Shown: in pieces, positions 1-64,000 of the stretch | Position numbering within the stretch: the first letter of the stretch is position 1 | How the letters are laid out: the number at the start of each line of letters is the position of its first letter | Assembly (NCBI GenBank): GCA_965204895.1 | Contig: OZ242025.1 | Location: 833,621 to 897,620, forward strand | Length of the DNA: 64,000 bases | From: Dehalococcoidia bacterium | GTDB taxonomy: Bacteria > Chloroflexota > Dehalococcoidia > Lucifugimonadales > UBA2985 | Direction of reading: 5' to 3' | The notes under the pieces: generated by a model | The model's database searches: none | What the model was told of the DNA's origin: nothing | The model's input: the letters and a program-made list of their open reading frames with translations, nothing else | Translations under genes and position numbers: made by a program

Positions 1-797
1 CACATGCGGTACAGATCCCTGCGAGACATCCCCGTCTCCGCCGCCACCAGCGCCCTCGCCTCCCTGCCGGAGACGCCCCGGGCCAGCAGAGAGCGCAGCA
101 TCTCCTCCGCGTCTTCCGGGGATGGCGTCTCATCCGACGGCTCCCAGCCCACAACCAGCGTGAACTCCCCCCGTGGCCGTTCGAAGTGCGCCAGAGCTTC
201 AGACACGCGGCCGCGGAAGACCTCCTCGTGGAGCTTGGTCGCCTCCCTGAGCACGGTCAAGGGCCGGTCTCCTAGAACCTCTCTCACGTCGGCAAGGGAG
301 CGCTGTATGCGGTGCGGCGCCTCGAAGATGACCAGGGTAAAGGGCATGGCCACCACCGACCGCAGCAGCGCCTGCCGCTCGCCTTTGGCGCGGGGCAGGA
401 AGCCCAGGAACAGGAAGCGGTCGGCGGGGACGCCGGACACGGCCAGGGCCGCGGCCACCGCGGACGGCCCGGGAACGGAGACCACCGGGAAGCCCGCGGC
501 CGATGCCGCCGCAACCAGCTCAAGCCCGGGGTCGCTGATGGCGGGCGTGCCCGCCTCCGACACCAGGGCCACGTCCCCCTGCTCCAACGCCTGGAGAATC
601 TGGGGCAGCTTCTGGCCCTTGTTGTGGTCGTAGTAGCTGGTGAGGGGCGTGTGGATGCCGTAGTAGGAGAGGAGCTTGCGGGTGGTGCGGGTGTCCTCGG
701 CGGCGATGAGGGTGACCTCCCGCAGGACGCGCAGACCCCTCAGGGTCATGTCCTCCAGATTGCCTATGGGAGTGGCCACCACGTACAGAGTGGGCAT
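1..797 (-). CDS. rsmI: 16S rRNA 2'-O-ribose C1402 methyltransferase RsmI (C-terminus beyond left window edge)
   Basis: Reverse complement from ATG(797) reads [43 protein letters not shown]...[12 protein letters not shown]...GPSAV...FEAPHR, the RsmI signature. There is no stop inside the window, so it is absent from the ORF track. The + strand ORFs 4..633 and 312..869 are shadows. Confidence 0.9.
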
Positions 798-928
798 TGG
801 GTCAGGGGCCTCCGTCTCAAGTCAGGTGCTGGCGCATGTCCGCGCAATCAGAGTATACCAGTGGAATAGGCGTTGGGGTCAGAGGGAGAGGCGAACAACC
901 TCTCAATGTCACTCTCCCGAGAAGCCTA

Positions 929-947
929 CCCCGTACCTGATACGGGG
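929..947. repeat. REP-like palindromic hairpin, class B (ccccgtacYtgatacgggg)
   Basis: 7-bp inverted repeat ccccgta/tacgggg around a 5-nt loop. The same unit recurs at 42707-42725 and 55846-55864. Confidence 0.7.
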
Positions 948-975
948 TCGGGAGTCCATACACCACATCCCCTGG

Positions 976-995
976 ATGCCTGCCTCCGCAGGCAT
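976..995. repeat. REP-like palindromic hairpin, class A variant (atgcctgc-ctcc-gcaggcat)
   Basis: 8-bp inverted repeat with a 4-nt loop, flanked by gg...gacgg as in the other class A copies. Translating it gives the spurious peptide WMPASAGMT. Confidence 0.65.
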
Positions 996-1107
996 GACGG
1001 AAACGGTCATCTACACAGACGCGGCAGGCCCTCAAACGCTCTGCCTGGGAAGATGCTATACTGGAATCAGTCCCCCCTGCCCTACCCACACACCACCGCC
1101 CACTCAC

Positions 1108-1401
1108 ATGAACATCGGAGTTTGCCGCATAGAGCTGGATCTTCCCGCCAGCCACTCGCTGAAGGACAAGCGCAAGGTGGTCCGCTCCATCGTCGACAGG
1201 GTGCGCAGCCGGTTCAACGTCGCCATCGCGGAGGTCGACAGCACAGAGAGTTGGAAGACGGCCACCCTGGGCATAACCTGCGTCAGCAACGACGGCCGCC
1301 ACGCCAACGAGATGCTCTCCAAGGTGGTGCAGTTCATCGAGGGGTGCCGGGAGGAGGCCGTCCTGGCCAACTACGACGTTGAGATGCTCACCGGGATGTA
1401 G
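1108..1401 (+). CDS. DUF503 family protein (YlxP-like)
   Basis: MNIGVCRIELDLPASHSLKDKRKVVRSIVDRVRSRFNVAIAEVD... matches the DUF503 pattern. The internal ATG at 1108 of ORF 676..1401 was chosen because the upstream part of that ORF covers REP hairpins. Confidence 0.7.
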   Translation: MNIGVCRIELDLPASHSLKDKRKVVRSIVDRVRSRFNVAIAEVDSTESWKTATLGITCVSNDGRHANEMLSKVVQFIEGCREEAVLANYDVEMLTGM

Positions 1402-1415
1402 GCCTCCGGCCTGCC

Positions 1416-3248
1416 CTACCGCTCAATCTTGAGAAGGGCCAGAAACGCCTCCTGGGGGATGTCCACGTTGCCCACCCGCTTCATCCGCTTCTTGCCCTCC
1501 GCCTGCTTCTCCAGCAGCTTCCTCTTGCGGGTCACGTCGCCGCCGTAGCACTTCGCCAGCACGTTCTTCCTCAGCGCGCTGATGGTCTCCCGTGCGATGA
1601 TGCGGTTCCCTATCGCCGCCTGTATGGGCACCTCAAACAGCTGGCGGGGTATCAGCGTCTTCAGCTTCTCCACCAGCGACTTGCCCTGGTAGTAGGCCTT
1701 GTCGCGATGCGTTATGAGCGACAGCGCGTCGACGGGCTGGTTGTTGACCAGCAGGTCCAGCTTTACCAGAGGCGCAGCCCGATACCCGGCCAGGGAGTAG
1801 TCCATTGAGGCGTACCCCTGAGTGCGTGACTTCAGGTGGTCGTAAAAGTCGACAAGCACCTCGGCCAGGGGCACCTGGTACTCCAGCAGCGCCCTCGCCT
1901 CCGACGACTGGCTGCCCTGATCGCCATCCGGCACCGCGCCCTGCAGGTACTCCATCCGCGTGAACTCCCCCCGGCGAGCCGAGACCAGCTCCATCACCGT
2001 GCCTATGTGCCTTGCGGGGGTCACAATGCTCAGGGAGAGGAGCGGTTCCCTCATCTCCACGATCCTTTGGGCCGCCGGCAGTTTGGCCGGGCTCTCAACC
2101 TCCAGCTCCGTGCCATCGTCCAGCGCCGTCTGATACGCGACACCCGGCGCGGTGACCAGCAGGTTCAGTCCGTACTCCCTCTCCAGCCGCTCCTGCACCA
2201 CCTCCATGTGGAGCAGTCCCAGGAACCCGCACCGGAACCCGAAGCCCAGGGCCGCGCTGGTCTCCGGCTCGTAGCTCAGGGCGGCGTCGCTCAGTTGCAG
2301 CTTCTCCAGGGCGACGCGCAGCGCCAGGTAGTCCTCGCCCTCCGCCGGGTACAGGCCGGCGAAGACCATGGGCTTAAGGGCCTGGTAGCCCGGCAGAGGC
2401 TCGGCGGTGGGCTTCCTCGCCAGCGTGATGGTGTCCCCGACCCGGCACTCCCGCACGTTCTTCAGGCCCGTGGCAATGTAGCCCACCTCGCCGGCGTGAA
2501 GGCTCTGCACCTGGGTCAGCTGCGGGTGGAACACCCCCACCTCCAGCACGTCGCCAACGGAGCCGGTGGACATCATCACCACCTCGGTGGCTTTGCTGAT
2601 GGAGCCTCCGAACAGGCGCACGTAGGCCACCACGCCCTTGTATGGGTCGTAGGCTGAGTCGAAAATCAGCGCCTTCAGGGAATCGGAGTGGCTCTTGGGA
2701 GGCGGCACCCGCTCCACGATGGTCTCCAGAAGCTCACCAACGCCCCGGCCGTCCTTGGCGGAGACGAATATCATCTCCTCCTCCATGAACCCGAAGGCCT
2801 GCTGAAGCTCCTCGGACACCGCCTGGGGGTGGGCCACCGGCAGGTCTATCTTGTTAATCACGGGGATGATGGTCAGGTCGTGCTCCAGGGCCAGGTACAC
2901 GTTGGCGAGGGTCTGCGCCTGTATGCCCTGGGTGGCGTCAACCACCAGGAGCGCGCCTTCGCAGGCGGCCAGGGCCCGCGACACCTCGTAGCCAAAGTCC
3001 ACGTGACCCGGCGTATCGATGAGGTTGAGCTGGTAGTCGCCGTCACCGTTGGCGTAGGTCATTCGCACGGCCTTGCCCTTGATGGTAATGCCGCGTTCAC
3101 GCTCCAGGTCCATCTGGTCCATGAACTGCTCCTGCATCTCGCGGGAGCTGACCGTGCCCGTAAGCTCCAGGATGCGGTCCGCCAGAGTGGACTTGCCGTG
3201 GTCTATGTGGGCGATTATGCAGAAGTTGCGAATTCGGGTGGCGTCCAT
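1416..3248 (-). CDS. lepA: Translation elongation factor 4 (LepA)
   Basis: 610 aa. N-terminus [23 protein letters not shown], then [11 protein letters not shown] and [11 protein letters not shown] (GTPase G1-G3), and the C-terminal LepA tail [12 protein letters not shown]. Confidence 0.97.
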
Positions 3249-3369
3249 ATCAAGGCCATAGTAGCATAGCGGTGGTATACCCTCAAGGCGGCCCGCCCTT
3301 ACAAGAGATGCAAGTAGGGGCGGTTCGCGAACCGCCCCTACTCTGGCCTCTGGTCTTAGAATCTAGCGC

Positions 3370-4404
3370 TTACACGCGGATGCAGGAGACCCAGTGCTCC
3401 GGCGACACTTCACGCAACTCCGGCACGCCCCGCTCGTTGGTGAGGCCCGCCGACTCGACGCCCATGCAGTCGTCTATGGCGATGGGGCACCTGGGGTGGA
3501 ACACGCACCCGGCCGGTGGCCGCAGAGGGCTGGGCACGTCGCCCGTCAGCACGATGCGCTCCCGGGTCGCCTCCACAACGGGGTCTGGAATGGGCACAGC
3601 GGAGAGAAGCGCCTTGGTGTAGGGGTGCAGTGGGTTCTCGTACAGCTCGTACCTGTCGGCGATCTCGGCAATCTTGCCAAGGTACATCACCACGATGCGG
3701 TCGCTGATGTGCCGCACGACGGAGAGGTCGTGGGCCACGAAAAGGTACGTCAGGTCGAACTCCTGCTGGAGCTCCTCCAGGAGGTTGATGAGCTGGGCCT
3801 GAATGGACACGTCCAAAGCTGACACCGGCTCGTCGCAGGCGATGAAGCTGGGCCTAACGGCGAGGGCCCGGGCCACTCCGATGCGCTGCCTCTGGCCTCC
3901 GCTGAACTCGTGGGGGAACCTGGCCGCCATGTGGGGGTTCAGGCCCACAACGCTGAGAAGCTCCGCAACCTGGTCCCTGTACTCGTTGCGGCTCCGGGTG
4001 ATCTTGTGCACCACCAGCGGCTCGCCAATGATGTTTCCGGCGTTCATCCGGGGGTTCAGAGAACCGTACGGGTCTTGGAAAATCATCTGCATCTTGCGGC
4101 GGGCCTGTCTCAGCTCCCTGCCCTTCAGTTCTGAAAGGTTCTGCCCCTCAAACATGACCTGTCCGGAGGTGGGCTGGTATATTTGGCCCAAGTGCAAGAT
4201 GGTGCGGGCGGCGGTGGTCTTTCCGCAGCCGCTCTCACCCACCATACCCAGGGTCTCACCCCTGCGGATGAAGAAGCTGATGTCGTCCACCGCCTTAACG
4301 TCGGCTACGTGCTTCTGAAATACTATGCCCCTGGTTACGGGGAAGTACTTGACCAGATTCTTGACGTCCAGAAGGATCTCGCCCTGTTGCTTTTGCTCTG
4401 TCAT
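3370..4404 (-). CDS. Oligopeptide/dipeptide ABC transporter ATP-binding protein (OppF/DppF type)
   Basis: Walker [10 protein letters not shown], signature FSGGQRQR, and the C-terminal Cys-rich oligopeptide-ABC domain (GCVFHPRCP). The start was moved to the MTEQKQQ ATG at 4404, which overlaps the upstream stop as TAATG. Confidence 0.85.
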
Positions 4405-5393
4405 TACCTTCTCTCCCCGATACCGAGTTGGTCTGAAACCCAACAAGCCGCCGTGTGGCCCTCGGCCACCTCTCGCAGCGGCGGATACTCCACGGCGCAC
4501 CTGTCGATTGCGTACCTGCATCGAGGCCTGAATGAGCAACCCGCCGGCAGTCCAATGAGGTCCGGCGGGGACCCCTCGATGGGGTCCAGCTGCTCCTTGC
4601 GGGGCTCGTCCAGCCGCGGCACCGAGTTCAGCAGGCCGATGGTGTAGGGGTGCCGCGGGTTGGTGTATATCTCCCGGGCGGTGCCCCTCTCGATGATCTT
4701 GCCGGCGTACATGACGTTCACGCGGTCGGCGTATCGGGCCACCACTCCCAGGTTGTGAGTGATGATAAGCACTGCGGTCCCCGTCTCCCGCCCCAGCCTC
4801 CTGACCAACTCCAGAATCTGGGCCTGAATGGTCACGTCCAGAGCCGTGGTTGGCTCGTCGGCTATGAGCATCTTGGGGTCGCAGCTGAGGGCCATTGCAA
4901 TCATAACCCTCTGGCGCATACCGCCGCTGAACTGGTGGGGATAGTCCCTGAGGCGTCCCCTGCCCTCCGGTATGCCCACCATCTCAAGAAGATCGCCGGC
5001 CCGGTCGTTGGCAGCGGCCTGGTCCAGACCAAGGTGCAGCATCAGGGCCTCCGTCAGCTGCTTGCCGATGGTGAGCACGGGGTTCAGCGATGTCATGGGC
5101 TCCTGGAAGATCATCGCCATGTCCTTGCCCCGAATGCGCCTCATCTCTGAGTCGTCCAGGGCCAGCAGGTCCTGGCCGTTGAAGTTGACCTCACCGGCAA
5201 CGGTCCTGCCGGGCCTCTGGATGAGACGCATAATGGAAAGGGCGCTGACGCTCTTCCCGCAGCCGCTCTCACCCACCAGCCCCAGGGTCTCCCCCTCCTC
5301 CAGGTCATAGGTGATGTTGTCTACTGCCTTTACCACTCCTTCAGGAGTGAAGAAGTAGGTCGATAGGTCCTTTACCTCCAGCAGATTGGCCAC
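4404..5393 (-). CDS. Oligopeptide/dipeptide ABC transporter ATP-binding protein (OppD/DppD type)
   Basis: Walker A GESGCGKS, signature FSGGMRQR, C-terminal [11 protein letters not shown] motif. Translationally coupled to the downstream ATPase. Confidence 0.9.
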
Positions 5394-5509
5394 TATTCCC
5401 TCCTGATTTACCGTGAATCTTTATCCCCTTATTCACAGTAACCTTGAGTTGTGAGATCCCCTATCTTTACCCTCTGTATCTCCTGGCAGGAGTCCTCATC
5501 CCTTGCTCC

Positions 5510-5591
5510 TGGGGAAGAGGAGACTCGAACTCCTACGCCCTTAGGCACATGATCCTAAGTCATGCTCGTCTGCCAATTCCGACACTTCCCC
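5510..5591 (-). tRNA. tRNA-Leu (anticodon TAG)
   Basis: The reverse complement folds as GGGGAAG acceptor, anticodon stem CATGA/TCATG with loop CTTAGGA, long variable arm, T-arm AGGAG-TTCGAGT-CTCCT. No CCA is encoded. Confidence 0.85.
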
Positions 5592-5604
5592 ACCTATCCG
5601 GCTC

Positions 5605-5677
<73 letters not shown>

Positions 5678-5912
5678 TAACTTGGGTCTCGTGGAAACCA
5701 CGAAATTATCGGCGAATTTATCACGGAATGCACTATCTGTCAAGCATTTCCACGTTGGGCGGGTAGTTTAGCTGCCATCTATCCCGTATGCAAGCGGGTT
5801 TCCATCATACACCGCTAGCCTCCTGATTACGAAAACGTATGAATGAAGGTTGGCTTAACTTGCAATCCAGAGAAGTACAAATTAGCAATTGGGTGAAAGC
5901 CGCGCTCGCGTA

Positions 5913-8900
5913 TCAGGAAGTCGTAGTCTCAGCGCGCCCTACCCTTGCGATGCGCCCCAGCCAGCGCGGCACGGTCTCGTTGAAGATGGAGTAGACTATG
6001 GGCACCACAACCAGGGTCAGTACGGTTGAGCTGAAGAGGCCGCCGATTACCACGGTCGCCAGCTCCGCGCTTATGATGCCGCCTTCTTCGTCGCTGATGG
6101 CCGCCAGGGGCAGCAGCGCAAAGCTGGTGGTCAGCGCCGTCATTAGAATGGGGCGCAGCCGGACGCGGCCCCCGGTAATCAGCGCATCGTATACCGAGCG
6201 CCCACCCTGACGCAGCTGCTCCACAAAGGCTATCAGCACAATGGCGTTGGTCACCACGATGCCAATGAGCAGCAGGATGCCCATCATCGCCGACAGGCTG
6301 AGGGTTCGGTCCGTTAAGGCCAACGCCGCGAGCGCGCCTATCAGCGCCAGGGGCAGGCTGGTTATGATGACCAGGGGGTTCCGCAGGGAGCCCAGGCTGG
6401 CCACCATAACAAGGTAGACCAGCACTATGCCCACCGCCATTGAAATCAGGATGGCCCGCATCCCCTCCGCTATGTCCCCAAAGATGCCTCCGCTGCTGAC
6501 GCTCACTCCCGGGGGCAGCGCCAGGGACGCGATCTTCTCGTCCACCAGGAGGCCTATGGCCTGGGTGTCCTCCCCGGAAAGGTCGCCCGTTATGGTGGCC
6601 GACCGCACGCCGTCGGTGCGGCTGATGGTGACAGGCCCCTTCTTGACCACAACCTCCGCCAGCTCCTCCAGGGGCGCCGCTCCGCCCGGACCGGCTATGA
6701 CCAGCTTCTTGACCTGCTCAATGCCGCCTGCGGCCTGCCGGTTTCCTGCCAGCACAACGTCTGCGCTCTCGCCGTCGATGACGATGCTGCTGACGGTCCG
6801 ACCCGTCAGATACTGGCTCAGTTGAATGCCGACCTGTCTGGTGGTCAGGCCGATTGCGCCGGCCCTGGACGGGTCGACCTGGATGGACACCTCGTCCCGC
6901 GCCTGGGCCACGTCGCTCTCAAGGTTGACCACCCCCTCAACGGACGAGATGGCCTCCACAAGCTGGCTGGACGCCAGCGCGATGTCGTCGTAGTTTGAGC
7001 CGGTGACGCTGATCTCCACGCCGCTTGTGGGAGGCCCGGCGGTTATCTCCGTGATCCTGACAGTTCTGCCCGGCTTGTCCAACTCCTCCCTGAGAGTGGT
7101 GGCAATGTCTTCGGGCGCGCCCGATGGCAGATTGACCAGGAGGCTTGCGTTGTTCTGCCCTCCGGGTGCGCCTCCAAACTGCAAATTGGTCTGGCCCACT
7201 GTGGCAATGTACAGGTCCGAAATCTCGTCTATCCGCGCCTCTATCTCCTCCACCTCCTCCAGCGTACTGCCCAGGGGCGTGCCGGGAGGCAGGGCGACCT
7301 CTATCTGGAGCGACCGCTCTCCGCCGGTTGGGAAGAAGGTCACCGGGATGACGGCCAGCAGCCCCAGGCTGCCAACGGTTACCACAAAGACCGCCGCCAG
7401 AGTGATGACCTTGTGTCCAAGGGACCACCTGAGAATGGGCGTGTACACGCGCTGCAACCACGTCTCCTGGCCCAGCACCTCTTCGCCCTCGGCTACGACC
7501 TCTTCCGGCAGGTCGCCCGGCCTCAGCAGGTATGCGCCCAGCACGGGCACGGCGGTCAGGGCGACGACCAGTGACGCCAGAAGCGCAAAGGTGACGGTGA
7601 GCGCAAAGGGCTCGAAGAAGGACCCGACAAGGCCCTCGATGAAGGCCAGGGGCAGGAACACCACCACCGTCGTCATAGTGGATGCGAAGATGGCCGGGCC
7701 GACCTCCGTCGTAGCGTCCAGGGCCGCGCGCCACCGGTCGCGACCGGCCTGGATGTGGCGGTACACGTTCTCCAGCACCACTATGGCGTCGTCCACCACG
7801 CGCCCAACGGATATGGCCAGGCCTCCCAGGGTCATGAAGTTGAGGGTCAGGTCCTGCCACGCCAGGAGCAGCACGCCGGTGAAGACGCTCAGGGGAATGG
7901 ACAGCCCTATAACTACGGTTGGGCGGACCGTGTTGAACATCCCGCGAACGAATGTGGGCCTTATGGTGAACATGAAGGCGAACACAACGGTCACGGCAAA
8001 GAGGAATCCGAATATCCCCTCCCGCCGCAGCTTGTCAATCTGGGCCTGAATCTCCGGCCCCTGGTCGGAAACCACCACCAGCTCAACGTCCGGCGGCAGC
8101 TCCGTTAGGCCGTCCAGCGCTTCCCGCACGCCGTCGGACACCTCAACGGTGTTGGCGTCTGCCTCCTTGAGAATGGACACGCTGATGCTGGACTTGCCGT
8201 TTGTGCGGGAGACGGAGGTGGTCGTGCCCGGACCCAGTCGAACGTCCGCCACATCCTTGAGACGCACGGGGCCCGTCTCCGAAGCGCCGACTATCAGCTC
8301 AGCGATCTCCTCCACGGAGCCAAAGGCGTGAGTGGTCTTGGCCGGAACGGCCTGCCCGCTCTCGAAGATGAGGCCGGCTGGTATGCTCAGGTTGTTCTCC
8401 GTGAGGGCCGAGGAGACCTGGAACAGGGATACGCCGTTGGCCTGCAGCCTCTCGGGGTCCACGGATATGTTGACGCGCCGCTCCACCTCTCCCGTGACCT
8501 GGATATCCAGGATGCCGTCCACCTCCGAGATGGCCGGGAGTATCTGCGACTGGACTATGCGCCTGGTGTCGGCGGCGTCCCGGTCGGAGATGGCGCTGAA
8601 CTGGACAATTGGGAACTGGTCCGGCCTGAAGCGGCCCACGTTTGGACGCTCAACGCCCGCCGGAAAGTTCAGGGCGGAAACGGCGGCTTCCACGTCGCTC
8701 TCGGCTGCGGCCATGTCCGTCCCGAACTTGAAGGTGGCCAGGACAATGGAGTTGCCCTCAAAGCTGGTGGACTGAATCGTCTCCAGACCCTGCATCCCGT
8801 CGATGACCGACTCCACGGGATCGGTGACGTCCCGCACCACCGCTTCAGGGTTGGCGGAGGGGTACGATGTGGTTACCGTGACCAGCGGAAACTCGATGTC

Positions 8901-9017
8901 CGGGAACAGGTCTACGCGCAGGGTGTTGTACGCCGTAACGCCCGATATAAGAAGGAGGAAAATCGCCAGAAGTGTGACCGACCTCTTGCTGATGGCCGCG
9001 CCGGTAATGAATCGCAT
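5913..9017 (-). CDS. RND-family efflux transporter permease (AcrB/HAE type)
   Basis: 1034 aa with 12-TM RND topology. N-terminus RSVTLLAIFLLLISGVTAYNTLRVDLFPDIEFPLVTVTTSYPSANPEAVV and an internal duplicated module. No adjacent membrane-fusion or outer-membrane partner gene. Confidence 0.9.
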   Translation of the reverse strand: MRFITGAAISKRSVTLLAIFLLLISGVTAYNTLRVDLFPDIEFPLVTVTTSYPSANPEAVVRDVTDPVESVIDGMQGLETIQSTSFEGNSIVLATFKFGTDMAAAESDVEAAVSALNFPAGVERPNVGRFRPDQFPIVQFSAISDRDAADTRRIVQSQILPAISEVDGILDIQVTGEVERRVNISVDPERLQANGVSLFQVSSALTENNLSIPAGLIFESGQAVPAKTTHAFGSVEEIAELIVGASETGPVRLKDVADVRLGPGTTTSVSRTNGKSSISVSILKEADANTVEVSDGVREALDGLTELPPDVELVVVSDQGPEIQAQIDKLRREGIFGFLFAVTVVFAFMFTIRPTFVRGMFNTVRPTVVIGLSIPLSVFTGVLLLAWQDLTLNFMTLGGLAISVGRVVDDAIVVLENVYRHIQAGRDRWRAALDATTEVGPAIFASTMTTVVVFLPLAFIEGLVGSFFEPFALTVTFALLASLVVALTAVPVLGAYLLRPGDLPEEVVAEGEEVLGQETWLQRVYTPILRWSLGHKVITLAAVFVVTVGSLGLLAVIPVTFFPTGGERSLQIEVALPPGTPLGSTLEEVEEIEARIDEISDLYIATVGQTNLQFGGAPGGQNNASLLVNLPSGAPEDIATTLREELDKPGRTVRITEITAGPPTSGVEISVTGSNYDDIALASSQLVEAISSVEGVVNLESDVAQARDEVSIQVDPSRAGAIGLTTRQVGIQLSQYLTGRTVSSIVIDGESADVVLAGNRQAAGGIEQVKKLVIAGPGGAAPLEELAEVVVKKGPVTISRTDGVRSATITGDLSGEDTQAIGLLVDEKIASLALPPGVSVSSGGIFGDIAEGMRAILISMAVGIVLVYLVMVASLGSLRNPLVIITSLPLALIGALAALALTDRTLSLSAMMGILLLIGIVVTNAIVLIAFVEQLRQGGRSVYDALITGGRVRLRPILMTALTTSFALLPLAAISDEEGGIISAELATVVIGGLFSSTVLTLVVVPIVYSIFNETVPRWLGRIARVGRAETTTS

Positions 9018-9148
9018 TCTCTACTCCGCTCCGTATAGTGGTATTGAATTGTGAAGAAATTATCAAGGCTTGCGCCATAAAATAACCCCCTCCCGTGGAG
9101 GGGGGCTTGCCGCCGCCAGGTTCTCTTCTCTGCACGTTCCTTGTCATC

Positions 9149-9222
9149 TGGCTGCCGAGCCTGGATTCGAACCAGGATTACCTGATCCAGAGTCAGGCGT
9201 GCTACCATTACACCACTCGGCA
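9149..9222 (-). tRNA. tRNA-Gln (anticodon CTG), CCA encoded
   Basis: The reverse complement is TGCCGAG-TG-GTGT-AATGGTA-GCAC, anticodon stem CCTGA/TCAGG with loop CTCTGGA, T-arm CCTGG-TTCGAAT-CCAGG, then CTCGGCA-G-CCA. Confidence 0.85.
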
Positions 9223-9427
9223 ATTCAGGCCAGTCTTTCTAGTGTAATACTTCCCCCGATTGCCGGTCAAACTTCTCGCCAAATTTGCCCGGTGGACGAC
9301 TCAGGTCTGTTGTGACTATTAACAGTCATCAGCGTTAGCGGGTTTGACCGGAATGATCCGCTTTAGAAATGTCCATCAGTGTGATACGATTTATACCTAA
9401 GGGACTAAGCAGCCGTAGGAGGTTACT

Positions 9428-9676
9428 ATGGCTAGTGTTCTCAAGAGAGAATTTGACTTCTATCGCGCCAACCAGGATGAGATGGTTTCCAAGTACGACG
9501 GAAAAGTCATCGCAATCAAGGACGGAGAGGTGCTTGGCGTCTTTGAGAGTGACCTTGCTGCTGTCACCGAAGTCCAGAAGACCCACCCCTTGGGCACATT
9601 CCTAGTTCAGAGGGTAAGCGCAGGGGAGGAGGCGTACACCATGACTATCAACTCTCCCGGCGTGGTGGCCTCATAG
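9428..9676 (+). CDS. Small conserved protein (82 aa, possibly DUF5678-like), paralogue of 27897..28136
   Basis: AGGAGG lies 6 nt upstream of the ATG. It shares EFDFY...KYDGK.I.IK..EV.G......A......KTH..GTFL.Q with the second copy in the window. Confidence 0.6.
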   Translation: MASVLKREFDFYRANQDEMVSKYDGKVIAIKDGEVLGVFESDLAAVTEVQKTHPLGTFLVQRVSAGEEAYTMTINSPGVVAS

Positions 9677-9757
9677 CCCAGCAGCAAACCCCTCGCAGCT
9701 TCACCAAGACTGCCACGGCTGGCTTTCCAAATAAGGCAAAGTTAGGGCATCACTTCC

Positions 9758-11107
9758 ATGTTTGCCTTCCGAGTAGCAATCTATTTGCAGCGAACCGTTC
9801 ACCGGCTAGCGTGGATAGGTCTGTCGTGCTTGGTGGCTTCAGCATTGCTGTCAGCATGTGATGACGATCTCGTACCCACTACAACGCCTGTGCCTATTTC
9901 CATATCGCCCACTCACATCCTGGAGTGTTCTAACGGTGTCAGCGTGCCGGACCCTCATAACAACCCGGATTTAGTCAATGACTGTGCAATCCTGCTTGAG
10001 GCTCGGGATATTCTGAGCACTACCTCCACTTACAACACTTACGACCTGAACTGGAGCCCCGATATTCCCATCTCGCAGTGGAAAGGCGTTACCGTCGCTG
10101 CAGGCCGTGTCACAGGCATCGATTTGGAATCCTACGAAGTGTGGTGGGGAGATGTGGGGTTTGAGGTCACTCTTGGAGGGAGAATGCCGCCGACACTTGG
10201 CGGTCTCACCGGTCTGCGTTTTCTGAGATTCCGATGGACCGGATTGGAAGGGCCGATACCCGCTTCTCTCGGCAACCTCAAGAATCTGGAGGCTTTAGAT
10301 CTATGCGGCAACGAGTTTTCGGGGGAGATACCGACTTCGCTGGCGCGCCTCCGAAATCTCAAGGAACTAAGTCTATGCAGCGACCAGTTCAGTGAGATAC
10401 CACCTTCCATAGGAAGCCTCACCAACCTGGAGTCACTTGCTTTAAGCGGCACCGGGTTCACGGGCGAGATACCCTCTTCCTTAAGCAAACTCACGAACTT
10501 GAGAGCGCTCAGCTTGTTTTCCACCGGATTCACAGGCGAGATACCTTCTTTCCTGAGCGACCTCACCAAACTGAGGTATCTCAGCCTAACTCGTAACCCG
10601 CTTACAGGCGAGATACCTTCTTTCCTGGGCGACCTCACCGAACTGAGACATCTCGGCTTGGAGGACAACCAGTTCACGGGAGAGATACCCGCTTCCCTGG
10701 GCAACCTCACCAAACTGGAGCATCTCGATCTAGCGCAAAACCAGCTTACGGGAGAGATACCCGCTTCCCTAGGCGACCTCACCAAACTGGAGTGGCTCGA
10801 ACTAGAGCGCAACCAGCTTACGGGAGAGATACCTGCTTCCCTGGGCGACCTCACCAAACTGAGGTATCTCGATCTATCGCGCAACCAGCTTGCGGGACAG
10901 ATACCCGCTTCCCTGGGGAATGCCGGCAGCCTCTGGCATCTACGATTGAACTACAACCAGCTTACAGGACAGATACCCCATTCCCTAACTGAACTCTATA
11001 ACCTGGAACGGATGGCACTATACCCGAACCCACTGAGCGGGTGCGTGCCTGAATTTGAGAGCGTAAGGGATCACGATGCCATGCATTTTCACCTACCGGA
11101 CTGTTGA
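9758..11107 (+). CDS. Leucine-rich-repeat lipoprotein with plant-type 24-residue LRRs
   Basis: Lipobox LLSAC. About 12 repeats of LxxLxxLxLxxNxLTGEIPxSLGxLTK. The N-terminal cap LLEARDIL...LNWS...ISQWKGVTV..GRVTGIDL resembles LRRNT_2. Confidence 0.8.
   Translation: MFAFRVAIYLQRTVHRLAWIGLSCLVASALLSACDDDLVPTTTPVPISISPTHILECSNGVSVPDPHNNPDLVNDCAILLEARDILSTTSTYNTYDLNWSPDIPISQWKGVTVAAGRVTGIDLESYEVWWGDVGFEVTLGGRMPPTLGGLTGLRFLRFRWTGLEGPIPASLGNLKNLEALDLCGNEFSGEIPTSLARLRNLKELSLCSDQFSEIPPSIGSLTNLESLALSGTGFTGEIPSSLSKLTNLRALSLFSTGFTGEIPSFLSDLTKLRYLSLTRNPLTGEIPSFLGDLTELRHLGLEDNQFTGEIPASLGNLTKLEHLDLAQNQLTGEIPASLGDLTKLEWLELERNQLTGEIPASLGDLTKLRYLDLSRNQLAGQIPASLGNAGSLWHLRLNYNQLTGQIPHSLTELYNLERMALYPNPLSGCVPEFESVRDHDAMHFHLPDC
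10190..11063 (+). repeat. Tandem 72-bp (24-codon) coding repeats of the LRR protein
   Basis: Units such as aaccagcttacgggagagatacccgcttccctgggcgacctcaccaaactg recur with near nucleotide identity, most clearly at 10680-10960. Confidence 0.75.
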
Positions 11108-11135
11108 ACGCTGACTTTTACACTCGTGTTCCTGC

Positions 11136-13610
11136 CTAAGGACTCAGTAGCCCCGTCTCTCTCAAATCCGGCGACCCCTCATCGTCGGGGTGGAGGCCGG
11201 GGGCCAGGCGGTCGGCGGCTATCCCCGAGATGACGCCTGCATTGCCGTCCAGGGTCTCCAGGAGAGAGGAAACGTACTCCTCCGCCGTCTCGGTGGGCAG
11301 CCTCACAAAGTAGTCAAAGAGCCGCATAGAGGACTCGGCCCCAAGCTCTCCTTCGGTCATCAGCTCCTCCCTCAGCTCCGCCAGGTTGGGGTCCTCCAGC
11401 ACCGCCAGCCACTGGAGCAGGTAGCCAAGCATGTGCTCGTCCAGCCCGTGGTTCAAGCGCCAGGACGCCAGCCGACGGCTGATGAAGACGTGGAACCCCT
11501 CGTAGTCCGGGTAGGCGAGGATTGTGGCGCCCGTTAGCTCCTCCAGCTTCAGCCAGAAGGCCCGCTCGAACTGCTGCGCCTGGGCCTCCCGGATGCCGCT
11601 CAGGGTGTGCCTGGAGGCCGTGCTTTCCGCAGGGGGTGGATAGCCGTGCCTCTGATGCACGTGGCCCATCTCATGGGCCAGGGACTGGATTACGTCGGCC
11701 AGGCCCCGCTCGGCGTCTATGGCCACCGTAGTCCTCCCGAAGCGAGGAACAGTTATCCCCACCGCCGTCGCCTTTATCCGCTCCCTCTGCTCAAAGAGGC
11801 GCGGGTACTCCGACTCCGGGCTGAGGGCGAACCTCTCCGCGAAGTAGCCGTCTATCCAGTCGTTGAACTGCGCCCTGTTGAAGAAGAGAATCTCCAGCCG
11901 CTCGTCGTGGAGGCTCTGGCCGGTCAGCAGGTAGTAGCCCGCGTCCACGACGTCCAGCGCCTCCCGGGAGTAGTCCAGCCCGCCTTCGGGGCTGATGGCC
12001 GGCTCCCGTATCTCAAGGAGCGACTCCAGGTCCGACAGCTTGAGCCGGAGGTCGTCTTCGCTGTAGACAATGGGGGCAGGCTCATCGGCCTCCTCCACGC
12101 TCCACACGAAGGTCTTCTCGTAGACGTTGTCGTCCTCGTTGGCCTCCACGACCGCGTTGTCCGGGTCAATCACCATCCGCAGGGTGTGTGGCCCCTCGTC
12201 GATTGTCACGTGGTCGGCAAGCCCGTCCCAGTCCTCGCTCCAGAGGAGGAGGTTGGAGGGCATTCTGCCGTGGAACTCAAAGGTCTGGACAAGGGTATCG
12301 TCGAAGTAGAGGTCTGCGGTGAAGGGCGCTGCGGCCTCCACGGTGCTGAGGTTGTGCACCGCCACGTCCACGTAGGGCGTCCTGCCGACGACCAGTGGAT
12401 CGTCCAGAAAAGTCCCCCGCTCGTGGGAGATGCTGATGGGCGCGTCCGAGTCCATCCTCCATCCGGGAGTGAGGTTGGGCAGCGTCAGAGGCGCGGGCGG
12501 AGTTGCGTCAGGCGTCGGCTCCTGAACGGGCATAGGCGCTACCGGCCCCGTGCCCCAGGTGAACTCCTTTTCTATGGTGTTGTTGCTCTCATCGGACTCC
12601 TCAACCGCGCCCGTGGCGTCCAGCACCACCCTGAGGGTATGGACGCCCGGCTCGACCCTGGTAACGCTCTGCAGCCTGTCCCACTCCGCGCTGCCGGTGG
12701 ACTCCTCCGCAATCAGCCCGTCCCCTTCCTGCACCGATATCAGGACATCGTCAAAGTACAGGTAGACCGTGACGTGCTCCCGGATGCTGGCGAGGCCCGT
12801 GTTCTGGAAGCCGTACCTGATATAGGTGGGCACGTCCACCGACAGGGGGCCGTCCGCCGCGTCTCCGGCGTAGGACGTGGCTATGAGCGAGTCTCCCCAG
12901 CCGAGAGGTATCGACGGGGCCAGGTCCGGCAGCTTGCCAGGCAGTGGGGTTGGCTCAGGCGCGGGGATGTCGGAGGGCAGCCAGGTGTACTCCAGCTCAT
13001 AAACGTTGTCTGACTCGTCCGTCTCCGGGACCAGGTTTGTGGAGTCAACCACCAGCTTCAGGGTGTGGGTACCGGGCCGGAGGCTCAACCGCCGTGGAAG
13101 CTCGTCCCAGTCGGTGAGGCTTATAAACAGGTTGGCCTCCAGGTTATTGGTAGTCCACCTCTCAACCAGAACGTCGTCCAGGTACACGTCTATGAAGAAG
13201 GGGTAGTCTATGGGGTTGGGACTGGCGTTGATCACCGCCCAGCTGAGGTAGGTGTCGCCATCCAGGGACAGAGGCGCGTCGCTGCGAGGCCCCGGCGCGC
13301 CCGCGGCCACCAGCGGGAGACGCCAGCCTACGGGGGTGAAGGGGACGACGTTGACGTTGGCCTTCCTGGCAGGCGTGGGCGCAAGCGTGGGGATGGACGT
13401 GGGCGGCGGGGTTGGCGTAGGTGTGGGTGTAGCGGTAGGCTCAAGGGTGGGTGAAGGCATCGGCGACGGGCTGGGCTCCGGGGTATCGGCGGGCGCGGCC
13501 CCCGGCCCGGGGCAGGCCGTCGCCAGCAGGGCGATTACCGCTATAATAAGTAGGAGTAGGTAGCGAGTCGTCATGGAAAAAGTGTAGCAGATACGTCTCA
13601 GCCTCAGCAT
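11136..13610 (-). CDS. Secreted lipoprotein with three CARDB-like modules and a C-terminal HExxH putative zinc-metallopeptidase domain
   Basis: Lipobox LLATAC and a PT-rich linker. Three ~130-aa modules end in DESDNVYELEYTW / ESDESNNTIEKEFTW / NEDDNVYEKTFVW. HEMGH is in SLAHEMGHVHQRHG. An alternative start is MTTRYLL at 13574. Confidence 0.6.
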   Translation of the reverse strand: MLRLRRICYTFSMTTRYLLLLIIAVIALLATACPGPGAAPADTPEPSPSPMPSPTLEPTATPTPTPTPPPTSIPTLAPTPARKANVNVVPFTPVGWRLPLVAAGAPGPRSDAPLSLDGDTYLSWAVINASPNPIDYPFFIDVYLDDVLVERWTTNNLEANLFISLTDWDELPRRLSLRPGTHTLKLVVDSTNLVPETDESDNVYELEYTWLPSDIPAPEPTPLPGKLPDLAPSIPLGWGDSLIATSYAGDAADGPLSVDVPTYIRYGFQNTGLASIREHVTVYLYFDDVLISVQEGDGLIAEESTGSAEWDRLQSVTRVEPGVHTLRVVLDATGAVEESDESNNTIEKEFTWGTGPVAPMPVQEPTPDATPPAPLTLPNLTPGWRMDSDAPISISHERGTFLDDPLVVGRTPYVDVAVHNLSTVEAAAPFTADLYFDDTLVQTFEFHGRMPSNLLLWSEDWDGLADHVTIDEGPHTLRMVIDPDNAVVEANEDDNVYEKTFVWSVEEADEPAPIVYSEDDLRLKLSDLESLLEIREPAISPEGGLDYSREALDVVDAGYYLLTGQSLHDERLEILFFNRAQFNDWIDGYFAERFALSPESEYPRLFEQRERIKATAVGITVPRFGRTTVAIDAERGLADVIQSLAHEMGHVHQRHGYPPPAESTASRHTLSGIREAQAQQFERAFWLKLEELTGATILAYPDYEGFHVFISRRLASWRLNHGLDEHMLGYLLQWLAVLEDPNLAELREELMTEGELGAESSMRLFDYFVRLPTETAEEYVSSLLETLDGNAGVISGIAADRLAPGLHPDDEGSPDLRETGLLSP

Positions 13611-13722
13611 TTACCTGCTATGATAGAGGTGTCAGGTATAGGGAGCATGACAGTTCACTGGCGATTGGGACTTTAATCTATCATTACGCGAGCAGTTTTA
13701 AGGGATTGTTAAGAGGTAAGAG

Positions 13723-14949
13723 TTGGCCAAATCCGTATTCTATTTCGCCCTTGGCATAGCGCTGGCCCTGGTCACCCTGGTTGTCATAGCCCTGGTGGTG
13801 ACCAACTTCACCGGCGACGACCCGGCGCCCGCACCGGCGCCTACGGCCACGCCCTCGGCTGCGGGGCCTGTCGGACCCGACACGCAGCCCGCGCCCACCG
13901 ATGCCCCTACCGCTACCGCGACTGCGCCGGACGCGCCCACGGCCCAACCGACCCCAACCTCAACGCCCTCGGTGAACATGGACCGCGACCTGCAAATCGT
14001 GACGCTCCTTCGCAAGGACGCCATACCGGCCATCCTGGAGCCGGAGTTCCTCACCATTGCCGAGGCCGACGGGCAGATGACGGAGGACGAGCTGGTCTTG
14101 GGCATATCCATCGAGGGGGACTCCCGGGCCTACTCCGTCAACATGCTCAGCAGGCACGAGATAGCCAACGACGTGGTGGGAGGCGTGCCCGTCGCCGTCA
14201 CCTGGTGACCCCTCTGCTTCTCGGGCATAGTTTATGCCCGTGAGTTCGGCGAAGAGACGCTGACCTTTGGCGTGTCCGGCAAGCTGGTGATGAACGCCCT
14301 GGTCATGTACGACCACCAGACGGACTCCCTGTGGAGCCACTTCACGGGAGACGCCATTGAGGGCGATTACCTGGGCACAAGGCTGGAGCTTGTTCCGTCA
14401 ACCCACACCACCTGGGGCAGGTGGAAGGAGCTGCACCCTGACACCCTGGCGCTGGACAAGGGCGGGCGATACAGCTACGACAACTACGCGTCCTACTACC
14501 GGAGGTCCGACGCCGGCGTCATTGGCGAGACCGTTATCGACGACCGTCTGGCCACCAAGGACCTGGTTGTGGGCCTGGTGATCGGCGGCGAAGCCAAGGC
14601 CTATGCCTTCGACGACCTGAGCGAGCAGCCCGTGGTCAATGACGCCGTGGGAGGCAGCAACGTGGTGGTCGTTTTCGACGCCGAATCCGAGACGGGCAAC
14701 GTCTTCAGCCGTGACGTGGACGGCCGCACCCTGGAGTTCCAACTGCTTGAGGACGACGGCTCAGGCGACCTGCTGATGGAGGACCTGGAGACGGGCACCC
14801 GGTGGCTGCTCCTCACGGGAGAGGCCGTTGACGGCCCACTTCAGGGGGCGCGGCTGGCGCAGGCGCCCTCCAACTACTCCTTCTGGTTTGCGTGGAAGGA
14901 CTGGCATCCCTCCACGGGCCTCTTCGTACGGGACGGCGCGGCCTCCTGA
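13723..14949 (+). CDS. DUF3179-family protein, predicted selenoprotein (UGA 14206-14208 read as Sec in a U-P-L-C motif); TM anchor plus PT/A-rich linker
   Basis: ORFs 13723..14208 and 14272..14949 are in one frame. Read-through gives GGVPVAVTW-U-PLCFSGIVYAREFGEETLTFGVSGKLVMNALVMYDHQTDSLWSHFTG, a continuous DUF3179 domain. A hairpin lies 13 nt after the UGA. Confidence 0.75.
14206..14240 (+). promoter_or_regulatory. In-frame UGA plus candidate bacterial SECIS hairpin
   Basis: UGA at 14206-14208. Stem cgggcata (14222-14229) pairs with tatgcccg (14233-14240), loop GUU. The loop G at 14230 is 22 nt after the A of the UGA. Confidence 0.65.
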
Positions 14950-15034
14950 CCAGCGCGCTTGAACCCCTCAACATTACGCCCTTTTCTGTTATAGCCTCTT
15001 AATATACTTAAGGATTGCGAAAGGTGGCGCCGTT

Positions 15035-16288
15035 ATGATTTGGCGAATAAGACCTTGGGAGAGGTATATCCGTATGACAATGGTGAAGGCTCGTGGACTT
15101 GCCGTTGGCCTGACGATGACGTCGGGGCTGGCGCTGCTCGCCGCCGGATGCAGCGAGCCAGTCGTCACGCCCACGCCGACGTCCGAGCCAACCTCCACGC
15201 CCCAGGCCAGCGCCACTCCCGCACCCGTGCCCACCGCCACCCCATTCCCCCTGTCGGACACCGGCAGGGTTACCAGGGATGAGCTTGTCGCCAGGCTGCA
15301 GACCGCCGTAGTGAGGGACGGCATCCCGGCCATTCTGGACCCACACTTCGTGCCGCCGGAGTCGGTGCCGCCGGAGTTCAGGGACACGGAGCTTGTCATG
15401 GGGATGTCGCTGAACGGCCAGAGCAAGGCCTACCCGATAGCTATACTCAGCCATCACGAGATAGTCAACGACGTGGTGGGAGGTGTGCCCGTCGCCGTCA
15501 CGTGGTGACCGCTGTGTTACTCGGGCATAGTTTATGCCCGCCAGTTCGGGGAGGAGACGCTGACCTTTGGAGTGTCCGGCAAGCTGAGCATGAACGCTAT
15601 GATAATGTACGACCACCAGACGGACTCCCTGTGGGCCCACTTCACGGGTGAGGCCATCACGGGCGACTACGAGGGCACACAGCTGGAGGTGCTGCCCGTT
15701 ATGCAGACCACTTGGGGCCACTGGCGGGAGCTTCACCCAGACTCCCAGGTGCTGGCGTGGAGGATGCCCACCAATGAGGACCCCACCGGCGCGCTGGGCT
15801 TCACCTACGACCCGTACCTGGGCTACTACGCCAGCGGCTGGGTCGGCTACGGGCGCACCCGGGAGGACAACCGCCTGGAGCAGAAGGACTTTGTGCTGGG
15901 CCTGGTGCTGAACGACGAGTCCATGGCCTACCCCTTCAACAACCTTGTGGACCACCCCGTCGTCAACGACTCTGTGGGAGGTAGGGATGTGGTCATCACC
16001 TACGAGCCGGTGTCGGATACGGGGGGAGTCTTCTCTCGCAAGGTGGACGGCCGCCCCCTCACCTTCAACATCCTGGAGGAGGACGGCGCAGACGGCCTGA
16101 TTATGGTCGACGAGGAGACCGGCAGCCGGTGGCTGCTCCTGGCGGCGGAGGCCGTGGAGGGCCCGCTCAAGGGAACCAGGCTTGAGCAGCTTCCCGCGTT
16201 CTACTCCTACTGGTTCGCATGGGCTGACTGGAATCCCACTACCGGCCTGTTCCTCCGGGAGGGCGTCCAAGAGGGCGTCTCTCCGTAG
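15035..16288 (+). CDS. DUF3179-family lipoprotein, predicted selenoprotein (UGA 15506-15508 read as Sec, U-P-L-C)
   Basis: ORFs 15035..15508 and 15572..16288 are in one frame. Read-through gives GGVPVAVTW-U-PLCYSGIVYARQFGEETLTFGVSGKLSMN. Lipobox LLAAGC and a PT-rich linker. The true start may be an internal Met (15074 or 15080). Confidence 0.75.
15506..15540 (+). promoter_or_regulatory. In-frame UGA plus candidate bacterial SECIS hairpin
   Basis: UGA at 15506-15508. Identical hairpin cgggcata-gtt-tatgcccg at 15522-15540, with the loop G at 15530 (22 nt after the UGA). The 13-nt spacer differs from the paralogue at synonymous sites. Confidence 0.65.
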
Positions 16289-16466
16289 GCGGGCCTCCAA
16301 GGCGGCCTTGTACTCCAGGCAGGCGCATCGCCCTGCAGAAGGAGGCTCTATACGATTACAGGAAAGTTGGCGATACAACGGGTCTCGAATCGATGACTGC
16401 CGGCTGAACGCAGTCAAAGCGTATAGGAACCTCTGAATAAATTGAGGGTCAATCCCCCACCCCGTC

Positions 16467-16486
16467 ATTCCGGCGGAAGCCGGAAT
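16467..16486. repeat. REP-like hairpin, class A (attccggc-ggaa-gccggaat), inverse orientation
   Basis: Perfect 8-bp inverted repeat within cgtcattccggcggaagccggaatccag. It is the reverse-orientation, stem-covarying relative of ggattcctgcNtNcgcaggaatgacgg. Confidence 0.7.
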
Positions 16487-16515
16487 CCAGGGTGACTGTG
16501 AAAGAGAGGGATAGA

Positions 16516-16533
16516 TCCCCGTTTTCACGGGAA
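16516..16533. repeat. REP-like hairpin, class A' (ccccgttttcacggg type)
   Basis: Imperfect inverted repeat within atccccgttttcacgggaatgacg. A related copy lies at 34810-34829. Confidence 0.5.
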
Positions 16534-16576
16534 TGACGAGGAAGGGCGGCACAACAGGATAGAGCGGAGGTAGACA

Positions 16577-17542
16577 ATGCACAGATACGTTGCAAACCGA
16601 CTTATACAGGGGGCCCTCACCGGACTGCTGGTGTCCCTGGTGATCTTCGCCATCATGCGCATCGCCCCCGGCGACGTGGCGATGATGATTGCGCTGGAGC
16701 AGAACGGCGGAGAGGCGGACCTGGTCACGGAGCCGCAGCTTGCAAAGATCCGCGAGGAGGTGGGGCTTAACGCTCCACTGCACATGCAGTACCTGACCTG
16801 GATTGGCGGCTGGGTGACCGGCAACTGGGGAGAGTCCATGTTCTCCAATGAGGGCATTTGGGGGAACTTCATGAGGAAGCTCCCGGTGACCCTTGAGCTG
16901 GCGCTTCTCTCAATTGGCCTGTCAACGGTGCTGGGACTGCCCGCAGGCATACTGATGGCCATAAAAAAGGACACCTGGATAGACTACGTCCTGAGAATCT
17001 GGTCCCTGTCCGGCCTCTCCATACCCAACTTCTGGCTTGCCACCATGGTGCTGGTTGTAGGGATGTATGTCTTTGACTGGAGCCCGCAGCTGGGGTTCGT
17101 CCCGTTCCTTGACAACCCGTCGGGCAACCTGAGCCAGTTCTTCTGGCCGGCCCTGATAGTGGGCTTCTCCTCCATGGTCACCAAGGCGCGGATGATGCGC
17201 TCCACCATGCTGGAGGTGCTGCGACAGGACTACATCCGCACGGCCCACGCCAAGGGCCTGAGGAGCACGGTGGTCACCTACAGGCATGCGCTGAAGAACG
17301 CCTTCATCCCGGTGATCACCGTTGTCGGCTTCTCCATAGCTGGCATCATTGGCGGGTCTGTGATTATGGAGCGCATCTTCGTTCTGGACGGCATCGGCAA
17401 CATGCTAGTGGAGGGGATGAACCAGCGGGACTACCCCGTGGTGCAGTCGCTGGTGCTGCTCTTCTCCCTGTGGATAGTGGTGGTGAACCTCCTGGTGGAC
17501 CTGAGCTACGGGTGGCTTGACCCCCGCATCCGGCACGACTAG
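16577..17542 (+). CDS. ABC peptide/nickel-type transporter permease (OppB/DppB family), copy 1
   Basis: 321 aa with an RBS GGAGG upstream. N-terminus MHRYVANRLIQ, the EAA-loop region DYIRTAHAKGL, and C-terminus LVDLSYGWLDPRIR are typical of the BPD_transp_1 OppB type. Confidence 0.9.
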   Translation: MHRYVANRLIQGALTGLLVSLVIFAIMRIAPGDVAMMIALEQNGGEADLVTEPQLAKIREEVGLNAPLHMQYLTWIGGWVTGNWGESMFSNEGIWGNFMRKLPVTLELALLSIGLSTVLGLPAGILMAIKKDTWIDYVLRIWSLSGLSIPNFWLATMVLVVGMYVFDWSPQLGFVPFLDNPSGNLSQFFWPALIVGFSSMVTKARMMRSTMLEVLRQDYIRTAHAKGLRSTVVTYRHALKNAFIPVITVVGFSIAGIIGGSVIMERIFVLDGIGNMLVEGMNQRDYPVVQSLVLLFSLWIVVVNLLVDLSYGWLDPRIRHD

Positions 17543-17590
17543 GGAGGGCAGACTTGTCCCCGATAGCTGCCTTAGCTCCGGCTGTGGCGC

Positions 17591-17620
17591 AGGAGCCGTC
17601 CTATTGATAGGACGGCTCCT
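17591..17620 (+). terminator. Strong stem-loop downstream of permease copy 1 (terminator-like, no clear U-tract)
   Basis: 13-bp perfect stem aggagccgtccta/taggacggctcct with loop ttga. It is followed by catgg rather than a T-run. Confidence 0.4.
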
Positions 17621-17744
17621 CATGGAGGAATGTACGAATGGCGAGCAGATTCGAAACCCATTGAAATTTCGTGCAGGGGTATCGCCATACAGAAGCCGAT
17701 TGCTGTACAATCATTACAATCTGATAAAATCCCCCAAAATTGTA

Positions 17745-17773
17745 TTGACTGCGCTATAAATCGCCAATACAAT
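17745..17773 (+). promoter_or_regulatory. Sigma70-like promoter upstream of permease copy 2
   Basis: TTGACT (17745-17750), a 17-nt spacer, then TACAAT (17768-17773). Confidence 0.45.
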
Positions 17774-17890
17774 TGGCACTCAATCATAGTGATGACAGCG
17801 TCTTCACTTCAGGCGCAACCGCCTCTGACCGGTTGAATTCAGCAAGAACATACAACAGGTGGAGTACCAGCCTAGAGCGAGAGGTCGATT

Positions 17891-18856
17891 ATGCATAGAT
17901 ACGTAGCGAACCGACTAATTCAAGGAGCCGTTACCGGCATACTGGTGTCTCTGGTGATCTTCGCTATCCTGCGCATCGCCCCGGGCGACGTGGCGATGAT
18001 GATTGCGCTGGAGATGACCGGCGGCGAAGAGGACCTGGTTACAGAGGACCAGTTGGCTAAGATCCGCGAGGACGTGGGTCTCAACGCCCCCATATACATG
18101 CAGTACCTGCGCTGGATTGGCGGCTGGGTGACCGGTGACTGGGGCGAGTCCATGTTCTCCAACGAGGGCATATGGGAGAACTTCATGAGGAAGCTCCCTG
18201 TGACACTGGAGTTGGCAATTCTCTCAATTGCCCTGTCCACTATCCTGGGGCTTCCCGCAGGGGTGCTCATGGCCCTCAAACGGGATACCTGGATAGACTA
18301 CACTCTGAGAATCTGGTCTCTGTCAGGCCTCTCGATACCCAACTTCTGGCTTGCCACCATGCTGCTAGTTATCGGCATGTACATATTCGAGTGGAGTCCC
18401 CAGATCGGCTTCGTCCCGTTCTTCGATGACCCTGGGGCGAACATGAGCCAGTTCTTCTGGCCGGCCGTCATAGTGGGCTTCTCCTCCATGGTCACCAAGG
18501 CGCGGATGATGCGCTCCACCATGCTGGAGGTGCTGCGACAGGACTACATCCGCACGGCCCACGCCAAGGGCCTCAGCGGGACCATGGTCACCTACCGGCA
18601 CGCCATGAAGAACGCCTTCATCCCGGTGATCACGGTCATCGGCTTCTCCATAGCCACCATCATCGGCGGGTCCGTCATCATGGAGCGCATCTTCGTGCTG
18701 GACGGCATCGGCAACATGCTGGTGGAGGGCATGAACCAGCGAGACTACCCGGTTGTGCAGTCGCTGGTGCTGCTCTTCTCCCTGTGGATAGTGATCACAA
18801 ACCTGATTGTGGACCTGAGCTACGGCTGGCTGGACCCCCGCATACGGTTCGACTAG
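17891..18856 (+). CDS. ABC peptide/nickel-type transporter permease (OppB/DppB family), copy 2
   Basis: 321 aa, collinear with copy 1 without indels. A 104-bp tract (18470-18573) is identical to 17156-17259. Confidence 0.9.
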   Translation: MHRYVANRLIQGAVTGILVSLVIFAILRIAPGDVAMMIALEMTGGEEDLVTEDQLAKIREDVGLNAPIYMQYLRWIGGWVTGDWGESMFSNEGIWENFMRKLPVTLELAILSIALSTILGLPAGVLMALKRDTWIDYTLRIWSLSGLSIPNFWLATMLLVIGMYIFEWSPQIGFVPFFDDPGANMSQFFWPAVIVGFSSMVTKARMMRSTMLEVLRQDYIRTAHAKGLSGTMVTYRHAMKNAFIPVITVIGFSIATIIGGSVIMERIFVLDGIGNMLVEGMNQRDYPVVQSLVLLFSLWIVITNLIVDLSYGWLDPRIRFD

Positions 18857-18891
18857 AGTTACCTCTACAACACAACATATCGTATTGTTGC

Positions 18892-18930
18892 AAAGCTGGC
18901 CAGGACGAATACCTGGCCAGCTTTATTTCT
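18892..18930 (+). terminator. Rho-independent terminator
   Basis: Stem aaagctggccagg/cctggccagcttt with loop acgaata, followed by the T-rich tail atttct. Confidence 0.65.
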
Positions 18931-19015
18931 CTGGCCGAAGCAATATACATACGCCGAAAGGCCCTTAATCAACCAAACCGGTACCTCGGCTTGTTGCGAT
19001 GTATTCAGAGTGCAG

Positions 19016-19024
19016 TGGTATAAT
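19016..19024 (+). promoter_or_regulatory. Extended -10 promoter element TGGTATAAT
   Basis: tggtataat ends 8 nt before the ATG at 19033, so the methyltransferase mRNA would be leaderless or nearly so. Confidence 0.4.
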
Positions 19025-19032
19025 TGCGAGGT

Positions 19033-20475
19033 ATGAACGCACACAATCCAGACGCTCCAGAACAGGCGCACCCGGCAGTCTGTCGCTATTTGCTTGATAG
19101 CGAGGCGCTCTCGCCAGATAACGCTCAGAATACAGATATTCCGGAAACAGCGGAGCAGCATATTATTCGCGGCGATGCTCTAGATGTTCTAGCGAGATTA
19201 CCCGCGGAGTCTGTTGACCTAGTACACACTAGTCCGCCCTACAACATTAACAAGCCATATGAATCTGACCTAACTGACAGGGCTTCCGCCAATGTGTACA
19301 AGGAATTCCTCTCTGCGGCCATCAACGAACTCAAGCGGGTGATCAGACCTGGTGGATCTATTTTCTGGCAAACCGGGTATACTCAAAGCGAGCGGAACGA
19401 TTCTGAGATAGTCCCCATTGACTTCCTTAGCTATGAGTTTTTCCGCTCTGAACCTAACCCCTTTATTCTCTGGGACAGAATAATTTGGCGTTACTGGGGC
19501 GGCCACGCATTCACCAAGAAATTCACCAACAAGCACGAAACCGTTCTTTGGTTTGTCAAAGCTGGCAAAGAGCCGACCTTTCTCGTGGATGCTGTCAGAG
19601 AGAAATCTAAAGAGTACGATAAACGTAACAATCTTTGGGGGCGTAACCCTGGTAACGTCTGGGAGGTAGATCGCGTAGCCTATGGCTCTACCGAACAGAC
19701 ATCTCATATAGCTGTCTTTCCAGAAGAAATCACCGAAAGAATCGTTCGTGCATGCTCTAACCCTTCGGATTTGGTGTTGGACCCGTTTTCGGGGAGTGGC
19801 ACCGTGGCGAAAGTAGCTCATGGGCTGGGGCGAAGATGGATTGGCATAGAAATATCCCCCCTGTACGCCGATGAGTCTTGTGTGCGAGTTGGATACCAGC
19901 AACCTTCCGAGCATGAGTCCTTGGCGTCGGAACTGATTAAAAGATTGGCCTTTAAGGACAAGCCCGGAAAATTGAAGCTCTCAGAGGTTTTTGACAGGGT
20001 TTCGCTTTGGGCTAGAAGTGTTTCGGTTGACGAGCTACAAAGTGTACTCGACTTGGATATCAACAGAGTTTTCAGTGATGGGAGTGGTAGAAATCAGGTC
20101 AAGCGCGAAGTCTGGATGAAGTATGACAAAATCATGGATCAGCCCGCCAAAGGAACCTCTGTAGCTCTTGCGGACGAGCTGCTCTCCAACTGTTACAAGC
20201 TCAGGCAGCAATTCAACGGTGTTACCCGCTTCAGGTCAGCGTTGACAGCATTGACGACTTGTTTAGACAAGTTTATAGATTACAGTTCTGCACTTCCTTA
20301 CATCTCTAGACTTGCTAGACAGGAGCCCTCCTCTTTTGAGTTGCACGAGACCGAGCTTACGTTCCTTTCGCCAAGCCGCAAAGTAGGCTCTAGCGCTCTT
20401 GATCTTCAAGCCGACGATGTCCAAGACAAAGGCGGCATTGAAGAAACTAGCTCACAAGGAAGGCTGCCTCTGTGA
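19033..20475 (+). CDS. Site-specific DNA methyltransferase, beta class (N4-cytosine or N6-adenine), with ~190-aa C-terminal extension
   Basis: Motif IV is TSPPY (DLVHTSPPYNINKPYE), which precedes motif I DPFSGSGT, as in the N6_N4_Mtase architecture. The ORF track begins at TTG 19024. The region is lower in GC. Confidence 0.85.
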   Translation: MNAHNPDAPEQAHPAVCRYLLDSEALSPDNAQNTDIPETAEQHIIRGDALDVLARLPAESVDLVHTSPPYNINKPYESDLTDRASANVYKEFLSAAINELKRVIRPGGSIFWQTGYTQSERNDSEIVPIDFLSYEFFRSEPNPFILWDRIIWRYWGGHAFTKKFTNKHETVLWFVKAGKEPTFLVDAVREKSKEYDKRNNLWGRNPGNVWEVDRVAYGSTEQTSHIAVFPEEITERIVRACSNPSDLVLDPFSGSGTVAKVAHGLGRRWIGIEISPLYADESCVRVGYQQPSEHESLASELIKRLAFKDKPGKLKLSEVFDRVSLWARSVSVDELQSVLDLDINRVFSDGSGRNQVKREVWMKYDKIMDQPAKGTSVALADELLSNCYKLRQQFNGVTRFRSALTALTTCLDKFIDYSSALPYISRLARQEPSSFELHETELTFLSPSRKVGSSALDLQADDVQDKGGIEETSSQGRLPL

Positions 20476-21446
20476 ATCAGTGGTTGTCTCCTACCCAAGA
20501 AACCCTAAAGTCTGTCATAGAGACTTCGTCAGGGAGGCTTCTGCTTTGTAGCCCTTTCATTTCCAGGTCGGGACTAGATGTAGTCGCTGACTCGTTACCA
20601 GGCGCCGTCTCGCAAATTGAAATATGGACCAAGCTTGATACCCACGACTGGTTAACCGGCGCCTCTGATTCTGAGGGCCTATTGGACTTTATTCAACAGG
20701 TTAAACCCCAAGTATCTGACGTTTCGCTCCGCCAATCTAGCAATCTACATGCCAAGATCATCGTATCGGATGGCCCGCAGGGGCTTGCAGGGTCCTCCAA
20801 CCTGACTGCTGGCGGCTTCGGACGCAACTTGGAGGTTACGCGCCTAACGTCAGATGGTGAATTGGATGAACTCAGGAGTTTCGTTGAAGCCATGAGGCCT
20901 AAACTGACACCTGTGACATTTGAGCAGTTCAATGACTTTGTTGCCCAATGCGTAGCCAAAATCGACTCTCAAGAGGCTTTGCTAGAGCTTATTCGAGACG
21001 AGATGCCGCCCCCAGACTTGGGGCCTCTACCCCTTACAAGCTACAGGGAATTCCTAACTTTCCTTGATTCTCAGGCCAGCCCATTGGCAAGTGATATCTT
21101 GAGGATAGCCAGAAATTTGGATCGCAACAATAACACCGGCAAGGTCAAACAAGCATTCTTTGGGGTTCAAAGATTCCTGCAAGAGTACCCAACATATAGG
21201 AACCGTGTAGCGTCTCTTCCAGACGATCAATGGTTTGATGTATCTGGAGACTCAATGTTTGGAGATTGGCGCCGATTCCTGATTGACTACAGCTTAGAAG
21301 TCAACTCGGCTTACGGATATTCAATTCCTACGCTCATCCGCTACCTTACGCTAACCTCAGGCGGCTCACTAGTAGGCGGTGGTGGTGGAGACAACGAACT
21401 TAAGCGAGTGTGGCCGTTTGTGGGCAGACTTATAGTGTCCCAATAA
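20472..21446 (+). CDS. PLD-family (single HKD motif) nuclease, candidate restriction endonuclease partner
   Basis: HKD motif NLHAKIIVSDGPQGLAGSSNLT (HxK(x)4D...GSxN). The GTG start overlaps the methyltransferase stop (GTGA). The ~170-aa C-terminal domain is uncharacterised. Confidence 0.7.
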   Translation: MNQWLSPTQETLKSVIETSSGRLLLCSPFISRSGLDVVADSLPGAVSQIEIWTKLDTHDWLTGASDSEGLLDFIQQVKPQVSDVSLRQSSNLHAKIIVSDGPQGLAGSSNLTAGGFGRNLEVTRLTSDGELDELRSFVEAMRPKLTPVTFEQFNDFVAQCVAKIDSQEALLELIRDEMPPPDLGPLPLTSYREFLTFLDSQASPLASDILRIARNLDRNNNTGKVKQAFFGVQRFLQEYPTYRNRVASLPDDQWFDVSGDSMFGDWRRFLIDYSLEVNSAYGYSIPTLIRYLTLTSGGSLVGGGGGDNELKRVWPFVGRLIVSQ

Positions 21447-21540
21447 TCTTCCTTCTCCTCGCAACCTCGTCGTGAGTATCCCTGCCACTCGCCTACGACT
21501 TCCATTTAGACAGGCAGAGGGTTACAATTAGCGCCGGAGC

Positions 21541-22110
21541 ATGGCCATGATTCTGCTGATAGACAACTACGACAGCTTCACCTACAACCTGTACCAGTAC
21601 CTGAGCGAGCTTGGGGCCGAGGTGGAGGTGGTGCGCAACGACCAGGCCACCGTTGAGGACGTGGAGCTCATGCGCCCGGAGAAGATAGTCATCTCCCCGG
21701 GGCCGTGCACTCCCAAGGAGGCGGGCATCTCCAACGACGTGGTGAGCCACTTCGCCGGCCGCGTGCCCATCCTTGGCGTCTGCCTGGGGCACCAGTGCAT
21801 CGGGTACACGTACGGCGGCACCGTGGACAGGGCCGGGGAGATAATGCACGGCAAGACCTCGATGATCCACCACGACGGCAAGGGCGTCTTCCGCGGCCTT
21901 CCCAATCCCTTCGAGGCCATTCGCTACCACTCACTGGCCATCTACCGGGAGGACCTGCCGGATGACCTGGAGGTAACGGCGTGGACGGACAAAGGCCTGA
22001 TTATGGGCGTGCGCCACAAGGAGCACCAGGTGGAAGGCGTGCAGTTCCACCCTGAGTCCATCATGACAGTCGTGGGCAAAGACCTGCTGAGGAACTTCCT
22101 CAGCTCCTGA
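21541..22110 (+). CDS. trpG: Anthranilate synthase component II / glutamine amidotransferase (TrpG/PabA)
   Basis: [19 protein letters not shown], catalytic [10 protein letters not shown], and GVQFHPES. It is the first gene of the trp cluster. Confidence 0.9.
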
Positions 22111-22117
22111 GGCGAGA

Positions 22118-23131
22118 ATGATACAGGAAGCCATAAGCAGCGTGGTCTCCGGCCATCACCTGTCCGCAGAGGAGGCGACCCAGGTGATGGAGGAGATAAT
22201 GACGGGCGAAGCGACCCCGGCGCAGTTCGGGGCCTTTGTCACAGCCCTGCGACTCAAGGGCGAGACCCCTGACGAGATCGCGGGCATGGCCAGGGTAATG
22301 CGCGAGAAGGCCCTCCGCGTCCAGTCCGACGGCGACCTGGTGGACACCTGCGGCACCGGCGGCGACGGGTCACACACAATAAACGTATCCACCATAGCCG
22401 CGTTCGTCACCGCGGGCGCGGGGCTGAAGGTTGCCAAGCACGGAAACCGGGCCATCACCAGCGCATGCGGCAGCGCAGACGTCATGGAGGCCGCCGGCGT
22501 GAAGGTGGACCTGGGGCCTGAGGCGGTGGAGCAGTGCATCCGGGACGTGGGGATTGGCTTCATGTTCGCTCCCACCTTCCACCCCGCCATGAGGCACGCA
22601 GGCCCTCCCCGCAGGGAGATTGGCATACGCACCGTGTTCAACATCCTTGGCCCCCTGACCAACCCCGCCGGGGCGCGCAGCCAGGTGCTGGGCGTGGCCG
22701 ACGGCGCGCTTGGGGAGAAGATGGCGATGGTGCTGCTCCGACTTGGCTGCCAGCACGCCCTCGTGGTCCACGGGGAGGACGGCCTGGACGAGATCTCCAT
22801 AACTTCGCCGTCCCAGATATGGGAGCTGAAGGACGGCAACATCTACAACTTCACCGTTACGCCGGAGGACATGGGGCTGTCCAGGGCCGCCGCCAGCGAC
22901 GTACAGGGAAGCTCCATCGAGGACAATCTGGCCGCCATGAACGGCGTCCTCTCCGGCGAGAGGGGCCCGGCAAGGGACATTGTGCTGCTCAACGCCTCCG
23001 CCGCGCTGGCCGCCGGCAACGCCGTCGATAACCTGAAGCAGGGAATCATGGCAGCTTCCGAGTCCATAGACAGCGGCAAGGCAATGGACAAGCTCCGCGC
23101 CCTGGCCGAGCTGAGCCAGAAGCTGGCGTAG
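22118..23131 (+). CDS. trpD: Anthranilate phosphoribosyltransferase
   Basis: DTCGTGGDGSHTINVST, KHGNRAITSACGSADV and NILGPLTNP motifs. Confidence 0.95.
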   Translation: MIQEAISSVVSGHHLSAEEATQVMEEIMTGEATPAQFGAFVTALRLKGETPDEIAGMARVMREKALRVQSDGDLVDTCGTGGDGSHTINVSTIAAFVTAGAGLKVAKHGNRAITSACGSADVMEAAGVKVDLGPEAVEQCIRDVGIGFMFAPTFHPAMRHAGPPRREIGIRTVFNILGPLTNPAGARSQVLGVADGALGEKMAMVLLRLGCQHALVVHGEDGLDEISITSPSQIWELKDGNIYNFTVTPEDMGLSRAAASDVQGSSIEDNLAAMNGVLSGERGPARDIVLLNASAALAAGNAVDNLKQGIMAASESIDSGKAMDKLRALAELSQKLA

Positions 23132-23140
23132 GTCTCAGGC

Positions 23141-23935
23141 ATGGCTACCATTCTTGACAAGATCGTTGAGGTAAAGGCGCGGGAGGTGGAGCGCCGCAAG
23201 GTGGAGGAGCCCCTTGAGGCGCTTGAGGAGCGCATCCAGTCGCTGCCCGTGCCCGCCAACCTCTCCGGCGCGCTAATGGGAGACGGCCTGCGGCTGATAG
23301 CGGAGACCAAGAAGGCGTCGCCGTCCAAGGGCCTGCTGCGGGCGGAGTACGACCCCGCGGCCCTGGCCAAATGCTACGTCGATAACGGCGCGGCGGCGGT
23401 TTCGGTGCTCACGGAGGTAGACCACTTTCAGGGCAGCCTGGAGCACCTGTCGGCGGTCAAGGAGGTCGTCCGGCCGCACGGCATACCCGCGCTGCGCAAG
23501 GACTTCATCTTCGACCCCTACCAGGTCTACGAGGCCAGGGCCTACGGCGCGGACGCCCTGCTACTGATAGTCGCCATCCTCACGCCTGAGTGCCTCAGGG
23601 AGCTTCTACAACTCAGCCAAAGCCTGTGGGTTCAGGCCCTTGTGGAGGTGCACGACGAGGAGGAGCTTCAAACGGCCCTGGACGCGGGCGCGGAGATAAT
23701 CGGCATCAACAACAGGGACCTGCGCACCTTCAACACGGACATCTCCCTCACGGACCGCCTGGCGTCCCTTGCGCCCAGGGGCAAGATTGTGGTCAGCGAG
23801 AGCGGCATTCACAGCCACGAGGACATGATGCGACTGCGACGGGGCGGCGCCCACGCCATGCTGGTGGGCGAGGCCATTGTCACCGCTCCGGACCCCGGGG
23901 CCAAGGTGAGGGAGCTGATTCGCGGCTCCGCGTGA
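23141..23935 (+). CDS. trpC: Indole-3-glycerol phosphate synthase
   Basis: ILDKIVEVKAREV, IAETKKASPSKG, LRKDFIFDPYQVYEARAYGADALLLI and GINNRDLRTF. Confidence 0.95.
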   Translation: MATILDKIVEVKAREVERRKVEEPLEALEERIQSLPVPANLSGALMGDGLRLIAETKKASPSKGLLRAEYDPAALAKCYVDNGAAAVSVLTEVDHFQGSLEHLSAVKEVVRPHGIPALRKDFIFDPYQVYEARAYGADALLLIVAILTPECLRELLQLSQSLWVQALVEVHDEEELQTALDAGAEIIGINNRDLRTFNTDISLTDRLASLAPRGKIVVSESGIHSHEDMMRLRRGGAHAMLVGEAIVTAPDPGAKVRELIRGSA

Positions 23936-23963
23936 GGCCGCTCTGCGAAGGAAATCTCTCTGT

Positions 23964-24647
23964 ATGACCAAGATAAAGATTTGCGGGCTGAGAAACATCG
24001 ACGACGCGCTGGCCGCCGCGAAGGCGGGCGCGGACTTCCTGGGCATCGTCTTTGAGCCGCGAAGCAAGCGCTACGTCGATGAGGATGAGGCCAGGCGGCT
24101 CATCCAGTCCTTCCGCGAGCGCTGGGGGCAGGACGGGCCTCGCTGGGTGGGCGTCTTCGCCAACCAGCCCCTGGAGGAGGTGCAGCGGGTCATCGCCCAC
24201 TGCGACCTGGACATGGCCCAGCTGTCGGGCAGCGAGTCGCCGGACTACTGCCGCCAGGTGGCCAAGCCCGTGATTAAAGTTGTGCACGTCAGGAGTGACG
24301 CGCCCGCCCGGGACGTTCTGACGGAGGTGGGCAACTCCCTGGCCCTTTACGAGAACGACGGCCACATCCTCATGCTGGACACCTTCAAGCAGGGAGTCCT
24401 TGGCGGCACCGGGCAGGTCTTCGACTGGGACGTGGCCCGGGAACTGGCCCGCGAGCACCCCCTGCTCCTGGCTGGCGGCCTTAACCGGGACAACGTGGCC
24501 GAGGCCATGCGCCAGGTCGGGTCCTGGGGCCTGGACGTCTCCAGCGGCGTCGAGACCGACGGCCATAAGGACGCGGCCAAAATCGTGGACTTCATAGAGC
24601 AGGTCAGGCTCGCAGACACGCTGCTTAAGCAGCGCGCCGGGGCGTGA
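23964..24647 (+). CDS. trpF: Phosphoribosylanthranilate isomerase
   Basis: [30 protein letters not shown] and [10 protein letters not shown], in the trp cluster context. Confidence 0.9.
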
Positions 24648-24669
24648 CGACCTCACAGAAGGCAAAGGC

Positions 24670-25866
24670 ATGACTACAGAGAAAGCTCCCCTCCCCGACT
24701 CCCTGGGCCACTTTGGGCCTTACGGCGGCCGCTTTGTGCCGGAGACCCTGATGTCGGCGCTGGAGGAGCTTGAGAGGGAGTACGCTGCCTCCCGGGAGTC
24801 CCACCTCTTTCAAAATCGGCTCTCGGACTACAACGCCAACTACGCCGGAAGGCCAACGCCCCTGTACTTCGCCCGCAACCTGTCGGCCCAGTTCGGCGGC
24901 GCTCGCATCTACCTGAAGCGGGAGGACCTGACCCACACGGGCGCCCACAAGATCAACAACGCCCTGGGCCAGGCGCTGCTGGCACAGCACATGGGCAAGC
25001 GGCGCATCATTGCCGAGACGGGCGCAGGGCAGCACGGCGTTGCAACGGCCACCGCCTGCGCAATGCTGGGGCTGGAGTGCGTGGTGTACATGGGTGAGGA
25101 GGACATGCGGCGACAGGCCATCAACGTCTACCGCATGAGGCTGCTGGGAGCGGAGGTGAGGGCCGTGACGGCGGGGAGCCGCACCCTGAAGGACGCCATC
25201 AACGAGGCCATCCGCGACTGGGTGACCAACGTGGAGACCACCCACTACCTGCTGGGCAGCGTCGTGGGGCCGCACCCGTACCCCATGATGGTGCGGGACT
25301 TCCAGTCGGTCATCGGCGTGGAGGCGCGCCGGCAGATGCTGGAGGCGGAGGGCCGCCTGCCCGACTACGCCGTTGCGTGCGTCGGTGGCGGCAGCAACTC
25401 GATGGGCCTCTTCTACCCCTTCATCAACGACACCGAGGTCAAGCTGGTGGGCGTAGAGGCCGGCGGCAGCGGCGTCGACACCGGGAGCCACGCGTCCACT
25501 CTCGTCGCCGGAAGGCCCGGCGTGCTTCACGGCTCCATGTCCTACCTGCTCCAGGACGAGCACGGCCAGGTGAAGGAGACCCACAGCATCTCCGCGGGCC
25601 TGGACTACCCCGGCGTTGGCCCGGAGCACAGCCACCTGAAGGACACGGAGCGGGCGGAGTACACCGCCGTCACCGACTCCCAGGCCCTTGAGGGCTTCCA
25701 CCTGCTATCACGCGCCGAGGGCATCATCCCCGCCCTGGAGCCGGCCCACGCCATCTACTACGTCAGCCAGCTGGCCCCAACGCTGCCCCAGGACGCGATT
25801 GTCCTGGTCTGCCTCAGCGGCCGCGGCGACAAGGACGTGGACACGGTGGCGCGGCTGGGGGAGTAG
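24670..25866 (+). CDS. trpB: Tryptophan synthase beta chain
   Basis: [32 protein letters not shown] (PLP lysine), and [12 protein letters not shown]. Confidence 0.97.
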
Positions 25867-25892
25867 GGACGCGGCCAAGCAAGGAGGATCCA

Positions 25893-26126
25893 ATGGCAGA
25901 GGGCGGAACAAGGGCGTACACCTTTAGAAGCACAGTGAGAGAGCAGGACGATGGCCGGTGGAGCGCCTGGCTTGATTCCATACCCGCTTGCAGCACTTGG
26001 GGGCACACCAGAGAGGAAGCCCTGGCGGCGTTGCAGGAAGCCGCGGAGCTGCTTGTAGAGCATCTGATAGCATCCGGGGAAGAGATTCCAATAGATGATG
26101 TCGAGACCATCAGGGTGTTTGCTTGA
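25893..26126 (+). CDS. hicB: HicB-family antitoxin (UPF0150)
   Basis: YTFRSTVREQDDGRWSAWLDSIPACSTWGHTREEALAALQEAAELLVE, a HicB-type fold signature. It overlaps the next gene by 4 nt. Confidence 0.75.
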   Translation: MAEGGTRAYTFRSTVREQDDGRWSAWLDSIPACSTWGHTREEALAALQEAAELLVEHLIASGEEIPIDDVETIRVFA

Positions 26127-26383
26127 CGACTCTCTCCGCGCTCGTCTCCGCTCTGCGCAATGTCTCTGTTCGCAGGCTGATCTCGGCGTTAGAGCGGGAC
26201 GGCTTCACGCTCCAGAGGTCTAAAGGTTCCCACAGGATATACACGGATGGAGAAGGTAGGTTAGCGATTATAGCTGTTCACAGGGGCAGCGATACCCTTC
26301 CCCGCGATACCCTACGTAACCTCTTGCAGGCTACTCAATGGAACAGGGATGACGCGGTGCGATTGGGACTTCTTGATTCCTGA
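26123..26383 (+). CDS. hicA: HicA-family mRNA interferase toxin
   Basis: RRLISALERDGFTLQRSKGSHRIY...IIAVHRGSDTLPRDTLRNLL, a YcfA/HicA signature (kGSH). Confidence 0.8.
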   Translation: MTTLSALVSALRNVSVRRLISALERDGFTLQRSKGSHRIYTDGEGRLAIIAVHRGSDTLPRDTLRNLLQATQWNRDDAVRLGLLDS

Positions 26384-26401
26384 TAGGGAGGAACAACCAC
26401 G

Positions 26402-27724
26402 ATGAACGACATTATGACGCTAATAGCCAAGGCGTCATGGCGCGAGGCGGTCACGTATCGGCACACATGGCCCCATGAATACGTGCTGATGAACAAGGAC
26501 CAACAGCATGATTTGGTTGCCGCGTTCAATGAACGTATAGAGCGGGGCGAGGGTGTTGAGTGCCAGTTCTTCCACCAGCAGAAGCGGTACCTGTTCCTTG
26601 GCAATCACAAGTACTGGACTGAGGGCGGGAACAACGACGACGAAATAGTCTTGAACCGCGCACTGCTTTACAGGGACCGCCGTGACTTCCTGATCAGGCA
26701 GGGAGACTCAGGTATGTATGAATCACAGGAGGGCACGGATCTGGAGCAGGATGAAAACATTATCCAATTGAACGTCCGCGAAATGTGGCCCAACGAGGCT
26801 TATGATTTCACCCGCTGGCTCGCCGAGGAGGAGAATCTAGCCCTGCTGAGCAGGGAGCTTGGCCTGAGCCTGGAGTTGGTGCAACGCGAATACGCCATTG
26901 GTAACCTCTCGCTGGACATTTTGGCGCGAGAGACCAGTAACGGTGCGATGGTAGCCATCGAAAACCAGTTGGAGTGGACTGATTTCGATCATCTTGGCCG
27001 GTTACTCACCTATGCAGCAGGCTCCGGTTCACAGATTGTAATATGGGTTGCGCCCGACTTCGTGTACGAGCACGCCCATGTACTTCACCAACTGAATGAA
27101 TGGAGTGGCCCCAACGCAAGGTTCTACGGAGTCAAAGTAGAATACATTCAGAAGAGAGGTGAAGACACCAAAGAGCCGAGATTCCGGAAGGTGGTCTATC
27201 CGGGCGGATGGAACAAGGAAATAACTCTGGACCCGGAACCGCCCCCGAATCCAGATATTCAGAAGTACAGGGACTTCTTTGCACCACTCGCGGCACAGTT
27301 GCTCAGGGCGGACTCGGGCTTTGCGCTAGCGCCACGCCGGCGCTTTGGCTACAGTGATCGTCTTTTCGCTTCCCCCGACATACCTGGCATAGGATACGCA
27401 GTGTCCTTCTGGAGGGGCCACGCCTGGGTTAACCTTCATATCGAGACGGGGGACCAAGACCTCACCAAGGGGTTGTACGACAAATTACTGACCGACCAAC
27501 AAACTATTGAGTTGAGCATCGACTTAATTGCCGGCTCGGAGTGGCAGTGGGATAGAAACACCAGTTACGCTTTTTCCAGCATTAGCATACACAAAAGTGG
27601 GTCCATAGAAGACTCGCCGGAGCAACTGGAAGAGACGAGGGCGTGGATGGTGGACCTACTCCCCAAGCTGAAGGAGGTTTTCGACCCGCGTCTGACCAAG
27701 CTTCTGTCCGAACAGGGCCTTTGA
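26402..27724 (+). CDS. PD-(D/E)XK nuclease-like / DUF4268-like protein with a novel N-terminal domain
   Basis: The central block LDILARETSNGAMVAIENQLEWTDFDHLGRLLTYAAG matches the D...E-x-Q-L...DH.HLGQLLTYA nuclease-fold motif seen in DUF4268-type proteins. It starts 18 nt after hicA. Confidence 0.5.
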   Translation: MNDIMTLIAKASWREAVTYRHTWPHEYVLMNKDQQHDLVAAFNERIERGEGVECQFFHQQKRYLFLGNHKYWTEGGNNDDEIVLNRALLYRDRRDFLIRQGDSGMYESQEGTDLEQDENIIQLNVREMWPNEAYDFTRWLAEEENLALLSRELGLSLELVQREYAIGNLSLDILARETSNGAMVAIENQLEWTDFDHLGRLLTYAAGSGSQIVIWVAPDFVYEHAHVLHQLNEWSGPNARFYGVKVEYIQKRGEDTKEPRFRKVVYPGGWNKEITLDPEPPPNPDIQKYRDFFAPLAAQLLRADSGFALAPRRRFGYSDRLFASPDIPGIGYAVSFWRGHAWVNLHIETGDQDLTKGLYDKLLTDQQTIELSIDLIAGSEWQWDRNTSYAFSSISIHKSGSIEDSPEQLEETRAWMVDLLPKLKEVFDPRLTKLLSEQGL

Positions 27725-27787
27725 CCTTCATCTGCAGAATGTCAGAGCAAGAGGTTTAGGCTGAGGGACAAGAAGCCTGACGCTTAG

Positions 27788-27859
27788 TCACCGCCACAGG
27801 CGCGCCAGGTGCTCCGCCTCCTCGTCGCTGAGGGGGTAGGGGCGCTTCAGCCAGCGGTA
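27788..27859. repeat. 72-bp direct repeat, copy A (duplicate of the 3' end of gene 28640..29191)
   Basis: 69 of 72 nt are identical to 28640-28711. The minus strand still reads YRWLKRPYPLSDEEAEHLARLWR-stop, and all 3 differences are synonymous third positions. Confidence 0.85.
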
Positions 27860-27867
27860 AAGGCCTG

Positions 27868-27876
27868 TGCTATAAT
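27868..27876 (+). promoter_or_regulatory. Extended -10 promoter element TGCTATAAT
   Basis: tgctataat lies 21 nt upstream of the ATG at 27897, with GAGG 7 nt before that ATG. Confidence 0.45.
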
Positions 27877-27896
27877 GCTGCCAAGTGAGGCGATAT

Positions 27897-28136
27897 ATGA
27901 TTCTGGAAAAAGAATTTGACTATTACCTGGCGCATAAGGCCGAGCTTCTGAAGAAATACGATGGCAAGTTCCTGGTAATCAAGAACCAGGAGGTCATAGG
28001 AGCGTATGACGCTGATATGGAGGCCCTCCTGGAAACCTCCAAGACCCATGAAATGGGCACGTTCCTGATACAGAAATGTGAACCCGGTGACGAGAGCCAC
28101 ACGCAGAGATTTCATTCGCGCGTTACGTTCGGATAG
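27897..28136 (+). CDS. Small conserved protein (paralogue of 9428..9676), first gene of the small-protein/protease cassette
   Basis: MILEKEFDYYLAHKAELLKKYDGKFLVIKNQEVIGAYDADMEALLETSKTHEMGTFLIQK aligns with the 9428 copy. The ORF track starts at GTG 27885. Confidence 0.6.
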   Translation: MILEKEFDYYLAHKAELLKKYDGKFLVIKNQEVIGAYDADMEALLETSKTHEMGTFLIQKCEPGDESHTQRFHSRVTFG

Positions 28137-28147
28137 AGTGTGGCTGA

Positions 28148-28630
28148 ATGCAACCCCTCGGTCTGGGACCTCACTCGTTTACAATCTCCTATGAAGGTAA
28201 GGCCGACGTTCTATCAAGTAGCGTATTCATCCAAGCAGCCTTTGATCCTGACTACCCGCCTACCGACCCTCCCGAAACCTTCAGGTCAATCTGGGATACA
28301 GGCGCCACGAATTCAGTCATTAACGAGAACGTCGTAACTCAATGTCAGCTTAGATCTACAGGCGTAACTGATGCATACACAGCCCAGGGCAGACATAGAA
28401 CGGAGACTTACCTGGTGGGCGTTACCTTACCGAACCGTGTAACGTTTCCCAGTTTGAGAGTATCAAAGGGCTTTCTTCACGATTTCGATGTGCTAATTGG
28501 CATGGATATTATTGGGCAAGGGGACTTTGCCGTTACCAACAAGGACGGTAATACTGTCTTCTCTTTTCGGATACCATCCCTTGAGACTATAGATTTCGTG
28601 ACGCAGACCACGAATACCTCCCCTATTTAG
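28148..28630 (+). CDS. Retropepsin-like (clan AA) aspartic protease
   Basis: Catalytic D-T-G-A in SIWDTGATNSVIN and the downstream LIGMDIIGQGDF motif. 160 aa, starting 11 nt after the small gene. Confidence 0.7.
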   Translation: MQPLGLGPHSFTISYEGKADVLSSSVFIQAAFDPDYPPTDPPETFRSIWDTGATNSVINENVVTQCQLRSTGVTDAYTAQGRHRTETYLVGVTLPNRVTFPSLRVSKGFLHDFDVLIGMDIIGQGDFAVTNKDGNTVFSFRIPSLETIDFVTQTTNTSPI

Positions 28631-28639
28631 GGTCTCCCC

Positions 28640-28711
28640 TCACCGCCACAGGCGCGCCAGGTGCTCCGCCTCCTCGTCGCTGAGGGGATATGGGCGCTTC
28701 AGCCACCGGTA
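28640..28711. repeat. 72-bp direct repeat, copy B (the genuine 3' end of gene 28640..29191)
   Basis: See copy A at 27788-27859. The repeats bracket an 852-bp offset containing the promoter, small gene and protease. Confidence 0.85.
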
Positions 28712-29191
28712 CACCTCGAACCACCGGCCGGCCACCTTGACCGCCAGTATGGGGTCAACCTCCTCGGCCAGCACCGCCGTCTCCTCTATCTCATACAGGG
28801 TGGACAGCGGCTCGCGCAGGGCCTCCGCCTCCACGCTCATCAGCACCTTGTTGGCATCGTATTTGACGAAGGTCCCGCTCTTCGGGACGCCCATAGTGAG
28901 GCGCGCCACTCCCGGTATGCTGACTCCTATCTCCTTGCGCCATGACACCCGGTAGACGTCCGACATGTGCATGAACCCAAAGAGGCCCTTCTTCAGGGGC
29001 GTCAGCTCCAGTGGTGTGGGCTGTAGGCCCAGGGCGGCCGCCCTGTTGAGGAATCGCTCGATTATCTCACGCTCTATCGCCTCTTGCGCAGCCCGCGGCG
29101 AGAAGATTGCGCCTTGACCAATCTGACTGTACGTAGCCATGTCCACCTCCAAAAGCCGTTCGCTTTGGTCTTGAAGTGCAGGAAGTGACAA
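28640..29191 (-). CDS. Hypothetical protein (183 aa)
   Basis: Intact ORF with local codon usage and no recognisable motif. Its last 23 codons are duplicated at 27788-27859. Confidence 0.5.
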   Translation of the reverse strand: MSLPALQDQSERLLEVDMATYSQIGQGAIFSPRAAQEAIEREIIERFLNRAAALGLQPTPLELTPLKKGLFGFMHMSDVYRVSWRKEIGVSIPGVARLTMGVPKSGTFVKYDANKVLMSVEAEALREPLSTLYEIEETAVLAEEVDPILAVKVAGRWFEVYRWLKRPYPLSDEEAEHLARLWR

Positions 29192-29300
29192 CCAGTCTAA
29201 CCCACGTCAAGGGATTAGCATAGTACCCTGGGCAAATTGTAAGAATTTTAATAATTTCACGGCCAACTCGTGTGGAAATCGCCTTCCTTGAATACGAGAT

Positions 29301-30245
29301 ATGCGCCCTGTATACTTAGCCGTGCTTAGCGTCATGGACAACCGAACCGTATCCATACGAGTGCCCGCCACCACGGCCAACCTTGGCCCCGGCTTCGACT
29401 GCCTGGGCATGGCGCTGGACTGGTGGAACGACATCTGCATGAGCATCTCACCCTCTCCGGCCATACAGGTCGAGGGAGAGGGCGCAGGCTCCCTGAGCGC
29501 GGCTGAGGACAACCTGATATACCGCGCCGCGTGCGCCGCCTTTGAAGCAGCTGGTGAGGAGCCTCCAGCTCTCTCGATATGGTGCCGGAACCGCATTCCC
29601 CTGGCCCGGGGCCTTGGGAGCAGCGCCGCCGCTATCGTGGGCGGTCTGGTGGCCGCCAACGCCCTCTGCCGTCGTCCTCTTGACCAGGAGTGCCTGCTCA
29701 ACCTTGCCGTGGAGATGGAGGGTCACGGAGACAACGTCTCCCCTGCCCTGCTGGGAGGCTGCCAGATCGTCGTGAGAGACGAGGGACGTATCATCACGGA
29801 CGCGGCGCCTCTGCCGCCGGACCTGATGGCGGTGGTCCTGGTGCCCGACATGCCGATGGCCACCAGCGAGGCGCGGGCCGTTCTGCCGGAGATGGTCAGC
29901 CGTGAAGAAGCGGTGTACAATCTGGGGAGGGCTGCTATGCTGGTGAACAGCCTGTCGACGGGACGGCTGGACAATATGAAGGTGGCCACCCAGGACGTGC
30001 TTCACCAGCCGGCGCGCCAGGCCATATTCCCGGCTATGAAGTACGTGCTGCGGGCCGCCTTGGACGCCGGGGCAGTCGGCGCGTTTCTGTCGGGGGGAGG
30101 CTCCAGCGTCTTGGCGCTGGCAACCTCCAGGCCCATGACCATTGGTTATGAGATGATCAACGCTGCGGACAAGGTGGGCGTCTCGGGGAGCCTCAAGGTG
30201 ACCAGGCCGTCCCCCATTGGCGCGCACGTGGTATCGACCGAGTGA
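29301..30245 (+). CDS. thrB: Homoserine kinase
   Basis: VPATTANLGPGFDCLG and PLARGLGSSAAAIV (GHMP kinase motif II). Confidence 0.92.
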   Translation: MRPVYLAVLSVMDNRTVSIRVPATTANLGPGFDCLGMALDWWNDICMSISPSPAIQVEGEGAGSLSAAEDNLIYRAACAAFEAAGEEPPALSIWCRNRIPLARGLGSSAAAIVGGLVAANALCRRPLDQECLLNLAVEMEGHGDNVSPALLGGCQIVVRDEGRIITDAAPLPPDLMAVVLVPDMPMATSEARAVLPEMVSREEAVYNLGRAAMLVNSLSTGRLDNMKVATQDVLHQPARQAIFPAMKYVLRAALDAGAVGAFLSGGGSSVLALATSRPMTIGYEMINAADKVGVSGSLKVTRPSPIGAHVVSTE

Positions 30246-30255
30246 TGGAGCGTAT

Positions 30256-30984
30256 ATGAGCGAACTGATTGTGCAGAAGTACGGCGGAAGCTCCGTAGCC
30301 AACGCCGAGAGAATCAAGAACGTGGCCGGTCGCATAGCCCGCGCCAAGGACAGGGGCGACCAGGTGGTGGTGGTCGTATCGGCGATGGGCGACACGACGG
30401 ACGACCTCATAAGCCTGGCCTACTCCGTCAACGAGAGGCCCGACGGCCGGGAGCTGGCGCTACTCCTGTCGACCGGGGAGATAGTGTCGTGCACCCTGGT
30501 CACGATGGCCCTGCGGTCGATGGGCTACGACGCCATCGGCCTCAGCGGAGGGCAGGCGGGCATCCAGACCACCGATACGGACTACACTCGTGCTAGAATA
30601 GTGGCTATCGACACGCAGCGCATTCGCAGAGAGCTTGAGGAGGGCAAGATCGTTGTCGTCGCCGGGTTCCAGGGCATCACGGAGGACATGGAGATAACCA
30701 CCCTCGGCCGCGGCGCTTCGGATACCACCGCCATTGCCCTGGCCGCCCAGCTGGAGGCCGGGATGTGCGAGATATACACGGACGTGGAGGGCATATACAC
30801 AGCCGACCCCAGAGTGGTGCCCAACGCCAGGAAGCTGGACGAGATAGGATATGAGGAGATGCTGGAGTTGGCCGGGCATGGCGCAAAGATGAATCCCCGC
30901 TCCATAGAGCTGGGAGCAATCTACAATGTGCCCATAATGGTGGCGTCCAGCTTTGTAGACGCGCCCGGAACTTTGATACACTGA
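30256..30984 (+). CDS. lysC: Aspartate kinase, catalytic (amino-acid kinase) portion
   Basis: MSELIVQKYGGSSVANAERIKNV...VVVVSAMGDTTD...TTLGRGASDTTA. It ends at TGA 30982-30984, right at the junction with the ACT region. Confidence 0.85.
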   Translation: MSELIVQKYGGSSVANAERIKNVAGRIARAKDRGDQVVVVVSAMGDTTDDLISLAYSVNERPDGRELALLLSTGEIVSCTLVTMALRSMGYDAIGLSGGQAGIQTTDTDYTRARIVAIDTQRIRRELEEGKIVVVAGFQGITEDMEITTLGRGASDTTAIALAAQLEAGMCEIYTDVEGIYTADPRVVPNARKLDEIGYEEMLELAGHGAKMNPRSIELGAIYNVPIMVASSFVDAPGTLIH

Positions 30985-30991
30985 GAGTGAT

Positions 30992-31477
30992 ATGGAAGTA
31001 AGAAACAGAGTAAGAGGAGTAGCCCACGACAAGAACGTCGCCAAGATTACCGTGCTGGGAGTGCCGGACAGGCCGGGTATAGCCGCCACGCTCTTCGATC
31101 CCCTGGCGCAGCAGGGAATCAGCGTGGACACCATCGTACAGAACTCCAGCGTGGAGCGCATCACGGACCTCACTTTCACAGTGACGCGGGCTGACCTGCC
31201 GGCTGCCATGGACATCGTCAGGCCCGTCGCCGAAGGCATTGGAGCCCGGGACTGCGCCAGCGATGATCGCCTTGCCAAGGTGAGTATCGTCGGGACGGGG
31301 ATGCAGAACCATCCCGGCTACGCGGCCCAGATGTTCCGCGCCCTGTACGAGGCCAACGTCAACATCGAGATGATCACCACTTCGGAGATACGCATCACCT
31401 GCATTGTGGCCGAGGACATGGTGGAGGACGCCGTGCGAGCCCTGCACGACTCCTTCAGGCTTGACGAGGCCGACTAG
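30992..31477 (+). CDS. lysC: Aspartate kinase regulatory (tandem ACT) portion, in the +1 frame relative to 30256..30984
   Basis: VRGVAHDKNVAKITVLGVPDRPGIAATLFDPLAQQGISVDTIVQN...SIVGTGMQNHPGYAAQMFRAL, typical of the AK beta/ACT part. Confidence 0.8.
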   Translation: MEVRNRVRGVAHDKNVAKITVLGVPDRPGIAATLFDPLAQQGISVDTIVQNSSVERITDLTFTVTRADLPAAMDIVRPVAEGIGARDCASDDRLAKVSIVGTGMQNHPGYAAQMFRALYEANVNIEMITTSEIRITCIVAEDMVEDAVRALHDSFRLDEAD

Positions 31478-31504
31478 ACGGCATGGGGAAGGCGGGTTCT
31501 CTTC

Positions 31505-32302
31505 TTGGCGCATCCGTTCCTTTCTATTGTAATCCCCGCCTATAACGAGGAGGTGCGGATTACCCAGACCCTGGAGACTGTGGTGGGCTACCTGCAGCGC
31601 CAGAGCTACTCCTGGGAGGTGGTTGTGGCCGACGACGGCAGCGAAGACGCGACCGCCAGCCTGGTGGAGGCCGCCGCCAACAGGAATCCCAGCATTCGGC
31701 TGGTAAGCCTCGACCACCGCGGCAAAGGATGGGCGGTGAAGGGCGGGATGCTGAGCGCGCAGGGCCGATACCGGTTCATCGCAGACGCCGACCTGTCCAT
31801 GCCCATTGAGCACCTTGAGAGGTTCCTCCCTCCCCACCTGGACGAATTCGACATAGCCATAGGCTCGCGGGAGGCGCCGGGGTCGCGCCGCTTCGACGAG
31901 CCCCTGCGCCGCCACCTGATGGGGCGCGTGTTCAACTGGATGGTGAGGCTCCTGGCGGTCAGGGGTTTCTCAGACACCCAGTGCGGCTTCAAGTGCTTCG
32001 ACGCCCAGGCTGCGGAAACCCTCTTCGCTCTGCAGCGCGCCCACGGCTTCGGCTTTGACGTCGAGGTGCTGTTCCTGGCCCAGAGGCTGGGTATGCGAAT
32101 TGTGGACATACCCATAGACTGGTACTACCACGAGGGGAGCAAGGTGAAACCGGTCAGGGACAGCTTCCTCATGCTGAGGGACATCTTCTCGGTGAGGTGG
32201 AGCCACGCAAGGGGCAGGTACGGCAAGCTCCGCTCGAAGGCCGGGGCCGCTCAGCCCGTGGCCAAGGAGGCGGACAAGGCCTCCAACAACCTCTCGGACT
32301 GA
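31505..32302 (+). CDS. Family 2 glycosyltransferase (dolichyl/polyprenyl-phosphate glycosyltransferase-like)
   Basis: LSIVIPAYNEE, VVADDGSEDAT, ADADLS and FSDTQCGFKCF motifs. Confidence 0.8.
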   Translation: MAHPFLSIVIPAYNEEVRITQTLETVVGYLQRQSYSWEVVVADDGSEDATASLVEAAANRNPSIRLVSLDHRGKGWAVKGGMLSAQGRYRFIADADLSMPIEHLERFLPPHLDEFDIAIGSREAPGSRRFDEPLRRHLMGRVFNWMVRLLAVRGFSDTQCGFKCFDAQAAETLFALQRAHGFGFDVEVLFLAQRLGMRIVDIPIDWYYHEGSKVKPVRDSFLMLRDIFSVRWSHARGRYGKLRSKAGAAQPVAKEADKASNNLSD

Positions 32303-32322
32303 GGCGGTCCTGACTGGTAATC

Positions 32323-33132
32323 ATGGTCATGGACGAACGGCTGCGCATCAACCGCGCCAGATGGAACCAGAGTACTCCCGTCCACGCAGCCTCCGCCTTC
32401 TACGACGTGGACGGCTTCAAGGCAGGCCGCATAACCCTCAACGATATCGAGCGCGAGGAGGTCGGCCCCGTGTCAGGCAAGAGCCTGCTCCACCTCCAGT
32501 GCCACTTTGGGATGGACACCATGTCCTGGGCGCGCTTGGGAGCGAATGCCACCGGCGTTGACTTCTCCGGCACCGCGATCGACCTAGCGCGGTCACTGAA
32601 CGACGATCTCGGCCTCTCGGCCCGGTTCATCTGCTCCAACGTCTACGACCTGCCCGACGTGCTAGATGAGCAGTTCGACATTGTCTTCACGTCCTATGGC
32701 GTCCTCTGCTGGCTGCCGGACCTCGACAGGTGGGCCGGCGTCATCGACAACCACCTCAAGCCCGGCGGCCTGTTCTACATCATCGACGGACATCCCTTCA
32801 TGGGCGTATTCGAGCAGGCAGAGCAGGGCCACTTGCTCCCGGTGAATCGATATTTTCGCGAGGAGCTGTTCTTCGGTGAAAATCAGCCGAGCTACGCGGA
32901 CTCCCAACTCATCGAAAGCCCATTCTATGAATGGCAGCACAGCCTGAGCGAGGTTGTCACGGCGCTGGTTGGCGCCGGTCTGAGGATCGAGTACCTTCGC
33001 GAGTTCCCCTTCTCCGGCTACCAGGCCTACCCGGTTATGAGGCGGGACGACGACGGGTGGTGGCGCTTCCCTGAGCACAACGACTCGTTCCCCCAACTGT
33101 TCTCAATCAGGGCCAGCAAGGACTCCCCTTAA
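32323..33132 (+). CDS. Class I SAM-dependent methyltransferase
   Basis: GKSLLHLQCHFGMDT (motif I-like), GVDFS, and the DIVFTSYGVLCWLPD pattern. Confidence 0.65.
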   Translation: MVMDERLRINRARWNQSTPVHAASAFYDVDGFKAGRITLNDIEREEVGPVSGKSLLHLQCHFGMDTMSWARLGANATGVDFSGTAIDLARSLNDDLGLSARFICSNVYDLPDVLDEQFDIVFTSYGVLCWLPDLDRWAGVIDNHLKPGGLFYIIDGHPFMGVFEQAEQGHLLPVNRYFREELFFGENQPSYADSQLIESPFYEWQHSLSEVVTALVGAGLRIEYLREFPFSGYQAYPVMRRDDDGWWRFPEHNDSFPQLFSIRASKDSP

Positions 33133-33329
33133 CCGCCAACAGCAGACTCAGCGCCCCCATGGCCGCGGCATTGCGTCTGTACAACCCCCGCTCGTCCTCT
33201 TCCTGCTCGGAATCCCTCTCTGTCCTGTGTCCAAGCCCCTTGTTTACTGCAAATTAACACAAAGGTATTGCGCGCCTATTGACAAGCAGTATACAATTCA
33301 TCTCCCCTGGAGTACGGGGAGTGTAGACG

Positions 33330-34190
33330 ATGAATCTGAATACCACTGAAGACAAGGCGCGTTTGAGAAGGGACAAGGCCAAGGAAGCCATAGCCTTGGC
33401 GCTTGAGAGCCGATGGGAAGAGGCGCTGGCCCTGAACCGCGAGATCATAGCGGAGTTCCCCCGGGACGTGGAGGCGTTGAACCGGCTTGGAAAGGCGCTA
33501 TCCGAGCTGGGACAGTACAAGCAGGCTGAGGACGCCTTCCGGCAGACCCTGGAGATTTCGCCGGCCAACATGATAGCCAGGAAGAACATCAAGCGGCTGG
33601 CCCACCTGAGCGACAGGGACGCCCAGCCCAAGCTAGGCTCAAAGGTACCCCCGCAGCTCTTCATAGAGGAGCGGGGCAGGACAGCGACAGTCTCCCTCAG
33701 AAACCTCCCGCCCGGCACGGCGCACCTGCCGATGGCCCCTGGCGACGCCGTAGAGCTCAAGGCGGACGGCGGGCGGATGGCCGTGGAGAACGTGCAGGGG
33801 GAGTACCTGGGCGAGATTGAGCCCAAGCTTGGGTTGCGCCTGGCGAAGCTCATGCAGGGCGGCAACAGGTACGCCGCCGCCGTCACCGCGGTGGACGAGC
33901 ACAGCCTTATGATAATGATAAAAGAGACCTTCCAGCACCCCAGCCAGTTCGGCACGGTGTCATTCCCGGCCAAGCAGCCGGGAGACGGCGTCTATTCCTA
34001 CCCGGGCGCTCCGCCGGTGCCGATGGAACTGGATCTGGAGGAGGATGAGGATACCGACCGGCCTCCCATCATCGACTGGGACGAGGAGGGAGAGGCAAAC
34101 ATAGCCGCCCTGCCCTCCGACGAGGACGAGGCTGTCTCCTACGTCAGCGCAAAGGACGATATTGAAGACGAGGAAGAGGAGAGGTACTAG
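33330..34190 (+). CDS. TPR-repeat protein with an acidic C-terminal tail
   Basis: TPR-like helices (WEEALALNREIIAEFPRDVEALNRLGKALSELGQYKQAEDAFRQTLEISP). The C-terminus is rich in D/E. Confidence 0.55.
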   Translation: MNLNTTEDKARLRRDKAKEAIALALESRWEEALALNREIIAEFPRDVEALNRLGKALSELGQYKQAEDAFRQTLEISPANMIARKNIKRLAHLSDRDAQPKLGSKVPPQLFIEERGRTATVSLRNLPPGTAHLPMAPGDAVELKADGGRMAVENVQGEYLGEIEPKLGLRLAKLMQGGNRYAAAVTAVDEHSLMIMIKETFQHPSQFGTVSFPAKQPGDGVYSYPGAPPVPMELDLEEDEDTDRPPIIDWDEEGEANIAALPSDEDEAVSYVSAKDDIEDEEEERY

Positions 34191-34235
34191 CCCGGCTGAA
34201 GGCCATCGCCCGATTTCATTACCGGTATCGTAGAC

Positions 34236-34742
34236 ATGGGAACTTATCAGACCGGCGAGCAGAGAACTGAAGGTATAAGGGTGTACTCATCCATGGAGGA
34301 GCTGGCGGCAGCCTCCGACCTGGTGGTCGTGGGCACCGTGCAGGGCGTTGTGGCCCGCGAGGTGGACTACGGCACCTCAAACGCCGGTGAGCGTAGTGAC
34401 GCAGGCGTCCCCATCGTGTTCTACGGCGTTGCAGTGACGGAGACGCTGCGCGGCGAGACAAGGAGCATAGTAATCGTGGGCGCGCCGGACGCGGACGACA
34501 CCACCATTGAGGGGGCCACGGCCCTCCTGAGCGGCCAGCAGCTTCTGCTCTTCCTCAAGCAGCACACCAGGGAGGTTGCGCCTGGCATCAAGTCCTACGA
34601 AGTCTTCTTCGCGCCCGTTGGCCTGAACAACGGCGTCTTCGACGTTCTGGAGGACGGGCTGGTGGCACACCCGCGAATGCCCAAGGCCTTTGAGGAGGAG
34701 AGTTACCGGCTGACCGAGGTCAGGGCGAAGATCCGGCGCTAG
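34236..34742 (+). CDS. Hypothetical protein (168 aa)
   Basis: ORF with local codon usage and no recognisable motif. Confidence 0.4.
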   Translation: MGTYQTGEQRTEGIRVYSSMEELAAASDLVVVGTVQGVVAREVDYGTSNAGERSDAGVPIVFYGVAVTETLRGETRSIVIVGAPDADDTTIEGATALLSGQQLLLFLKQHTREVAPGIKSYEVFFAPVGLNNGVFDVLEDGLVAHPRMPKAFEEESYRLTEVRAKIRR

Positions 34743-34809
34743 ACCTGCCTCTGCAGAAGACTTTTGCACAACTCCGGTGTATCTCCCGGAAGAGGTTAAA
34801 TTCTCTGTC

Positions 34810-34829
34810 ATTCCCGTGAAAACTGGAAT
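34810..34829. repeat. REP-like hairpin, class A' (attcccgtgaaaactggaat)
   Basis: Imperfect inverted repeat within gtcattcccgtgaaaactggaatc. Related to 16516-16533. Confidence 0.45.
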
Positions 34830-34878
34830 CTAAAGCGCTTCTTTCAAGGCATCGCTGACTTGCGAATAGGGTCACTGG

Positions 34879-34898
34879 ATTCCTGCTTCCGCAGGAAT
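34879..34898. repeat. REP-like hairpin, class A (attcctgc-ttcc-gcaggaat)
   Basis: Perfect 8-bp inverted repeat within ctggattcctgcttccgcaggaatgacgg. Confidence 0.7.
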
Positions 34899-35045
34899 GA
34901 CGGTTAGGGTGCCCTTCTAAAGATGGCGCAAGCAGATTTCCAAAGGTTTAAGCACAGGAAAGACAGCCTACAGAACCACTCTGCTCCTCTTGATGGACTC
35001 CTCTACCCTGTGTGATATGCTATCCCTCAGCCCTTAGCGGAGGCC

Positions 35046-36434
35046 GTGCTCATGGACATGTCCCGGCGAGTCTACCCCCTGGACCCTCGCGAAATGACTG
35101 AGGAGCAGATTGCCGTGGCTTTCGCCATGACCTCCCGCAACCCGCAGCCCTTCGACGAGATAGCCAAGGCGGTCACTGAGGAGCGGGCGGCGGACTTCCA
35201 CGAGCGATGGGTGCTCAACTACGGCCATGCCTCCGTCGCTGAGCACGCCATAGTGCACATGGCGGTGGAGAACGTCTCCCGACTGGCCTGCGACACCCTG
35301 GAGGACAACCGCCTGGCGTCCTACACGGAGAAGTCGTCCAGATACCAGGTGCTTGACCAGGGCAGCTACCACGTTCCGGCTGAGCTTGAGGGCCATCCGC
35401 TCAGAGAAGTCTACGTCGATACCTGCGACGGGCTCTTTCGCTCTTACGAGGAGGCAGTCGAGCAGGCGCTACATCACCTCCGGGAGACCACGCCCCAGAA
35501 CGACGGCGAGCGAGATGCCGCCTACAACCTGCGACTGCGCAGGGTCGCCACCGACGTGTGCCGCTTCCTGCTGCCGGCCGCCACCCTGACCAACGTGGGC
35601 GTGACAATGAACGCCCGCTCCATGGAGCACGCCATCCGCAAGCTGCTCTCCTCCGACCTGTCCGAGGAGCGGGAGCTTGGCGAGGAGCTGAAGACGGAGG
35701 GCAGGCGCATCACGCCGACCCTCATCCGCTACGCCGACCGCAACGAGTACCTGGCCCTCACCCGCGAGTCGCAGATGGAGCGGTCGGCAGCGGACGACCC
35801 GCCGTCGGCCTACGACGACTGCCACGCGGAGCTGGCACACTACGACCCGGAGGCGGAGTCGAAGCTGGTCGCGGCGCTGCTGTATCGCTACTCCGGCGAG
35901 TCTTACCGGGACATCTGGCGGCGCGTGGAGTCGATGTCGCAGCAGGAGCGGGAGGCCGTGATCCACGAGGCGCTGGACCGCCTGGGGCCCCACGACATCC
36001 CCGTGCGGGAGCTGGAGGTGGTGGACTACACCTTTGACCTGGTGATGGACTACGGGGCGTACCGTGAGTTCAAGCGTCACCGGATGCAGACCTACATCCC
36101 CCAGCCTGCAACCGTGGGCCTTGGCTACATTGTGCCTGAGCTTGTGGTGGAGGCGGGGGCGGAGGGCCTCTTCCGGGAGGCCATGCAGGCGGCAGAGGAC
36201 GGCTTCTACCAGCTCCTGGACCCCCTCCCGCGAGTGGCGGAGTACCTGGTGACCCATGCCCATCTGCGTCGGGTGCTGTCCAGGATGAACCTGCGGGAGT
36301 GCTATCACCTCTTCAAGCTGCGCACCAGCCCCCAGGCGCACTTCACCATCCGCAGGGTCATGCAGCAGGCGCTGGATCTGGTCGTGGAGAAGCACCCGTT
36401 GCTGTTCCGCTATCTAAGGCTGCGGGGAGAGTAG
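35046..36434 (+). CDS. thyX: ThyX-family (FAD-dependent thymidylate synthase-like) protein, long two-lobed form
   Basis: NYGHASVAEHAIVHMAVENVSRLACDTLEDNRLASYTEKSSRY matches the GH.S..EH...F.I...SR.....RHR..S....S.RY pattern, with RHR replaced by DNR. A second lobe carries EFKRHRMQTY. Confidence 0.5.
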   Translation: MLMDMSRRVYPLDPREMTEEQIAVAFAMTSRNPQPFDEIAKAVTEERAADFHERWVLNYGHASVAEHAIVHMAVENVSRLACDTLEDNRLASYTEKSSRYQVLDQGSYHVPAELEGHPLREVYVDTCDGLFRSYEEAVEQALHHLRETTPQNDGERDAAYNLRLRRVATDVCRFLLPAATLTNVGVTMNARSMEHAIRKLLSSDLSEERELGEELKTEGRRITPTLIRYADRNEYLALTRESQMERSAADDPPSAYDDCHAELAHYDPEAESKLVAALLYRYSGESYRDIWRRVESMSQQEREAVIHEALDRLGPHDIPVRELEVVDYTFDLVMDYGAYREFKRHRMQTYIPQPATVGLGYIVPELVVEAGAEGLFREAMQAAEDGFYQLLDPLPRVAEYLVTHAHLRRVLSRMNLRECYHLFKLRTSPQAHFTIRRVMQQALDLVVEKHPLLFRYLRLRGE

Positions 36435-36476
36435 GCGGACTGATGCGATCCTGCATTGAAGTATGCAGTGCAATCA

Positions 36477-36485
36477 TGGTATAAT
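36477..36485 (+). promoter_or_regulatory. Extended -10 promoter element TGGTATAAT
   Basis: tggtataat lies 32 nt upstream of the ATG at 36517, with GGAGG before that ATG. Confidence 0.45.
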
Positions 36486-36516
36486 AGCGCATGAAAGCAT
36501 TGATGGAGGCGCTATC

Positions 36517-36759
36517 ATGGCAAGCATAACAGTTCGCAACCTGGATGACGGGCTGAAGCGGCGGCTGCGTGTTAGGGCCGCGGAGAACGGCCGGTCCATG
36601 GAGCAGGAGGCCCGGGAGATACTGAAGCAGGCTTTGGAGGAGGAGACGCCCATAAAGGATCTCGGAACCGCTATCCACGAGCTCTTCAAACCGTTCGGCG
36701 GCGTGGAACTGGAGATACCACCAAGGGACCCAATGCGCGAGCCTCCCAAGTTCGACTGA
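36517..36759 (+). CDS. FitA/StbC-like ribbon-helix-helix antitoxin
   Basis: MASITVRNLDDGLKRRLRVRAAENGRSMEQEAREILK, a typical Arc/MetJ-type VapB/FitA N-terminus. Confidence 0.8.
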   Translation: MASITVRNLDDGLKRRLRVRAAENGRSMEQEAREILKQALEEETPIKDLGTAIHELFKPFGGVELEIPPRDPMREPPKFD

Positions 36760-36769
36760 GCTTGCGGCG

Positions 36770-37189
36770 ATGATTATTCTTGACACCAATGTGGTCTCAG
36801 AACTCATGCGGGAGAGGCCAGGCTCAGGAGTCCGCTCGTGGCTGACCGCTCAGCCAGCCAGCATTCTCTTCACTACCGCTATCACTGAAGCTGAGATACT
36901 GTCTGGCATAGCCATTCTGCCCGATGGAGAGCGACGGCGCGGGCTTGCCGCCGCGGCTCAGCGCGCATTTGGCGTACTGTTTGGTGAACGTGTTCTCTCT
37001 TTTGACAGCAAGGCTGCCCAAGCCTACGCGGTGATAGCCGCCGCGCGCCGCGCCGCCGGGCATCCAATCAGCCACGCCGACTGCCAGATAGCGGCCATAG
37101 CACGCTCCACAGGAGCATCGGTCGCGACCAGGGACGCGGACGGCTTTCAGGGGTGTGGGGTAGACGTCATTAACCCCTGGCTGGACTGA
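36770..37189 (+). CDS. vapC: PIN-domain toxin VapC (FitB-like)
   Basis: MIILDTNVVSELMR (first acidic residue), with conserved E (ITEAEI) and D (DCQIAAIA) positions. 139 aa. Confidence 0.85.
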   Translation: MIILDTNVVSELMRERPGSGVRSWLTAQPASILFTTAITEAEILSGIAILPDGERRRGLAAAAQRAFGVLFGERVLSFDSKAAQAYAVIAAARRAAGHPISHADCQIAAIARSTGASVATRDADGFQGCGVDVINPWLD

Positions 37190-37277
37190 CGCAGACAGGC
37201 CAAGGCGGTGTTGTCATCAGACGGGCGACTAATCTATAATTGGGTTAGCCGCTAGACTCCGGCGGCGCACTGCAAGA

Positions 37278-37352
37278 GCGGAAGTGGCTCAGTGGTAGAG
37301 CATCTCCTTGCCAAGGAGAGGGTCGTGGGTTCGAATCCCATCTTCCGCTCCA
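37278..37352 (+). tRNA. tRNA-Gly (anticodon GCC), CCA encoded
   Basis: GCGGAAG-TG-GCTC-AGTGGTA-GAGC, anticodon stem TCTCC/GGAGA with loop TTGCCAA, T-loop TTCGAAT, then CTTCCGC-T-CCA. Confidence 0.9.
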
Positions 37353-37363
37353 TTCTTTTTTGA

Positions 37364-37451
37364 GCCGAAGTGGCGGAATGGTAGACGCGGCGGTCTCAAA
37401 AACCGTTGGGGCGCAATCCCCGTGCCGGTTCGAATCCGGCCTTCGGCACCA
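37364..37451 (+). tRNA. tRNA-Leu (anticodon CAA), CCA encoded
   Basis: GCCGAAG-TG-GCGGAATGGTAGACGC, anticodon loop CTCAAAA, long variable arm, T-arm CCGGT-TCGAATC-CGG, then CTTCGGC-A-CCA. Confidence 0.9.
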
Positions 37452-37463
37452 TGCGAGTTCCCT

Positions 37464-37907
37464 ATGCGTTTCGTATACCCAGCCAGACTAGATCACTACA
37501 GCGAGAATGAGGTTGTGGTCTCATCCCGGGATGTGCCGTGGTGCCACACGTCCGGCGAGAACGTAGACGAAGCGCTAGTGGAAGCCGCGGACGCGTTAGA
37601 GGAGGCAATTGCCGGGTGCATCAACCACGGAGAGCACATACCCACACCCAGCTCCCCACTCCCGGGCGAGCATCCGGTTGCCCTGCCCATTGACATGGCG
37701 GCCAAGGCTGCCCTTGCACTGGCGTTCCGCGCAAGTGGGTTGACCCGGGTTGCCCTTGCCAAGCGCCTCAACGTACACGATAGAGTAGTGCGCCGTATGC
37801 TGGACCCACGGCACGGGACATCCGTCAGCCGCATCAACGACGCCCTGCGCGTCTTGGGCAGTGAGGCGATCCTTGAAGTGCAGACCTTGCCCGCGGCTTC
37901 AACATAG
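37464..37907 (+). CDS. HicB-like antitoxin with a C-terminal HTH domain
   Basis: N-terminus FVYPARLDHYSENEVVVSSRDVPWCHTSGENVDEALVEAADALEEAI (HicB fold). C-terminus GLTRVALAKRLNVHDRVVRRMLD (HTH). The start was taken 3' of the tRNA that the longer ORF 37308.. overlaps. Confidence 0.7.
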   Translation: MRFVYPARLDHYSENEVVVSSRDVPWCHTSGENVDEALVEAADALEEAIAGCINHGEHIPTPSSPLPGEHPVALPIDMAAKAALALAFRASGLTRVALAKRLNVHDRVVRRMLDPRHGTSVSRINDALRVLGSEAILEVQTLPAAST

Positions 37908-37930
37908 TTGGAGATACCAGGAGTGACGCC

Positions 37931-38269
37931 ATGATGGAGTACAAGGGGTACATTGTCAAAGTTGAGTACGACGATTCCGTTGGCCTTCTGCACGGGAGCG
38001 TGATCAACAGCGGGAGCTACCCCGTTGCAACCTGTGAGGCGGCTGACGTGGAGACGCTCAGGAAGGAGTTCCGAATTTCCATAGACGAATACCTGGCCTG
38101 GTGCGCGGAGGACGGCGTTGAGCCCAAGCGGCCCTTCTCCGGCAAGCTGAACCTGCGCCTGGGGCCGGACCTCCACGCGCGTGTGGCCGCGCTCGCGGCC
38201 CAGAGTGGTATGAGCATCAACAGCTGGATCAAGGAAGCGCTGGAACGGGAGACGTCCAAACTGAGATGA
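37931..38269 (+). CDS. HicB-family antitoxin with a C-terminal ribbon-helix-helix
   Basis: YKGYIVKVEYDDSVGLLHGSVIN...TLRKEFRISIDEYLAWCAEDG...GKLNLRLGPDLHARVAALAAQSGMSINSWIKEAL. Confidence 0.75.
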   Translation: MMEYKGYIVKVEYDDSVGLLHGSVINSGSYPVATCEAADVETLRKEFRISIDEYLAWCAEDGVEPKRPFSGKLNLRLGPDLHARVAALAAQSGMSINSWIKEALERETSKLR

Positions 38270-39231
38270 ACGCCAAAAAGCCCGAGTTACAAGACTTCAG
38301 GATAACACCCGAAGAATATGACCTATATGTGGGCAAGAGGGGTTTGTACCCTTCAGACCGAGCATTTGGGTATTCACTAGCAGTCATCTTTGTGGTCGCG
38401 TTCTCAAGCCTTTATGTCGGTACCCGCGATTTGGGCATTGCGTTCTGGCTTGGCTTATCGATAACCGCCGCGAGCTTAATGCTAGTTGTGCCGATAGTTG
38501 GATCCTTGGTCAAATTAGCCATTACGCATTACCAGAGAGACCGCCTATTGGGTAGCCCCATCGTCTCTAGGATCGAACTATATGAAGAGGCATTGGCAGC
38601 TTACCAGAACATTATAGAAGACGCGAAGAGAGCAAGGCGGGAGGCAGAGAGGCAAAGATGGGAGGCGGAGAGGGCGCGGGAGAGGGCCGAGTGGGCCCGC
38701 CAGAAGGCTGAGAGAGAACGGCTCAGGAAACTAAGCGAATACTGGACATCTCTAAGCGGCGTCGCATTTGAGCGGGAGTTGGCAAACCTATATAGACGCC
38801 TCGGCTATCTTGTAGAAACCACCCCTGGCTCTGGAGATCAAGGAATTGACCTCATTGTCAAAAAAGATGGTCTTACGACCATAGTTCAGTGCAAGGCTCA
38901 CAAATCCCCTGTAGGACCTGCAATCGCCAGAGAGCTGTACGGAAGCCTGGTTGCTTACGGTGCTGACCTTGCAATCCTGGCCTCGACTGGAGGGTTCACA
39001 CAGGGTGTAAAGGATTTTGCGCGGGGGAAACCAATAGCCCTCATCTCTGCTTATGAACTGGCCGCTTTGGGAGAGAGGGGCGAAGCACTACCAGAGCAAA
39101 GTATCCCACCCATCTGCCCCGCGCAGGGATGTGGAAAAACGATGGTCACACGGACTGGCAGATACGGCACATTTTGGGGATGCCCGACCTTCCCCAAATG
39201 CAAAGGAACCAGGGAATACCGGGGCCAGTGA
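38266..39231 (+). CDS. Membrane-anchored Mrr-type (Mrr_cat) restriction-endonuclease-fold protein with a C-terminal topoisomerase-type C4 zinc ribbon
   Basis: Two N-terminal TM helices and a charged coiled coil (RREAERQRWEAERARERAEWARQKAERERL). Mrr_cat core FERELANLYRRLGYLVETTPGSGDQGIDLIV...IVQCKAHKSPVG. C-terminus CPAQGCGKTMV...FWGCPTFPKCKGT. ATGA overlap with the upstream gene. Confidence 0.75.
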   Translation: MNAKKPELQDFRITPEEYDLYVGKRGLYPSDRAFGYSLAVIFVVAFSSLYVGTRDLGIAFWLGLSITAASLMLVVPIVGSLVKLAITHYQRDRLLGSPIVSRIELYEEALAAYQNIIEDAKRARREAERQRWEAERARERAEWARQKAERERLRKLSEYWTSLSGVAFERELANLYRRLGYLVETTPGSGDQGIDLIVKKDGLTTIVQCKAHKSPVGPAIARELYGSLVAYGADLAILASTGGFTQGVKDFARGKPIALISAYELAALGERGEALPEQSIPPICPAQGCGKTMVTRTGRYGTFWGCPTFPKCKGTREYRGQ

Positions 39232-39241
39232 ACAGCCACCC

Positions 39242-39946
39242 CTAAGCCGGCACGGGCGTTGAGCGGCTGGCCGGGTGCGCCTCCTGGTACTCATCGGCAA
39301 GGCGCGGCAGGTCCGAGGCGCGCATGTACGACCAGTCTATGCTCTCGGCCGTGCTCCTGCGCATACCCACCAGCATCACAATTTCCTGACCGGCCTCGCC
39401 GGGCGGGTCCCACAGCCACGCCAGGGTCACGCGCTCGGCGCGGTCGTCGTTGAAGATGCGCCGCAGCACCTCGATGCTGGGGTTATGGAGGATGGCGCTG
39501 GGAAATGCGCTGGTGGGGTCGTACCCCTCCGCCAGCACGCCGATGATGGGGTCGCGGCCGGACTCGCCGAACCGCACGCCCAGGTAGCGGGCCCGGGCCG
39601 TGTTGCTGGAGTCGTCCAGGGCCCGTAGCACGCTGTCGTCCAGCCACAGGTGGTACTCGGTTATGTCCGGGTTGGCGGGTATGGTCGGAGCCTCCGGCTG
39701 GCGGACTCCCCTCAACGGCTCAATGACCGGCAGCGCCAGGGAGCCAATCAGCCCGACGATGATGAAGAAGGCGATTGCCTTCAGCAGGAATGAGACGGGG
39801 ATACCGGCGATGGTGGCCGGGCCCTCCGGCTCCGGCAGGTTGGACAGCTCCTCAATCTCGTCGGGATCGGGGAACTCCCAGTCCTGGTAATCGTCGTCAG
39901 GGTTTGGGGGCCTTCTTCTCACGGCTGGGGGCCACCTCTCCCCCAT
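39242..39946 (-). CDS. Hypothetical single-pass membrane protein
   Basis: One TM segment (FLLKAIAFFIIVGLIGSLALPV) after an acidic N-terminus. No recognisable domain. Confidence 0.45.
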   Translation of the reverse strand: MGERWPPAVRRRPPNPDDDYQDWEFPDPDEIEELSNLPEPEGPATIAGIPVSFLLKAIAFFIIVGLIGSLALPVIEPLRGVRQPEAPTIPANPDITEYHLWLDDSVLRALDDSSNTARARYLGVRFGESGRDPIIGVLAEGYDPTSAFPSAILHNPSIEVLRRIFNDDRAERVTLAWLWDPPGEAGQEIVMLVGMRRSTAESIDWSYMRASDLPRLADEYQEAHPASRSTPVPA

Positions 39947-39950
39947 CTGG

Positions 39951-39970
39951 ATTCCTGCCTCCGCAGGAAT
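39951..39970. repeat. REP-like hairpin, class A (attcctgc-ctcc-gcaggaat)
   Basis: Perfect 8-bp inverted repeat within ctggattcctgcctccgcaggaatggcgg. Confidence 0.7.
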
Positions 39971-40088
39971 GGCGGTGAAGGGTGAATTGTGTCCGGGCCG
40001 GGGGGTCTTATTCTCATGGCGAGGATTCCAAGTGCTTGTACGCGCTTGGCAGCGCTAGAGAGGGCTTTTGGCGTGCCCCCTCTCTAAC

Positions 40089-40110
40089 TCTCCCCCTGAA
40101 GGGGGCGAGA
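40089..40110. repeat. Palindromic hairpin, class D (tctccccc-tgaa-gggggcgaga)
   Basis: GC-rich inverted repeat with one bulged C, in the same intergenic REP cluster. Confidence 0.5.
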
Positions 40111-40138
40111 ATGCCCTTTCCCACAGGGACATTCCACT

Positions 40139-40152
40139 CCTGCCTTCGCAGG
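40139..40152. repeat. REP-like hairpin, degenerate class A (cctgc-cttc-gcagg)
   Basis: 5-bp core of the class A stem with the same YTYC loop. Confidence 0.45.
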
Positions 40153-40183
40153 GGTCTACCGGGTGCTTTGACGGGACCCCTAG

Positions 40184-40203
40184 ATTCCTGCTTTCGCAGG
40201 AAT
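40184..40203. repeat. REP-like hairpin, class A (attcctgc-tttc-gcaggaat)
   Basis: Perfect 8-bp inverted repeat within ctagattcctgctttcgcaggaatgacag. Confidence 0.7.
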
Positions 40204-40265
40204 GACAGTGGTGGGCTATGGGCCAAATTACGCAAGATGTCCCTCAGGAGTGTGGAGGAAAAGTG

Positions 40266-41315
40266 TCACCGGCGGACGGCCGCCCGCTCCTTCATCACGG
40301 AGTCCACAACGTCCAGCGCGGCGTCTACGTCCTCCTGCCCAATGCCGTAGTGGGTCACAAACCGCACCCGCGAGCCGTGGGGGTGGGAGCCGCGCAGGCC
40401 GCGCGCCTCCGCCTCCCGCAGGAAGCCCGGCGCGTCGCCGTCGGCAAGCTCCAGGATGACGATGTTGGTCTGGATTGTAGTCGGGTCGATGAGCACGCCC
40501 GGGATGCGGCTCAGCCCCTCGGCAAGCCGGCGGGCGTTGGCGTGGTCCTCCGCCAGTCGCTCCGTCATCTCCTCCAGGGCAACCAGGGCCGCCGCCGCCA
40601 GAACGCCCGCCTGCCGCATACCGCCGCCCAGCATGTTGCGGTTGCGGCGCGCCCGCTCAATGAAGTCACGGGGGCCGCAGACAATGGAACCCACCGGGCA
40701 GGAGAGGCCCTTGGAGAAGCAGAACATCACAGAGTCCACGGAGCGCACAATCTCCGCCGGGGGCAGGCCCAGGTACACGGCGGCGTTGAAAATGCGAGCG
40801 CCGTCCAGGTGCATGGAAGCGTCCCGGCTGTGGGCCATGTCGGCAATGGCGTCGGTGTACTCAGGCGTCAGCACCCGGCCGCTGCACCGGTTGTGGGTGT
40901 TCTCCAGGCACACCAGTGCAGTGCGCGGGAAGCGGGGACTCGGCGGGCGGATGGCGTCCTCTATCGCCTGCGGGTCCATCGTGCCGTCCTCGGCGTTGTG
41001 AAGCTGCCGGTAGGCCACGCCGCCCAGGGTGGATGCGCCGCCGTACTCGTACAGGTAGATGTGCGACTGGTCTCCGACGATGACCTCGTCTCCACGCTGG
41101 CAGTGGCTCAGGATGGACGCCAAGTTGGCCATGGTGCCGCTGGGCACGAAGACCGCCGCCTCCATGCCCATCATGCGCGCCACCGTGTCCTGCAAACGAT
41201 TGACGGTGGGGTCGTCACCCCAGCCGTCGTCCCCGACCTCTGCGGTTGCCATGGCCTGCCGCATGGCGGGCGTGGGATGGGTCACGGTGTCGCTGCGCAG
41301 GTCAATCTGTCTCAA
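40266..41315 (-). CDS. ltaE: Low-specificity L-threonine aldolase
   Basis: MRQIDLRSDTVTHPTPAMRQAMA...VGDDGWGDDPTVNRLQ...FCFSKGLSCPVGS (PLP lysine context). Confidence 0.85.
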   Translation of the reverse strand: MRQIDLRSDTVTHPTPAMRQAMATAEVGDDGWGDDPTVNRLQDTVARMMGMEAAVFVPSGTMANLASILSHCQRGDEVIVGDQSHIYLYEYGGASTLGGVAYRQLHNAEDGTMDPQAIEDAIRPPSPRFPRTALVCLENTHNRCSGRVLTPEYTDAIADMAHSRDASMHLDGARIFNAAVYLGLPPAEIVRSVDSVMFCFSKGLSCPVGSIVCGPRDFIERARRNRNMLGGGMRQAGVLAAAALVALEEMTERLAEDHANARRLAEGLSRIPGVLIDPTTIQTNIVILELADGDAPGFLREAEARGLRGSHPHGSRVRFVTHYGIGQEDVDAALDVVDSVMKERAAVRR

Positions 41316-41397
41316 GGAAGCGCCTCCTGTACAAATTACAACGCCCTCATTCTAACATATGCCCCAAGCGACAGGCGTGCTATAGTATGGTGCAGCC

Positions 41398-42060
41398 ATG
41401 GGAGGCGACAAGGAGCAACTCAGGATGAGCGAGAGGGAGCGAATCAACTGGGCGGCCAGATGGGCCGGAGGCGACTACGAGGGCCGCAGCGCGCCGTCGC
41501 CTCTAATCGTCGCCTGGGCCGACCACCTGCCGAAGGGACGCGCCCTGGACCTGGCCTGCGGCAACGGTCGAAACGCCCTCTACCTTGCCGAGCGCGGGTT
41601 CGAGGTCGACGCCCTGGACATCGCCGAGCCCGCCCTGAAGCTGGTCCAGGACACCGCCCGGGAGCGCGGGCTGGCCGTCAACACCATCCTCGCAGACCTG
41701 GACGACCACCCCCTTCCCGCCGAGACCTACGACCTGATAACCACCAGCTTCTACCTCAACCGCAGCCTGATTCCCAGGATGAAGGACGCCCTCAAGCCCG
41801 GCGGCTTTGTGCTCCACGAGCAGCACTACGCCACTGACTCCGACGTGAGCGGCCCCACGGACCCGGACTTCCGCCTGCGCTCAAACGAGCTTCTGCGGCT
41901 GTTCCCGGACTTCCGCGTGCGGTTCTTCTCGGAGGGCCTGGCGTGGGAGTCTGAGCGGGAGGGAGGCCGCCTCATAGCCCTTCAGCAGCTTGTGGCCCAG
42001 AAGCGGCCCGCCGGGTTCGAGCCTCCGGCGAGCGGCGACAGGGAGGCGCGCCTTGGCTGA
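41398..42060 (+). CDS. Class I SAM-dependent methyltransferase (TehB-like)
   Basis: RALDLACGNGRNALYLAERGFEVDALDI (motif I plus the acidic loop) and LKPGGFVL. Confidence 0.7.
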   Translation: MGGDKEQLRMSERERINWAARWAGGDYEGRSAPSPLIVAWADHLPKGRALDLACGNGRNALYLAERGFEVDALDIAEPALKLVQDTARERGLAVNTILADLDDHPLPAETYDLITTSFYLNRSLIPRMKDALKPGGFVLHEQHYATDSDVSGPTDPDFRLRSNELLRLFPDFRVRFFSEGLAWESEREGGRLIALQQLVAQKRPAGFEPPASGDREARLG

Positions 42061-42076
42061 CGTATCCATCGCAGAG

Positions 42077-42679
42077 ATGCTCGCCGGATTTGGCGTAAGC
42101 GACGCTGGTTCGCAGCAATCGGCCCTTGTGGCGCTGGTCGCGGCCGGCGTGGTGTCCAGCCGCCCGAACCGCACCCGCATCGCCGCCGACAAGCGGGAGC
42201 GCGTTGGCGAGGTCCTGGCAGAGGCCTTCTTTCAACACTGCCACAACGGGGACTGCCGCCAGCAGGCCGCAAGCGCCGTAGACCCGCGCTCCCTGCTTCT
42301 GGTAGACCAGCCCTCCTGCCAGGTGTGCCACGGGTCCACCAACCGGAGCGCCCTGGAGCGGATGGCAAAGTCGCTGAAGACGGCGGGGGTCAGCCGCGTG
42401 CTGGTGGTCGGCGGCACGGAGGCGCAGGCGCGGGAGATCCGCGACAACTCGCCGAGCTCCGTAGAGTGGCGGTTCGTGACCACGCAGACGTCCCGGGACG
42501 CCCGGTACTACCGCAGCGACCGGGACTGGGCGGACGTGATAGTCTTCTGGGCCAGCACTCCCCTGCCCCACAAGGTGTCGCGCCACTTTGAAAGCAAGGG
42601 TGACGGGCGCAAAGTGTCTGTGACGCGCAGGGGCGTCGCCGCGCTGGCAGAAGAGGTCAGACAGCACCTGGAGCGGTAG
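42077..42679 (+). CDS. Hypothetical protein with CxxxxC / CxxC pairs
   Basis: ORF with local codon usage, containing HCHNGDC and CQVCHG. The start was set at the first ATG after the upstream stop. Confidence 0.4.
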   Translation: MLAGFGVSDAGSQQSALVALVAAGVVSSRPNRTRIAADKRERVGEVLAEAFFQHCHNGDCRQQAASAVDPRSLLLVDQPSCQVCHGSTNRSALERMAKSLKTAGVSRVLVVGGTEAQAREIRDNSPSSVEWRFVTTQTSRDARYYRSDRDWADVIVFWASTPLPHKVSRHFESKGDGRKVSVTRRGVAALAEEVRQHLER

Positions 42680-42696
42680 GCGGCATCATAGTTTTG

Positions 42697-42735
42697 TCCC
42701 GCTCATCCCCGTACTTGATACGGGGGTGAGCGGGA
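42697..42735. repeat. Composite REP-like element: class C arms (tcccgctca/tgagcggga) enclosing a class B hairpin
   Basis: tcccgctcatccccgtacttgatacgggggtgagcggga is a near-perfect 17-bp palindrome. The inner unit at 42707-42725 equals the units at 929-947 and 55846-55864. Confidence 0.75.
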
Positions 42736-42828
42736 AACAAGGCGTATCAGTACATCTCTGTTATGCCTATAAGGAACACCAACACACAGAGAATACCTCT
42801 GGTCTGAACCACTGCTGTGTGTGTCGCG

Positions 42829-43269
42829 TCAGGAGAACGTGACGCAGACGTCCTCCACAACCCTCAGTACGGCCTCTTGATAAAACCTCCGCTTGTACTC
42901 GTCCGAGATCTCCCGGGTCAGGAGCATCCTGTCCTCACCCGGCGGCGCAAGGACAATCAGCACCTTGGAACGCTCCCTGAGTATCACGCCGTCTGAGCCG
43001 CGCCATTGGCCCTGGGCATCCAGCACCGTCAGGCCGTCCGGGAACCGGGGCGTCACCGTGTCCTCAAGGAAGGCGGCCCAGGCAGCGTCGTCTACGACCT
43101 CGCCGGTCTGGTTGTTGCGGCCCATGAACAGCCTGTACTCCACGAATGGGTCGGTCCCCTCTGGGCAGGCGGGCACATCGGTGTTGGCGCAGGCCGCAGC
43201 CAGCAGGCCAATCGACAGGCAGGCCAGGGTCGCTATTCGCATGAGCGCTCCTAAGGATGTTTTGCTCAT
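42829..43269 (-). CDS. Lipoprotein, DUF3574-like
   Basis: Lipobox LLAAAC. YRLFMGRNNQTGEVVDDAAWAAFLEDTVTPRFPDGLTVLDAQGQWR resembles the DUF3574 pattern (recalled from memory). The ORF track start at 43311 is probably too long. Confidence 0.45.
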   Translation of the reverse strand: MSKTSLGALMRIATLACLSIGLLAAACANTDVPACPEGTDPFVEYRLFMGRNNQTGEVVDDAAWAAFLEDTVTPRFPDGLTVLDAQGQWRGSDGVILRERSKVLIVLAPPGEDRMLLTREISDEYKRRFYQEAVLRVVEDVCVTFS

Positions 43270-43416
43270 AGCCTGTTTACGCACCGGGAGCGGCGCACAG
43301 GCGCAGCGCAACGGTCAAAGTATACAGAATAACCACAGGCTGTGCTATTCTACTTGCAGACAGACCTGCCCTGGGCCTTTGCCCTTGGGGTCGGGCTCCT
43401 GAGGAGAGCTTGCGGC

Positions 43417-45357
43417 ATGACCTTGCTGGTGGACAGGTGGCGGCTGATAGGTACAAAGCTGTACCTGGCCCTGGGCTTTGCAGTCATCCTCACGCTGGTG
43501 TCCGGCGCGGTTGGCGTCTACTACTTTGAGCAGAGCGGCGACGCCAACTACCGGGTGCGGTCCGAGTCTGTGCCGGCTCTTGAGGCGTCCTGGGACGCCG
43601 CACGCGAGGCGGAGCGTCTGCGAAACCTGGGACTTGGGCTGGCCGCCGCCGATTCCGGGTTCCAGGACCCGGGGCCGGGCGCAGTCGCCGGAACCCTGCA
43701 ACGGCTTGAGACGGCCTTGAGCCGGGTGCGCGGCGTGCCGGAGCTGGAGCAATACGCCAGCGCCGTGAGCGACGCCGCCTACGACCTGGCGGAGGTAATC
43801 GACAGGCTTGCCCTTAACCGCAATGAGCTTCGGATAGCAAACGACTCCGCCGCCGGCTTTCGGTCGCGCCTGGCTGCCGCTACGTCCGGCGTGGGCCAGT
43901 CGGAGGCGGCCCTGTCGGTGCTGCGGCGTGCGCTCCAGGCAAACGACGAAGCCTCGCTGGACGTACTCTGGGAAGACTTCTCGGACGTGTACGCCACCGG
44001 AATCGACCCCGCGGTGGCGTCTCTGGGCGAGGGTGAGGGCGTGTTTTACGTCCGCCGCCTGCAGCTAGCCCTGGAGGCGAACATCAGGGAGCTGGCGGTG
44101 TCCTTTGACACTGCAAACTCGGTCCTGGTGGACACAGTGGCAAACCTGTTGGAGGCGTCGGGCGCCCACTCCGAGGATTCGTTGGGGCTGGCGATAGGCA
44201 GTTTCGACGAGGGGAGGACCCTGCTGACGGCCATCAGCGTGATAAGCGTGATCGTGGCTACGTTGGCGGCCTGGCTGTGGGTTGGCAACGGAATGGTGCG
44301 ACGCCTCTCGCGGATGTCGCAGCGTATGCGGAATATGGCGGACGGAGACCTGGAGACGCCTGTGCCGGAAGTGGGCCGCGATGAGATAGGCGAGCTGGCC
44401 AATGCGCTGGAGGTGTTCCGTCAGCAGGCGCTGGAGGTGCAGCGTCTGAACCTGGTGGAGCGGCTATATGAGGAGTTGCGCCAGACCAACGCGGAGCTTG
44501 AGCGGACCCAGGCCCGCATGGTTGCACAGCAGAAACTCGCCGCCCTGGGCGAACTGGTGTCCGGCGTGGCCCACGAGATCAGCAACCCGCTGAACTTTGT
44601 CACCAACTTCTCTGAGGGCTCGCTGTCCCTCTACGAGGAGCTTGCGGAGATGCTGAACACATACCGGGAGCATATGTCAAACGAGGACTCGGAGCTGCTG
44701 GACAGCATCACGCAAGACCTCACCGACAGCCTCGGCCGCGTCCTCGCCAACGGGGGACGCGCCCTGGCCATTGTGGAGCGTATGCGCGCCCTGGGTGTCG
44801 TTGGCGGAGAACCCGTTTTGACGGACCTGAACGGAGTTGTCCAGTCGTCAGTGCAGACGGCCTGCGCCGCATTCAGCGCCCGGGTCCCGGACCTTGAGGT
44901 TGAGCCCACGTTCGAACTAGACCCGTCGGTAGGCGAAGTGCCGATGGTGGAGGGAGACTTCCTTGAGGCGATGGTGAACCTGGTCTCAAACGCCTGCCAG
45001 GCTATGCACGATAAACAGGGAGCCTCCGACGACGGCTACACGCCGAAACTGGCTATTTCGACGCGCCTGTCTGATGATGTGGCGCAAATCCGTATCCGTG
45101 ACAACGGCACGGGCATTGCGGACGATGTACTGCCGTATATCTATAATCCCTTCTTCACCACCCACTCCGGGACTTTGGGGGCCGGGCTGGGCCTCACCAT
45201 TGCCGCGGACGTGACGCGCCGGTTGGGGGGTGACATCTCCGTGGACACCGTGTACGGGGAGTACACCGAGTTCACCATGAGCATTCCCGTTGCGGGCGCT
45301 GCGCCTCCTGAGTCCAAGGAAGAAGAAGAGACCGAAGACGCGGAGGACACCGGCTAA
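43417..45357 (+). CDS. Sensor histidine kinase (TM - extracytoplasmic domain - TM - HAMP - HisKA - HATPase_c)
   Basis: HAMP RRLSRMSQRMRNMADGDLETPVPEVGRDEIGELANALEVF, H-box LVSGVAHEISNPLN, and N/G boxes NLVSNACQAM and GAGLGLTIA. No response regulator is adjacent. Confidence 0.85.
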   Translation: MTLLVDRWRLIGTKLYLALGFAVILTLVSGAVGVYYFEQSGDANYRVRSESVPALEASWDAAREAERLRNLGLGLAAADSGFQDPGPGAVAGTLQRLETALSRVRGVPELEQYASAVSDAAYDLAEVIDRLALNRNELRIANDSAAGFRSRLAAATSGVGQSEAALSVLRRALQANDEASLDVLWEDFSDVYATGIDPAVASLGEGEGVFYVRRLQLALEANIRELAVSFDTANSVLVDTVANLLEASGAHSEDSLGLAIGSFDEGRTLLTAISVISVIVATLAAWLWVGNGMVRRLSRMSQRMRNMADGDLETPVPEVGRDEIGELANALEVFRQQALEVQRLNLVERLYEELRQTNAELERTQARMVAQQKLAALGELVSGVAHEISNPLNFVTNFSEGSLSLYEELAEMLNTYREHMSNEDSELLDSITQDLTDSLGRVLANGGRALAIVERMRALGVVGGEPVLTDLNGVVQSSVQTACAAFSARVPDLEVEPTFELDPSVGEVPMVEGDFLEAMVNLVSNACQAMHDKQGASDDGYTPKLAISTRLSDDVAQIRIRDNGTGIADDVLPYIYNPFFTTHSGTLGAGLGLTIAADVTRRLGGDISVDTVYGEYTEFTMSIPVAGAAPPESKEEEETEDAEDTG

Positions 45358-45422
45358 AACAGGCGCCGGCGGCTCGCGGCATCACCAATTCTGACTAACC
45401 GGCCTGGCAGGACCGGCTCCGG

Positions 45423-46595
45423 TTATTCCCGTCGTAGGATCAGGTAGGTAAAGACGCTTACCGCCAGTACGCTTGTGATGGCCTGGATTATGATCAGCGT
45501 GGCGCGCCGCCGTGGGGAGGAGGCAATGCCGCCCAGGGTGTCGCGGACGCGGGGTACGGCGTCTCCCAATACGGGTACAGCGGGCCGTTCCAACTCGCGG
45601 CTGGCGGGTCGCAGCGACGGCTCCGCGGTGCCCAGCGCAGTCAGGACGGCGGTGGGAGTAGCGGTGGGCTCCGCCGTGGGAGTGGCCGTTGGCGCAGGCG
45701 TGCTGGTGGGTACGGGAACGAGTGTCGGCGCAGGAGTGGGCGTTGGTGTGGGCGTAGGCGTCTGAGTTGGAGTTGGCGTAGGAGTAGGCGTGGCTGTGGG
45801 TACAGGAGTAGGAGTCGACGTTGGCCTGGGAGTTGGCGTCTCGGTTGGCTCAGGTGTAGGAGTAGGCTCAGGCATCGGCGTGGATGTAGGTGGGGGAACA
45901 GGTGTAGGCGTAGCAGTGGCGAGCGGCGTGGGAGTAGGAGTAGGAGTAGGAGTAGGTGTAGGAGTAGGAGTAGGAGTCGATGTGGGAGTTGCCGTCGGGT
46001 CTGGGGTGGGAGTGGGAGTGGGTGGGTCCGGCTCCGGTGGGGGCGGTGGTGGTGGTGGTGGTGGTGGTGGTGGTGGAGGCGTGTCGCCGTCTTTGTCCAG
46101 TACTCGCCTCTCGAAACGGCTACTTTCTGCACAGATTGGCCCGGCGGCCTCGTATTCGGGGAATACCGGATTTACCTCAATACATATTGTCCTGCCTGTT
46201 GTCACTGCCCCGTTATCATCAGCCACTTTGACGAAGTAGGACACTTCGTCCGTCTTGTCTCCGGGCCAAAAGGCGAAGGCAATCAGATCAGGGCCGGAAA
46301 ATTCCGGCAGAGAGTCATAAGCTCTGATACCGCCCAGGAGTCTCCCGCCATCGAGACCAGGGTAGTTCGCAGTGACAGGCGTGTTGATTTCCAGGGTGAC
46401 TTCCAGAGAGTTGCCCTCCAGCACTTCAGACGAGGGGACGACGCTCTTCAGGCTAACCACCCGCAGTTTTTGCTCATCCACCGGTGGCTCTTGTCCAACC
46501 ACACGATAGTCGGACTGAATGGTAAGGGTTGCAAGGGCAACCCAGACGGCCAGTAAGACACCCTTGATACCGGAGGCTCTAACGGATCTCAGCAC
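45423..46595 (-). CDS. Exported protein with a ~190-residue Pro/Thr low-complexity tract and a C-terminal TM anchor
   Basis: N-terminal signal-like segment and a beta-rich ~150-aa domain. Then P16 followed by (TP)n/(PT)n arrays. C-terminus LIIIQAITSVLAVSVFTYLIL. Confidence 0.6.
   Translation of the reverse strand: MLRSVRASGIKGVLLAVWVALATLTIQSDYRVVGQEPPVDEQKLRVVSLKSVVPSSEVLEGNSLEVTLEINTPVTANYPGLDGGRLLGGIRAYDSLPEFSGPDLIAFAFWPGDKTDEVSYFVKVADDNGAVTTGRTICIEVNPVFPEYEAAGPICAESSRFERRVLDKDGDTPPPPPPPPPPPPPPPEPDPPTPTPTPDPTATPTSTPTPTPTPTPTPTPTPTPLATATPTPVPPPTSTPMPEPTPTPEPTETPTPRPTSTPTPVPTATPTPTPTPTQTPTPTPTPTPAPTLVPVPTSTPAPTATPTAEPTATPTAVLTALGTAEPSLRPASRELERPAVPVLGDAVPRVRDTLGGIASSPRRRATLIIIQAITSVLAVSVFTYLILRRE
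46045..46074. repeat. (GGT)10 microsatellite, = (CCA)10 on the coding strand, encoding part of a 16-Pro run
   Basis: Ten uninterrupted ggt units. Adjacent GTAGGA-type hexamer arrays at 45930-45980 encode (TP)n. Confidence 0.9.
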
Positions 46596-46794
46596 TTGTG
46601 GTAGCAGACCTTTCCGGCTACGCCTTGTGCTACGGTTTGCGATACGCTTCTACCTCGCGTAATGAACTACTCTCTCTTATTATCCTATTATTGCCTGTCA
46701 GTCAAGGATATGCCTGCGGAGCGTCGCGCGCGTGGTGTGGGGATGGCGTGGCCGGACGATAGGCGCCAGTAATAGTTCCGGTTCCCAGTAGCGG

Positions 46795-46868
46795 TGGGCG
46801 ATAGAGGACTCGAACCTCTGGCCTCTTGCGTGTAAAGCAAGCGCTCTAACCAACTGAGCTAATCGCCC
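46795..46868 (-). tRNA. tRNA-Val (anticodon TAC)
   Basis: The reverse complement is GGGCGAT-TA-GCTC-AGTTGGTTA-GAGC, anticodon stem CTTGC/GCAAG with loop TTTACAC, T-arm AGAGG-TTCGAGT-CCTCT. Confidence 0.88.
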
Positions 46869-46887
46869 TTGGCATTGACATGGAAAA

Positions 46888-46963
46888 TGGCGCGCTTGGC
46901 GGGACTCGAACCCACGGCCTCAGCCTCCGCAGGGCTGCGCTCTATCCACTGAGCTACAAGCGC
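46888..46963 (-). tRNA. tRNA-Arg with anticodon GCG (unusual for bacteria), CCA encoded
   Basis: The reverse complement is GCGCTTG-TA-GCTC-AGTGGATA-GAGC-G-CAGCC-CTGCGGA-GGCTG-AGGCC-GTGGG-TTCGAGT-CCCGC-CAAGCGC-G-CCA. Positions 34-36 read GCG. Confidence 0.8.
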
Positions 46964-47084
46964 GCTTTGCCACCGCACGCCCACATCGCCACCACTCTAA
47001 CATCTTACTCGCTGACACCTGGTGACAGCAATAGGGCGTGGGGTGGCGTCAAGGCTATCGCATGAAGGCTGTTTAACTACCGTC

Positions 47085-47104
47085 ATACCGGCGGAAGCCG
47101 GTAT
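47085..47104. repeat. REP-like hairpin, class A (ataccggc-ggaa-gccggtat), inverse orientation
   Basis: Perfect 8-bp inverted repeat within cgtcataccggcggaagccggtatccag. Confidence 0.7.
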
Positions 47105-47160
47105 CCAGTCACCGGCCCCGTCAATATACTTTCCTGTTCTTTCACTTTGGAACCTGCTGG

Positions 47161-47180
47161 ACTCCGGCTTTCGCCGGAGT
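47161..47180. repeat. REP-like hairpin, class A (actccggc-tttc-gccggagt)
   Basis: Perfect 8-bp inverted repeat within ctggactccggctttcgccggagtgacgg. Confidence 0.7.
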
Positions 47181-47276
47181 GACGGAGGTGTAACCTTTGA
47201 TGCAATTGCCCTGAGAGCGGCGCCGGACGTCCCTCGCCAGTATTAGCCTGCACTGCCGGCTGGGAGATGGTCTATA

Positions 47277-47519
47277 ATGTCAGCGATGAACGGTCTTGAA
47301 TCACTGGGCAGGGCGCTTGTTCTATTGGGGGTGTTCGCCTTTCTGTTGGGCGTGCTGCTAATTCTGGCCCCCAAGATACCCTACCTGGGGCGGCTTCCGG
47401 GGGACATCCTTGTGCGAAAGGGCAGCTTCACACTCTACGTTCCCCTTCTTACTATGGCGCTTGTCAGCATAGGTCTCACCCTTGTGCTGAACCTTGTCCT
47501 CAGGATCTTCCGCAGTTAG
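47277..47519 (+). CDS. DUF2905 family small membrane protein
   Basis: Two TM segments and the family motif YLGRLPGDILVRKGSFTLYVPL. Confidence 0.7.
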   Translation: MSAMNGLESLGRALVLLGVFAFLLGVLLILAPKIPYLGRLPGDILVRKGSFTLYVPLLTMALVSIGLTLVLNLVLRIFRS

Positions 47520-47522
47520 CCA

Positions 47523-48566
47523 ATGCGTACCAGCGACTACGACTACCATCTGCCGGAGCGCCTGATTGCCCAGACCCCAATGGAGCCGCGAGACCACTCC
47601 CGGCTGCTGGTTGTGGACGCGGCCACGGGAGACTTCTCCCACCGGCGTTTCTACGATGTCGGCGACTTCCTGCGGCCCGGCGACCTTCTTGTGGTCAACA
47701 ACAGCCGCGTGATTCCCGCCCGGCTCAGGGGCCGGAGAAGCTCCGGCGGCGCGGTGGAGGTGTTGCTGCTGCATCGACAGGAGGCCGGGTTGTGGAGAGC
47801 CATGCTCAGGCCCGGACGCCGCCTTGGGCCTGGGGCGGTCTTCGACATAGACGGCGTCTCTGCCGAGGTGGTTGAAGACACGGGCGACGGCACGCGGCTG
47901 ATTCGCCTCTCGGACGAGGGCGTCATCCAAAGCTCAGGAGAGATGCCTTTGCCCCCCTACATCCACACGCCCCTGGCGGATGGAGAGCGCTATCAGACCG
48001 TGTACGCCAGCTCTGAGGGCAGCGCCGCCGCGCCCACGGCCGGCCTGCACTTTACACCGGAGCTCCTGGACAGCCTGCATCGCAGAGGCATAAGGCTGGC
48101 CGAAGTCACCCTTCACGTGGGCATAGACACCTTCAGGCCGGTGCGCTCGGAGGACCCGGGCAGGCACAAGCTGCATTCGGAGTACTTCCACCTGGACGAG
48201 GAGGCCGCGAGAGAGATCAGCCGGGCAAAGGAAGACGGCCGGCGGGTGATCTGCGTTGGCACTACCAGCGTCAGGCTGCTGGAGCAGGCGGCTTTGCTCG
48301 CAGAGGCAGGGGGCTCAGCAACCGTCGCCGCCGCGTCCGGATGGGCGGACCTGTTCATTCTGCCCGGACACCGCTTCCGGTTGGTGGACGGCCTGATAAC
48401 CAACTTCCACCTGCCGCGCTCAACCCTGTTGATGCTGGTTTCGGCATTCGCAGGGAGAGGCCGCGCGGAGGACGAGGGCAGACGGCTCATACTGAGGGCG
48501 TATCGGGAGGCTATTGAGCAGGAGTATCGCTTCTACAGCTTTGGCGACTGCATGGTTATCCTCTAG
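47523..48566 (+). CDS. queA: S-adenosylmethionine:tRNA ribosyltransferase-isomerase
   Basis: TSDYDYHLPERLIAQTPMEPRDHSRLLV, PLPPYI, APTAGLHFT, VGTTSVR and TNFHLPRSTLLMLVSAF. Confidence 0.95.
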   Translation: MRTSDYDYHLPERLIAQTPMEPRDHSRLLVVDAATGDFSHRRFYDVGDFLRPGDLLVVNNSRVIPARLRGRRSSGGAVEVLLLHRQEAGLWRAMLRPGRRLGPGAVFDIDGVSAEVVEDTGDGTRLIRLSDEGVIQSSGEMPLPPYIHTPLADGERYQTVYASSEGSAAAPTAGLHFTPELLDSLHRRGIRLAEVTLHVGIDTFRPVRSEDPGRHKLHSEYFHLDEEAAREISRAKEDGRRVICVGTTSVRLLEQAALLAEAGGSATVAAASGWADLFILPGHRFRLVDGLITNFHLPRSTLLMLVSAFAGRGRAEDEGRRLILRAYREAIEQEYRFYSFGDCMVIL

Positions 48567-49079
48567 TCGTACGCGTAGTCGTACGCGGCAAATCTTGCAG
48601 ATTGGGCGGCTCGCTTTGTTGCGCTTACCCGCTCGGCGCCGCGCATCAACGACGTAACTGGCGCGGAGCGCGGGTGAAGTAGTCGCATATCGTAGCGCGA
48701 TGCCCGGATATCGGCAGGGCACAAGGTTGTCAGGGGTTGACAATACACGCAAAAGGCATTAGGGTATTTCGGATATTCATCACTAGACCGAGTTGAGGAT
48801 GAAGGCGCAGGGTAGATTCCCAAGCAACTCGACCGCCCGCTTCCATCAAGCATGATGCGCCGACCCCTCGTAGATAAGTTGCCATGCGCCCGCCTTGCGG
48901 GACAGCGTGACCCCCAGTCCGCTTGTCTGGGGAAATACGACAGAGGAGGTGAAAGGGTCGCAGATACTCCGGAAATATGCGTGGGTCTAAATGAGCTTCA
49001 AGCCTGACGTGACCCACTGATCCACTCGTTGGTTGTACAGAAACGGAACCGGAAACAAGTCTATTAGGAGGAGAATCAC

Positions 49080-50429
49080 ATGTTAGGAAAGGTCTCAAAG
49101 ACCAAGTTCCTTGCGCTCTTTGTGGTGATTGCGGCCCTCGCGGTTGTGATGGCCTGTGGCGAAGACGAACCCACCGCTGCGCCGGCTCCGACGGCGACCG
49201 AGGTCATGATGGAGCCAACAGCGACCGAGGCCATGATGGAGCCCACGGCCACGGAAGCCATGATGGAGCCCACGGCCACGGAAGCCATGATGATGGAGCC
49301 CACGGCCACGGAAGCCATGATGATGGAGCCCACGGCCACCGAGGCCATGATGGAGCCCACGGCCACGGAAGCCATGATGATGGAGCCCACGGCCACGGAA
49401 GCCATGATGATGGAGAAGGAGAAGGAAGTCATCAGGTTCCACGACGGGCAGTGGGGAAGCCTCTGGGCGCATAACGCCATCGCCATGTACATTGTGGAGG
49501 TTGGCTACGGGTACCCGGTGGAGGAGGTCCAGGGCACCACGGGCACCATGCAGGTAACCCTGCCTCAGGGCGACGTGCACGTCAACATGGAGCTGTGGCG
49601 GGCCAACGTACTTGAATGGTACAGAGGAGAGATTGAGAAGGGTACCGTCATGGACCTGGCCGGCACCGTTGACAACGTTGACAACGCCGCCAAGGGCCAG
49701 ATTCTGGAGGTCTCCCGCCAGGGCTTCTACGTGCCGACGTACGTGATTGAAGGCGACGCCGAGCGCGGCATTGAGGCCAGCGCCCCCGACCTGAGTTCGG
49801 TGGATGACCTGCCCCAGTACGCGGACGTGTTCGCTGACCCCAGCGACCCGGGCAAGGGCGCAGTGCTCAATTGCATCATCGGCTGGTCCTGCCAGAAGAT
49901 CAACAGGGCCAAGTGGCACGCCTACGGCCTGTACGACACCTACAATGTGATTGAGCCCGGCGGGTCTGCGGCCCTCAAGGCCGGCATTGTCAGCGCCTAC
50001 GAGGCCGGCGACCCAGTCCTGGCCTACTACTGGGAGCCCACGGACGTTGTGGACCAGTACGACCTGACCCTCCTGGAAGAGCCTGAGTACAATGCGGAAT
50101 GCCAGGAGATGATACAGGCGGCGATTCAGGAAGAGCCCTACGAGTCTGAGGTCGGTTGCGCCTACGAGGCCCTGGACGTTCACTCCGCCATCTACTCCGG
50201 CCTGGCGGAGCGCGCGCCTGAGGTGGTGGATTTCCTGGGCAACCTGTTCATCGGAGCCCTTGCGGTAGGTGAGCTGGAGGCGTGGCAGGCTGAGAACGAC
50301 GCCGAGTGGGTAGACGTTGCCATCTATTACCTGAAGGACAACAGGGACGTCTGGACCACCTGGATCACCGGCGACCACGCTGACGAGATCATCGCCAAGG
50401 TGGACGCGGAGCTGGCCAGGGAAGGCTAA
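49080..50429 (+). CDS. Glycine betaine/proline betaine-type ABC substrate-binding lipoprotein (OpuAC/ProX family) with a repeat linker
   Basis: Lipobox VVMACG and MMEPTATEA repeats. The mature domain (FHDGQWGSLWAHNAIAMYIVEVGYGYPVE...GWSCQ...YYWEPT) resembles OpuAC. Confidence 0.65.
   Translation: MLGKVSKTKFLALFVVIAALAVVMACGEDEPTAAPAPTATEVMMEPTATEAMMEPTATEAMMEPTATEAMMMEPTATEAMMMEPTATEAMMEPTATEAMMMEPTATEAMMMEKEKEVIRFHDGQWGSLWAHNAIAMYIVEVGYGYPVEEVQGTTGTMQVTLPQGDVHVNMELWRANVLEWYRGEIEKGTVMDLAGTVDNVDNAAKGQILEVSRQGFYVPTYVIEGDAERGIEASAPDLSSVDDLPQYADVFADPSDPGKGAVLNCIIGWSCQKINRAKWHAYGLYDTYNVIEPGGSAALKAGIVSAYEAGDPVLAYYWEPTDVVDQYDLTLLEEPEYNAECQEMIQAAIQEEPYESEVGCAYEALDVHSAIYSGLAERAPEVVDFLGNLFIGALAVGELEAWQAENDAEWVDVAIYYLKDNRDVWTTWITGDHADEIIAKVDAELAREG
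49188..49412 (+). repeat. Tandem 27/30-bp coding repeat (PTATEAMM[M]E, about 8 units)
   Basis: Units atgatg(atg)gagcccacggccacggaagcc recur almost identically, encoding the linker after the lipobox. Confidence 0.9.
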
Positions 50430-50602
50430 AACAACTCTGTAACTCAGAGCGTACCGAAGAGGTGGAGGAGCCTTGCTCCTCCACCTCTTTAGTTTTGTGC
50501 TCGCCCATCTCCTGAGGCCGCAAGTGGCGCGCCTGTAATGCCCCGTGCTATTCTTGAAATCTGGTCTTGGGTCGATATAGGCTAATGTGAGAGGGCTGGA
50601 CA

Positions 50603-51844
50603 ATGGAGCTGATTGTTGCGCTTATAGTTGGACTCATCCTGGGAGGAGCAGCCTGCTGGCTGGTGCAGGAGTCCCGGGCCAGGAGCCGCCTGGCTGAACA
50701 GGACGCTGGCAGCCGGGAGGCCATCGCCGGGCTGCGGGGACAGCTGGAGCAGGCCGACAACGCCGCCAAAATCCTGGAGTCTGCCAGGGAGCAGCTTAGC
50801 GAGACGTTCCAGGCAACGGCCAGTCGCGCTTTGCAGAACAACAGCCAGCAGTTCATCACAGTTGCCAACGAGAACTTCGGTAAGACCCTGGAGTCGGCGA
50901 AGGGGGACTTCAAGCAGCGCCACGAGCAGTTTGAGGCCCTGGTCAAGCCACTTACCCAAAACTATGAGAGGCTCAACCCCCAAATAGAATCGCTGATAAA
51001 GCAGAGCCGGGACCTGGCCGCCGAGACAGGCAGGCTGTCCAACGCCCTGACCAACAACCGGCAGATAGGCAGCTGGGGCGAGGTGCAGCTGCGCCGGGTG
51101 GTGGAGCTGGCGGGGATGACGGAGCACTGCGACTTCATTGAGCAGAACGCCATCCCCGGCTCCGGCGAGCGGCCGGACCTGACCGTGAAGCTGCCTGAGA
51201 AAAGGGCGGTTGTGGTCGACGCCAAGGCGTCGACGGCGGCGTACATGGAGGCCTATCAGTCGGAGGATGAAGCCGGGCAGAGCGAGGCCATGATGCGCCA
51301 CGCCCGGGCCCTTCGCACCCAGGTGGACGACCTGGCCGGGAAGAACTACGGCGCATCGGTTGAGGGGTCGCTGGACTTCGTGGTCATGTTCGTGCCTGGT
51401 GACCAGTTCCTGGCGGCGGCCCTGAACGCTAACCCCAACCTCATCGAGTACGCCATGGGCAAGCGTGTGGCCATCGCAACCCCGGCGTCCCTGGTCTCGC
51501 TCCTTTGGGCAGTGGCCAACGGCTGGCAGCGCCATCGCATCGCCGAGAACGCGGAGGCCATTCGCCAGGCGGGGGAGGAGATGCACAGGCGTATGCAGAG
51601 GTTCATCAGCCTGTACCAGAACGTGGGCAAGGAGCTTGCGTCTGCGGTCAAGGCCTTCAATGACTCTATCGGCAGCTTTGACAGCAGGGTGGTCCCCCAG
51701 GGGCGAAGGTTCGCTCAGCTTGTCCACAACAATGAGGAGGAGTTCACGCAGCCCCAGGCCATCGACGAGGCGGTGTCCGCCTCCCGCTACGCCAACGATC
51801 ACGCGCCCGCCATATCCGAAGGCGACGGCCGGAAGCCGGACTGA
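50603..51844 (+). CDS. rmuC: DNA recombination protein RmuC
   Basis: N-terminal TM and coiled coil. SNALTNNRQIGSWGEVQLRRVVELAGM, PDLTVKLPEKRAVVVDAK and DFVVMFVPGDQFL are typical of RmuC. Confidence 0.88.
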   Translation: MELIVALIVGLILGGAACWLVQESRARSRLAEQDAGSREAIAGLRGQLEQADNAAKILESAREQLSETFQATASRALQNNSQQFITVANENFGKTLESAKGDFKQRHEQFEALVKPLTQNYERLNPQIESLIKQSRDLAAETGRLSNALTNNRQIGSWGEVQLRRVVELAGMTEHCDFIEQNAIPGSGERPDLTVKLPEKRAVVVDAKASTAAYMEAYQSEDEAGQSEAMMRHARALRTQVDDLAGKNYGASVEGSLDFVVMFVPGDQFLAAALNANPNLIEYAMGKRVAIATPASLVSLLWAVANGWQRHRIAENAEAIRQAGEEMHRRMQRFISLYQNVGKELASAVKAFNDSIGSFDSRVVPQGRRFAQLVHNNEEEFTQPQAIDEAVSASRYANDHAPAISEGDGRKPD

Positions 51845-51897
51845 GTCGAGTCGCCCGCAGACCCTTAACCCGAAGAGAAATTTCAAGGAGGACACGA

Positions 51898-52338
51898 ATG
51901 GCTACAACACGAAGAGCAGAGGCGGTGTGGAACGGAGACCTGATATCCGGGAACGGAGCGGTGAGCGCGGCCAGCAGCGGCGCGTTCACGGACCTGCCGG
52001 TGACGTGGGTGTCCAGGACCGAGGCGCCGGGCGGCAAGACCAGCCCGGAGGAGCTGGTGGCCTCCGCGCACGCCGCCTGCTACTGCATGGCGCTGTCCTA
52101 CGGGCTGGCCGGAGCGGGCACGCCTCCCACCAAGCTGGAGGTGAGCGCGACGGTGACCTTTGAGCTGGGCGACGCGGGGCCCAGGGTCGCCTCCAGCGCC
52201 CTGACCGTGCGTGGAGAGGTGCCAGGAATCGATGCCGCTGCCTTCAAGGAGGCTGCGGAGTCGGCCAAGGACGGCTGCCCCATATCCCAGGCGCTCCAGG
52301 GCAACGTGGCACTCAGCGTAGAGGCGACGCTGGCGTAG
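51898..52338 (+). CDS. osmC: OsmC family peroxiredoxin
   Basis: TSPEELVASAHAACYCMAL and KDGCPISQAL, the two conserved Cys contexts of OsmC. 146 aa. Confidence 0.85.
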   Translation: MATTRRAEAVWNGDLISGNGAVSAASSGAFTDLPVTWVSRTEAPGGKTSPEELVASAHAACYCMALSYGLAGAGTPPTKLEVSATVTFELGDAGPRVASSALTVRGEVPGIDAAAFKEAAESAKDGCPISQALQGNVALSVEATLA

Positions 52339-52346
52339 GAGCCGCC

Positions 52347-53060
52347 GTGAGCCTTTCGGATGTTAAGGCCCTCACCTTTGACGTGTTTGGCACGGTGGTT
52401 GACTGGCGCAGCAGCGTCATCCGGGAGGGCGAAGAGCTTGGACGCGCCAAGGGCATTGACCTGGACTGGGCGGAGTTCGCTGACGGGTGGCGAGGCGGCT
52501 ACGCCCCTGCAATGGCCCGCGTGAGAAGCGGGGAGCTGCCCTGGACTAAGATAGACGTGCTGCACCGAATGATCCTGGACGGCCTGCTGGAGGAGTTCGG
52601 CATAACCGGCCTCAGCGAGGAGGAGAAGGCCCACTTAAACCTGGCGTGGCACAGGCTCGCGCCCTGGCCGGACTCCGTGCCCGGGCTGACCCGGCTGCGG
52701 AGGCGGTTCATCGTGGCTACCCTGTCCAACGGCAACGTGGCCCTGCTCACCAACATGGCAAAGCACGCCGGGCTGCCCTGGGACTGCATTCTATCGGCTG
52801 AGCTCGTGAGACACTACAAGCCGGACCCGGAGGCCTATCTGGGCGCCGCCGATCTCCTCGGCCTCAGGCCGGAGGAGGTGATGATGGTGGCGGCCCACAA
52901 GGGCGATCTGCGGTCGGCGCAGGCGGTGGGCCTCAGGGCCGCCTTCGTCGCCAGGCCCCTGGAGTTCGGCCCCGACCACGACGTGGACGTGACGCCTGAA
53001 GCCGATTTCGACGTCAACGCCGTGGACATAGAGGACCTGGCGAGCAAGCTGGGGTGCTAG
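52347..53060 (+). CDS. Haloacid dehalogenase type II (HAD superfamily)
   Basis: LTFDVFGTVVDW (nucleophile Asp motif), ATLSNGN, YKPDPEAY and MVAAHKGDL. Confidence 0.8.
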   Translation: MSLSDVKALTFDVFGTVVDWRSSVIREGEELGRAKGIDLDWAEFADGWRGGYAPAMARVRSGELPWTKIDVLHRMILDGLLEEFGITGLSEEEKAHLNLAWHRLAPWPDSVPGLTRLRRRFIVATLSNGNVALLTNMAKHAGLPWDCILSAELVRHYKPDPEAYLGAADLLGLRPEEVMMVAAHKGDLRSAQAVGLRAAFVARPLEFGPDHDVDVTPEADFDVNAVDIEDLASKLGC

Positions 53061-53108
53061 TGTGGTCGCATAGAGCAGGCGGCTTGCTTGTACAGGCTGA
53101 GAAGGAAG

Positions 53109-53137
53109 TTGACAGCCATTGGTACTCGCGGTATTAT
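53109..53137 (+). promoter_or_regulatory. Near-consensus sigma70-type promoter
   Basis: TTGACA (53109-53114), a 17-nt spacer, then TATTAT (53132-53137), 83 nt upstream of the NYN gene start. Confidence 0.55.
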
Positions 53138-53172
53138 CTGATTACCACCCCTATCGCTTCGCCGGTAGGGTC

Positions 53173-53196
53173 GAGACCGCCCTATAGGGCGGTCTC
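53173..53196 (+). promoter_or_regulatory. Perfect 10-bp GC-rich hairpin in the NYN gene leader (attenuator/terminator-like)
   Basis: gagaccgccc-tata-gggcggtctc followed by tgtctttg. It lies between the promoter and the TTG start at 53220. Confidence 0.45.
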
Positions 53197-53219
53197 TGTC
53201 TTTGCAGTGAGAGCATGGC

Positions 53220-53849
53220 TTGATCACTAACTTCTACATAGACGGCTTCAATCTATACTACCGCGCTCTCAAGGACACTCCGTTGAGATGGCTGGACTTG
53301 CGAAAGCTGGCTGAGAACCTACTTCCACGGGACACCATAAACAGGATATGCTACTTCACCGCCATGCTCGATGCTCGCCCAAGCAACCCAGGGCAACCCC
53401 GGCGGCAGTTGGTATATCTGAGAGCGTTGGCTACACTGCCAGGACTCGACGTTTACTATGGCAGCTTCCGGTCCGGCGTCAAGCGTCGTCCACTGGCTGA
53501 ACCTGTGCCGGGTCTTCCCGCTCAAGTCCTGATAAAGGACTCGGAAGAGAAGGGGTCCGACGTGAACCTGGCTACGCGGCTTCTGGTGGATGGCTTCAAC
53601 GGCGAATACCAGCAGGCCGTCGTTGTGTCCAACGATGCGGACTTCGCCGGTGCAATGAGGTACGTGCGTGACGTCTTGGGCCTGCGCGTCACTCTCGTCA
53701 ATCCTGACCACCGGAACGCGAGCCCTAGAGACCTCTCTACGTCTGCGACCTATGTAAAGCGCCTCTGGAGAAGCCATCTGAGGTCGAGCCAGTTTCCGGA
53801 CACGTTGACAGACTCAGTTGGCGCCATCACCAAACCTGTCGGATGGTAA
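53220..53849 (+). CDS. NYN-domain (PIN-like, LabA/DUF88-related) putative ribonuclease
   Basis: FYIDGFNLYY, EEKGSDVNLATRLLVDG and AVVVSNDADFAGAMRYV, the conserved acidic residues of NYN domains. TTG start. Confidence 0.7.
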   Translation: MITNFYIDGFNLYYRALKDTPLRWLDLRKLAENLLPRDTINRICYFTAMLDARPSNPGQPRRQLVYLRALATLPGLDVYYGSFRSGVKRRPLAEPVPGLPAQVLIKDSEEKGSDVNLATRLLVDGFNGEYQQAVVVSNDADFAGAMRYVRDVLGLRVTLVNPDHRNASPRDLSTSATYVKRLWRSHLRSSQFPDTLTDSVGAITKPVGW

Positions 53850-53908
53850 CCTCATACGTTTCAGCCCGAGTCCCACCACCTACAAGCTTGCACTTCCTAC
53901 CGTAGCTT

Positions 53909-54712
53909 CTAGCTCCTCGTGGCGCGGCCCTTCAGAGCCGCAAACGCAAGGCCCATGCTCACCACCCCCACCAGCAGAACCGCTCCAATGCCTCGCAGCA
54001 ACACCTCCGGCTCCCAGCCGACGGTTATGAGCGACCTCAGCGCCTCAAGCAGATACGTGACCGGGTTGTAGTCTGCCACGGTTGCCAGCCAGTCGGTCAT
54101 CGCTTCTTGGGGCAGGAAGAGGGTTGTCATAAAAAGGAAGGGAAAGAACAGCAGGAAGGTCAGGTTGACGGCTGCGATGTTCCCGGTTTTCAGGGCGATT
54201 GCGTAGGGAAACCCGGCGAATATGAGGCCCCAAAGACCGCCCATGAGCATGAACGTGACAATGCCAAGAATGCCCGACTCGAAGCGTATGCCCACCGCGT
54301 AGCCCATTACGATGACGGGTATCGTCAGGCCCACCACCAGAACGAAGTCGGCCAGCATCAGGCCTATGAGCAGCGCCAGGCGGTTCACGGGCGAGATCAC
54401 CAGCCGGTCGAAGTAGCCGCTCTGTATGTCTATCACTACCGTCGTCGCGCGAGAAACCCCGGTCACGGCGAACAGGACCGCGACGGGAAGCTGGAACGCC
54501 TTGTAGTCCAGGCCGGGTATCTGTTCGGCGAAGTCGGCAAGGGCCCCTATGTTCAGAAAGAAGAAGAAGGGAGGTATGACCAGCGCGGAGATGGTGATCT
54601 CCGGGTCCCTGGCCACCGAGCGGGTGGCGCGCTCCGCTACGGAGATAATGTCCCGCAGGAAACCGGCTCTCCGGGCCCTTACTGAAGCGACGGTGGGCGC
54701 TATAGATGTCAA
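53909..54712 (-). CDS. ABC-2 type exporter permease
   Basis: 267 aa with six TM segments, immediately downstream of a DrrA-like ATPase. Confidence 0.75.
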   Translation of the reverse strand: MTSIAPTVASVRARRAGFLRDIISVAERATRSVARDPEITISALVIPPFFFFLNIGALADFAEQIPGLDYKAFQLPVAVLFAVTGVSRATTVVIDIQSGYFDRLVISPVNRLALLIGLMLADFVLVVGLTIPVIVMGYAVGIRFESGILGIVTFMLMGGLWGLIFAGFPYAIALKTGNIAAVNLTFLLFFPFLFMTTLFLPQEAMTDWLATVADYNPVTYLLEALRSLITVGWEPEVLLRGIGAVLLVGVVSMGLAFAALKGRATRS

Positions 54713-54787
54713 CTCTAACTCCTCTTTTTGATGTTGTGGCGGCGGGCCCTGCCCCGTATTCAGGGGCGGCTCAGGGAGGGCGATCCT

Positions 54788-55792
54788 TCAGGCTGTGGCT
54801 GCGCCGTCCTCTTCCGGCTGCTGCCGGTCGCCGGCGTCGTCCTGCAGCCTCTCGCCGGTCACCTGGAGAAACACGTCGTCCAGGGTGGGAGTGCGCAGGG
54901 TCAGCTCCTGGACGCCGATGCCGCTGTGGTCAAGCGCGAGGGCAACGGCGCTTATCACCGCTGAGCCGTTGGCGACGCTTGCCGTAAGCTCGTTGCCGTG
55001 CACCTCCACGCTGTTGACGCGGCCGGTGCCCTTGAGCGCCTCGACAGCCTCATCCACGTCGCCGTCTATCCTGGCGATGATCAGGTCCGACCCGCGGGCC
55101 CGCTTCAGCTCCCCCGGCGTGCCCTGAGCGGCCAGCTTCCCGCGATTGATGATGCCGACCCGGTGCGCCAGGGTGTCCGCCTCCTCAAGATACTGGGTTG
55201 TCAGGAAGATGGTGACGCCCAGCTTGGCGTTGACGTCCCGCACCTCCTGCCAGACGCGGGAGCGGCTGACCGGGTCAAGGCCAGTGGTCGGCTCATCCAG
55301 GAATAGCACCTCCGGGTTGTGTATCAGGGCGGCGGCCAGGTCCAGGCGGCGTTTCATACCGCCGGAGTAGGTTCCTATCAGCCTGTCCATAGCCTCCCCG
55401 ATGTCCACCAGGTCTGAGAGGTCGGCTATGCGCTGCTTTACCTGCCTGCCGGACAACCCGTAGAGCTGGCCCTGGAGCCGCAGGAGCTCGCGGCCGGTCT
55501 GCTTGGCGTCGAGGGCGGCGTCCTGGAGGGCCGCTCCAATGCGCAGGCGCACCTCGTTGGCCTGGCGCACGGCGTCGTAGCCGGCCACCGTTATACGGCC
55601 TTCCGTAGGGGCCAGCAGGGTGATGAGCATCCTGATGACGGTGGTCTTCCCCGCGCCGTTGGGCCCCAGGAAGCCGAATATCTCACCCTTCTGCACGGTC
55701 AGGTCTACGCCGTCGACGGCCGTCACCTCGCCAAAGCGGCGCACAAGGCCTTCGACGACGATGGCGTGTGTGTTATTAGAAGCGATGGTCAT
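54788..55792 (-). CDS. ABC transporter ATP-binding protein (DrrA/daunorubicin-resistance type)
   Basis: Walker A GPNGAGKTT, signature YSGGMKRRL, Walker B LFLDEPTTGLD, and the C-terminal DrrA-type domain. Confidence 0.88.
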   Translation of the reverse strand: MTIASNNTHAIVVEGLVRRFGEVTAVDGVDLTVQKGEIFGFLGPNGAGKTTVIRMLITLLAPTEGRITVAGYDAVRQANEVRLRIGAALQDAALDAKQTGRELLRLQGQLYGLSGRQVKQRIADLSDLVDIGEAMDRLIGTYSGGMKRRLDLAAALIHNPEVLFLDEPTTGLDPVSRSRVWQEVRDVNAKLGVTIFLTTQYLEEADTLAHRVGIINRGKLAAQGTPGELKRARGSDLIIARIDGDVDEAVEALKGTGRVNSVEVHGNELTASVANGSAVISAVALALDHSGIGVQELTLRTPTLDDVFLQVTGERLQDDAGDRQQPEEDGAATA

Positions 55793-55829
55793 AGCTATGA
55801 AGGAGACGCTTTAAGGGTTGTGGCCTCTT

Positions 55830-55892
55830 TCCCGCTCATAGCCTGCCCCGTACTTGATACGGGGTGAGCCTGTCGAACCATATTGAGCGGGA
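55830..55892. repeat. Composite REP-like element: class C arms enclosing a class B hairpin
   Basis: tcccgctca (55830-55838) pairs with tgagcggga (55884-55892). The inner hairpin ccccgtacttgatacgggg is at 55846-55864. Confidence 0.7.
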
Positions 55893-55910
55893 AGACTGCG
55901 AGCGAGCTTC

Positions 55911-55948
55911 TCCCGCTCATCCTGAGCTTGTCGAAGGAAATGAGCGGG
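55911..55948. repeat. REP-like element, class C (tcccgctcat ... atgagcggg)
   Basis: 10-bp arms around cctgagcttgtcgaaggaa. Confidence 0.65.
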
Positions 55949-55979
55949 CCGGTCGCTACTTGAGGCCATCAGTCAACCT

Positions 55980-57065
55980 CTAGTTGAACATCAGGACGGA
56001 GCGGGCAACCTCCCCGGCCTTCATCGCGCGGAAGGCCTCGTTCACGTCCTCCAGGCGGCCCCGGCGGGTGATCATCTCGTCCAGCAGCAGGCGGCCCTGT
56101 CTATAGAAGTCAATGAGCCGGGGCATGTCCGTGCGGAACCGGTTGGAGCCCATGCCGCTGCCCTGTATCTTCCGCTCGCTGAGGAACATCCGCCCCTCAA
56201 TCTCCACCTTGTGCCCCTGGGGGATGATGCCTATGACTGTCGCCGTGCCCCCGGGCGTCAGGCAGTAGAAGCACTGCTCGGCGGCGGTCTTTGAGCCAAT
56301 GGCCTCAAAGGAGTAGTCCGCTCCGCCGCCGGTGAGGTTCTGGATGGCCTCCACGGGGTCCTGGGACGATGCGTCCACCACGTGGGTTGCGCCCATGTCC
56401 AGGGCATACTTGAGCTTGGGTTCCACGACGTCGACGGCGATGATCTGCCGCGCTCCGGCTATACGCGCGCCCTGCACGGCTGAGAGGCCGACGCCCCCCA
56501 GGCCGAACACGGCGACGGTGCATCCGGGCTCAATCTTGGCGGTGTTGATGACCGCCCCCACGCCGGTGATGACGCCGCAGCCGATGAGGGCGGCGCAGTC
56601 AAGCGGCATGTCGTCGTCGATCTTGACCAGGGCGTTCTCGTGGACCAGCATTCGCTCAGCAAAGCTGGAGAGGTTGAAGACCTGGTTGACTGTGTCGCCG
56701 CTTGCAGCAAAGCTGAGGCGCGGCGGGTCCGACTCTGCGCGTCGTGGTCGCTGGGAGCAACGGTTGGGGTGGCCGGTGAGGCACTGGTGGCACGTCCCGC
56801 AGAAGACGGACAGGCATGAGATGACGTGGTCGCCGGGCTTGAGGTAGGTGACCTGGTCGCCAACGGCCTCAACAACGCCGGCTGCCTCGTGGCCCAGGAT
56901 GGCCGGAGGCGTGGTGTTGGATATTCCGTCCAGGTAGTGGAGGTCGCTGTGGCACACGCCGCTGGCGGCCGTGCGGACAACCACCTCCCTGGGCATGGGG
57001 CTGTCGAAGTTGACCTCTTCAATGGTCAGAGGAGTGTGCGCCGCGTGAAAAACTGCTGCCTTCAT
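55980..57065 (-). CDS. Zinc-dependent alcohol dehydrogenase family oxidoreductase
   Basis: MKAAVFHAAHTPLTIEEV, GVCHSDLH, GHEAAGVVEAVG, structural-Zn Cys cluster CGTCHQCLTGHPNRC, and NAD motif VFGLGGVGL. Only the last 361 codons of the 829-aa ORF 55980..58469 are coding. Confidence 0.88.
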   Translation of the reverse strand: MKAAVFHAAHTPLTIEEVNFDSPMPREVVVRTAASGVCHSDLHYLDGISNTTPPAILGHEAAGVVEAVGDQVTYLKPGDHVISCLSVFCGTCHQCLTGHPNRCSQRPRRAESDPPRLSFAASGDTVNQVFNLSSFAERMLVHENALVKIDDDMPLDCAALIGCGVITGVGAVINTAKIEPGCTVAVFGLGGVGLSAVQGARIAGARQIIAVDVVEPKLKYALDMGATHVVDASSQDPVEAIQNLTGGGADYSFEAIGSKTAAEQCFYCLTPGGTATVIGIIPQGHKVEIEGRMFLSERKIQGSGMGSNRFRTDMPRLIDFYRQGRLLLDEMITRRGRLEDVNEAFRAMKAGEVARSVLMFN

Positions 57066-57133
57066 TGCACTCCTTCCATAGGGGGAAAGTTTCAGGACAT
57101 TATAGCACGGCGCAAGCGGGATTCCATCAGCTA

Positions 57134-58453
57134 CTAGGCTGTCCCGGCGGCAAGCTGTTGCCCTTCGGCCCCAACCTTCTCGGGCGGCTTTGGGGGCACG
57201 GCCGCGAGCATCAGGAGGCCGCAGAGTATCCAGGCAGACCCGAAGATGAGGAATGACAGGTCGTAGTTGCCGTAGCGGTCCCACATGTAACCTCCAAGCA
57301 AAGGACTGGCGGCGCCCATCATGTTGCCCACCGGCGTCACGAAGCCCCGGATAGAGCCCTGGTTCTGCCGCCCGAAGTAGGAGGCCCAGGCCACGTTGGC
57401 AATGGTGGGCCATCCGCCCATTGTGAGGCCGTGGAACACGGCGTAGACGTACAGCATTGTCATATTCTCGGCCACTACCAGAGCGAACAGCGACACTCCC
57501 GCCGGTATGACGCACATTGGAATCACCCATCGCACGTGGATGCGCTCCGCCACGAACCCCCACAACGGCTTGGCAACTATGGCGAAGAAGGCTACGGTCG
57601 TTGCCACGGCCGTGGCTGTTGCCAGGTTGAAGTCCTTGTCCTGGACGTAGGCCACCTGGTGGAAGATGACGGGCATGAGGCCCATGCTGCCCAGGGACTG
57701 CACGCCCATCATTATCCAGAGGGCTCTGGTCCTGAACGCCTCTCGGACGGTCCAGGGATACTCGTCGACGGCTGCTCCGCGGCCCGCTCTGCCCCCGGCT
57801 CCCTCGGGCGCGTCGCCGTCCGGCAGAAGGCCGATGTCCTCCGGCTGTCGTCGCATGAACAGCGCCGCCATAGGCGTTATGGCCACCATCATGAATATGC
57901 CAAGAAACACCCAAGCCGTGCGCCACCCGAATTCGCCCACAAACCACCCGGCCATTGGCGCGATGATGAAGCCGCCGGTGGATATGCCCATAGTGCCGAT
58001 GGCCATGGCCCGGCCGCGCTTCCTGATGAACCACTTGGAAATGACGGCCGGCCCCACCAGCTGGCCGCCCATGGCGAACATGGCCAGCCCGAAAATGACG
58101 CCGTACAGCAGATAGAAGTGCCACAGATCCTGCACCAGGGAGGTGGATATGAGCACCACGCCCGAGATTATGCTGCCTACGGTCACCAGCAGCCGGGGGC
58201 CGTGCTTTCTGTCCACCAGCACCCCCAGGAAGGGGAGCAGGGGGAGGAGCGCGAGGCGGAACACCGCAATGGCCGAGAACTCCGTCCGGGAGATGCCCAG
58301 GTCCTCGCTCATTGGGACAATGAAGAAGGACAGGCCGTAGCCGCTTATGCCCGCGGTGGTCATAGCAGTGGTGAAGGTTATGAGGACAATCAGCCAGCCG
58401 TAGAAGAACGGCCTGCCTATGACTTTGCTTGCTACCCAGTCGGCGCTTGCCAT
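57134..58453 (-). CDS. MFS transporter
   Basis: 439 aa with about 12 TM segments and the MFS loop motif GVLVDRKHGPR. Confidence 0.8.
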   Translation of the reverse strand: MASADWVASKVIGRPFFYGWLIVLITFTTAMTTAGISGYGLSFFIVPMSEDLGISRTEFSAIAVFRLALLPLLPFLGVLVDRKHGPRLLVTVGSIISGVVLISTSLVQDLWHFYLLYGVIFGLAMFAMGGQLVGPAVISKWFIRKRGRAMAIGTMGISTGGFIIAPMAGWFVGEFGWRTAWVFLGIFMMVAITPMAALFMRRQPEDIGLLPDGDAPEGAGGRAGRGAAVDEYPWTVREAFRTRALWIMMGVQSLGSMGLMPVIFHQVAYVQDKDFNLATATAVATTVAFFAIVAKPLWGFVAERIHVRWVIPMCVIPAGVSLFALVVAENMTMLYVYAVFHGLTMGGWPTIANVAWASYFGRQNQGSIRGFVTPVGNMMGAASPLLGGYMWDRYGNYDLSFLIFGSAWILCGLLMLAAVPPKPPEKVGAEGQQLAAGTA

Positions 58454-58765
58454 TGGACCTCGCAGTCAAATTGCATGAGCCAATGATACGCCAAGAGGAT
58501 AGGGCGGGAAAGGGGGCAGAACTGGTGCATTGGGAAGACAGGCCTTCGAAGCCGAGCTAGAATTGCGAGAGCAAATCTGAATCCCTTCTTGCTATTTCCC
58601 CATTCCTTCTCTGACTACGCCTTGCTACGGTGTTGGCCCGGCATGCTGGAAGAGTTTTCGCCCGGAAGCATGATATTATTTGTTTTCATCGGTATCCAGT
58701 TTGGATTTACTAGGTTGCCGTTAGGTTCGGGGACTTAGGCGAAATCCAGCATGGGGAGGTAAATT

Positions 58766-59491
58766 TTGCTCCTTGTTCCATTTGGTCTCAATCAGCGAGA
58801 CGGGAAGCTGTACACTGTTGACGAAGTTGAAGGGGGTTTGAATTGCGGTTGCGTTTGTCCTGCCCCGCAATGTGAACGACCTTTAGTAGCACGACAAAAT
58901 GTTTCGAGGACTATTCCTCACTTTGCTCATTACGGTGAGCCAGACGGTAGTACTGTGGGATGTGGAGCCGTCGAGTCAGGATTGCACAGATACGCCAAGC
59001 AGTTCCTGTGTCACAATGACCAAAGAGGAAAGGTATTCCCGATGGAGCATAGAGAAAGTCCCAAGTTATACAATGGCTACGAGGGGGCAATTAAGATAGA
59101 CCGAGCGATTCCGGAACACCCGATTCCAAGAACTACGCGCCGATGTGATGTGCTGATAGAAGGGCGCGTGCGGAAGATGCATTCTCCTAGTGATGGCAAG
59201 AAGAAAAGGGGCGAGTGGAAGGACAGGGCTAAGGTGGCGGTTGAAATATATTGCACGAATCCGAAGACGCGAGGCTATATTGATGAAGTTACCATTGCTG
59301 GCTCAATTTCAGTTATTGAGTTGACATTACGCCCTCAAGACGTACAGAAGTATATGGAAGACAGATACGCAAAGGGTGAGAGAACAACTTGGAAGAAAGC
59401 TATACACAACCTCATTTTGGGAACGCGCAACGACAACCGGAAGTGGCTATACCGGCGTGGATTAGGAGCGGGGATTAGCCGGTCTCCTTAG
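58766..59491 (+). CDS. CoiA-like competence/nuclease-family protein (tentative)
   Basis: The N-terminal pattern CGCVCPAPQCERPLVARQNVSRTIPHFAHY resembles the CoiA Zn-ribbon plus HFAH motif. Lower-GC region, TTG start. Confidence 0.4.
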   Translation: MLLVPFGLNQRDGKLYTVDEVEGGLNCGCVCPAPQCERPLVARQNVSRTIPHFAHYGEPDGSTVGCGAVESGLHRYAKQFLCHNDQRGKVFPMEHRESPKLYNGYEGAIKIDRAIPEHPIPRTTRRCDVLIEGRVRKMHSPSDGKKKRGEWKDRAKVAVEIYCTNPKTRGYIDEVTIAGSISVIELTLRPQDVQKYMEDRYAKGERTTWKKAIHNLILGTRNDNRKWLYRRGLGAGISRSP

Positions 59492-59521
59492 AAGGACAGC
59501 CAGCTACCAGAGAGAGGGAAA

Positions 59522-60181
59522 TTGGTGGCAACACAGGGCCTTTGGCAGACCGGACAGCAGATCCTTCAGCAGGACTTGTGGCTGGGCAAGCTGATAACCG
59601 CTCGGCCTGTGACCGTGGTTGAAGACAGCCCGGCGCGCCTTGCCCTCTACACCCACCCGGGAGCGCCGTACTACTCCGCCACGACCATCTCCAGGAACCG
59701 CCATTCTCTGACCTTGTCGGAGCGGGTGGACATACTGATGTCTGATGACATTCCTCCCCTTGAACCAAGAGTGTCAGGCAGCCGCCACGTGCTGACCCTT
59801 ACGACGCCCGGCGCGGCGCATTCTGTGTGGCTCTTCTGGTCGTCGGAGTGGGAGTTTCTGTTCTGGTACGTCAACCTTCAGGCACCCATCAGAAGAACGC
59901 CCCGCGGGATTCTCGTTCAGGACCAGGTACTGGACATCGTTGCAGGCCCGGACCTGGCCTGGAACTGGAAGGACGAGGACGACTTTGAGGCGCTTGTGGA
60001 GCGCGGGTTCTTCACCCGTGAGCAGGCGGCGTCGATAAGGGCGGAGGGCGAGAGGATGGCAGCCGCGATAGAGCGCAACGATTCGCCCTTCTGCGAGGGG
60101 TGGAAGAGGTGGAGGCCCGACGCCGGTTGGCTTGTGCCGGAGGTTCCCGAGGACTGGGCTGTGGTATCCCAGGTGGTGTGA
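59522..60181 (+). CDS. DUF402 domain protein (FomD-like nucleoside diphosphatase family)
   Basis: The core FWYVNLQAPIRRTPRGILVQDQVLDIVAGPDLAWNWKDEDDFEALVERGFFT matches the DUF402 pattern. Confidence 0.65.
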   Translation: MVATQGLWQTGQQILQQDLWLGKLITARPVTVVEDSPARLALYTHPGAPYYSATTISRNRHSLTLSERVDILMSDDIPPLEPRVSGSRHVLTLTTPGAAHSVWLFWSSEWEFLFWYVNLQAPIRRTPRGILVQDQVLDIVAGPDLAWNWKDEDDFEALVERGFFTREQAASIRAEGERMAAAIERNDSPFCEGWKRWRPDAGWLVPEVPEDWAVVSQVV

Positions 60182-60196
60182 CTCAACAGTCGCGGG

Positions 60197-61549
60197 TCAG
60201 TTGCGCAGCTGGGCCAGGATTGAGGAAACGGAGGTCCTGTGGCTAGTGCTGCCCACGAACTTCCACTTGATGATCCCCTCCGCGTCGATAACGAAAGTGG
60301 ACGGAGTGGCGCGTCCTCCGTCGCTGGGGTTGTGTACCTCGTATAACCTGGTCACTTCCGCTGAGGGGTCGTAGAGCACCGGGAAGGGGATACCCACCTG
60401 CCGCGCAATGTCCTCAGCACCGCTCAGGTTGTCCACGCTTATGGCTACCACCTCAGCGTTCAGAGCCTGTATGTCGTTGTATCTACTTGTCAGCTCTACG
60501 AGCTGAGCGCGGCAGTAAGTTCACCAGAATGCCCGGTAGAAGACCACCACCACCATCTTGTCGCCACGGTAAGACTCCAGGGAAACGTCCGACTCTGAGA
60601 TGGACGGCAGCGTGAAGAGTGGAGCCAGATTGCCTACGTCAGTACCTACCGGTATTGGGACTTCCGTGGGCACAGGTGTTGCCGTAGGCGCGGGCGTCGC
60701 GGTCGGCTGTGGAGTGACCGTTGGCACTGGAGTAGCAGTTGGCAGGATAGTTGCTGTCGGCACAGGAGTAGCGGTGGGCTCCGGGAGCGCCGTGGGCCAA
60801 GAGGTAGCGGTCGGCTCTACGGTCGTCAAGCTGGACAGATGCTCCTTGATGGTGGAAAGGGCGGGCCGATCGCCCGCGGACGTGCCTACGTACTTCCACC
60901 TGATAACGCCCTCCGCGTCGATGATGAACATTGACGGGGTTGCAAGGCCGTCGTCCAGGAGGTCGTAGACTGTGTACGACCGGGTCACCTCTGTTGAGGC
61001 GTCGTACAGGACGGGGAAGGTGACCCGCCACTCGCCCACGACGGTGAGGGCGTCCTGGAGGTCGTTCACGCTTACGGCCAGGATTTCGGCGTTGAGCGCC
61101 TTGATGTCCTCGTGGGCCTCTGTCAGCTCAACGAGCTGATCATGGCAGAACCCTCAGAAGGAGCCTCTGTAGTAGACCAGCACCACGCTCTTGTCGCCCC
61201 GGTAGGACTCCAGGGACACGTCCGTCCCGGAGGCGGAGGGCAGGGTGAAGCCGGGGGCCATGTCCCCGACCTCCGCGCTGGGCGGCGCTTCCGGCTCAGG
61301 GGTTGGGGTGGGAGGCTGGGTGGCGGTAGGCGCGGGCGTCTCCCGGGGCTCCGGCGTGGGTGTTGGGGCCGCCGTTGGCTGGGGCACAGCCGTTGCGGTG
61401 GGCGCCGGTGTGGGGCTTGGGGCCGTGGTCGCGGTCGGCTCCTCGGAGCCGCACGCCACCGCCGTCGCTATCGAGATGATGCCTATGGCGAGCCAAAGAA
61501 CTGCTTTGCGCATACGTCTATGATACCCTATAGCGTCCGTCCGCCTCAA
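60197..61549 (-). CDS. Tandem two-domain AhpC/TSA (Prx-like/redoxin) lipoprotein, predicted selenoprotein with two Sec codons (U-G-F-C and U-T-Y-C)
   Basis: ORFs 61154..61549, 60521..61069 and 60197..60451 are one frame. Read-through gives VVLVYYRGSF-U-GFCHDQLVELT and VVVVFYRAFW-U-TYCRAQLVELT. Lipobox TAVACG, with PT linkers before each domain. The probable start is ATG 61513. Confidence 0.75.
60490..60523 (-). promoter_or_regulatory. In-frame UGA (60521-60523) plus candidate SECIS hairpin, second redoxin domain
   Basis: On the minus strand: UGA, a 14-nt spacer, then tcagctc-gta-gagctga (60506..60490). The loop G at 60499 is 22 nt after the A of the UGA. Confidence 0.65.
61123..61156 (-). 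promoter_or_regulatory. In-frame UGA (61154-61156) plus candidate SECIS hairpin, first redoxin domain
   Basis: On the minus strand: UGA, a 14-nt spacer, then tcagctc-gtt-gagctga (61139..61123). The loop G at 61132 is 22 nt after the A of the UGA. Confidence 0.65.
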
Positions 61550-61556
61550 CGTCCGT

Positions 61557-61564
61557 CGACTATT
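61557..61564. repeat. 8-bp target-site duplication (cgactatt), left
   Basis: Identical octamer directly outside both IS ends (61557-61564 and 62857-62864). Confidence 0.85.
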
Positions 61565-62856
61565 GGTAGTGTAACTTAGAGTGTGTAAATTGATGAGAAG
61601 GGGCGTATCCTGAATCAGGGTTTAGTGCAAGGCCTGAAAGGAGGACACGCCCATGGTGCAGGTCAGGGACCTGACAGAATTGACGATAGCTGATAGGTGG
61701 AGGGAGGTCAAGGGAGAGGAGGAGTGGTGGGGAGACATCAAGGAACAGGCGCTGAGAGGTGTGAAGAGGTTGTTGGAGGGGGCGATGGAGGGAGAACTGA
61801 TAGAGCAGTTGAACGCTGGGAGGTACAGGCGAACAGAGTCTCGGCGGGGTTACCGCAACGGCTACCGGTATCGCAGCCTGCTAACGGAGTTGGGGATGGT
61901 GGAGCGTCTAAGGGTGCCCCGTGACCGGGACGGAGCCTACCGGACGGAGGTGTTGCCTAGATACCAGAGGCGACAGGAGAGGGTGAATAATGCAGTACGG
62001 GCGATGTTCCTGACAGGGGTGAGCACTCGGAAGGTGCAGGAGTTGGTAGGACCCATGCTGGGAGCGTCGGTCAGCGCCCAGACTGTCTCACGAATTGCTC
62101 GCAGCCTGGACGGAGAGGTGCGTCGTTACCAGAGCCGTACTCTGACAGACTCCTACCTCTACTTGCTGCTGGACGGCATCGTCCTCAGGGTGAAGGAGGC
62201 TAACAGGGTGGTCAGGCGCCTGGTATTGTGTGCCTATGGCATTACACCGGCCGGGTTCAGGGAGATGATATCATTCCGCCAGGCGAACTCTGAGAGTGAA
62301 GCTGCATGGGAGGCCTTCCTCAGAGACCTATACGACAGGGGGCTTAATGGCAAGTCTCTCAACATGATCAGCACCGATGGTTGCCCTGGGCTTCATAGCG
62401 CTTTGGGCACAGTATATCCCTATGTCACCAGACAGAGGTGCTGGGCTCACAAGATGCGCAACGTAGCCTCCAAGCTACCCCGTAAGCTTCAGGACACTTG
62501 CCTCACTGAGGCCAAGACCATCTACCAGGCTCACACCCGAAGGGAGGCTGTACTCCGCTTCCGCCGGTGGGCAGCGCGCTGGCGCAGCACTGCACCCAAA
62601 GCTGTAAAGTGCATAGAGGACGACCTAGACGAACTCTTGCCCTTCCTCGACTGTCCTAAGGCCCATTGGAAGAAGATACGGACTACCAACGCTATCGAGA
62701 GAGCTTTCAGGGAAGTACGACGTAGAACAAGGCCTATGAGCTGCTTCCAGAATACTGCCAGTGTAGACAGAATCATCTTCGGCGTAATCAGTCACTTGAA
62801 TAACAATTGGAAAGATAATCCCCTTCCGCATTTTACACACAACTCTTGACACTACC
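61565..62856 (+). mobile_element. IS256-family insertion sequence (1292 bp), intact
   Basis: Terminal imperfect inverted repeats GGTAGTGTaActtAGaGTGTGTAAAtTGatGAGAAGGGG (left) and, reverse-complemented on the right, GGTAGTGTcAagAGttGTGTGTAAAaTGcGGAAGGGG. Single mutator-type transposase ORF and 8-bp TSD. Confidence 0.9.
61653..62849 (+). CDS. IS256-family (mutator-type) transposase
   Basis: RRGYRNGYRYRSLLTELGMVERLRVPRDRDGAYRTEVLPRYQRRQE, YLYLLLDGI, ISTDGCPGL, QRCWAHKMRNV and IRTTNAIERAFREVRRR (DDE region). Confidence 0.95.
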   Translation: MVQVRDLTELTIADRWREVKGEEEWWGDIKEQALRGVKRLLEGAMEGELIEQLNAGRYRRTESRRGYRNGYRYRSLLTELGMVERLRVPRDRDGAYRTEVLPRYQRRQERVNNAVRAMFLTGVSTRKVQELVGPMLGASVSAQTVSRIARSLDGEVRRYQSRTLTDSYLYLLLDGIVLRVKEANRVVRRLVLCAYGITPAGFREMISFRQANSESEAAWEAFLRDLYDRGLNGKSLNMISTDGCPGLHSALGTVYPYVTRQRCWAHKMRNVASKLPRKLQDTCLTEAKTIYQAHTRREAVLRFRRWAARWRSTAPKAVKCIEDDLDELLPFLDCPKAHWKKIRTTNAIERAFREVRRRTRPMSCFQNTASVDRIIFGVISHLNNNWKDNPLPHFTHNS

Positions 62857-62864
62857 CGACTATT
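62857..62864. repeat. 8-bp target-site duplication (cgactatt), right
   Basis: See 61557-61564. Confidence 0.85.
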
Positions 62865-63014
62865 CCGCGAGCCGGGCAGGCGCGTGCTACCCAATCGTCG
62901 CTGAAAAAGCCTGATTCGCGCTTGAGTTTGCGGAATATCGTGGTATACTACGGGGCAGATACTCTCAGGGTGGAGAAGAATAGAGGGAGAGTACTAGGAG
63001 AAAAGGAGGTTGAC

Positions 63015-64000
63015 ATGGACTTTTCACTGCCCTATACGCCGGAACAGGAGGCATTCCGGAAGGAGGTCCGCGCCTGGCTGGATGAGAACACTCCGGAGAA
63101 CATGAAGCTGCCCATAGATCCCAACGACACCACCCAGGAGATGCGGACCTTCTGGGCGGAGAAGCACTTGGAGTTGGGAAGGAAGGGCTGGCTCTATCCG
63201 ACGTACCCCAAGGAGTACGGCGGCGGCGGGCTTACCGCCGACCACGAGACCATTCTTGACGAGGAGTTCGCCAGGGCCAGGGCGCCCCGCTCATACGGCA
63301 ACACCTACTCCTTCGGCAGCATCATGGTCTGGGGCACGGAGGAGCAGAAGCAGAAGTTCCTCGTACCCTTCATGAAGGGCGAGAAGAAGACCCACCAGAG
63401 ACTCACGGAGCCACAGGGCGGCGCAGACCTGGCAAACGTCCAGGGCAGGGCCGTCCGCGACGGCGACGACTGGCTGCTAACCGGCCAGAACGTATTCATC
63501 AGCTGCTGGGGCGACGAGGACTACTACCCCGGCGTGATGATGACCGACCCGGAGGCTCCCCGCCACCGGAACCTGGGCTTCTTCATGGTGCCCAACAACG
63601 TGGAGGGCTTGGAGATCAGGGCAATGGACCTGCTCCCCTCCTCGGGCCGCTCCCCGGGGCCGGGGCAGAAGGCCATCTTCATGGACAACGTGCGGGTGCC
63701 CGCCGACCACATGATCGGCGGCGACCACCAGGGCTGGCAGGTCATGCAGACGCTGCTTGAGGCCGAGCACGGCGGCCGAGGTCGGGCGTTCCCCAGGGAC
63801 GACAACGTGGACAGCTTTGTCAACTACGTGAAGGAGACCGACCACGACGGCGGCAAGCTGGGCTGCGACCCCATTGTCCAGCAGCAGACCATGGACGCCG
63901 TTATCGACGCCCACGTCCAGAACCTGTTCCAGCGGCAGACCTACTGGATGTACCAGAACCGCATGGAGATGAGGGGCGAGAACAACTACACCAACGTCCA
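63015..64000 (+). CDS. Acyl-CoA dehydrogenase family protein (3' end beyond the window)
   Basis: AAGGAGG RBS, then MDFSLPYTPEQEAFRKEVRAWLDEN...GWLYPTYPKEYGGGGL...WGTEEQKQKFLVPFMKGEKKTHQRLTEPQGGADLANV...DGDDWLLTGQNVFIS. There is no stop before position 64000, so it is not in the ORF track. Confidence 0.85.
   Translation, partial: MDFSLPYTPEQEAFRKEVRAWLDENTPENMKLPIDPNDTTQEMRTFWAEKHLELGRKGWLYPTYPKEYGGGGLTADHETILDEEFARARAPRSYGNTYSFGSIMVWGTEEQKQKFLVPFMKGEKKTHQRLTEPQGGADLANVQGRAVRDGDDWLLTGQNVFISCWGDEDYYPGVMMTDPEAPRHRNLGFFMVPNNVEGLEIRAMDLLPSSGRSPGPGQKAIFMDNVRVPADHMIGGDHQGWQVMQTLLEAEHGGRGRAFPRDDNVDSFVNYVKETDHDGGKLGCDPIVQQQTMDAVIDAHVQNLFQRQTYWMYQNRMEMRGENNYTNV

What the first reader, a model, noticed from the sequence alone, without database searches (positions are those of the whole stretch)
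14206..14240. All four in-frame UGAs share one geometry: a 7-8 bp hairpin with a G-U-N triloop whose G lies exactly 22 nt after the UGA
These positions were counted directly from the sequence. Site 1: UGA at 14206-08, stem at 14222-29/14233-40, loop GUU, G at 14230. Site 2: UGA at 15506-08, identical hairpin at 15522-40, G at 15530. Site 3 (minus strand): UGA at 61156-54, stem tcagctc/gagctga at 61139-61123, loop GUU, G at 61132. Site 4 (minus strand): UGA at 60523-21, stem at 60506-60490, loop GUA, G at 60499. In every case the distance from the A of the UGA to the loop G is 22 nt. An apical-loop G (GU) within the 16-37 nt range downstream of the UGA is the recognised hallmark of bacterial SECIS elements bound by SelB. 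Two unrelated protein families sharing the same spacing and loop is hard to explain by coding constraints alone.
Basis: seen in the sequence. Interest (0 to 1): 0.7.

Follow-up and report, generated by a model that had tools for sequence, protein, structure and literature searches.

The report
Selenocysteine-insertion hairpins after four in-frame UGAs

Summary
All coordinates check out. Each of the four TGAs is followed by a perfect 8/8/7/7-bp hairpin with a GUU/GUU/GUU/GUA triloop, and the loop G lies 22 nt after the A of the TGA. None of the other ~1,930 TGA trinucleotides in the window has this geometry.

The UGAs interrupt single Pfam domains at the first Cys of a CxxC motif. Two are in tandem DUF3179 genes. 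Two are in one gene (not two) that encodes a tandem AhpC/TSA (Prx-like, UxxC) protein with two Sec residues.

In 166 related loci, TGA forms carry the hairpin in 92-93% of cases and Cys forms in 12-24%. The stems show compensatory changes: 5 of 8 and 4 of 7 pairs, with 0 of 500 shuffles reaching the observed score. Synonymous sites inside the hairpin are about half as variable as flanking ones. Prx-like Sec forms have GG/GU at the loop in 34/36 cases, Cys forms in 0/33.

All four sites meet the published bacterial SECIS model. Both families are already listed as selenoproteins.

Not tested: whether selA/selB/selC/selD exist in this genome (none lies in the window), and any experiment. One recently duplicated Cys paralog still carries the hairpin.

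Verdict: supported, a new member of a known kind, low novelty.

The parts
13723..14949 (+). DUF3179 selenoprotein gene 1, read through the UGA at 14206-08 (motif TW-U-PLC). It ends in an ordinary TGA with no hairpin.
   Evidence: Pfam PF11376, E=3.3e-86, one stretch spanning the UGA. ORFs on both sides are in the same frame.
14206..14208 (+). Sec-UGA, site 1
   Evidence: aligns with Cys in Cys-form homologs and with TGA in 86 related genes.
14222..14240 (+). SECIS hairpin 1: 8-bp stem CGGGCAUA/UAUGCCCG, loop GUU, loop G at 14230 (+22)
   Evidence: -11.0 kcal/mol. Covariation in orthologs. Synonymous resampling 89/20000.
15035..16288 (+). DUF3179 selenoprotein gene 2, a tandem paralog, read through the UGA at 15506-08
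   Evidence: Pfam PF11376, E=2.3e-93.
15506..15508 (+). Sec-UGA, site 2
15522..15540 (+). SECIS hairpin 2. Its 19 nt are identical to hairpin 1 although the flanking synonymous sites differ.
   Evidence: resampling 110/20000.
60197..61513 (-). One gene for a two-domain Prx-like (AhpC/TSA, UxxC) protein with two Sec residues. It has a lipoprotein-type signal peptide and Pro/Thr-rich linkers, and ends in an ordinary TGA with no hairpin. The ATG at 61513 is taken as the start by comparison with P0180; the ORF opens at TTG 61549.
   Evidence: Continuous frame. Pfam AhpC-TSA E=2.3e-63 with two stretches. Homolog fragments span domain 1, the linker and the second UGA. The same architecture occurs in L162-L166.
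61154..61156 (-). Sec-UGA, site 3 (domain 1, F-U-GFC)
61123..61139 (-). SECIS hairpin 3: 7-bp stem UCAGCUC/GAGCUGA, loop GUU, G at 61132 (+22)
   Evidence: -8.6 kcal/mol; covariation; resampling 209/20000.
60521..60523 (-). Sec-UGA, site 4 (domain 2, W-U-TYC)
60490..60506 (-). SECIS hairpin 4: same 7-bp stem, loop GUA, G at 60499 (+22)
   Evidence: Resampling 1462/20000, so this site alone is weak evidence.

Best explanation
The four hairpins are bacterial selenocysteine insertion sequence (SECIS) elements embedded in the coding sequence.

Proposed mechanism: as the ribosome reaches each in-frame UGA, the 17-19-nt stem-loop that starts 13-14 nt downstream is still folded. Its apical G-U is bound by the C-terminal domain of the elongation factor SelB, which carries Sec-tRNA(Sec). 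This tethers the ternary complex at the A site, so the UGA is decoded as selenocysteine instead of being read by release factor 2.

Products: two DUF3179 proteins with a U-P-L-C motif, and one two-domain Prx-like thiol:disulfide oxidoreductase-type protein with a UxxC motif in each domain. Each UGA in the two-domain gene has its own SECIS, as the bacterial mechanism requires.

What is shown here: the sequence geometry, its specificity within the window, conservation with covariation, its absence from most Cys homologs, and suppression of synonymous variation.

What is inferred from the established E. coli/Moorella mechanism: SelB binding, Sec insertion, and the presence of selA/selB/selC/selD in this genome.
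For: 1. Geometry and specificity.

2. The UGAs split single Pfam domains and align with the first Cys of CxxC.

3. UGA is a normal stop in this genome. 24 predicted genes end in TGA and none has such a hairpin. These include DUF3179 gene 1 and the Prx-like gene themselves.

4. DUF3179 family:
- Across 81 sources (80 loci in GTDB genomes plus the window), 86 genes have TGA at this codon and 8 have Cys.
- A hairpin of at least 6 bp occurs in 93% of 76 unique Sec forms and in 12% of Cys forms (Mann-Whitney p=8e-4).
- 90.1% of cells are paired, against 26-47% when partners are slid.
- 5 of 8 pairs show double changes, and 0 of 500 shuffles reach the observed values.
- Several double changes pair an amino-acid change on one side with a synonymous change on the other: Ile>Val with UAU>UAC, Gly>Ser with GCC>GCU, Ala>Ser with GGC>GGA.

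5. Prx-like family:
- 42 TGA and 37 Cys forms were found in metagenome loci.
- The hairpin occurs in 92% of Sec forms and 24% of Cys forms (p=3e-6).
- 92.5% of cells are paired and 4 of 7 pairs show double changes. The covariation score is 0.324 against 0.148 in shuffles (0/500).
- L133 and L151 encode an unrelated peptide (RRRFGDL) yet have a 7-bp hairpin with a GUU loop.
- GG/GU occupies +22/+23 in 34/36 Sec forms and 0/33 Cys forms. This matches the G[G|U] loop rule of the bSECIS model.

6. RNAalifold recovers the same helices without guidance.

7. Third-codon-position entropy is 0.75 and 0.87 bits inside the hairpins, against 1.43 and 1.51 bits in the flanks. The stems use rare codons: UAU is 12% of Tyr, GUU 11% of Val and CGU 5% of Arg in this window.

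8. Synonymous resampling gives P=0.0045, 0.0055 and 0.010 for sites 1-3.

9. Both families are catalogued selenoproteins (PMC9312934, PMC13188914, PMC2398784). Sec decoding is documented in Chloroflexi (PMC1794560, PMC5389517).
Against: - No selA, selB, selD or tRNA-Sec lies in the 64-kb window or in about 0.96 Mb of related loci. The rest of the genome could not be searched.
- There is no experimental evidence.
- Part of the Prx hairpin comes free with the peptide QLxEL, because CAG-CUC/GAG-CUG is self-complementary. Site 4 reaches its stem in 7.3% of synonymous resamples. One Cys form, L160, has a 7-9-bp hairpin with an AGU loop.
- One Cys DUF3179 paralog (P0004, L081) carries the same hairpin.
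- Fold z-scores of the 55-nt stretches are only -1.0 to -1.9.
- The sequence sets are phylogenetically related, so the shuffle controls overstate significance.
Confidence: 0.9

Rival explanations
1. The hairpins are a by-product of conserved peptides (SGIVYAR, QLVEL) and have no RNA-level function. The UGAs would be read through, or would terminate, by some other route.
For: - QLxEL is intrinsically palindromic at the codon level.
- Site 4 is reached by 7.3% of synonymous resamples.
- The Cys-form L160 forms a comparable hairpin.
- The Cys paralog P0004 has the identical DUF3179 hairpin.
- The loop G-U of the DUF3179 sites is a Val codon that Cys forms also conserve.
Against: - Sites 1-3 are reached by at most 1% of resamples.
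- Cys forms with near-identical peptides (TGIVYDR, SGIVFDR) use codons that do not pair.
- Synonymous sites are selectively frozen inside the stems.
- Double compensatory changes are frequent.
- An unrelated peptide still carries a GUU hairpin in L133 and L151.
- P0004 is a recent duplicate, 85-90% nucleotide-identical.
- Loop GG/GU occurs in 34/36 Sec forms and 0/33 Cys forms.
Confidence: 0.04
2. The hairpin is a generic roadblock that slows the ribosome or hinders release factor 2 at the UGA. It would promote read-through without specific recognition by SelB.
For: The elements are very small (7-8 bp plus a triloop) and lack the bulged U of the E. coli fdhF element (own knowledge). No SelB gene could be checked.
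Against: - A roadblock would not require G[G|U] at the first loop positions, yet this is nearly invariant in Sec forms and absent from Prx-like Cys forms.
- The position of the loop G is fixed at +22, or +18 in L133 and L151.
- The recoded position is always the redox Cys of CxxC, as expected for Sec.
Confidence: 0.04
3. The TGAs are nonsense mutations, sequencing errors or pseudogenes, or UGA is reassigned to a standard amino acid in this organism.
For: Gene callers split all three genes at the UGAs. Database entries are fragments of 220-245 aa, or of 104-250 aa.
Against: - The same codon is TGA in 86 DUF3179 genes and 42 Prx-like genes from many genomes and metagenomes, with conserved protein sequence on both sides.
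- 24 genes in the window end in TGA, so UGA is a stop here.
Confidence: 0.01

Closest known systems
Consensus bacterial SECIS (bSECIS) model of Zhang and Gladyshev, as summarised in PMC13188914
   Same: [quoted passage not shown] All are met by the four sites.
   Different: Nothing essential differs. These elements sit at the compact end of the range: a perfect 7-8-bp stem, a triloop, and no bulge or internal loop.
E. coli fdhF/fdnG SECIS, the experimentally characterised SelB-binding element (own knowledge, not checked here)
   Same: A stem-loop immediately 3' of the UGA with a G-U in the apical loop that SelB contacts. One element serves each UGA.
   Different: There is no sequence similarity and no bulged U. 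The stem is shorter, and the loop is a triloop rather than a tetraloop. No Rfam family matches.
DUF3179 domain-containing selenoprotein family (PF11376, UxxC/T). It is listed in PMC9312934 and PMC13188914, which cite the Olavius symbiont study PMC1976440.
   Same: Full-length Pfam match with Sec at the first position of the U-P-L-C motif. Deltaproteobacterial, Nitrospinota and Binatia members appear among the related loci.
   Different: Here the genes are in Dehalococcoidia (Chloroflexota) as two tandem Sec paralogs. In the 80 best-matching genome loci, Sec forms far outnumber Cys forms (86 vs 8). That sample was selected by similarity to a Sec form.
Prx-like thiol:disulfide oxidoreductase, 'Prx-like 1' (PF00578, UxxC/UxxU), one of the most abundant marine selenoprotein families (PMC2398784, PMC13188914)
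   Same: AhpC/TSA fold, UxxC motif with Sec at the first position, and a SECIS directly downstream.
   Different: Two complete UxxC domains are fused in one secreted or lipoprotein-like chain. This gives two Sec residues about 210 codons apart, each with its own SECIS. The catalogued '1~2 Sec' sits beside the motifs UxxC and UxxU, and I read the '2' as the UxxU form. I found no description of the tandem-domain form in the papers read.

Membership tests
Bacterial SECIS element (bSECIS model, PMC13188914) | Apical loop of 3-9 nt on an upper stem of 4-16 bp | tested here: met
   3-nt loops on stems of 8, 8, 7 and 7 bp.
Bacterial SECIS element (bSECIS model, PMC13188914) | At least one G in the first two loop positions, usually followed by G or U | tested here: met
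   Loops are GUU, GUU, GUU and GUA. GG/GU occurs at this position in 34/36 Prx-like and 73/73 DUF3179 Sec forms.
Bacterial SECIS element (bSECIS model, PMC13188914) | [quoted passage not shown] | tested here: met
   21 nt of spacer, with the loop G as the 22nd nt after the A, at all four sites.
Bacterial SECIS element (bSECIS model, PMC13188914) | Minimum free energy at or below -7.5 kcal/mol | tested here: met
   Hairpin alone: -11.0, -11.0, -8.6 and -8.6 kcal/mol. 55-nt folds: -11.6 to -19.2.
Bacterial SECIS element (bSECIS model, PMC13188914) | Lies directly after an in-frame UGA that aligns with Cys in homologs | tested here: met
Bacterial SECIS element (bSECIS model, PMC13188914) | Structure conserved in Sec-form orthologs, with compensatory changes, and dispensable in Cys forms | tested here: met
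   One exception is a recent Cys duplicate that keeps the hairpin.
Bacterial SECIS element (bSECIS model, PMC13188914) | Bound by SelB and required for Sec insertion | not testable with these tools
   Needs binding or reporter experiments.
Bacterial SECIS element (bSECIS model, PMC13188914) | Genome encodes selA, selB, selD and tRNA-Sec | not testable with these tools
   None is present in the 64-kb window or the fetched loci. Sec decoding is documented in the phylum (PMC1794560, PMC5389517).
DUF3179 selenoprotein family (PF11376, UxxC/T) | Full-length PF11376 domain with Sec at the first position of UxxC | tested here: met
   E=3.3e-86 and 2.3e-93, motif TW-U-PLC.
Prx-like thiol:disulfide oxidoreductase selenoprotein (PF00578, UxxC) | AhpC/TSA domain with a UxxC motif | tested here: met
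   PF00578 E=2.3e-63 with two stretches, motifs F-U-GFC and W-U-TYC.

The most novel reading that the evidence does not exclude
Three readings beyond 'ordinary SECIS' are not excluded.
1. The tandem two-domain, two-Sec, apparently exported Prx-like protein is an undescribed architecture, conserved in a Dehalococcoidia clade. A duplicated in-ORF SECIS lets one bacterial mRNA insert two well-separated Sec residues.
2. The SECIS visibly dictates protein sequence. It selects Gly/Val at position U+8 in Prx-like proteins, and Ala rather than Asp at U+10 in DUF3179.
3. The compact 7-8-bp/triloop element with its G fixed at +22 in two unrelated families reflects a lineage-specific SelB spacing optimum.
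Probability: 0.35. Interest if true: 0.35.

Novelty: new member of a known kind. Interest (0 to 1): 0.22.

Why it matters
- Annotation: all three genes are split into fragments by gene callers in this window and in many database entries. Recognising the SECIS elements restores full-length selenoproteins in Dehalococcoidia MAGs.
- The comparative sets give a clean example of an RNA structure constraining both codon choice and amino-acid choice inside a coding region.
- They also show a Sec-to-Cys conversion caught with its SECIS still intact.
- None of this changes current understanding of Sec decoding.

Tried and rejected
- Rfam, at gathering and at permissive thresholds, returned only tRNAs and noise. 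No SECIS family matched.
- I looked for tRNA-Sec with ARAGORN in the window and in 166 loci and found none.
- I annotated about 50 window ORFs with Pfam to look for SelA/SelB/SelD and found none. The only translational GTPase is LepA.
- An AIRS-family gene next to the Prx-like gene in L165 looked like a possible SelD but is ThiL.
- Exact-protein look-ups meant to identify the source contig failed. Cluster look-up shows only that near-identical fragments sit on a 2,443,739-bp NCBI/ENA contig.
- I searched for further in-frame UGAs with a GC3-based test and a hairpin-based test. The remaining candidates are antisense frames of other genes or adjacent genes that share a frame.
- Codon reassignment and pseudogene explanations were rejected.
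- I considered the lower helix that RNAfold adds around sites 1-3 but did not test it for conservation.

Full report
**Observation**

All four sites are exactly as described.
- On the plus strand, TGA 14206-08 and TGA 15506-08 are each followed by the same 19-nt hairpin, CGGGCAUA-GUU-UAUGCCCG, at 14222-40 and 15522-40.
- On the minus strand, TGA 61156-54 and TGA 60523-21 are followed by UCAGCUC-GUU-GAGCUGA (61139-23) and UCAGCUC-GUA-GAGCUGA (60506-490).
- The loop G is the 22nd nucleotide after the A of the TGA in every case.

A scan of all 1,934 TGA trinucleotides on both strands finds this geometry only at these four. The geometry tested was a Watson-Crick stem of at least 6 bp and a triloop starting with G at +22. 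With looser rules (any perfect stem of at least 7 bp, a 3-9-nt loop with G in its first two positions, 16-37 nt downstream), 20 of 1,933 TGAs qualify, and four of them are these sites. RNAfold places the hairpins in the minimum-energy fold of each 55-nt stretch. The z-scores against shuffles are modest, -1.0 to -1.9, as expected for short hairpins in 61% G+C sequence.

**Gene context and two corrections**

Sites 1 and 2 interrupt two tandem genes, 13723-14949 and 15035-16288. When read through, each gives a full-length DUF3179 domain (PF11376, E=3e-86 and 2e-93) with the motif TW-U-PLC.

Sites 3 and 4 are not in two genes. They lie in one continuous frame, 61549/61513 to 60197 on the minus strand. 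This frame encodes a lipoprotein-type signal, Pro/Thr-rich linkers and two AhpC/TSA domains, each with a UxxC motif (F-U-GFC and W-U-TYC). So the window has three selenoprotein genes and four Sec codons.

Because sites 1/2 are paralogs and sites 3/4 are duplicated domains, the 'shared geometry' rests on two independent families.

UGA is an ordinary stop codon here. 24 predicted genes end in TGA, including DUF3179 gene 1 and the Prx-like gene itself, and none of these stops is followed by a qualifying hairpin. Two independent screens found no other credible in-frame UGA in the window.

**DUF3179 relatives**

A protein search gives a bimodal picture. Fragments of 220-245 aa begin just after the UGA position; these are Sec forms cut by gene callers. 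Full-length Cys forms are 370-400 aa.

Eighty loci from GTDB species genomes were fetched. They are mostly Dehalococcoidia, with some other Chloroflexota, Nitrospinota, Binatia and Deltaproteobacteria. With the window included, 86 genes have TGA at this codon and 8 have TGT/TGC.

| Measure (DUF3179) | Result |
|---|---|
| Hairpin of at least 6 bp at the same place, 76 unique Sec forms | 93% |
| Same, 8 Cys forms | 12% (p=8e-4) |
| Cells forming standard pairs, 73 sequences | 90.1% |
| Same, with partners slid by 1-3 columns | 26-47% |
| Pairs with changes on both sides | 5 of 8 |
| Shuffles reaching the observed values | 0 of 500 |

Several double changes couple an amino-acid change on one strand to a synonymous change on the other:
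- AUA>GUA (Ile>Val) with UAU>UAC
- GGC>AGC (Gly>Ser) with GCC>GCU
- GCC>UCC (Ala>Ser) with GGC>GGA/GGG

This is what an RNA constraint predicts and a peptide constraint does not.

Cys forms with almost the same peptide (TGIVYDR, SGIVFDR) use ACC/UCC, AUC, GUC, UAC/UUC and GAC, which do not pair.

**Prx-like relatives**

Database fragments run from the C-terminal part of domain 1 through the linker to '...FYRAFW', that is, to the second UGA. Loci L162-L166 show both UGAs in one frame, each with its hairpin. The two-Sec tandem architecture is therefore conserved.

Eighty metagenome loci gave 42 TGA forms and 37 Cys forms.

| Measure (Prx-like) | Result |
|---|---|
| Hairpin of at least 6 bp, Sec forms | 92% |
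| Same, Cys forms | 24% (p=3e-6) |
| Cells forming standard pairs | 92.5% |
| Same, with partners slid | 18-50% |
| Pairs with changes on both sides | 4 of 7 |
| Covariation score, observed vs shuffled | 0.324 vs 0.148 (0/500) |

Examples of the double changes are CAGCUC/GAGCUG, CAACUC/GAGUUG, CAGAUC/GAUCUG and CAACUG/CAGUUG.

Two loci, L133 and L151, encode a quite different peptide (RRRFGDL). They still carry a 7-bp hairpin with a GUU loop, with the G at +18.

The dinucleotide at +22/+23 is GG or GU in 34 of 36 Sec forms and in 0 of 33 Cys forms. This is the G[G|U] rule of the published model.

RNAalifold recovers both helices unaided.

**Coding constraint as an explanation**

I resampled synonymous codons with the window's own usage. 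A stem as good as the observed one arose in 0.45%, 0.55%, 1.0% and 7.3% of trials for sites 1-4.

The DUF3179 stem uses UAU (12% of Tyr codons here), GUU (11% of Val) and CGU (5% of Arg).

Across orthologs, third-codon-position entropy is 0.75 and 0.87 bits inside the hairpins, against 1.43 and 1.51 bits in the flanks.

The peptide QLxEL is partly self-complementary at the codon level. This explains the weaker result for site 4 and the occasional hairpin in a Cys form (L160).

The Cys-form P0004 (L081, TGT-CTG-CTG-TGC) has the hairpin. It sits directly beside a Sec paralog and is 85-90% identical to it at the nucleotide level across the aligned windows from about 200 nt upstream of the Sec/Cys codon to 460 nt downstream. 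I read it as a recent Sec-to-Cys conversion that still carries a relic SECIS, not as evidence against function.

**Mechanism**

The best explanation is the standard bacterial one. SelB carrying Sec-tRNA(Sec) binds the apical G-U of a hairpin held about 21 nt downstream of the UGA and delivers Sec to the A site in competition with RF2.

Shown here:
- anatomy;
- specificity within the window;
- conservation with covariation;
- contrast between Sec and Cys forms;
- frozen synonymous sites.

Inferred:
- SelB binding;
- actual Sec insertion;
- presence of the sel genes.

The window and about 0.96 Mb of related loci contain no selA/selB/selD or tRNA-Sec. An AIRS-family neighbour in L165 is ThiL, not SelD. 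I could not scan the rest of the genome. Sec decoding, and an unusual 8/4 tRNA-Sec, are documented in Chloroflexi (PMC1794560, PMC5389517).

**Comparison with what is known**

The four elements meet every criterion of the consensus bSECIS model quoted in PMC13188914: loop 3-9 nt, stem 4-16 bp, G in the first two loop positions, spacing 16-37 nt, and MFE at or below -7.5 kcal/mol.

[quoted passage not shown] Prx-like 1 is among the most abundant marine selenoprotein families (PMC2398784).

The fusion of two UxxC Prx-like domains into one two-Sec chain is not described in the papers I read. It is a minor architectural variant.

**Verdict**

- The finding is a new member of a known kind.
- Its practical value is in correcting fragmented annotations. 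It also serves as a tidy illustration of SECIS-imposed constraints on coding sequence.
- It would not surprise a specialist.

Noticed in passing
window 60197-61513 (-): Sites 3 and 4 belong to one gene. It encodes a lipoprotein-type signal peptide (MRKAVLWLAIGIISIATAVAC...), Pro/Thr-rich linkers, and two AhpC/TSA UxxC domains with two Sec residues. The same two-Sec architecture is conserved in L162-L166.
   Followed up: yes
L081 6001-7209 and 7224-8510: A Cys-form DUF3179 gene (TGT at the Sec position, CLLC motif) keeps the SECIS-like hairpin. It lies next to a Sec paralog that is 85-90% identical at the nucleotide level. This looks like a recent Sec-to-Cys conversion with a relic SECIS.
   Followed up: yes
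L133 and L151 (TGA at 1987 and 2112): These Prx-like Sec forms have a different downstream peptide (U-PNC-RRRFGDL). Their 7-bp hairpin GUCGCCG-GUU-CGGCGAC is unrelated in sequence, and its loop G is at +18 rather than +22.
   Followed up: partly
L098, L100, L105-L109, L114, L117, L135: A metagenomic Prx-like subfamily has the motif C-G-U-G-P-D. Sec is present but the UxxC cysteine is replaced by Asp, and a Cys lies two residues upstream. The SECIS-type hairpin is retained.
   Followed up: no
window 13723-16288 and 60197-61513: All three selenoprotein genes start with a membrane-anchor or lipoprotein-like N-terminus followed by a Pro/Thr-rich linker. This suggests extracytoplasmic selenoproteins. 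It is inferred from sequence only.
   Followed up: no
window 19024-21446; 36463-37189; 38266-39231; 61653-62849: Mobile or defence-type genes are present:
- a DNA methylase (N6_N4_Mtase) plus an unknown ORF, with GC3 about 0.52 against about 0.85 elsewhere;
- a FitA/PIN toxin-antitoxin pair beside tRNA-Gly and tRNA-Leu (37278-37451);
- an Mrr-type restriction endonuclease;
- a Mutator-family transposase directly upstream of the Prx-like gene.
   Followed up: partly
window 9758-11107 (+): A leucine-rich-repeat protein gene has atypically low GC3 (0.60), so it may have been acquired horizontally.
   Followed up: no
window 51898-52338 (+): An OsmC-like protein with an uninterrupted ORF. OsmC-like proteins are also a catalogued selenoprotein family (UxxT). 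This copy has no in-frame UGA, so it is not a Sec form.
   Followed up: no
window 14206-14260, 15506-15560, 61102-61156: RNAfold adds a weaker lower helix around the core hairpins at sites 1-3, pairing sequence near the UxxC codons with sequence 3' of the hairpin. I did not test whether it is conserved.
   Followed up: no

What the first reader, a model, noticed from the sequence alone, without database searches (positions are those of the whole stretch)
60197..61549. One polypeptide with two AhpC/TSA-type redoxin domains, each with Sec replacing the first Cys of CxxC (two UGA codons in one gene)
On the minus strand, the three listed ORFs 61154..61549, 60521..61069 and 60197..60451 are contiguous in one frame, separated only by TGA codons. 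Translation across them gives ...SVVLVYYRGSF-U-GFCHDQLVELTEAHEDIKALNAEILAVSVND... and ...KMVVVVFYRAFW-U-TYCRAQLVELTSRYNDIQALNAEVVAISVDN.... These are the classic F-Y-R-x-x-W/F-C-x-x-C redoxin active-site contexts. The middle ORF contains the C-terminus of domain 1, a PT-rich linker and the N-terminus of domain 2, so this is one lipoprotein (lipobox TAVACG) with tandem thioredoxin-fold domains. Sec-containing Prx-like/AhpC-TSA oxidoreductases are an established selenoprotein class. A tandem fusion needing two Sec insertions per chain, exported and tethered by PT linkers, is less ordinary. It lies in the same window as two more candidate selenoproteins.
Basis: partly seen in the sequence, partly recalled or inferred. 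Interest (0 to 1): 0.8.

Follow-up and report, generated by a model that had tools for sequence, protein, structure and literature searches.

The report
Two-selenocysteine tandem redoxin lipoprotein gene
This is one real gene for a membrane-anchored, exported protein with two redox domains that each need a selenocysteine read from a UGA codon; it is a fused, multi-selenocysteine form of a known selenoprotein type that is very common in Dehalococcoidia bacteria and is split into fragments in public gene calls.

Summary
Window 60197-61513 (- strand) is one 438-codon reading frame. It is interrupted only by TGA at 61154-61156 and 60521-60523. It encodes signal peptide plus lipobox, a Pro/Thr linker, AhpC-TSA/Redoxin domain 1 (F-U-GFC), a second linker, and domain 2 (W-U-TYC).

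Each TGA is followed 14 nt later by a 7-bp hairpin with a G-starting triloop. The hairpin shows compensatory changes across 144 homologous sites. Of 1,933 TGA triplets in the window, only four have this hairpin: these two and two in DUF3179 genes with a TW-U-PLC motif.

In 80 species-level Dehalococcoidia/Chloroflexota genomes, 167 motif sites were found and all use TGA. Forms with one, two and three domains occur, and nearly all are lipoproteins. Cys homologues exist, including a tandem Cys/Cys lipoprotein.

Sec aligns with the attacking Cys of ResA-type CxxC and with the conserved Thr of peroxiredoxins. The peroxiredoxin Pro, Thr and Arg are absent. It is therefore a Prx-like UxxC thiol:disulfide oxidoreductase, a known predicted selenoprotein family, and not a true peroxiredoxin.

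The repeated-module, multi-Sec lipoprotein architecture is a new variant. The substrate is unknown, and Sec machinery genes were not found because only the window was available.

The parts
60197..61513 (-). Complete coding sequence of the double-selenocysteine lipoprotein: 438 codons plus a TGA stop, with Sec at residues 120 and 331. An alternative upstream TTG start lies at 61549.
   Evidence: One frame without TAA or TAG. Pfam finds two AhpC-TSA/Redoxin domains across the TGAs. Orthologues with the same architecture are L001-L003, L004, L006, L013, L015 and L034.
61451..61513 (-). Signal peptide with lipobox (MRKAVLWLAIGIISIATAVAC; Cys21 is the predicted lipidated residue).
   Evidence: Read directly from the sequence. 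The same n-region, hydrophobic region and [LVA][AV][AG]C-G pattern occurs at the N-terminus of nearly all family members. No dedicated signal-peptide predictor was available.
61280..61450 (-). Pro/Thr-rich linker 1 (residues 22-78).
   Evidence: Sequence composition. Linkers of variable length are present in all relatives.
60833..61279 (-). Redoxin domain 1, of the F-U-G-F-C type (residues 79-227).
   Evidence: Pfam Redoxin stretch 82-214. It is 96% identical to L015 domain 1 and 77-84% identical to domain 1 of the three-domain proteins in L004 and L006.
61154..61156 (-). UGA codon 1, read as selenocysteine 120 (YYRGSF-U-GFC).
   Evidence: In-frame TGA inside a Pfam domain. The homologous codon is TGA in all related genomes examined. 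Cys occupies this column in more distant homologues.
61123..61139 (-). SECIS-like hairpin 1: UCAGCUC-GUU-GAGCUGA. The stem starts 14 nt after the UGA and is encoded by the QLVEL codons.
   Evidence: Covariation in alignment A3. It is one of only 4 of 1,933 TGA triplets in the window with this geometry.
60647..60832 (-). Pro/Thr-rich linker 2 (residues 228-289).
60200..60646 (-). Redoxin domain 2, of the W-U-T-Y-C type (residues 290-438).
   Evidence: Pfam AhpC-TSA stretch 293-417. It is 75% identical to domain 3 of L004. It aligns with M. tuberculosis AhpE and with ResA.
60521..60523 (-). UGA codon 2, read as selenocysteine 331 (FYRAFW-U-TYC).
   Evidence: Same evidence as for UGA 1.
60490..60506 (-). 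SECIS-like hairpin 2: UCAGCUC-GUA-GAGCUGA, in the same register as hairpin 1.
60197..60199 (-). Genuine stop codon, also TGA, with no hairpin in register.
   Evidence: The hairpin descriptor does not hit this TGA, so UGA decoding in this gene depends on context.

Best explanation
The three ORFs are one gene. Shown or strongly supported: the ribosome reads through UGA 120 and UGA 331 as selenocysteine, because each is followed, 14 nt downstream and inside the coding sequence, by its own bacterial-type SECIS hairpin (a 7-bp stem with a G-starting triloop). Each redoxin module therefore carries its own recoding signal. That is why modules can be duplicated, fused or lost, and why relatives with one, two or three Sec exist.

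Inferred from sequence pattern: the product is exported through a lipoprotein signal peptide, lipid-anchored at Cys21 on the outer face of the membrane, and carries two thioredoxin-fold modules on flexible Pro/Thr tethers.

Inferred from homology: each module has a U-x-x-C redox centre built like the CxxC centre of extracytoplasmic thiol-disulfide oxidoreductases such as ResA and TlpA, although the scaffold is most similar to AhpC/TSA. Sec takes the place of the attacking N-terminal Cys, the Cys three residues later resolves, and a Thr-Pro aligns with the cis-Pro loop.

Most likely mechanism (inferred): the selenolate attacks an oxidised substrate at the cell surface, such as a disulfide or sulfenylated or peroxidised target. 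This forms an intramolecular selenenylsulfide with the +3 Cys, which an unidentified thiol donor then re-reduces. The substrate and the electron donor are unknown.
For: Single frame with a domain spanning each TGA.

Same architecture elsewhere: 16 clusters of fragments run from the C-terminus of domain 1 through the linker to '...FYRAFW'. Read-through translations of L001-L003, L004, L006, L013, L015, L034 and L071 confirm it.

Family-wide TGA: 167 active-site motif sites in 80 Dehalococcoidia/Chloroflexota/SAR202 genomes all use TGA.

Cys homologues: P0165 (FYRAFWCTNC), the tandem Cys/Cys lipoprotein P0194, and the FYRGxWCPxC proteins.

Hairpin: 91% of cells are paired over 144 sites. Pair 21-31 is GC 86 / AU 45 / GU 10, through synonymous CAG/CAA and CUG/UUG changes. 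Pair 18-34 is GC 100 / UA 17 / AU 2. None of 500 shuffles reached the observed values, and shifted registers gave 16-46% pairing.

Specificity: only 4 of 1,933 TGA triplets in the window have a 7/7 stem in this register plus G25. These are the two TGAs here and two in DUF3179 genes with TW-U-PLC. The background in related loci is 7 of about 14,230.

Cys controls: three of four Cys-type sites have only 3-4 of 7 pairs, against 6-7 of 7 in 134 of 144 Sec sites.

Active-site alignment: against AhpE, U falls on Thr42 and the retained C on the peroxidatic Cys45.

Lipoboxes occur in nearly all family members.

Lineage uses Sec: Dehalococcoidia MAGs with 46-49 selenoproteins are listed in BSepDB, which includes only species possessing SelA, SelB and SelD (PMC13326102).
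Against: No selA, selB, selD or tRNA-Sec gene is in the window or in any fetched locus, so the machinery is inferred for this genome and not shown.

Folding 62 nt downstream of each UGA on its own is no more stable than shuffled sequence (z = -0.78 and +0.18). The support for the hairpin comes from conservation, covariation and register, not from thermodynamics.

The stem is encoded by a conserved QL-x-EL peptide, so part of its conservation is protein-level.

No CcdA/DsbD-type electron donor or other functionally telling neighbour is conserved within 3 kb.

No curated NCBIfam model accepts the domains.

There is no experimental or expression evidence.
Confidence: 0.8

Rival explanations
1. 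The gene and the Sec decoding are as described, but the modules work as glutathione-peroxidase-like peroxidases. Sec is oxidised by H2O2 or organic hydroperoxides to a selenenic acid, which the +3 Cys resolves. The protein would be a cell-surface antioxidant, not a disulfide reductase.
For: The best Pfam, NCBIfam and PDB similarities are to peroxiredoxins: AhpC-TSA at E = 2e-63 and M. tuberculosis AhpE at E = 1e-12. Sec occupies the first position of the motif, as in GPx-type UxxT (motif table in PMC13188914). From general knowledge, a selenolate does not need the Prx Thr/Arg activation.
Against: The defining Prx residues Pro, Thr and Arg are replaced. The UxxC motif plus a cis-Pro-like Thr-Pro is the signature of disulfide oxidoreductases. 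All peroxiredoxin NCBIfam models score far below their cut-offs.
Confidence: 0.3
2. The TGAs are ordinary stops. The locus would then be three separate small genes, or a decayed pseudogene of a former tandem Cys gene.
For: Automatic gene callers split it this way in public records (P0069 and P0085). The gene's own terminator is also TGA. An IS256-family transposase sits 140 bp upstream.
Against: The fragments after each TGA are half-domains without signal peptides or starts at conserved positions. The TGA falls at exactly the active-site column in 167 of 167 sites across 80 genomes, with protein conservation on both sides. A covarying hairpin follows in fixed register. No frameshifts or other stops occur.
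Confidence: 0.02
3. UGA is read through at these sites by something other than Sec-tRNA, for example near-cognate Trp or Cys insertion or a suppressor tRNA. The product would then be a W-x-x-C or C-x-x-C protein.
For: One database homologue has Trp (FFRGHF-W-GIC, P0166) and some have Ser at this column. No tRNA-Sec was found in the sequence available.
Against: UGA also terminates this and many neighbouring genes, so decoding is context-specific. The context is a SECIS-type hairpin shared with an unrelated UxxC family, DUF3179, in the same window. The position is the catalytic nucleophile, where Cys homologues occur. The lineage is documented as rich in selenoproteins (PMC13326102).
Confidence: 0.03

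Closest known systems
Prx-like thiol:disulfide oxidoreductase selenoproteins (PF00578, UxxC/UxxU; 'Prx-like 1' of the Sargasso and GOS surveys)
   Same: Same Pfam domain, same UxxC motif with Sec in the first position, Cys homologues are abundant, and the function is likewise only predicted (PMC2398784, PMC9312934, PMC13188914).
   Different: The described members are treated as single-domain proteins with 1 Sec, or 2 in UxxU. Here two modules (three in relatives) are repeated in one chain, each with its own UGA and SECIS. The modules are joined by Pro/Thr tethers and preceded by a lipoprotein signal. I found no description of this architecture in the papers searched.
ResA / TlpA / CcmG-type extracytoplasmic thiol-disulfide oxidoreductases
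   Same: Exported and membrane-tethered thioredoxin-fold proteins. The W-C-x-x-C centre aligns residue for residue with W-U-x-x-C, and the cis-Pro loop aligns with the Thr-Pro.
   Different: Sequence similarity is weak (26% identity; NCBIfam ResA 56 bits against a cut-off of 170). The scaffold is closer to AhpC/TSA. No cytochrome-maturation or CcdA genes lie nearby. Sec replaces Cys.
Peroxiredoxins (AhpE, BCP/PrxQ, AhpC), including the Sec-containing Prx (TxxU)
   Same: These are the best structural and sequence relatives (AhpE at E = 1e-12). The retained Cys lies on the peroxidatic-Cys column.
   Different: The catalytic Pro, Thr and Arg are replaced by Arg, Sec and Pro. In Sec-containing Prx the Sec is the peroxidatic residue (TxxU), whereas here Sec is at the other end of the motif (UxxC).
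Catalogued bacterial double and triple selenoproteins (for example MbdU, methyltransferase/UXPK-star, arsenite methyltransferase/AhpD fusion) and the Rcas_1661 thioredoxin-like selenolipoprotein family
   Same: They show that bacteria tolerate 2-3 UGA-Sec codons per gene and that Chloroflexota export selenolipoproteins (PMC13188914; NCBIfam names).
   Different: Those are fusions of unlike domains, or have two Sec in one site. Here the same catalytic module with its SECIS is iterated. The NCBIfam scores for those models are negligible (26 bits against a cut-off of 190).
Eukaryotic SelL and NCBIfam 'SelL-related redox protein' (NF040769)
   Same: It is the best NCBIfam hit and a Prx-like fold with a Sec redox motif.
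   Different: Each domain scores 61-65 bits against a cut-off of 120, and only the first 100 of 173 profile positions match.

Membership tests
Bacterial selenoprotein gene (UGA-Sec with in-frame SECIS) | An in-frame UGA at a position conserved among orthologues, with protein conservation on both sides. | tested here: met
   TGA at all 167 active-site motif sites in 80 genomes. Pfam domains span the TGA.
Bacterial selenoprotein gene (UGA-Sec with in-frame SECIS) | Homologues carry Cys at the Sec column. | tested here: met
   P0165, P0160, P0176, P0181, P0183, P0194 (tandem Cys/Cys), P0206 and P0212.
Bacterial selenoprotein gene (UGA-Sec with in-frame SECIS) | A stem-loop a short fixed distance downstream of the UGA, with G at the start of the apical loop, supported by covariation. 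| tested here: met
   A 7-bp stem at nt 18-34 from the UGA with a G(U/G)N triloop. 91% of cells are paired, compensatory GC/AU changes occur at two pairs, and 0 of 500 shuffles reach the observed values. Only 4 of 1,933 TGA triplets in the window fit, all at UxxC sites. Single-sequence folding z-scores are not significant. No dedicated bSECIS predictor was available, and Rfam gave no hit.
Bacterial selenoprotein gene (UGA-Sec with in-frame SECIS) | The genome encodes SelA, SelB, SelD and tRNA-Sec. | not testable with these tools
   None is in the 64-kb window or in the fetched loci. The rest of the 2.44-Mb source contig could not be read. Lineage-level support comes only from BSepDB (PMC13326102), and from SelA/SelB COGs in sponge symbiont bins (PMC5649159).
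Prx-like thiol:disulfide oxidoreductase selenoprotein family (PF00578, UxxC) | An AhpC-TSA (PF00578) domain. | tested here: met
   E = 2.3e-63 and 212 bits against a cut-off of 26, in two stretches.
Prx-like thiol:disulfide oxidoreductase selenoprotein family (PF00578, UxxC) | A U-x-x-C motif at the redox centre. | tested here: met
   UGFC and UTYC. The family definition is taken from PMC9312934 and PMC13188914.
Peroxiredoxin (PxxxTxxC...R active site) | Cys on the peroxidatic column. | tested here: met
   The retained Cys (+3 from Sec) aligns with Cys45 of AhpE.
Peroxiredoxin (PxxxTxxC...R active site) | The conserved Pro, Thr and Arg that activate the peroxidatic Cys. | tested here: not met
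   In the alignment to AhpE, Pro is replaced by Arg, Thr42 by Sec, and the GIANRGTF Arg by Pro. The identity of the AhpE catalytic residues is from general knowledge.
ResA/TlpA/CcmG-type extracytoplasmic thiol-disulfide oxidoreductase | A CxxC centre plus a cis-Pro loop in a thioredoxin fold, on an exported or tethered protein. | tested here: met
ResA structures hit at E = 1e-8. A signal peptide and lipobox are present.
ResA/TlpA/CcmG-type extracytoplasmic thiol-disulfide oxidoreductase | Passes the curated family score, and lies in a CcdA/DsbD or cytochrome-maturation gene context. | tested here: not met
   NCBIfam ResA scores 56.6 bits against a cut-off of 170, and DsbE and TlpA score far below their cut-offs. 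No such neighbour recurs within 3 kb in 80 loci.
NCBIfam NF040769 SelL-related redox protein | A whole-protein score of at least 120 bits. | tested here: not met
   61-65 bits per domain, and 116 bits for the two domains summed. Only profile positions 3-101 of 173 match.
Bacterial lipoprotein | An N-terminal signal peptide ending in a lipobox with an invariant Cys. | tested here: met
   MRKAVLWLAIGIISIATAVAC|GSEE. The same pattern occurs in nearly all family members. This is a pattern match only: no SignalP/LipoP-type tool was available, and Lgt and LspA were not sought.

The most novel reading that the evidence does not exclude
The fused modules may not be redundant copies. They could form a tethered extracellular selenol relay, in which one 'F-U-G-[FI]-C' type module and one or two 'W-U-x-x-C' type modules pass reducing equivalents to each other.

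Two observations point this way. The same module types occur as conserved three-gene arrays in SAR202-type genomes and as in-frame fusions in the window's clade, which is a Rosetta-stone pattern. The modules are also gained and lost together with their private SECIS.

If so, Dehalococcoidia/SAR202 would carry a previously unrecognised, selenium-intensive cell-surface redox system, with several Sec per chain and several chains per genome, alongside exported DUF3179 selenolipoproteins. This would be relevant to selenium demand in the ocean and in sponge symbionts.
Probability: 0.15. Interest if true: 0.7.

Novelty: new variant of a known kind. Interest (0 to 1): 0.45.

Why it matters
First, it is a clean natural example of how bacterial multi-Sec proteins can arise. 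The SECIS lies inside the module's own coding sequence, so duplicating or fusing a module copies the recoding signal with it. Relatives with one, two and three Sec units show this process in action.

Second, the family is large in Dehalococcoidia and SAR202, with 516 tblastn-confirmed relatives and TGA in every one of the 80 inspected. Yet gene callers split it into fragments, and no curated NCBIfam model accepts it. Selenoproteome counts and surface-proteome annotations for this abundant marine lineage are therefore underestimated.

Third, exported, lipid-anchored selenoproteins on long Pro/Thr tethers point to selenium-based redox chemistry outside the cell. The yield of full-length protein must depend on two or three successive recoding events, and therefore on selenium supply.

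Tried and rejected
- **Rfam scan of the window:** only tRNAs were found, and no SECIS family.
- **tRNA-Sec:** ARAGORN found none in the window or in any fetched locus.
- **Sec machinery in the window:** about 45 ORFs were scanned with Pfam or NCBIfam. No SelA, SelB or SelD was found.
- **A candidate SelD:** an AIRS/AIRS_C gene lies 3 kb from the orthologue in L002/L084. Its translation looks like thiamine-monophosphate kinase and has no split N-terminus, so I rejected it (this was judged by eye from the sequence, not by a family scan).
- **Single-sequence RNA folding:** the regions downstream of the UGAs gave z-scores of -0.78 and +0.18, which is uninformative. I relied on covariation and register instead.
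- **Source contig:** an exact look-up of the window's own fragment P0085 was not on record. Cluster look-up gave only 'NCBI+ENA, 2,443,739-bp contig' with no accession.
- **HMMER representative search with a U-to-C sequence:** I used the 106 residues after UGA2 instead.
- **Neighbourhood clustering of 80 loci:** the only recurrent neighbours are lineage-specific housekeeping genes (MBL-fold hydrolase, aminotransferase, MFS transporter, SDR, NAPRTase). There was no CcdA/DsbD, Msr or cytochrome-maturation gene (these labels were assigned by eye from the sequences or from the, 49 tables).
- **First full-length protein search:** it was swamped by Pro/Thr-linker matches to unrelated proteins.
- **The two 398-aa ORFs** (24670-25866 and 61653-62849): these are not copies of one insertion sequence, because blastn finds no match.
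- **BSepDB supplements:** none are held, so I could not check whether this protein is already listed there.
Full report
**1. Observation**

Translating window 60194-61549 on the minus strand gives a single frame with no TAA or TAG and only two internal TGA codons. These lie at 61154-61156 and 60521-60523. The gene ends with a third TGA at 60197-60199.

The likely start is ATG 61513, which gives a 438-residue product with Sec at positions 120 and 331. With U replaced by C, Pfam finds two AhpC-TSA/Redoxin domains (E = 2.3e-63), and each spans one TGA. The two domains are 55% identical to each other.

The N-terminus, MRKAVLWLAIGIISIATAVAC|GSEE, has the form of a lipoprotein signal peptide. Pro/Thr-rich stretches of about 57 and 62 residues precede each domain.

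**2. The split is not an error or a pseudogene**

A protein search returned 16 clusters of 241-263-residue fragments. Each starts inside the C-terminal half of a first redoxin domain, runs through a PT linker, and ends at '...VVVFYRAFW', which is the residue before the second TGA. Reading their contigs through the TGAs gives the same layout: lipoprotein, PT linker, domain(U), PT linker, domain(U).

A scan of one genome per species found 516 relatives. The best 80 are all Dehalococcoidia, Chloroflexota or SAR202 MAGs, and many are complete long-read chromosomes. In these loci the motif search found 168 matches. One was spurious, and the other 167 active-site occurrences ([FY]R..[FW]-X-x-x-C) all have TGA at X and none has Cys.

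In-frame fusions occur with two domains (L003, L013, L015, L034, L001/L002) and with three domains and three Sec (L004, L006, L071). L061 has the same three-domain layout but carries one extra in-frame TGA in its linker, so I do not count it among the clean triples. Many SAR202-type loci instead carry three adjacent separate genes, each with its own lipobox and one Sec. Nearly every family member starts with a signal peptide and lipobox.

**3. Cys homologues**

An exhaustive HMMER search with the 106 residues after UGA2 mostly returned about 100-residue post-UGA fragments. It also returned full-length proteins with Cys at the Sec column:
- P0165, a lipoprotein with FYRAFWCTNC;
- P0194, a 390-residue lipoprotein with two tandem Cys/Cys domains;
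- P0176, P0206, and the widespread FYRGxWCP[FY]C proteins.

A few homologues have Ser or Trp at that column.

**4. Recoding signal**

Both window TGAs are followed, 14 nt later, by UCAGCUC-GUN-GAGCUGA. On its own each 62-nt stretch folds no better than shuffled sequence (z = -0.78 and +0.18), so I used comparative evidence.

Across 144 distinct homologous sites, 91% of cells pair in this register, against 16-46% in shifted registers. Pair 21-31 is GC in 86 sites, AU in 45 and GU in 10, produced by synonymous CAG/CAA and CUG/UUG codon pairs. The closing pair 18-34 switches between GC (100) and UA/AU (19). None of 500 column shuffles reached the observed pairing or covariation.

I then applied a bare descriptor: 7 of 7 pairs at nt 18-24/28-34 plus G at nt 25. 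Applied to all 1,933 TGA triplets on both strands of the window, it picks exactly four. These are the two TGAs here and two in-frame TGAs in paralogous DUF3179 genes. The same descriptor hits 7 of about 14,230 non-motif TGAs in the related loci.

As a control, three of four Cys-type sites from more distant homologues keep only 3-4 of the 7 pairs. The fourth, L088, keeps all 7 and looks like a recent Sec-to-Cys conversion. By comparison, 134 of 144 Sec sites have 6-7 pairs.

The geometry is a short spacer, a stem, and G(U) at the start of the apical loop a little over 20 nt from the UGA. From my own knowledge of the E. coli fdhF element, this matches the bacterial SECIS. No dedicated bSECIS predictor was available, and Rfam has no hit.

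**5. Sec machinery**

No tRNA-Sec, selA, selB or selD lies in the window or in the fetched loci. A nearby AIRS-domain gene in a relative looks like ThiL, not SelD. I could not read the rest of the source contig, which is 2,443,739 bp and held in NCBI and ENA.

The support is therefore indirect:
- four UGA-plus-hairpin sites in three genes of two unrelated UxxC families within 64 kb;
- family-wide conservation of the TGA;
- published listings of Dehalococcoidia MAGs with 46-49 selenoprotein genes among species possessing SelA, SelB and SelD (PMC13326102);
- SelA and SelB COGs common in sponge-symbiont bins (PMC5649159).

**6. What the domains are**

The best solved relative is M. tuberculosis AhpE, a 1-Cys peroxiredoxin (E = 1e-12). 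ResA and other thioredoxin-family proteins hit at about 1e-8 to 1e-12.

The AhpE alignment puts VFYRAFW-U-TYC against VFFPLAF-T-GIC. Sec falls on the conserved Thr of the Prx TxxC motif, and the retained Cys falls on the peroxidatic Cys. The Prx Pro is Arg here, and the Prx Arg (GIANRGTF) is Pro (ATPSTF).

The redox centre is therefore built like a CxxC thiol-disulfide oxidoreductase, with Sec as the attacking residue, on an AhpC/TSA-like scaffold.

This matches the predicted selenoprotein family 'Prx-like thiol:disulfide oxidoreductase' (PF00578, UxxC/UxxU), known since the Sargasso and GOS surveys (PMC1088965, PMC2398784, PMC9312934, PMC13188914). No curated NCBIfam model accepts it. The best, 'SelL-related redox protein', gives 61-65 bits per domain against a cut-off of 120.

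**7. How it probably works**

- *Shown or strongly supported:* one mRNA, two SECIS-directed Sec insertions, and context-dependent UGA decoding. The gene's own stop is a UGA without the hairpin.
- *Inferred from sequence pattern:* export, lipidation at Cys21, and two catalytic modules on flexible tethers at the outer face of the membrane.
- *Inferred from homology:* selenolate attack on an oxidised substrate, formation of a Se-S bond with the +3 Cys, and re-reduction by an unknown donor.

Whether the physiological substrate is a protein disulfide (my preference, because of UxxC plus the cis-Pro-like loop and the loss of the Prx triad) or a peroxide (the rival, because of the Prx-like scaffold and the GPx-like placement of Sec) cannot be decided here. 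Gene neighbourhoods give no help: apart from paralogous redoxin genes, the recurrent neighbours differ between clades, and no CcdA/DsbD-type gene recurs.

**8. Evolution of the architecture**

Window domain 1 is orthologous to domain 1 of L015 (96%), L006 (84%) and L004 (77%). Window domain 2 is closest to domain 3 of L004 (75%). The window protein therefore corresponds to the three-domain protein without its middle module.

In L003 the two domains are 83% identical, and in L071 domains 2 and 3 are 79% identical. These point to separate recent duplications. Modules are thus gained and lost together with their private UGA and SECIS.

In the window's clade, the first module is always the 'F-U-G-[FI]-C' type and the following ones the 'W-U-x-x-C' type. 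Both types also occur as separate neighbouring genes in SAR202-type arrays. This is compatible with a functional partnership but does not prove one.

**9. Novelty and verdict**

The following are all already known:
- the selenoprotein family;
- UxxC chemistry;
- bacterial proteins with 2-3 Sec;
- selenolipoproteins in Chloroflexota;
- the selenoprotein richness of Dehalococcoidia (PMC13188914, PMC13326102; NCBIfam names).

In the papers searched I did not find a description of iteration of one Sec-plus-SECIS module two or three times in a tethered lipoprotein, nor of the size of this family in Dehalococcoidia and SAR202. BSepDB may nevertheless contain these genes. I could not check, because its supplements are not held.

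I rate it a real, well-supported finding and a new variant of a known kind, of moderate interest.

Noticed in passing
window 13723-14949 (+), TGA at 14206-14208: A DUF3179 gene is split by an in-frame TGA at the motif VAVTW-U-PLC. The TGA is followed by an 8-bp hairpin, CGGGCAUA-GUU-UAUGCCCG, in the same register as the redoxin hairpins. The N-terminus is hydrophobic and followed by a Pro/Thr/Ala-rich linker. This is a second candidate selenoprotein family in the window.
   Followed up: partly
window 15035-16288 (+), TGA at 15506-15508: A paralogous DUF3179 gene, this one with a clear lipobox (LLAAGC|SEP) and a PT linker. It has the same TW-U-PLC motif and an identical hairpin. Together with the target gene this makes three exported selenoprotein genes and four Sec codons in 64 kb.
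   Followed up: partly
L004 1612-3456, L006 1609-3453, L071 2155-4257: Close relatives encode three-domain, three-Sec versions (about 600-700 residues) of the same lipoprotein. The window's protein looks like the L004/L006 form without the middle module.
   Followed up: yes
L059-L083 (for example L059 2263-4643): SAR202-type genomes carry a conserved array of three adjacent separate lipoprotein genes. Each has one Sec, and the types are W-U-PYC, W-U-GFC/PSC and F-U-GIC. This is the unfused counterpart of the tandem proteins.
   Followed up: partly
L088 452-898 (P0206): A Cys-containing homologue (FFCGIC, codon TGT) still has the complete 7-bp hairpin. It looks like a fossil SECIS left after a recent Sec-to-Cys change.
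   Followed up: partly
L061, in-frame TGA in the PT linker between domains 2 and 3 (protein context TPT-U-SLFDDD): An extra in-frame TGA lies outside any redox motif and has no obvious hairpin. It may be a real stop separating two genes, an assembly error, or something else.
   Followed up: no
P0166, P0148, P0171, P0205: Some homologues have Trp (FFRGHF-W-GIC) or Ser (W-S-EYC, W-S-SYC, H-S-PPC) at the Sec/Cys column. The Trp case is one base away from TGA.
   Followed up: no
window 61653-62849 (+): An IS256-family transposase gene (NCBIfam 344 bits) starts 140 bp upstream of the selenoprotein gene and is transcribed divergently. It could affect the gene's promoter. The synteny seen in relatives, where NAPRTase lies upstream, is absent here.
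   Followed up: partly
window 55980-58469 (-): In this 829-codon ORF only residues 470-828 match zinc alcohol dehydrogenases. The N-terminal 469 residues matched no NCBIfam family. The ORF may be an over-extended call in GC-rich DNA, or a fusion.
   Followed up: no
window 9758-11107 (+) and 11136-13610 (-): A leucine-rich-repeat protein and a CARDB-domain protein lie next to the DUF3179 selenoprotein genes. Several related MAG names suggest sponge metagenomes. Eukaryote-like repeat proteins would fit a host-associated lifestyle; this is my own reading and was not tested.
   Followed up: no
L084 5883-6461 and L003 388-1026: In relatives, a CMD/AhpD-like gene and NAPRTase sit just upstream of the tandem redoxin gene on the opposite strand. 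Pairing of Prx-like and AhpD-like selenoprotein genes has been reported in metagenomes (PMC2398784). I did not check whether this AhpD-like gene contains Sec.
   Followed up: no
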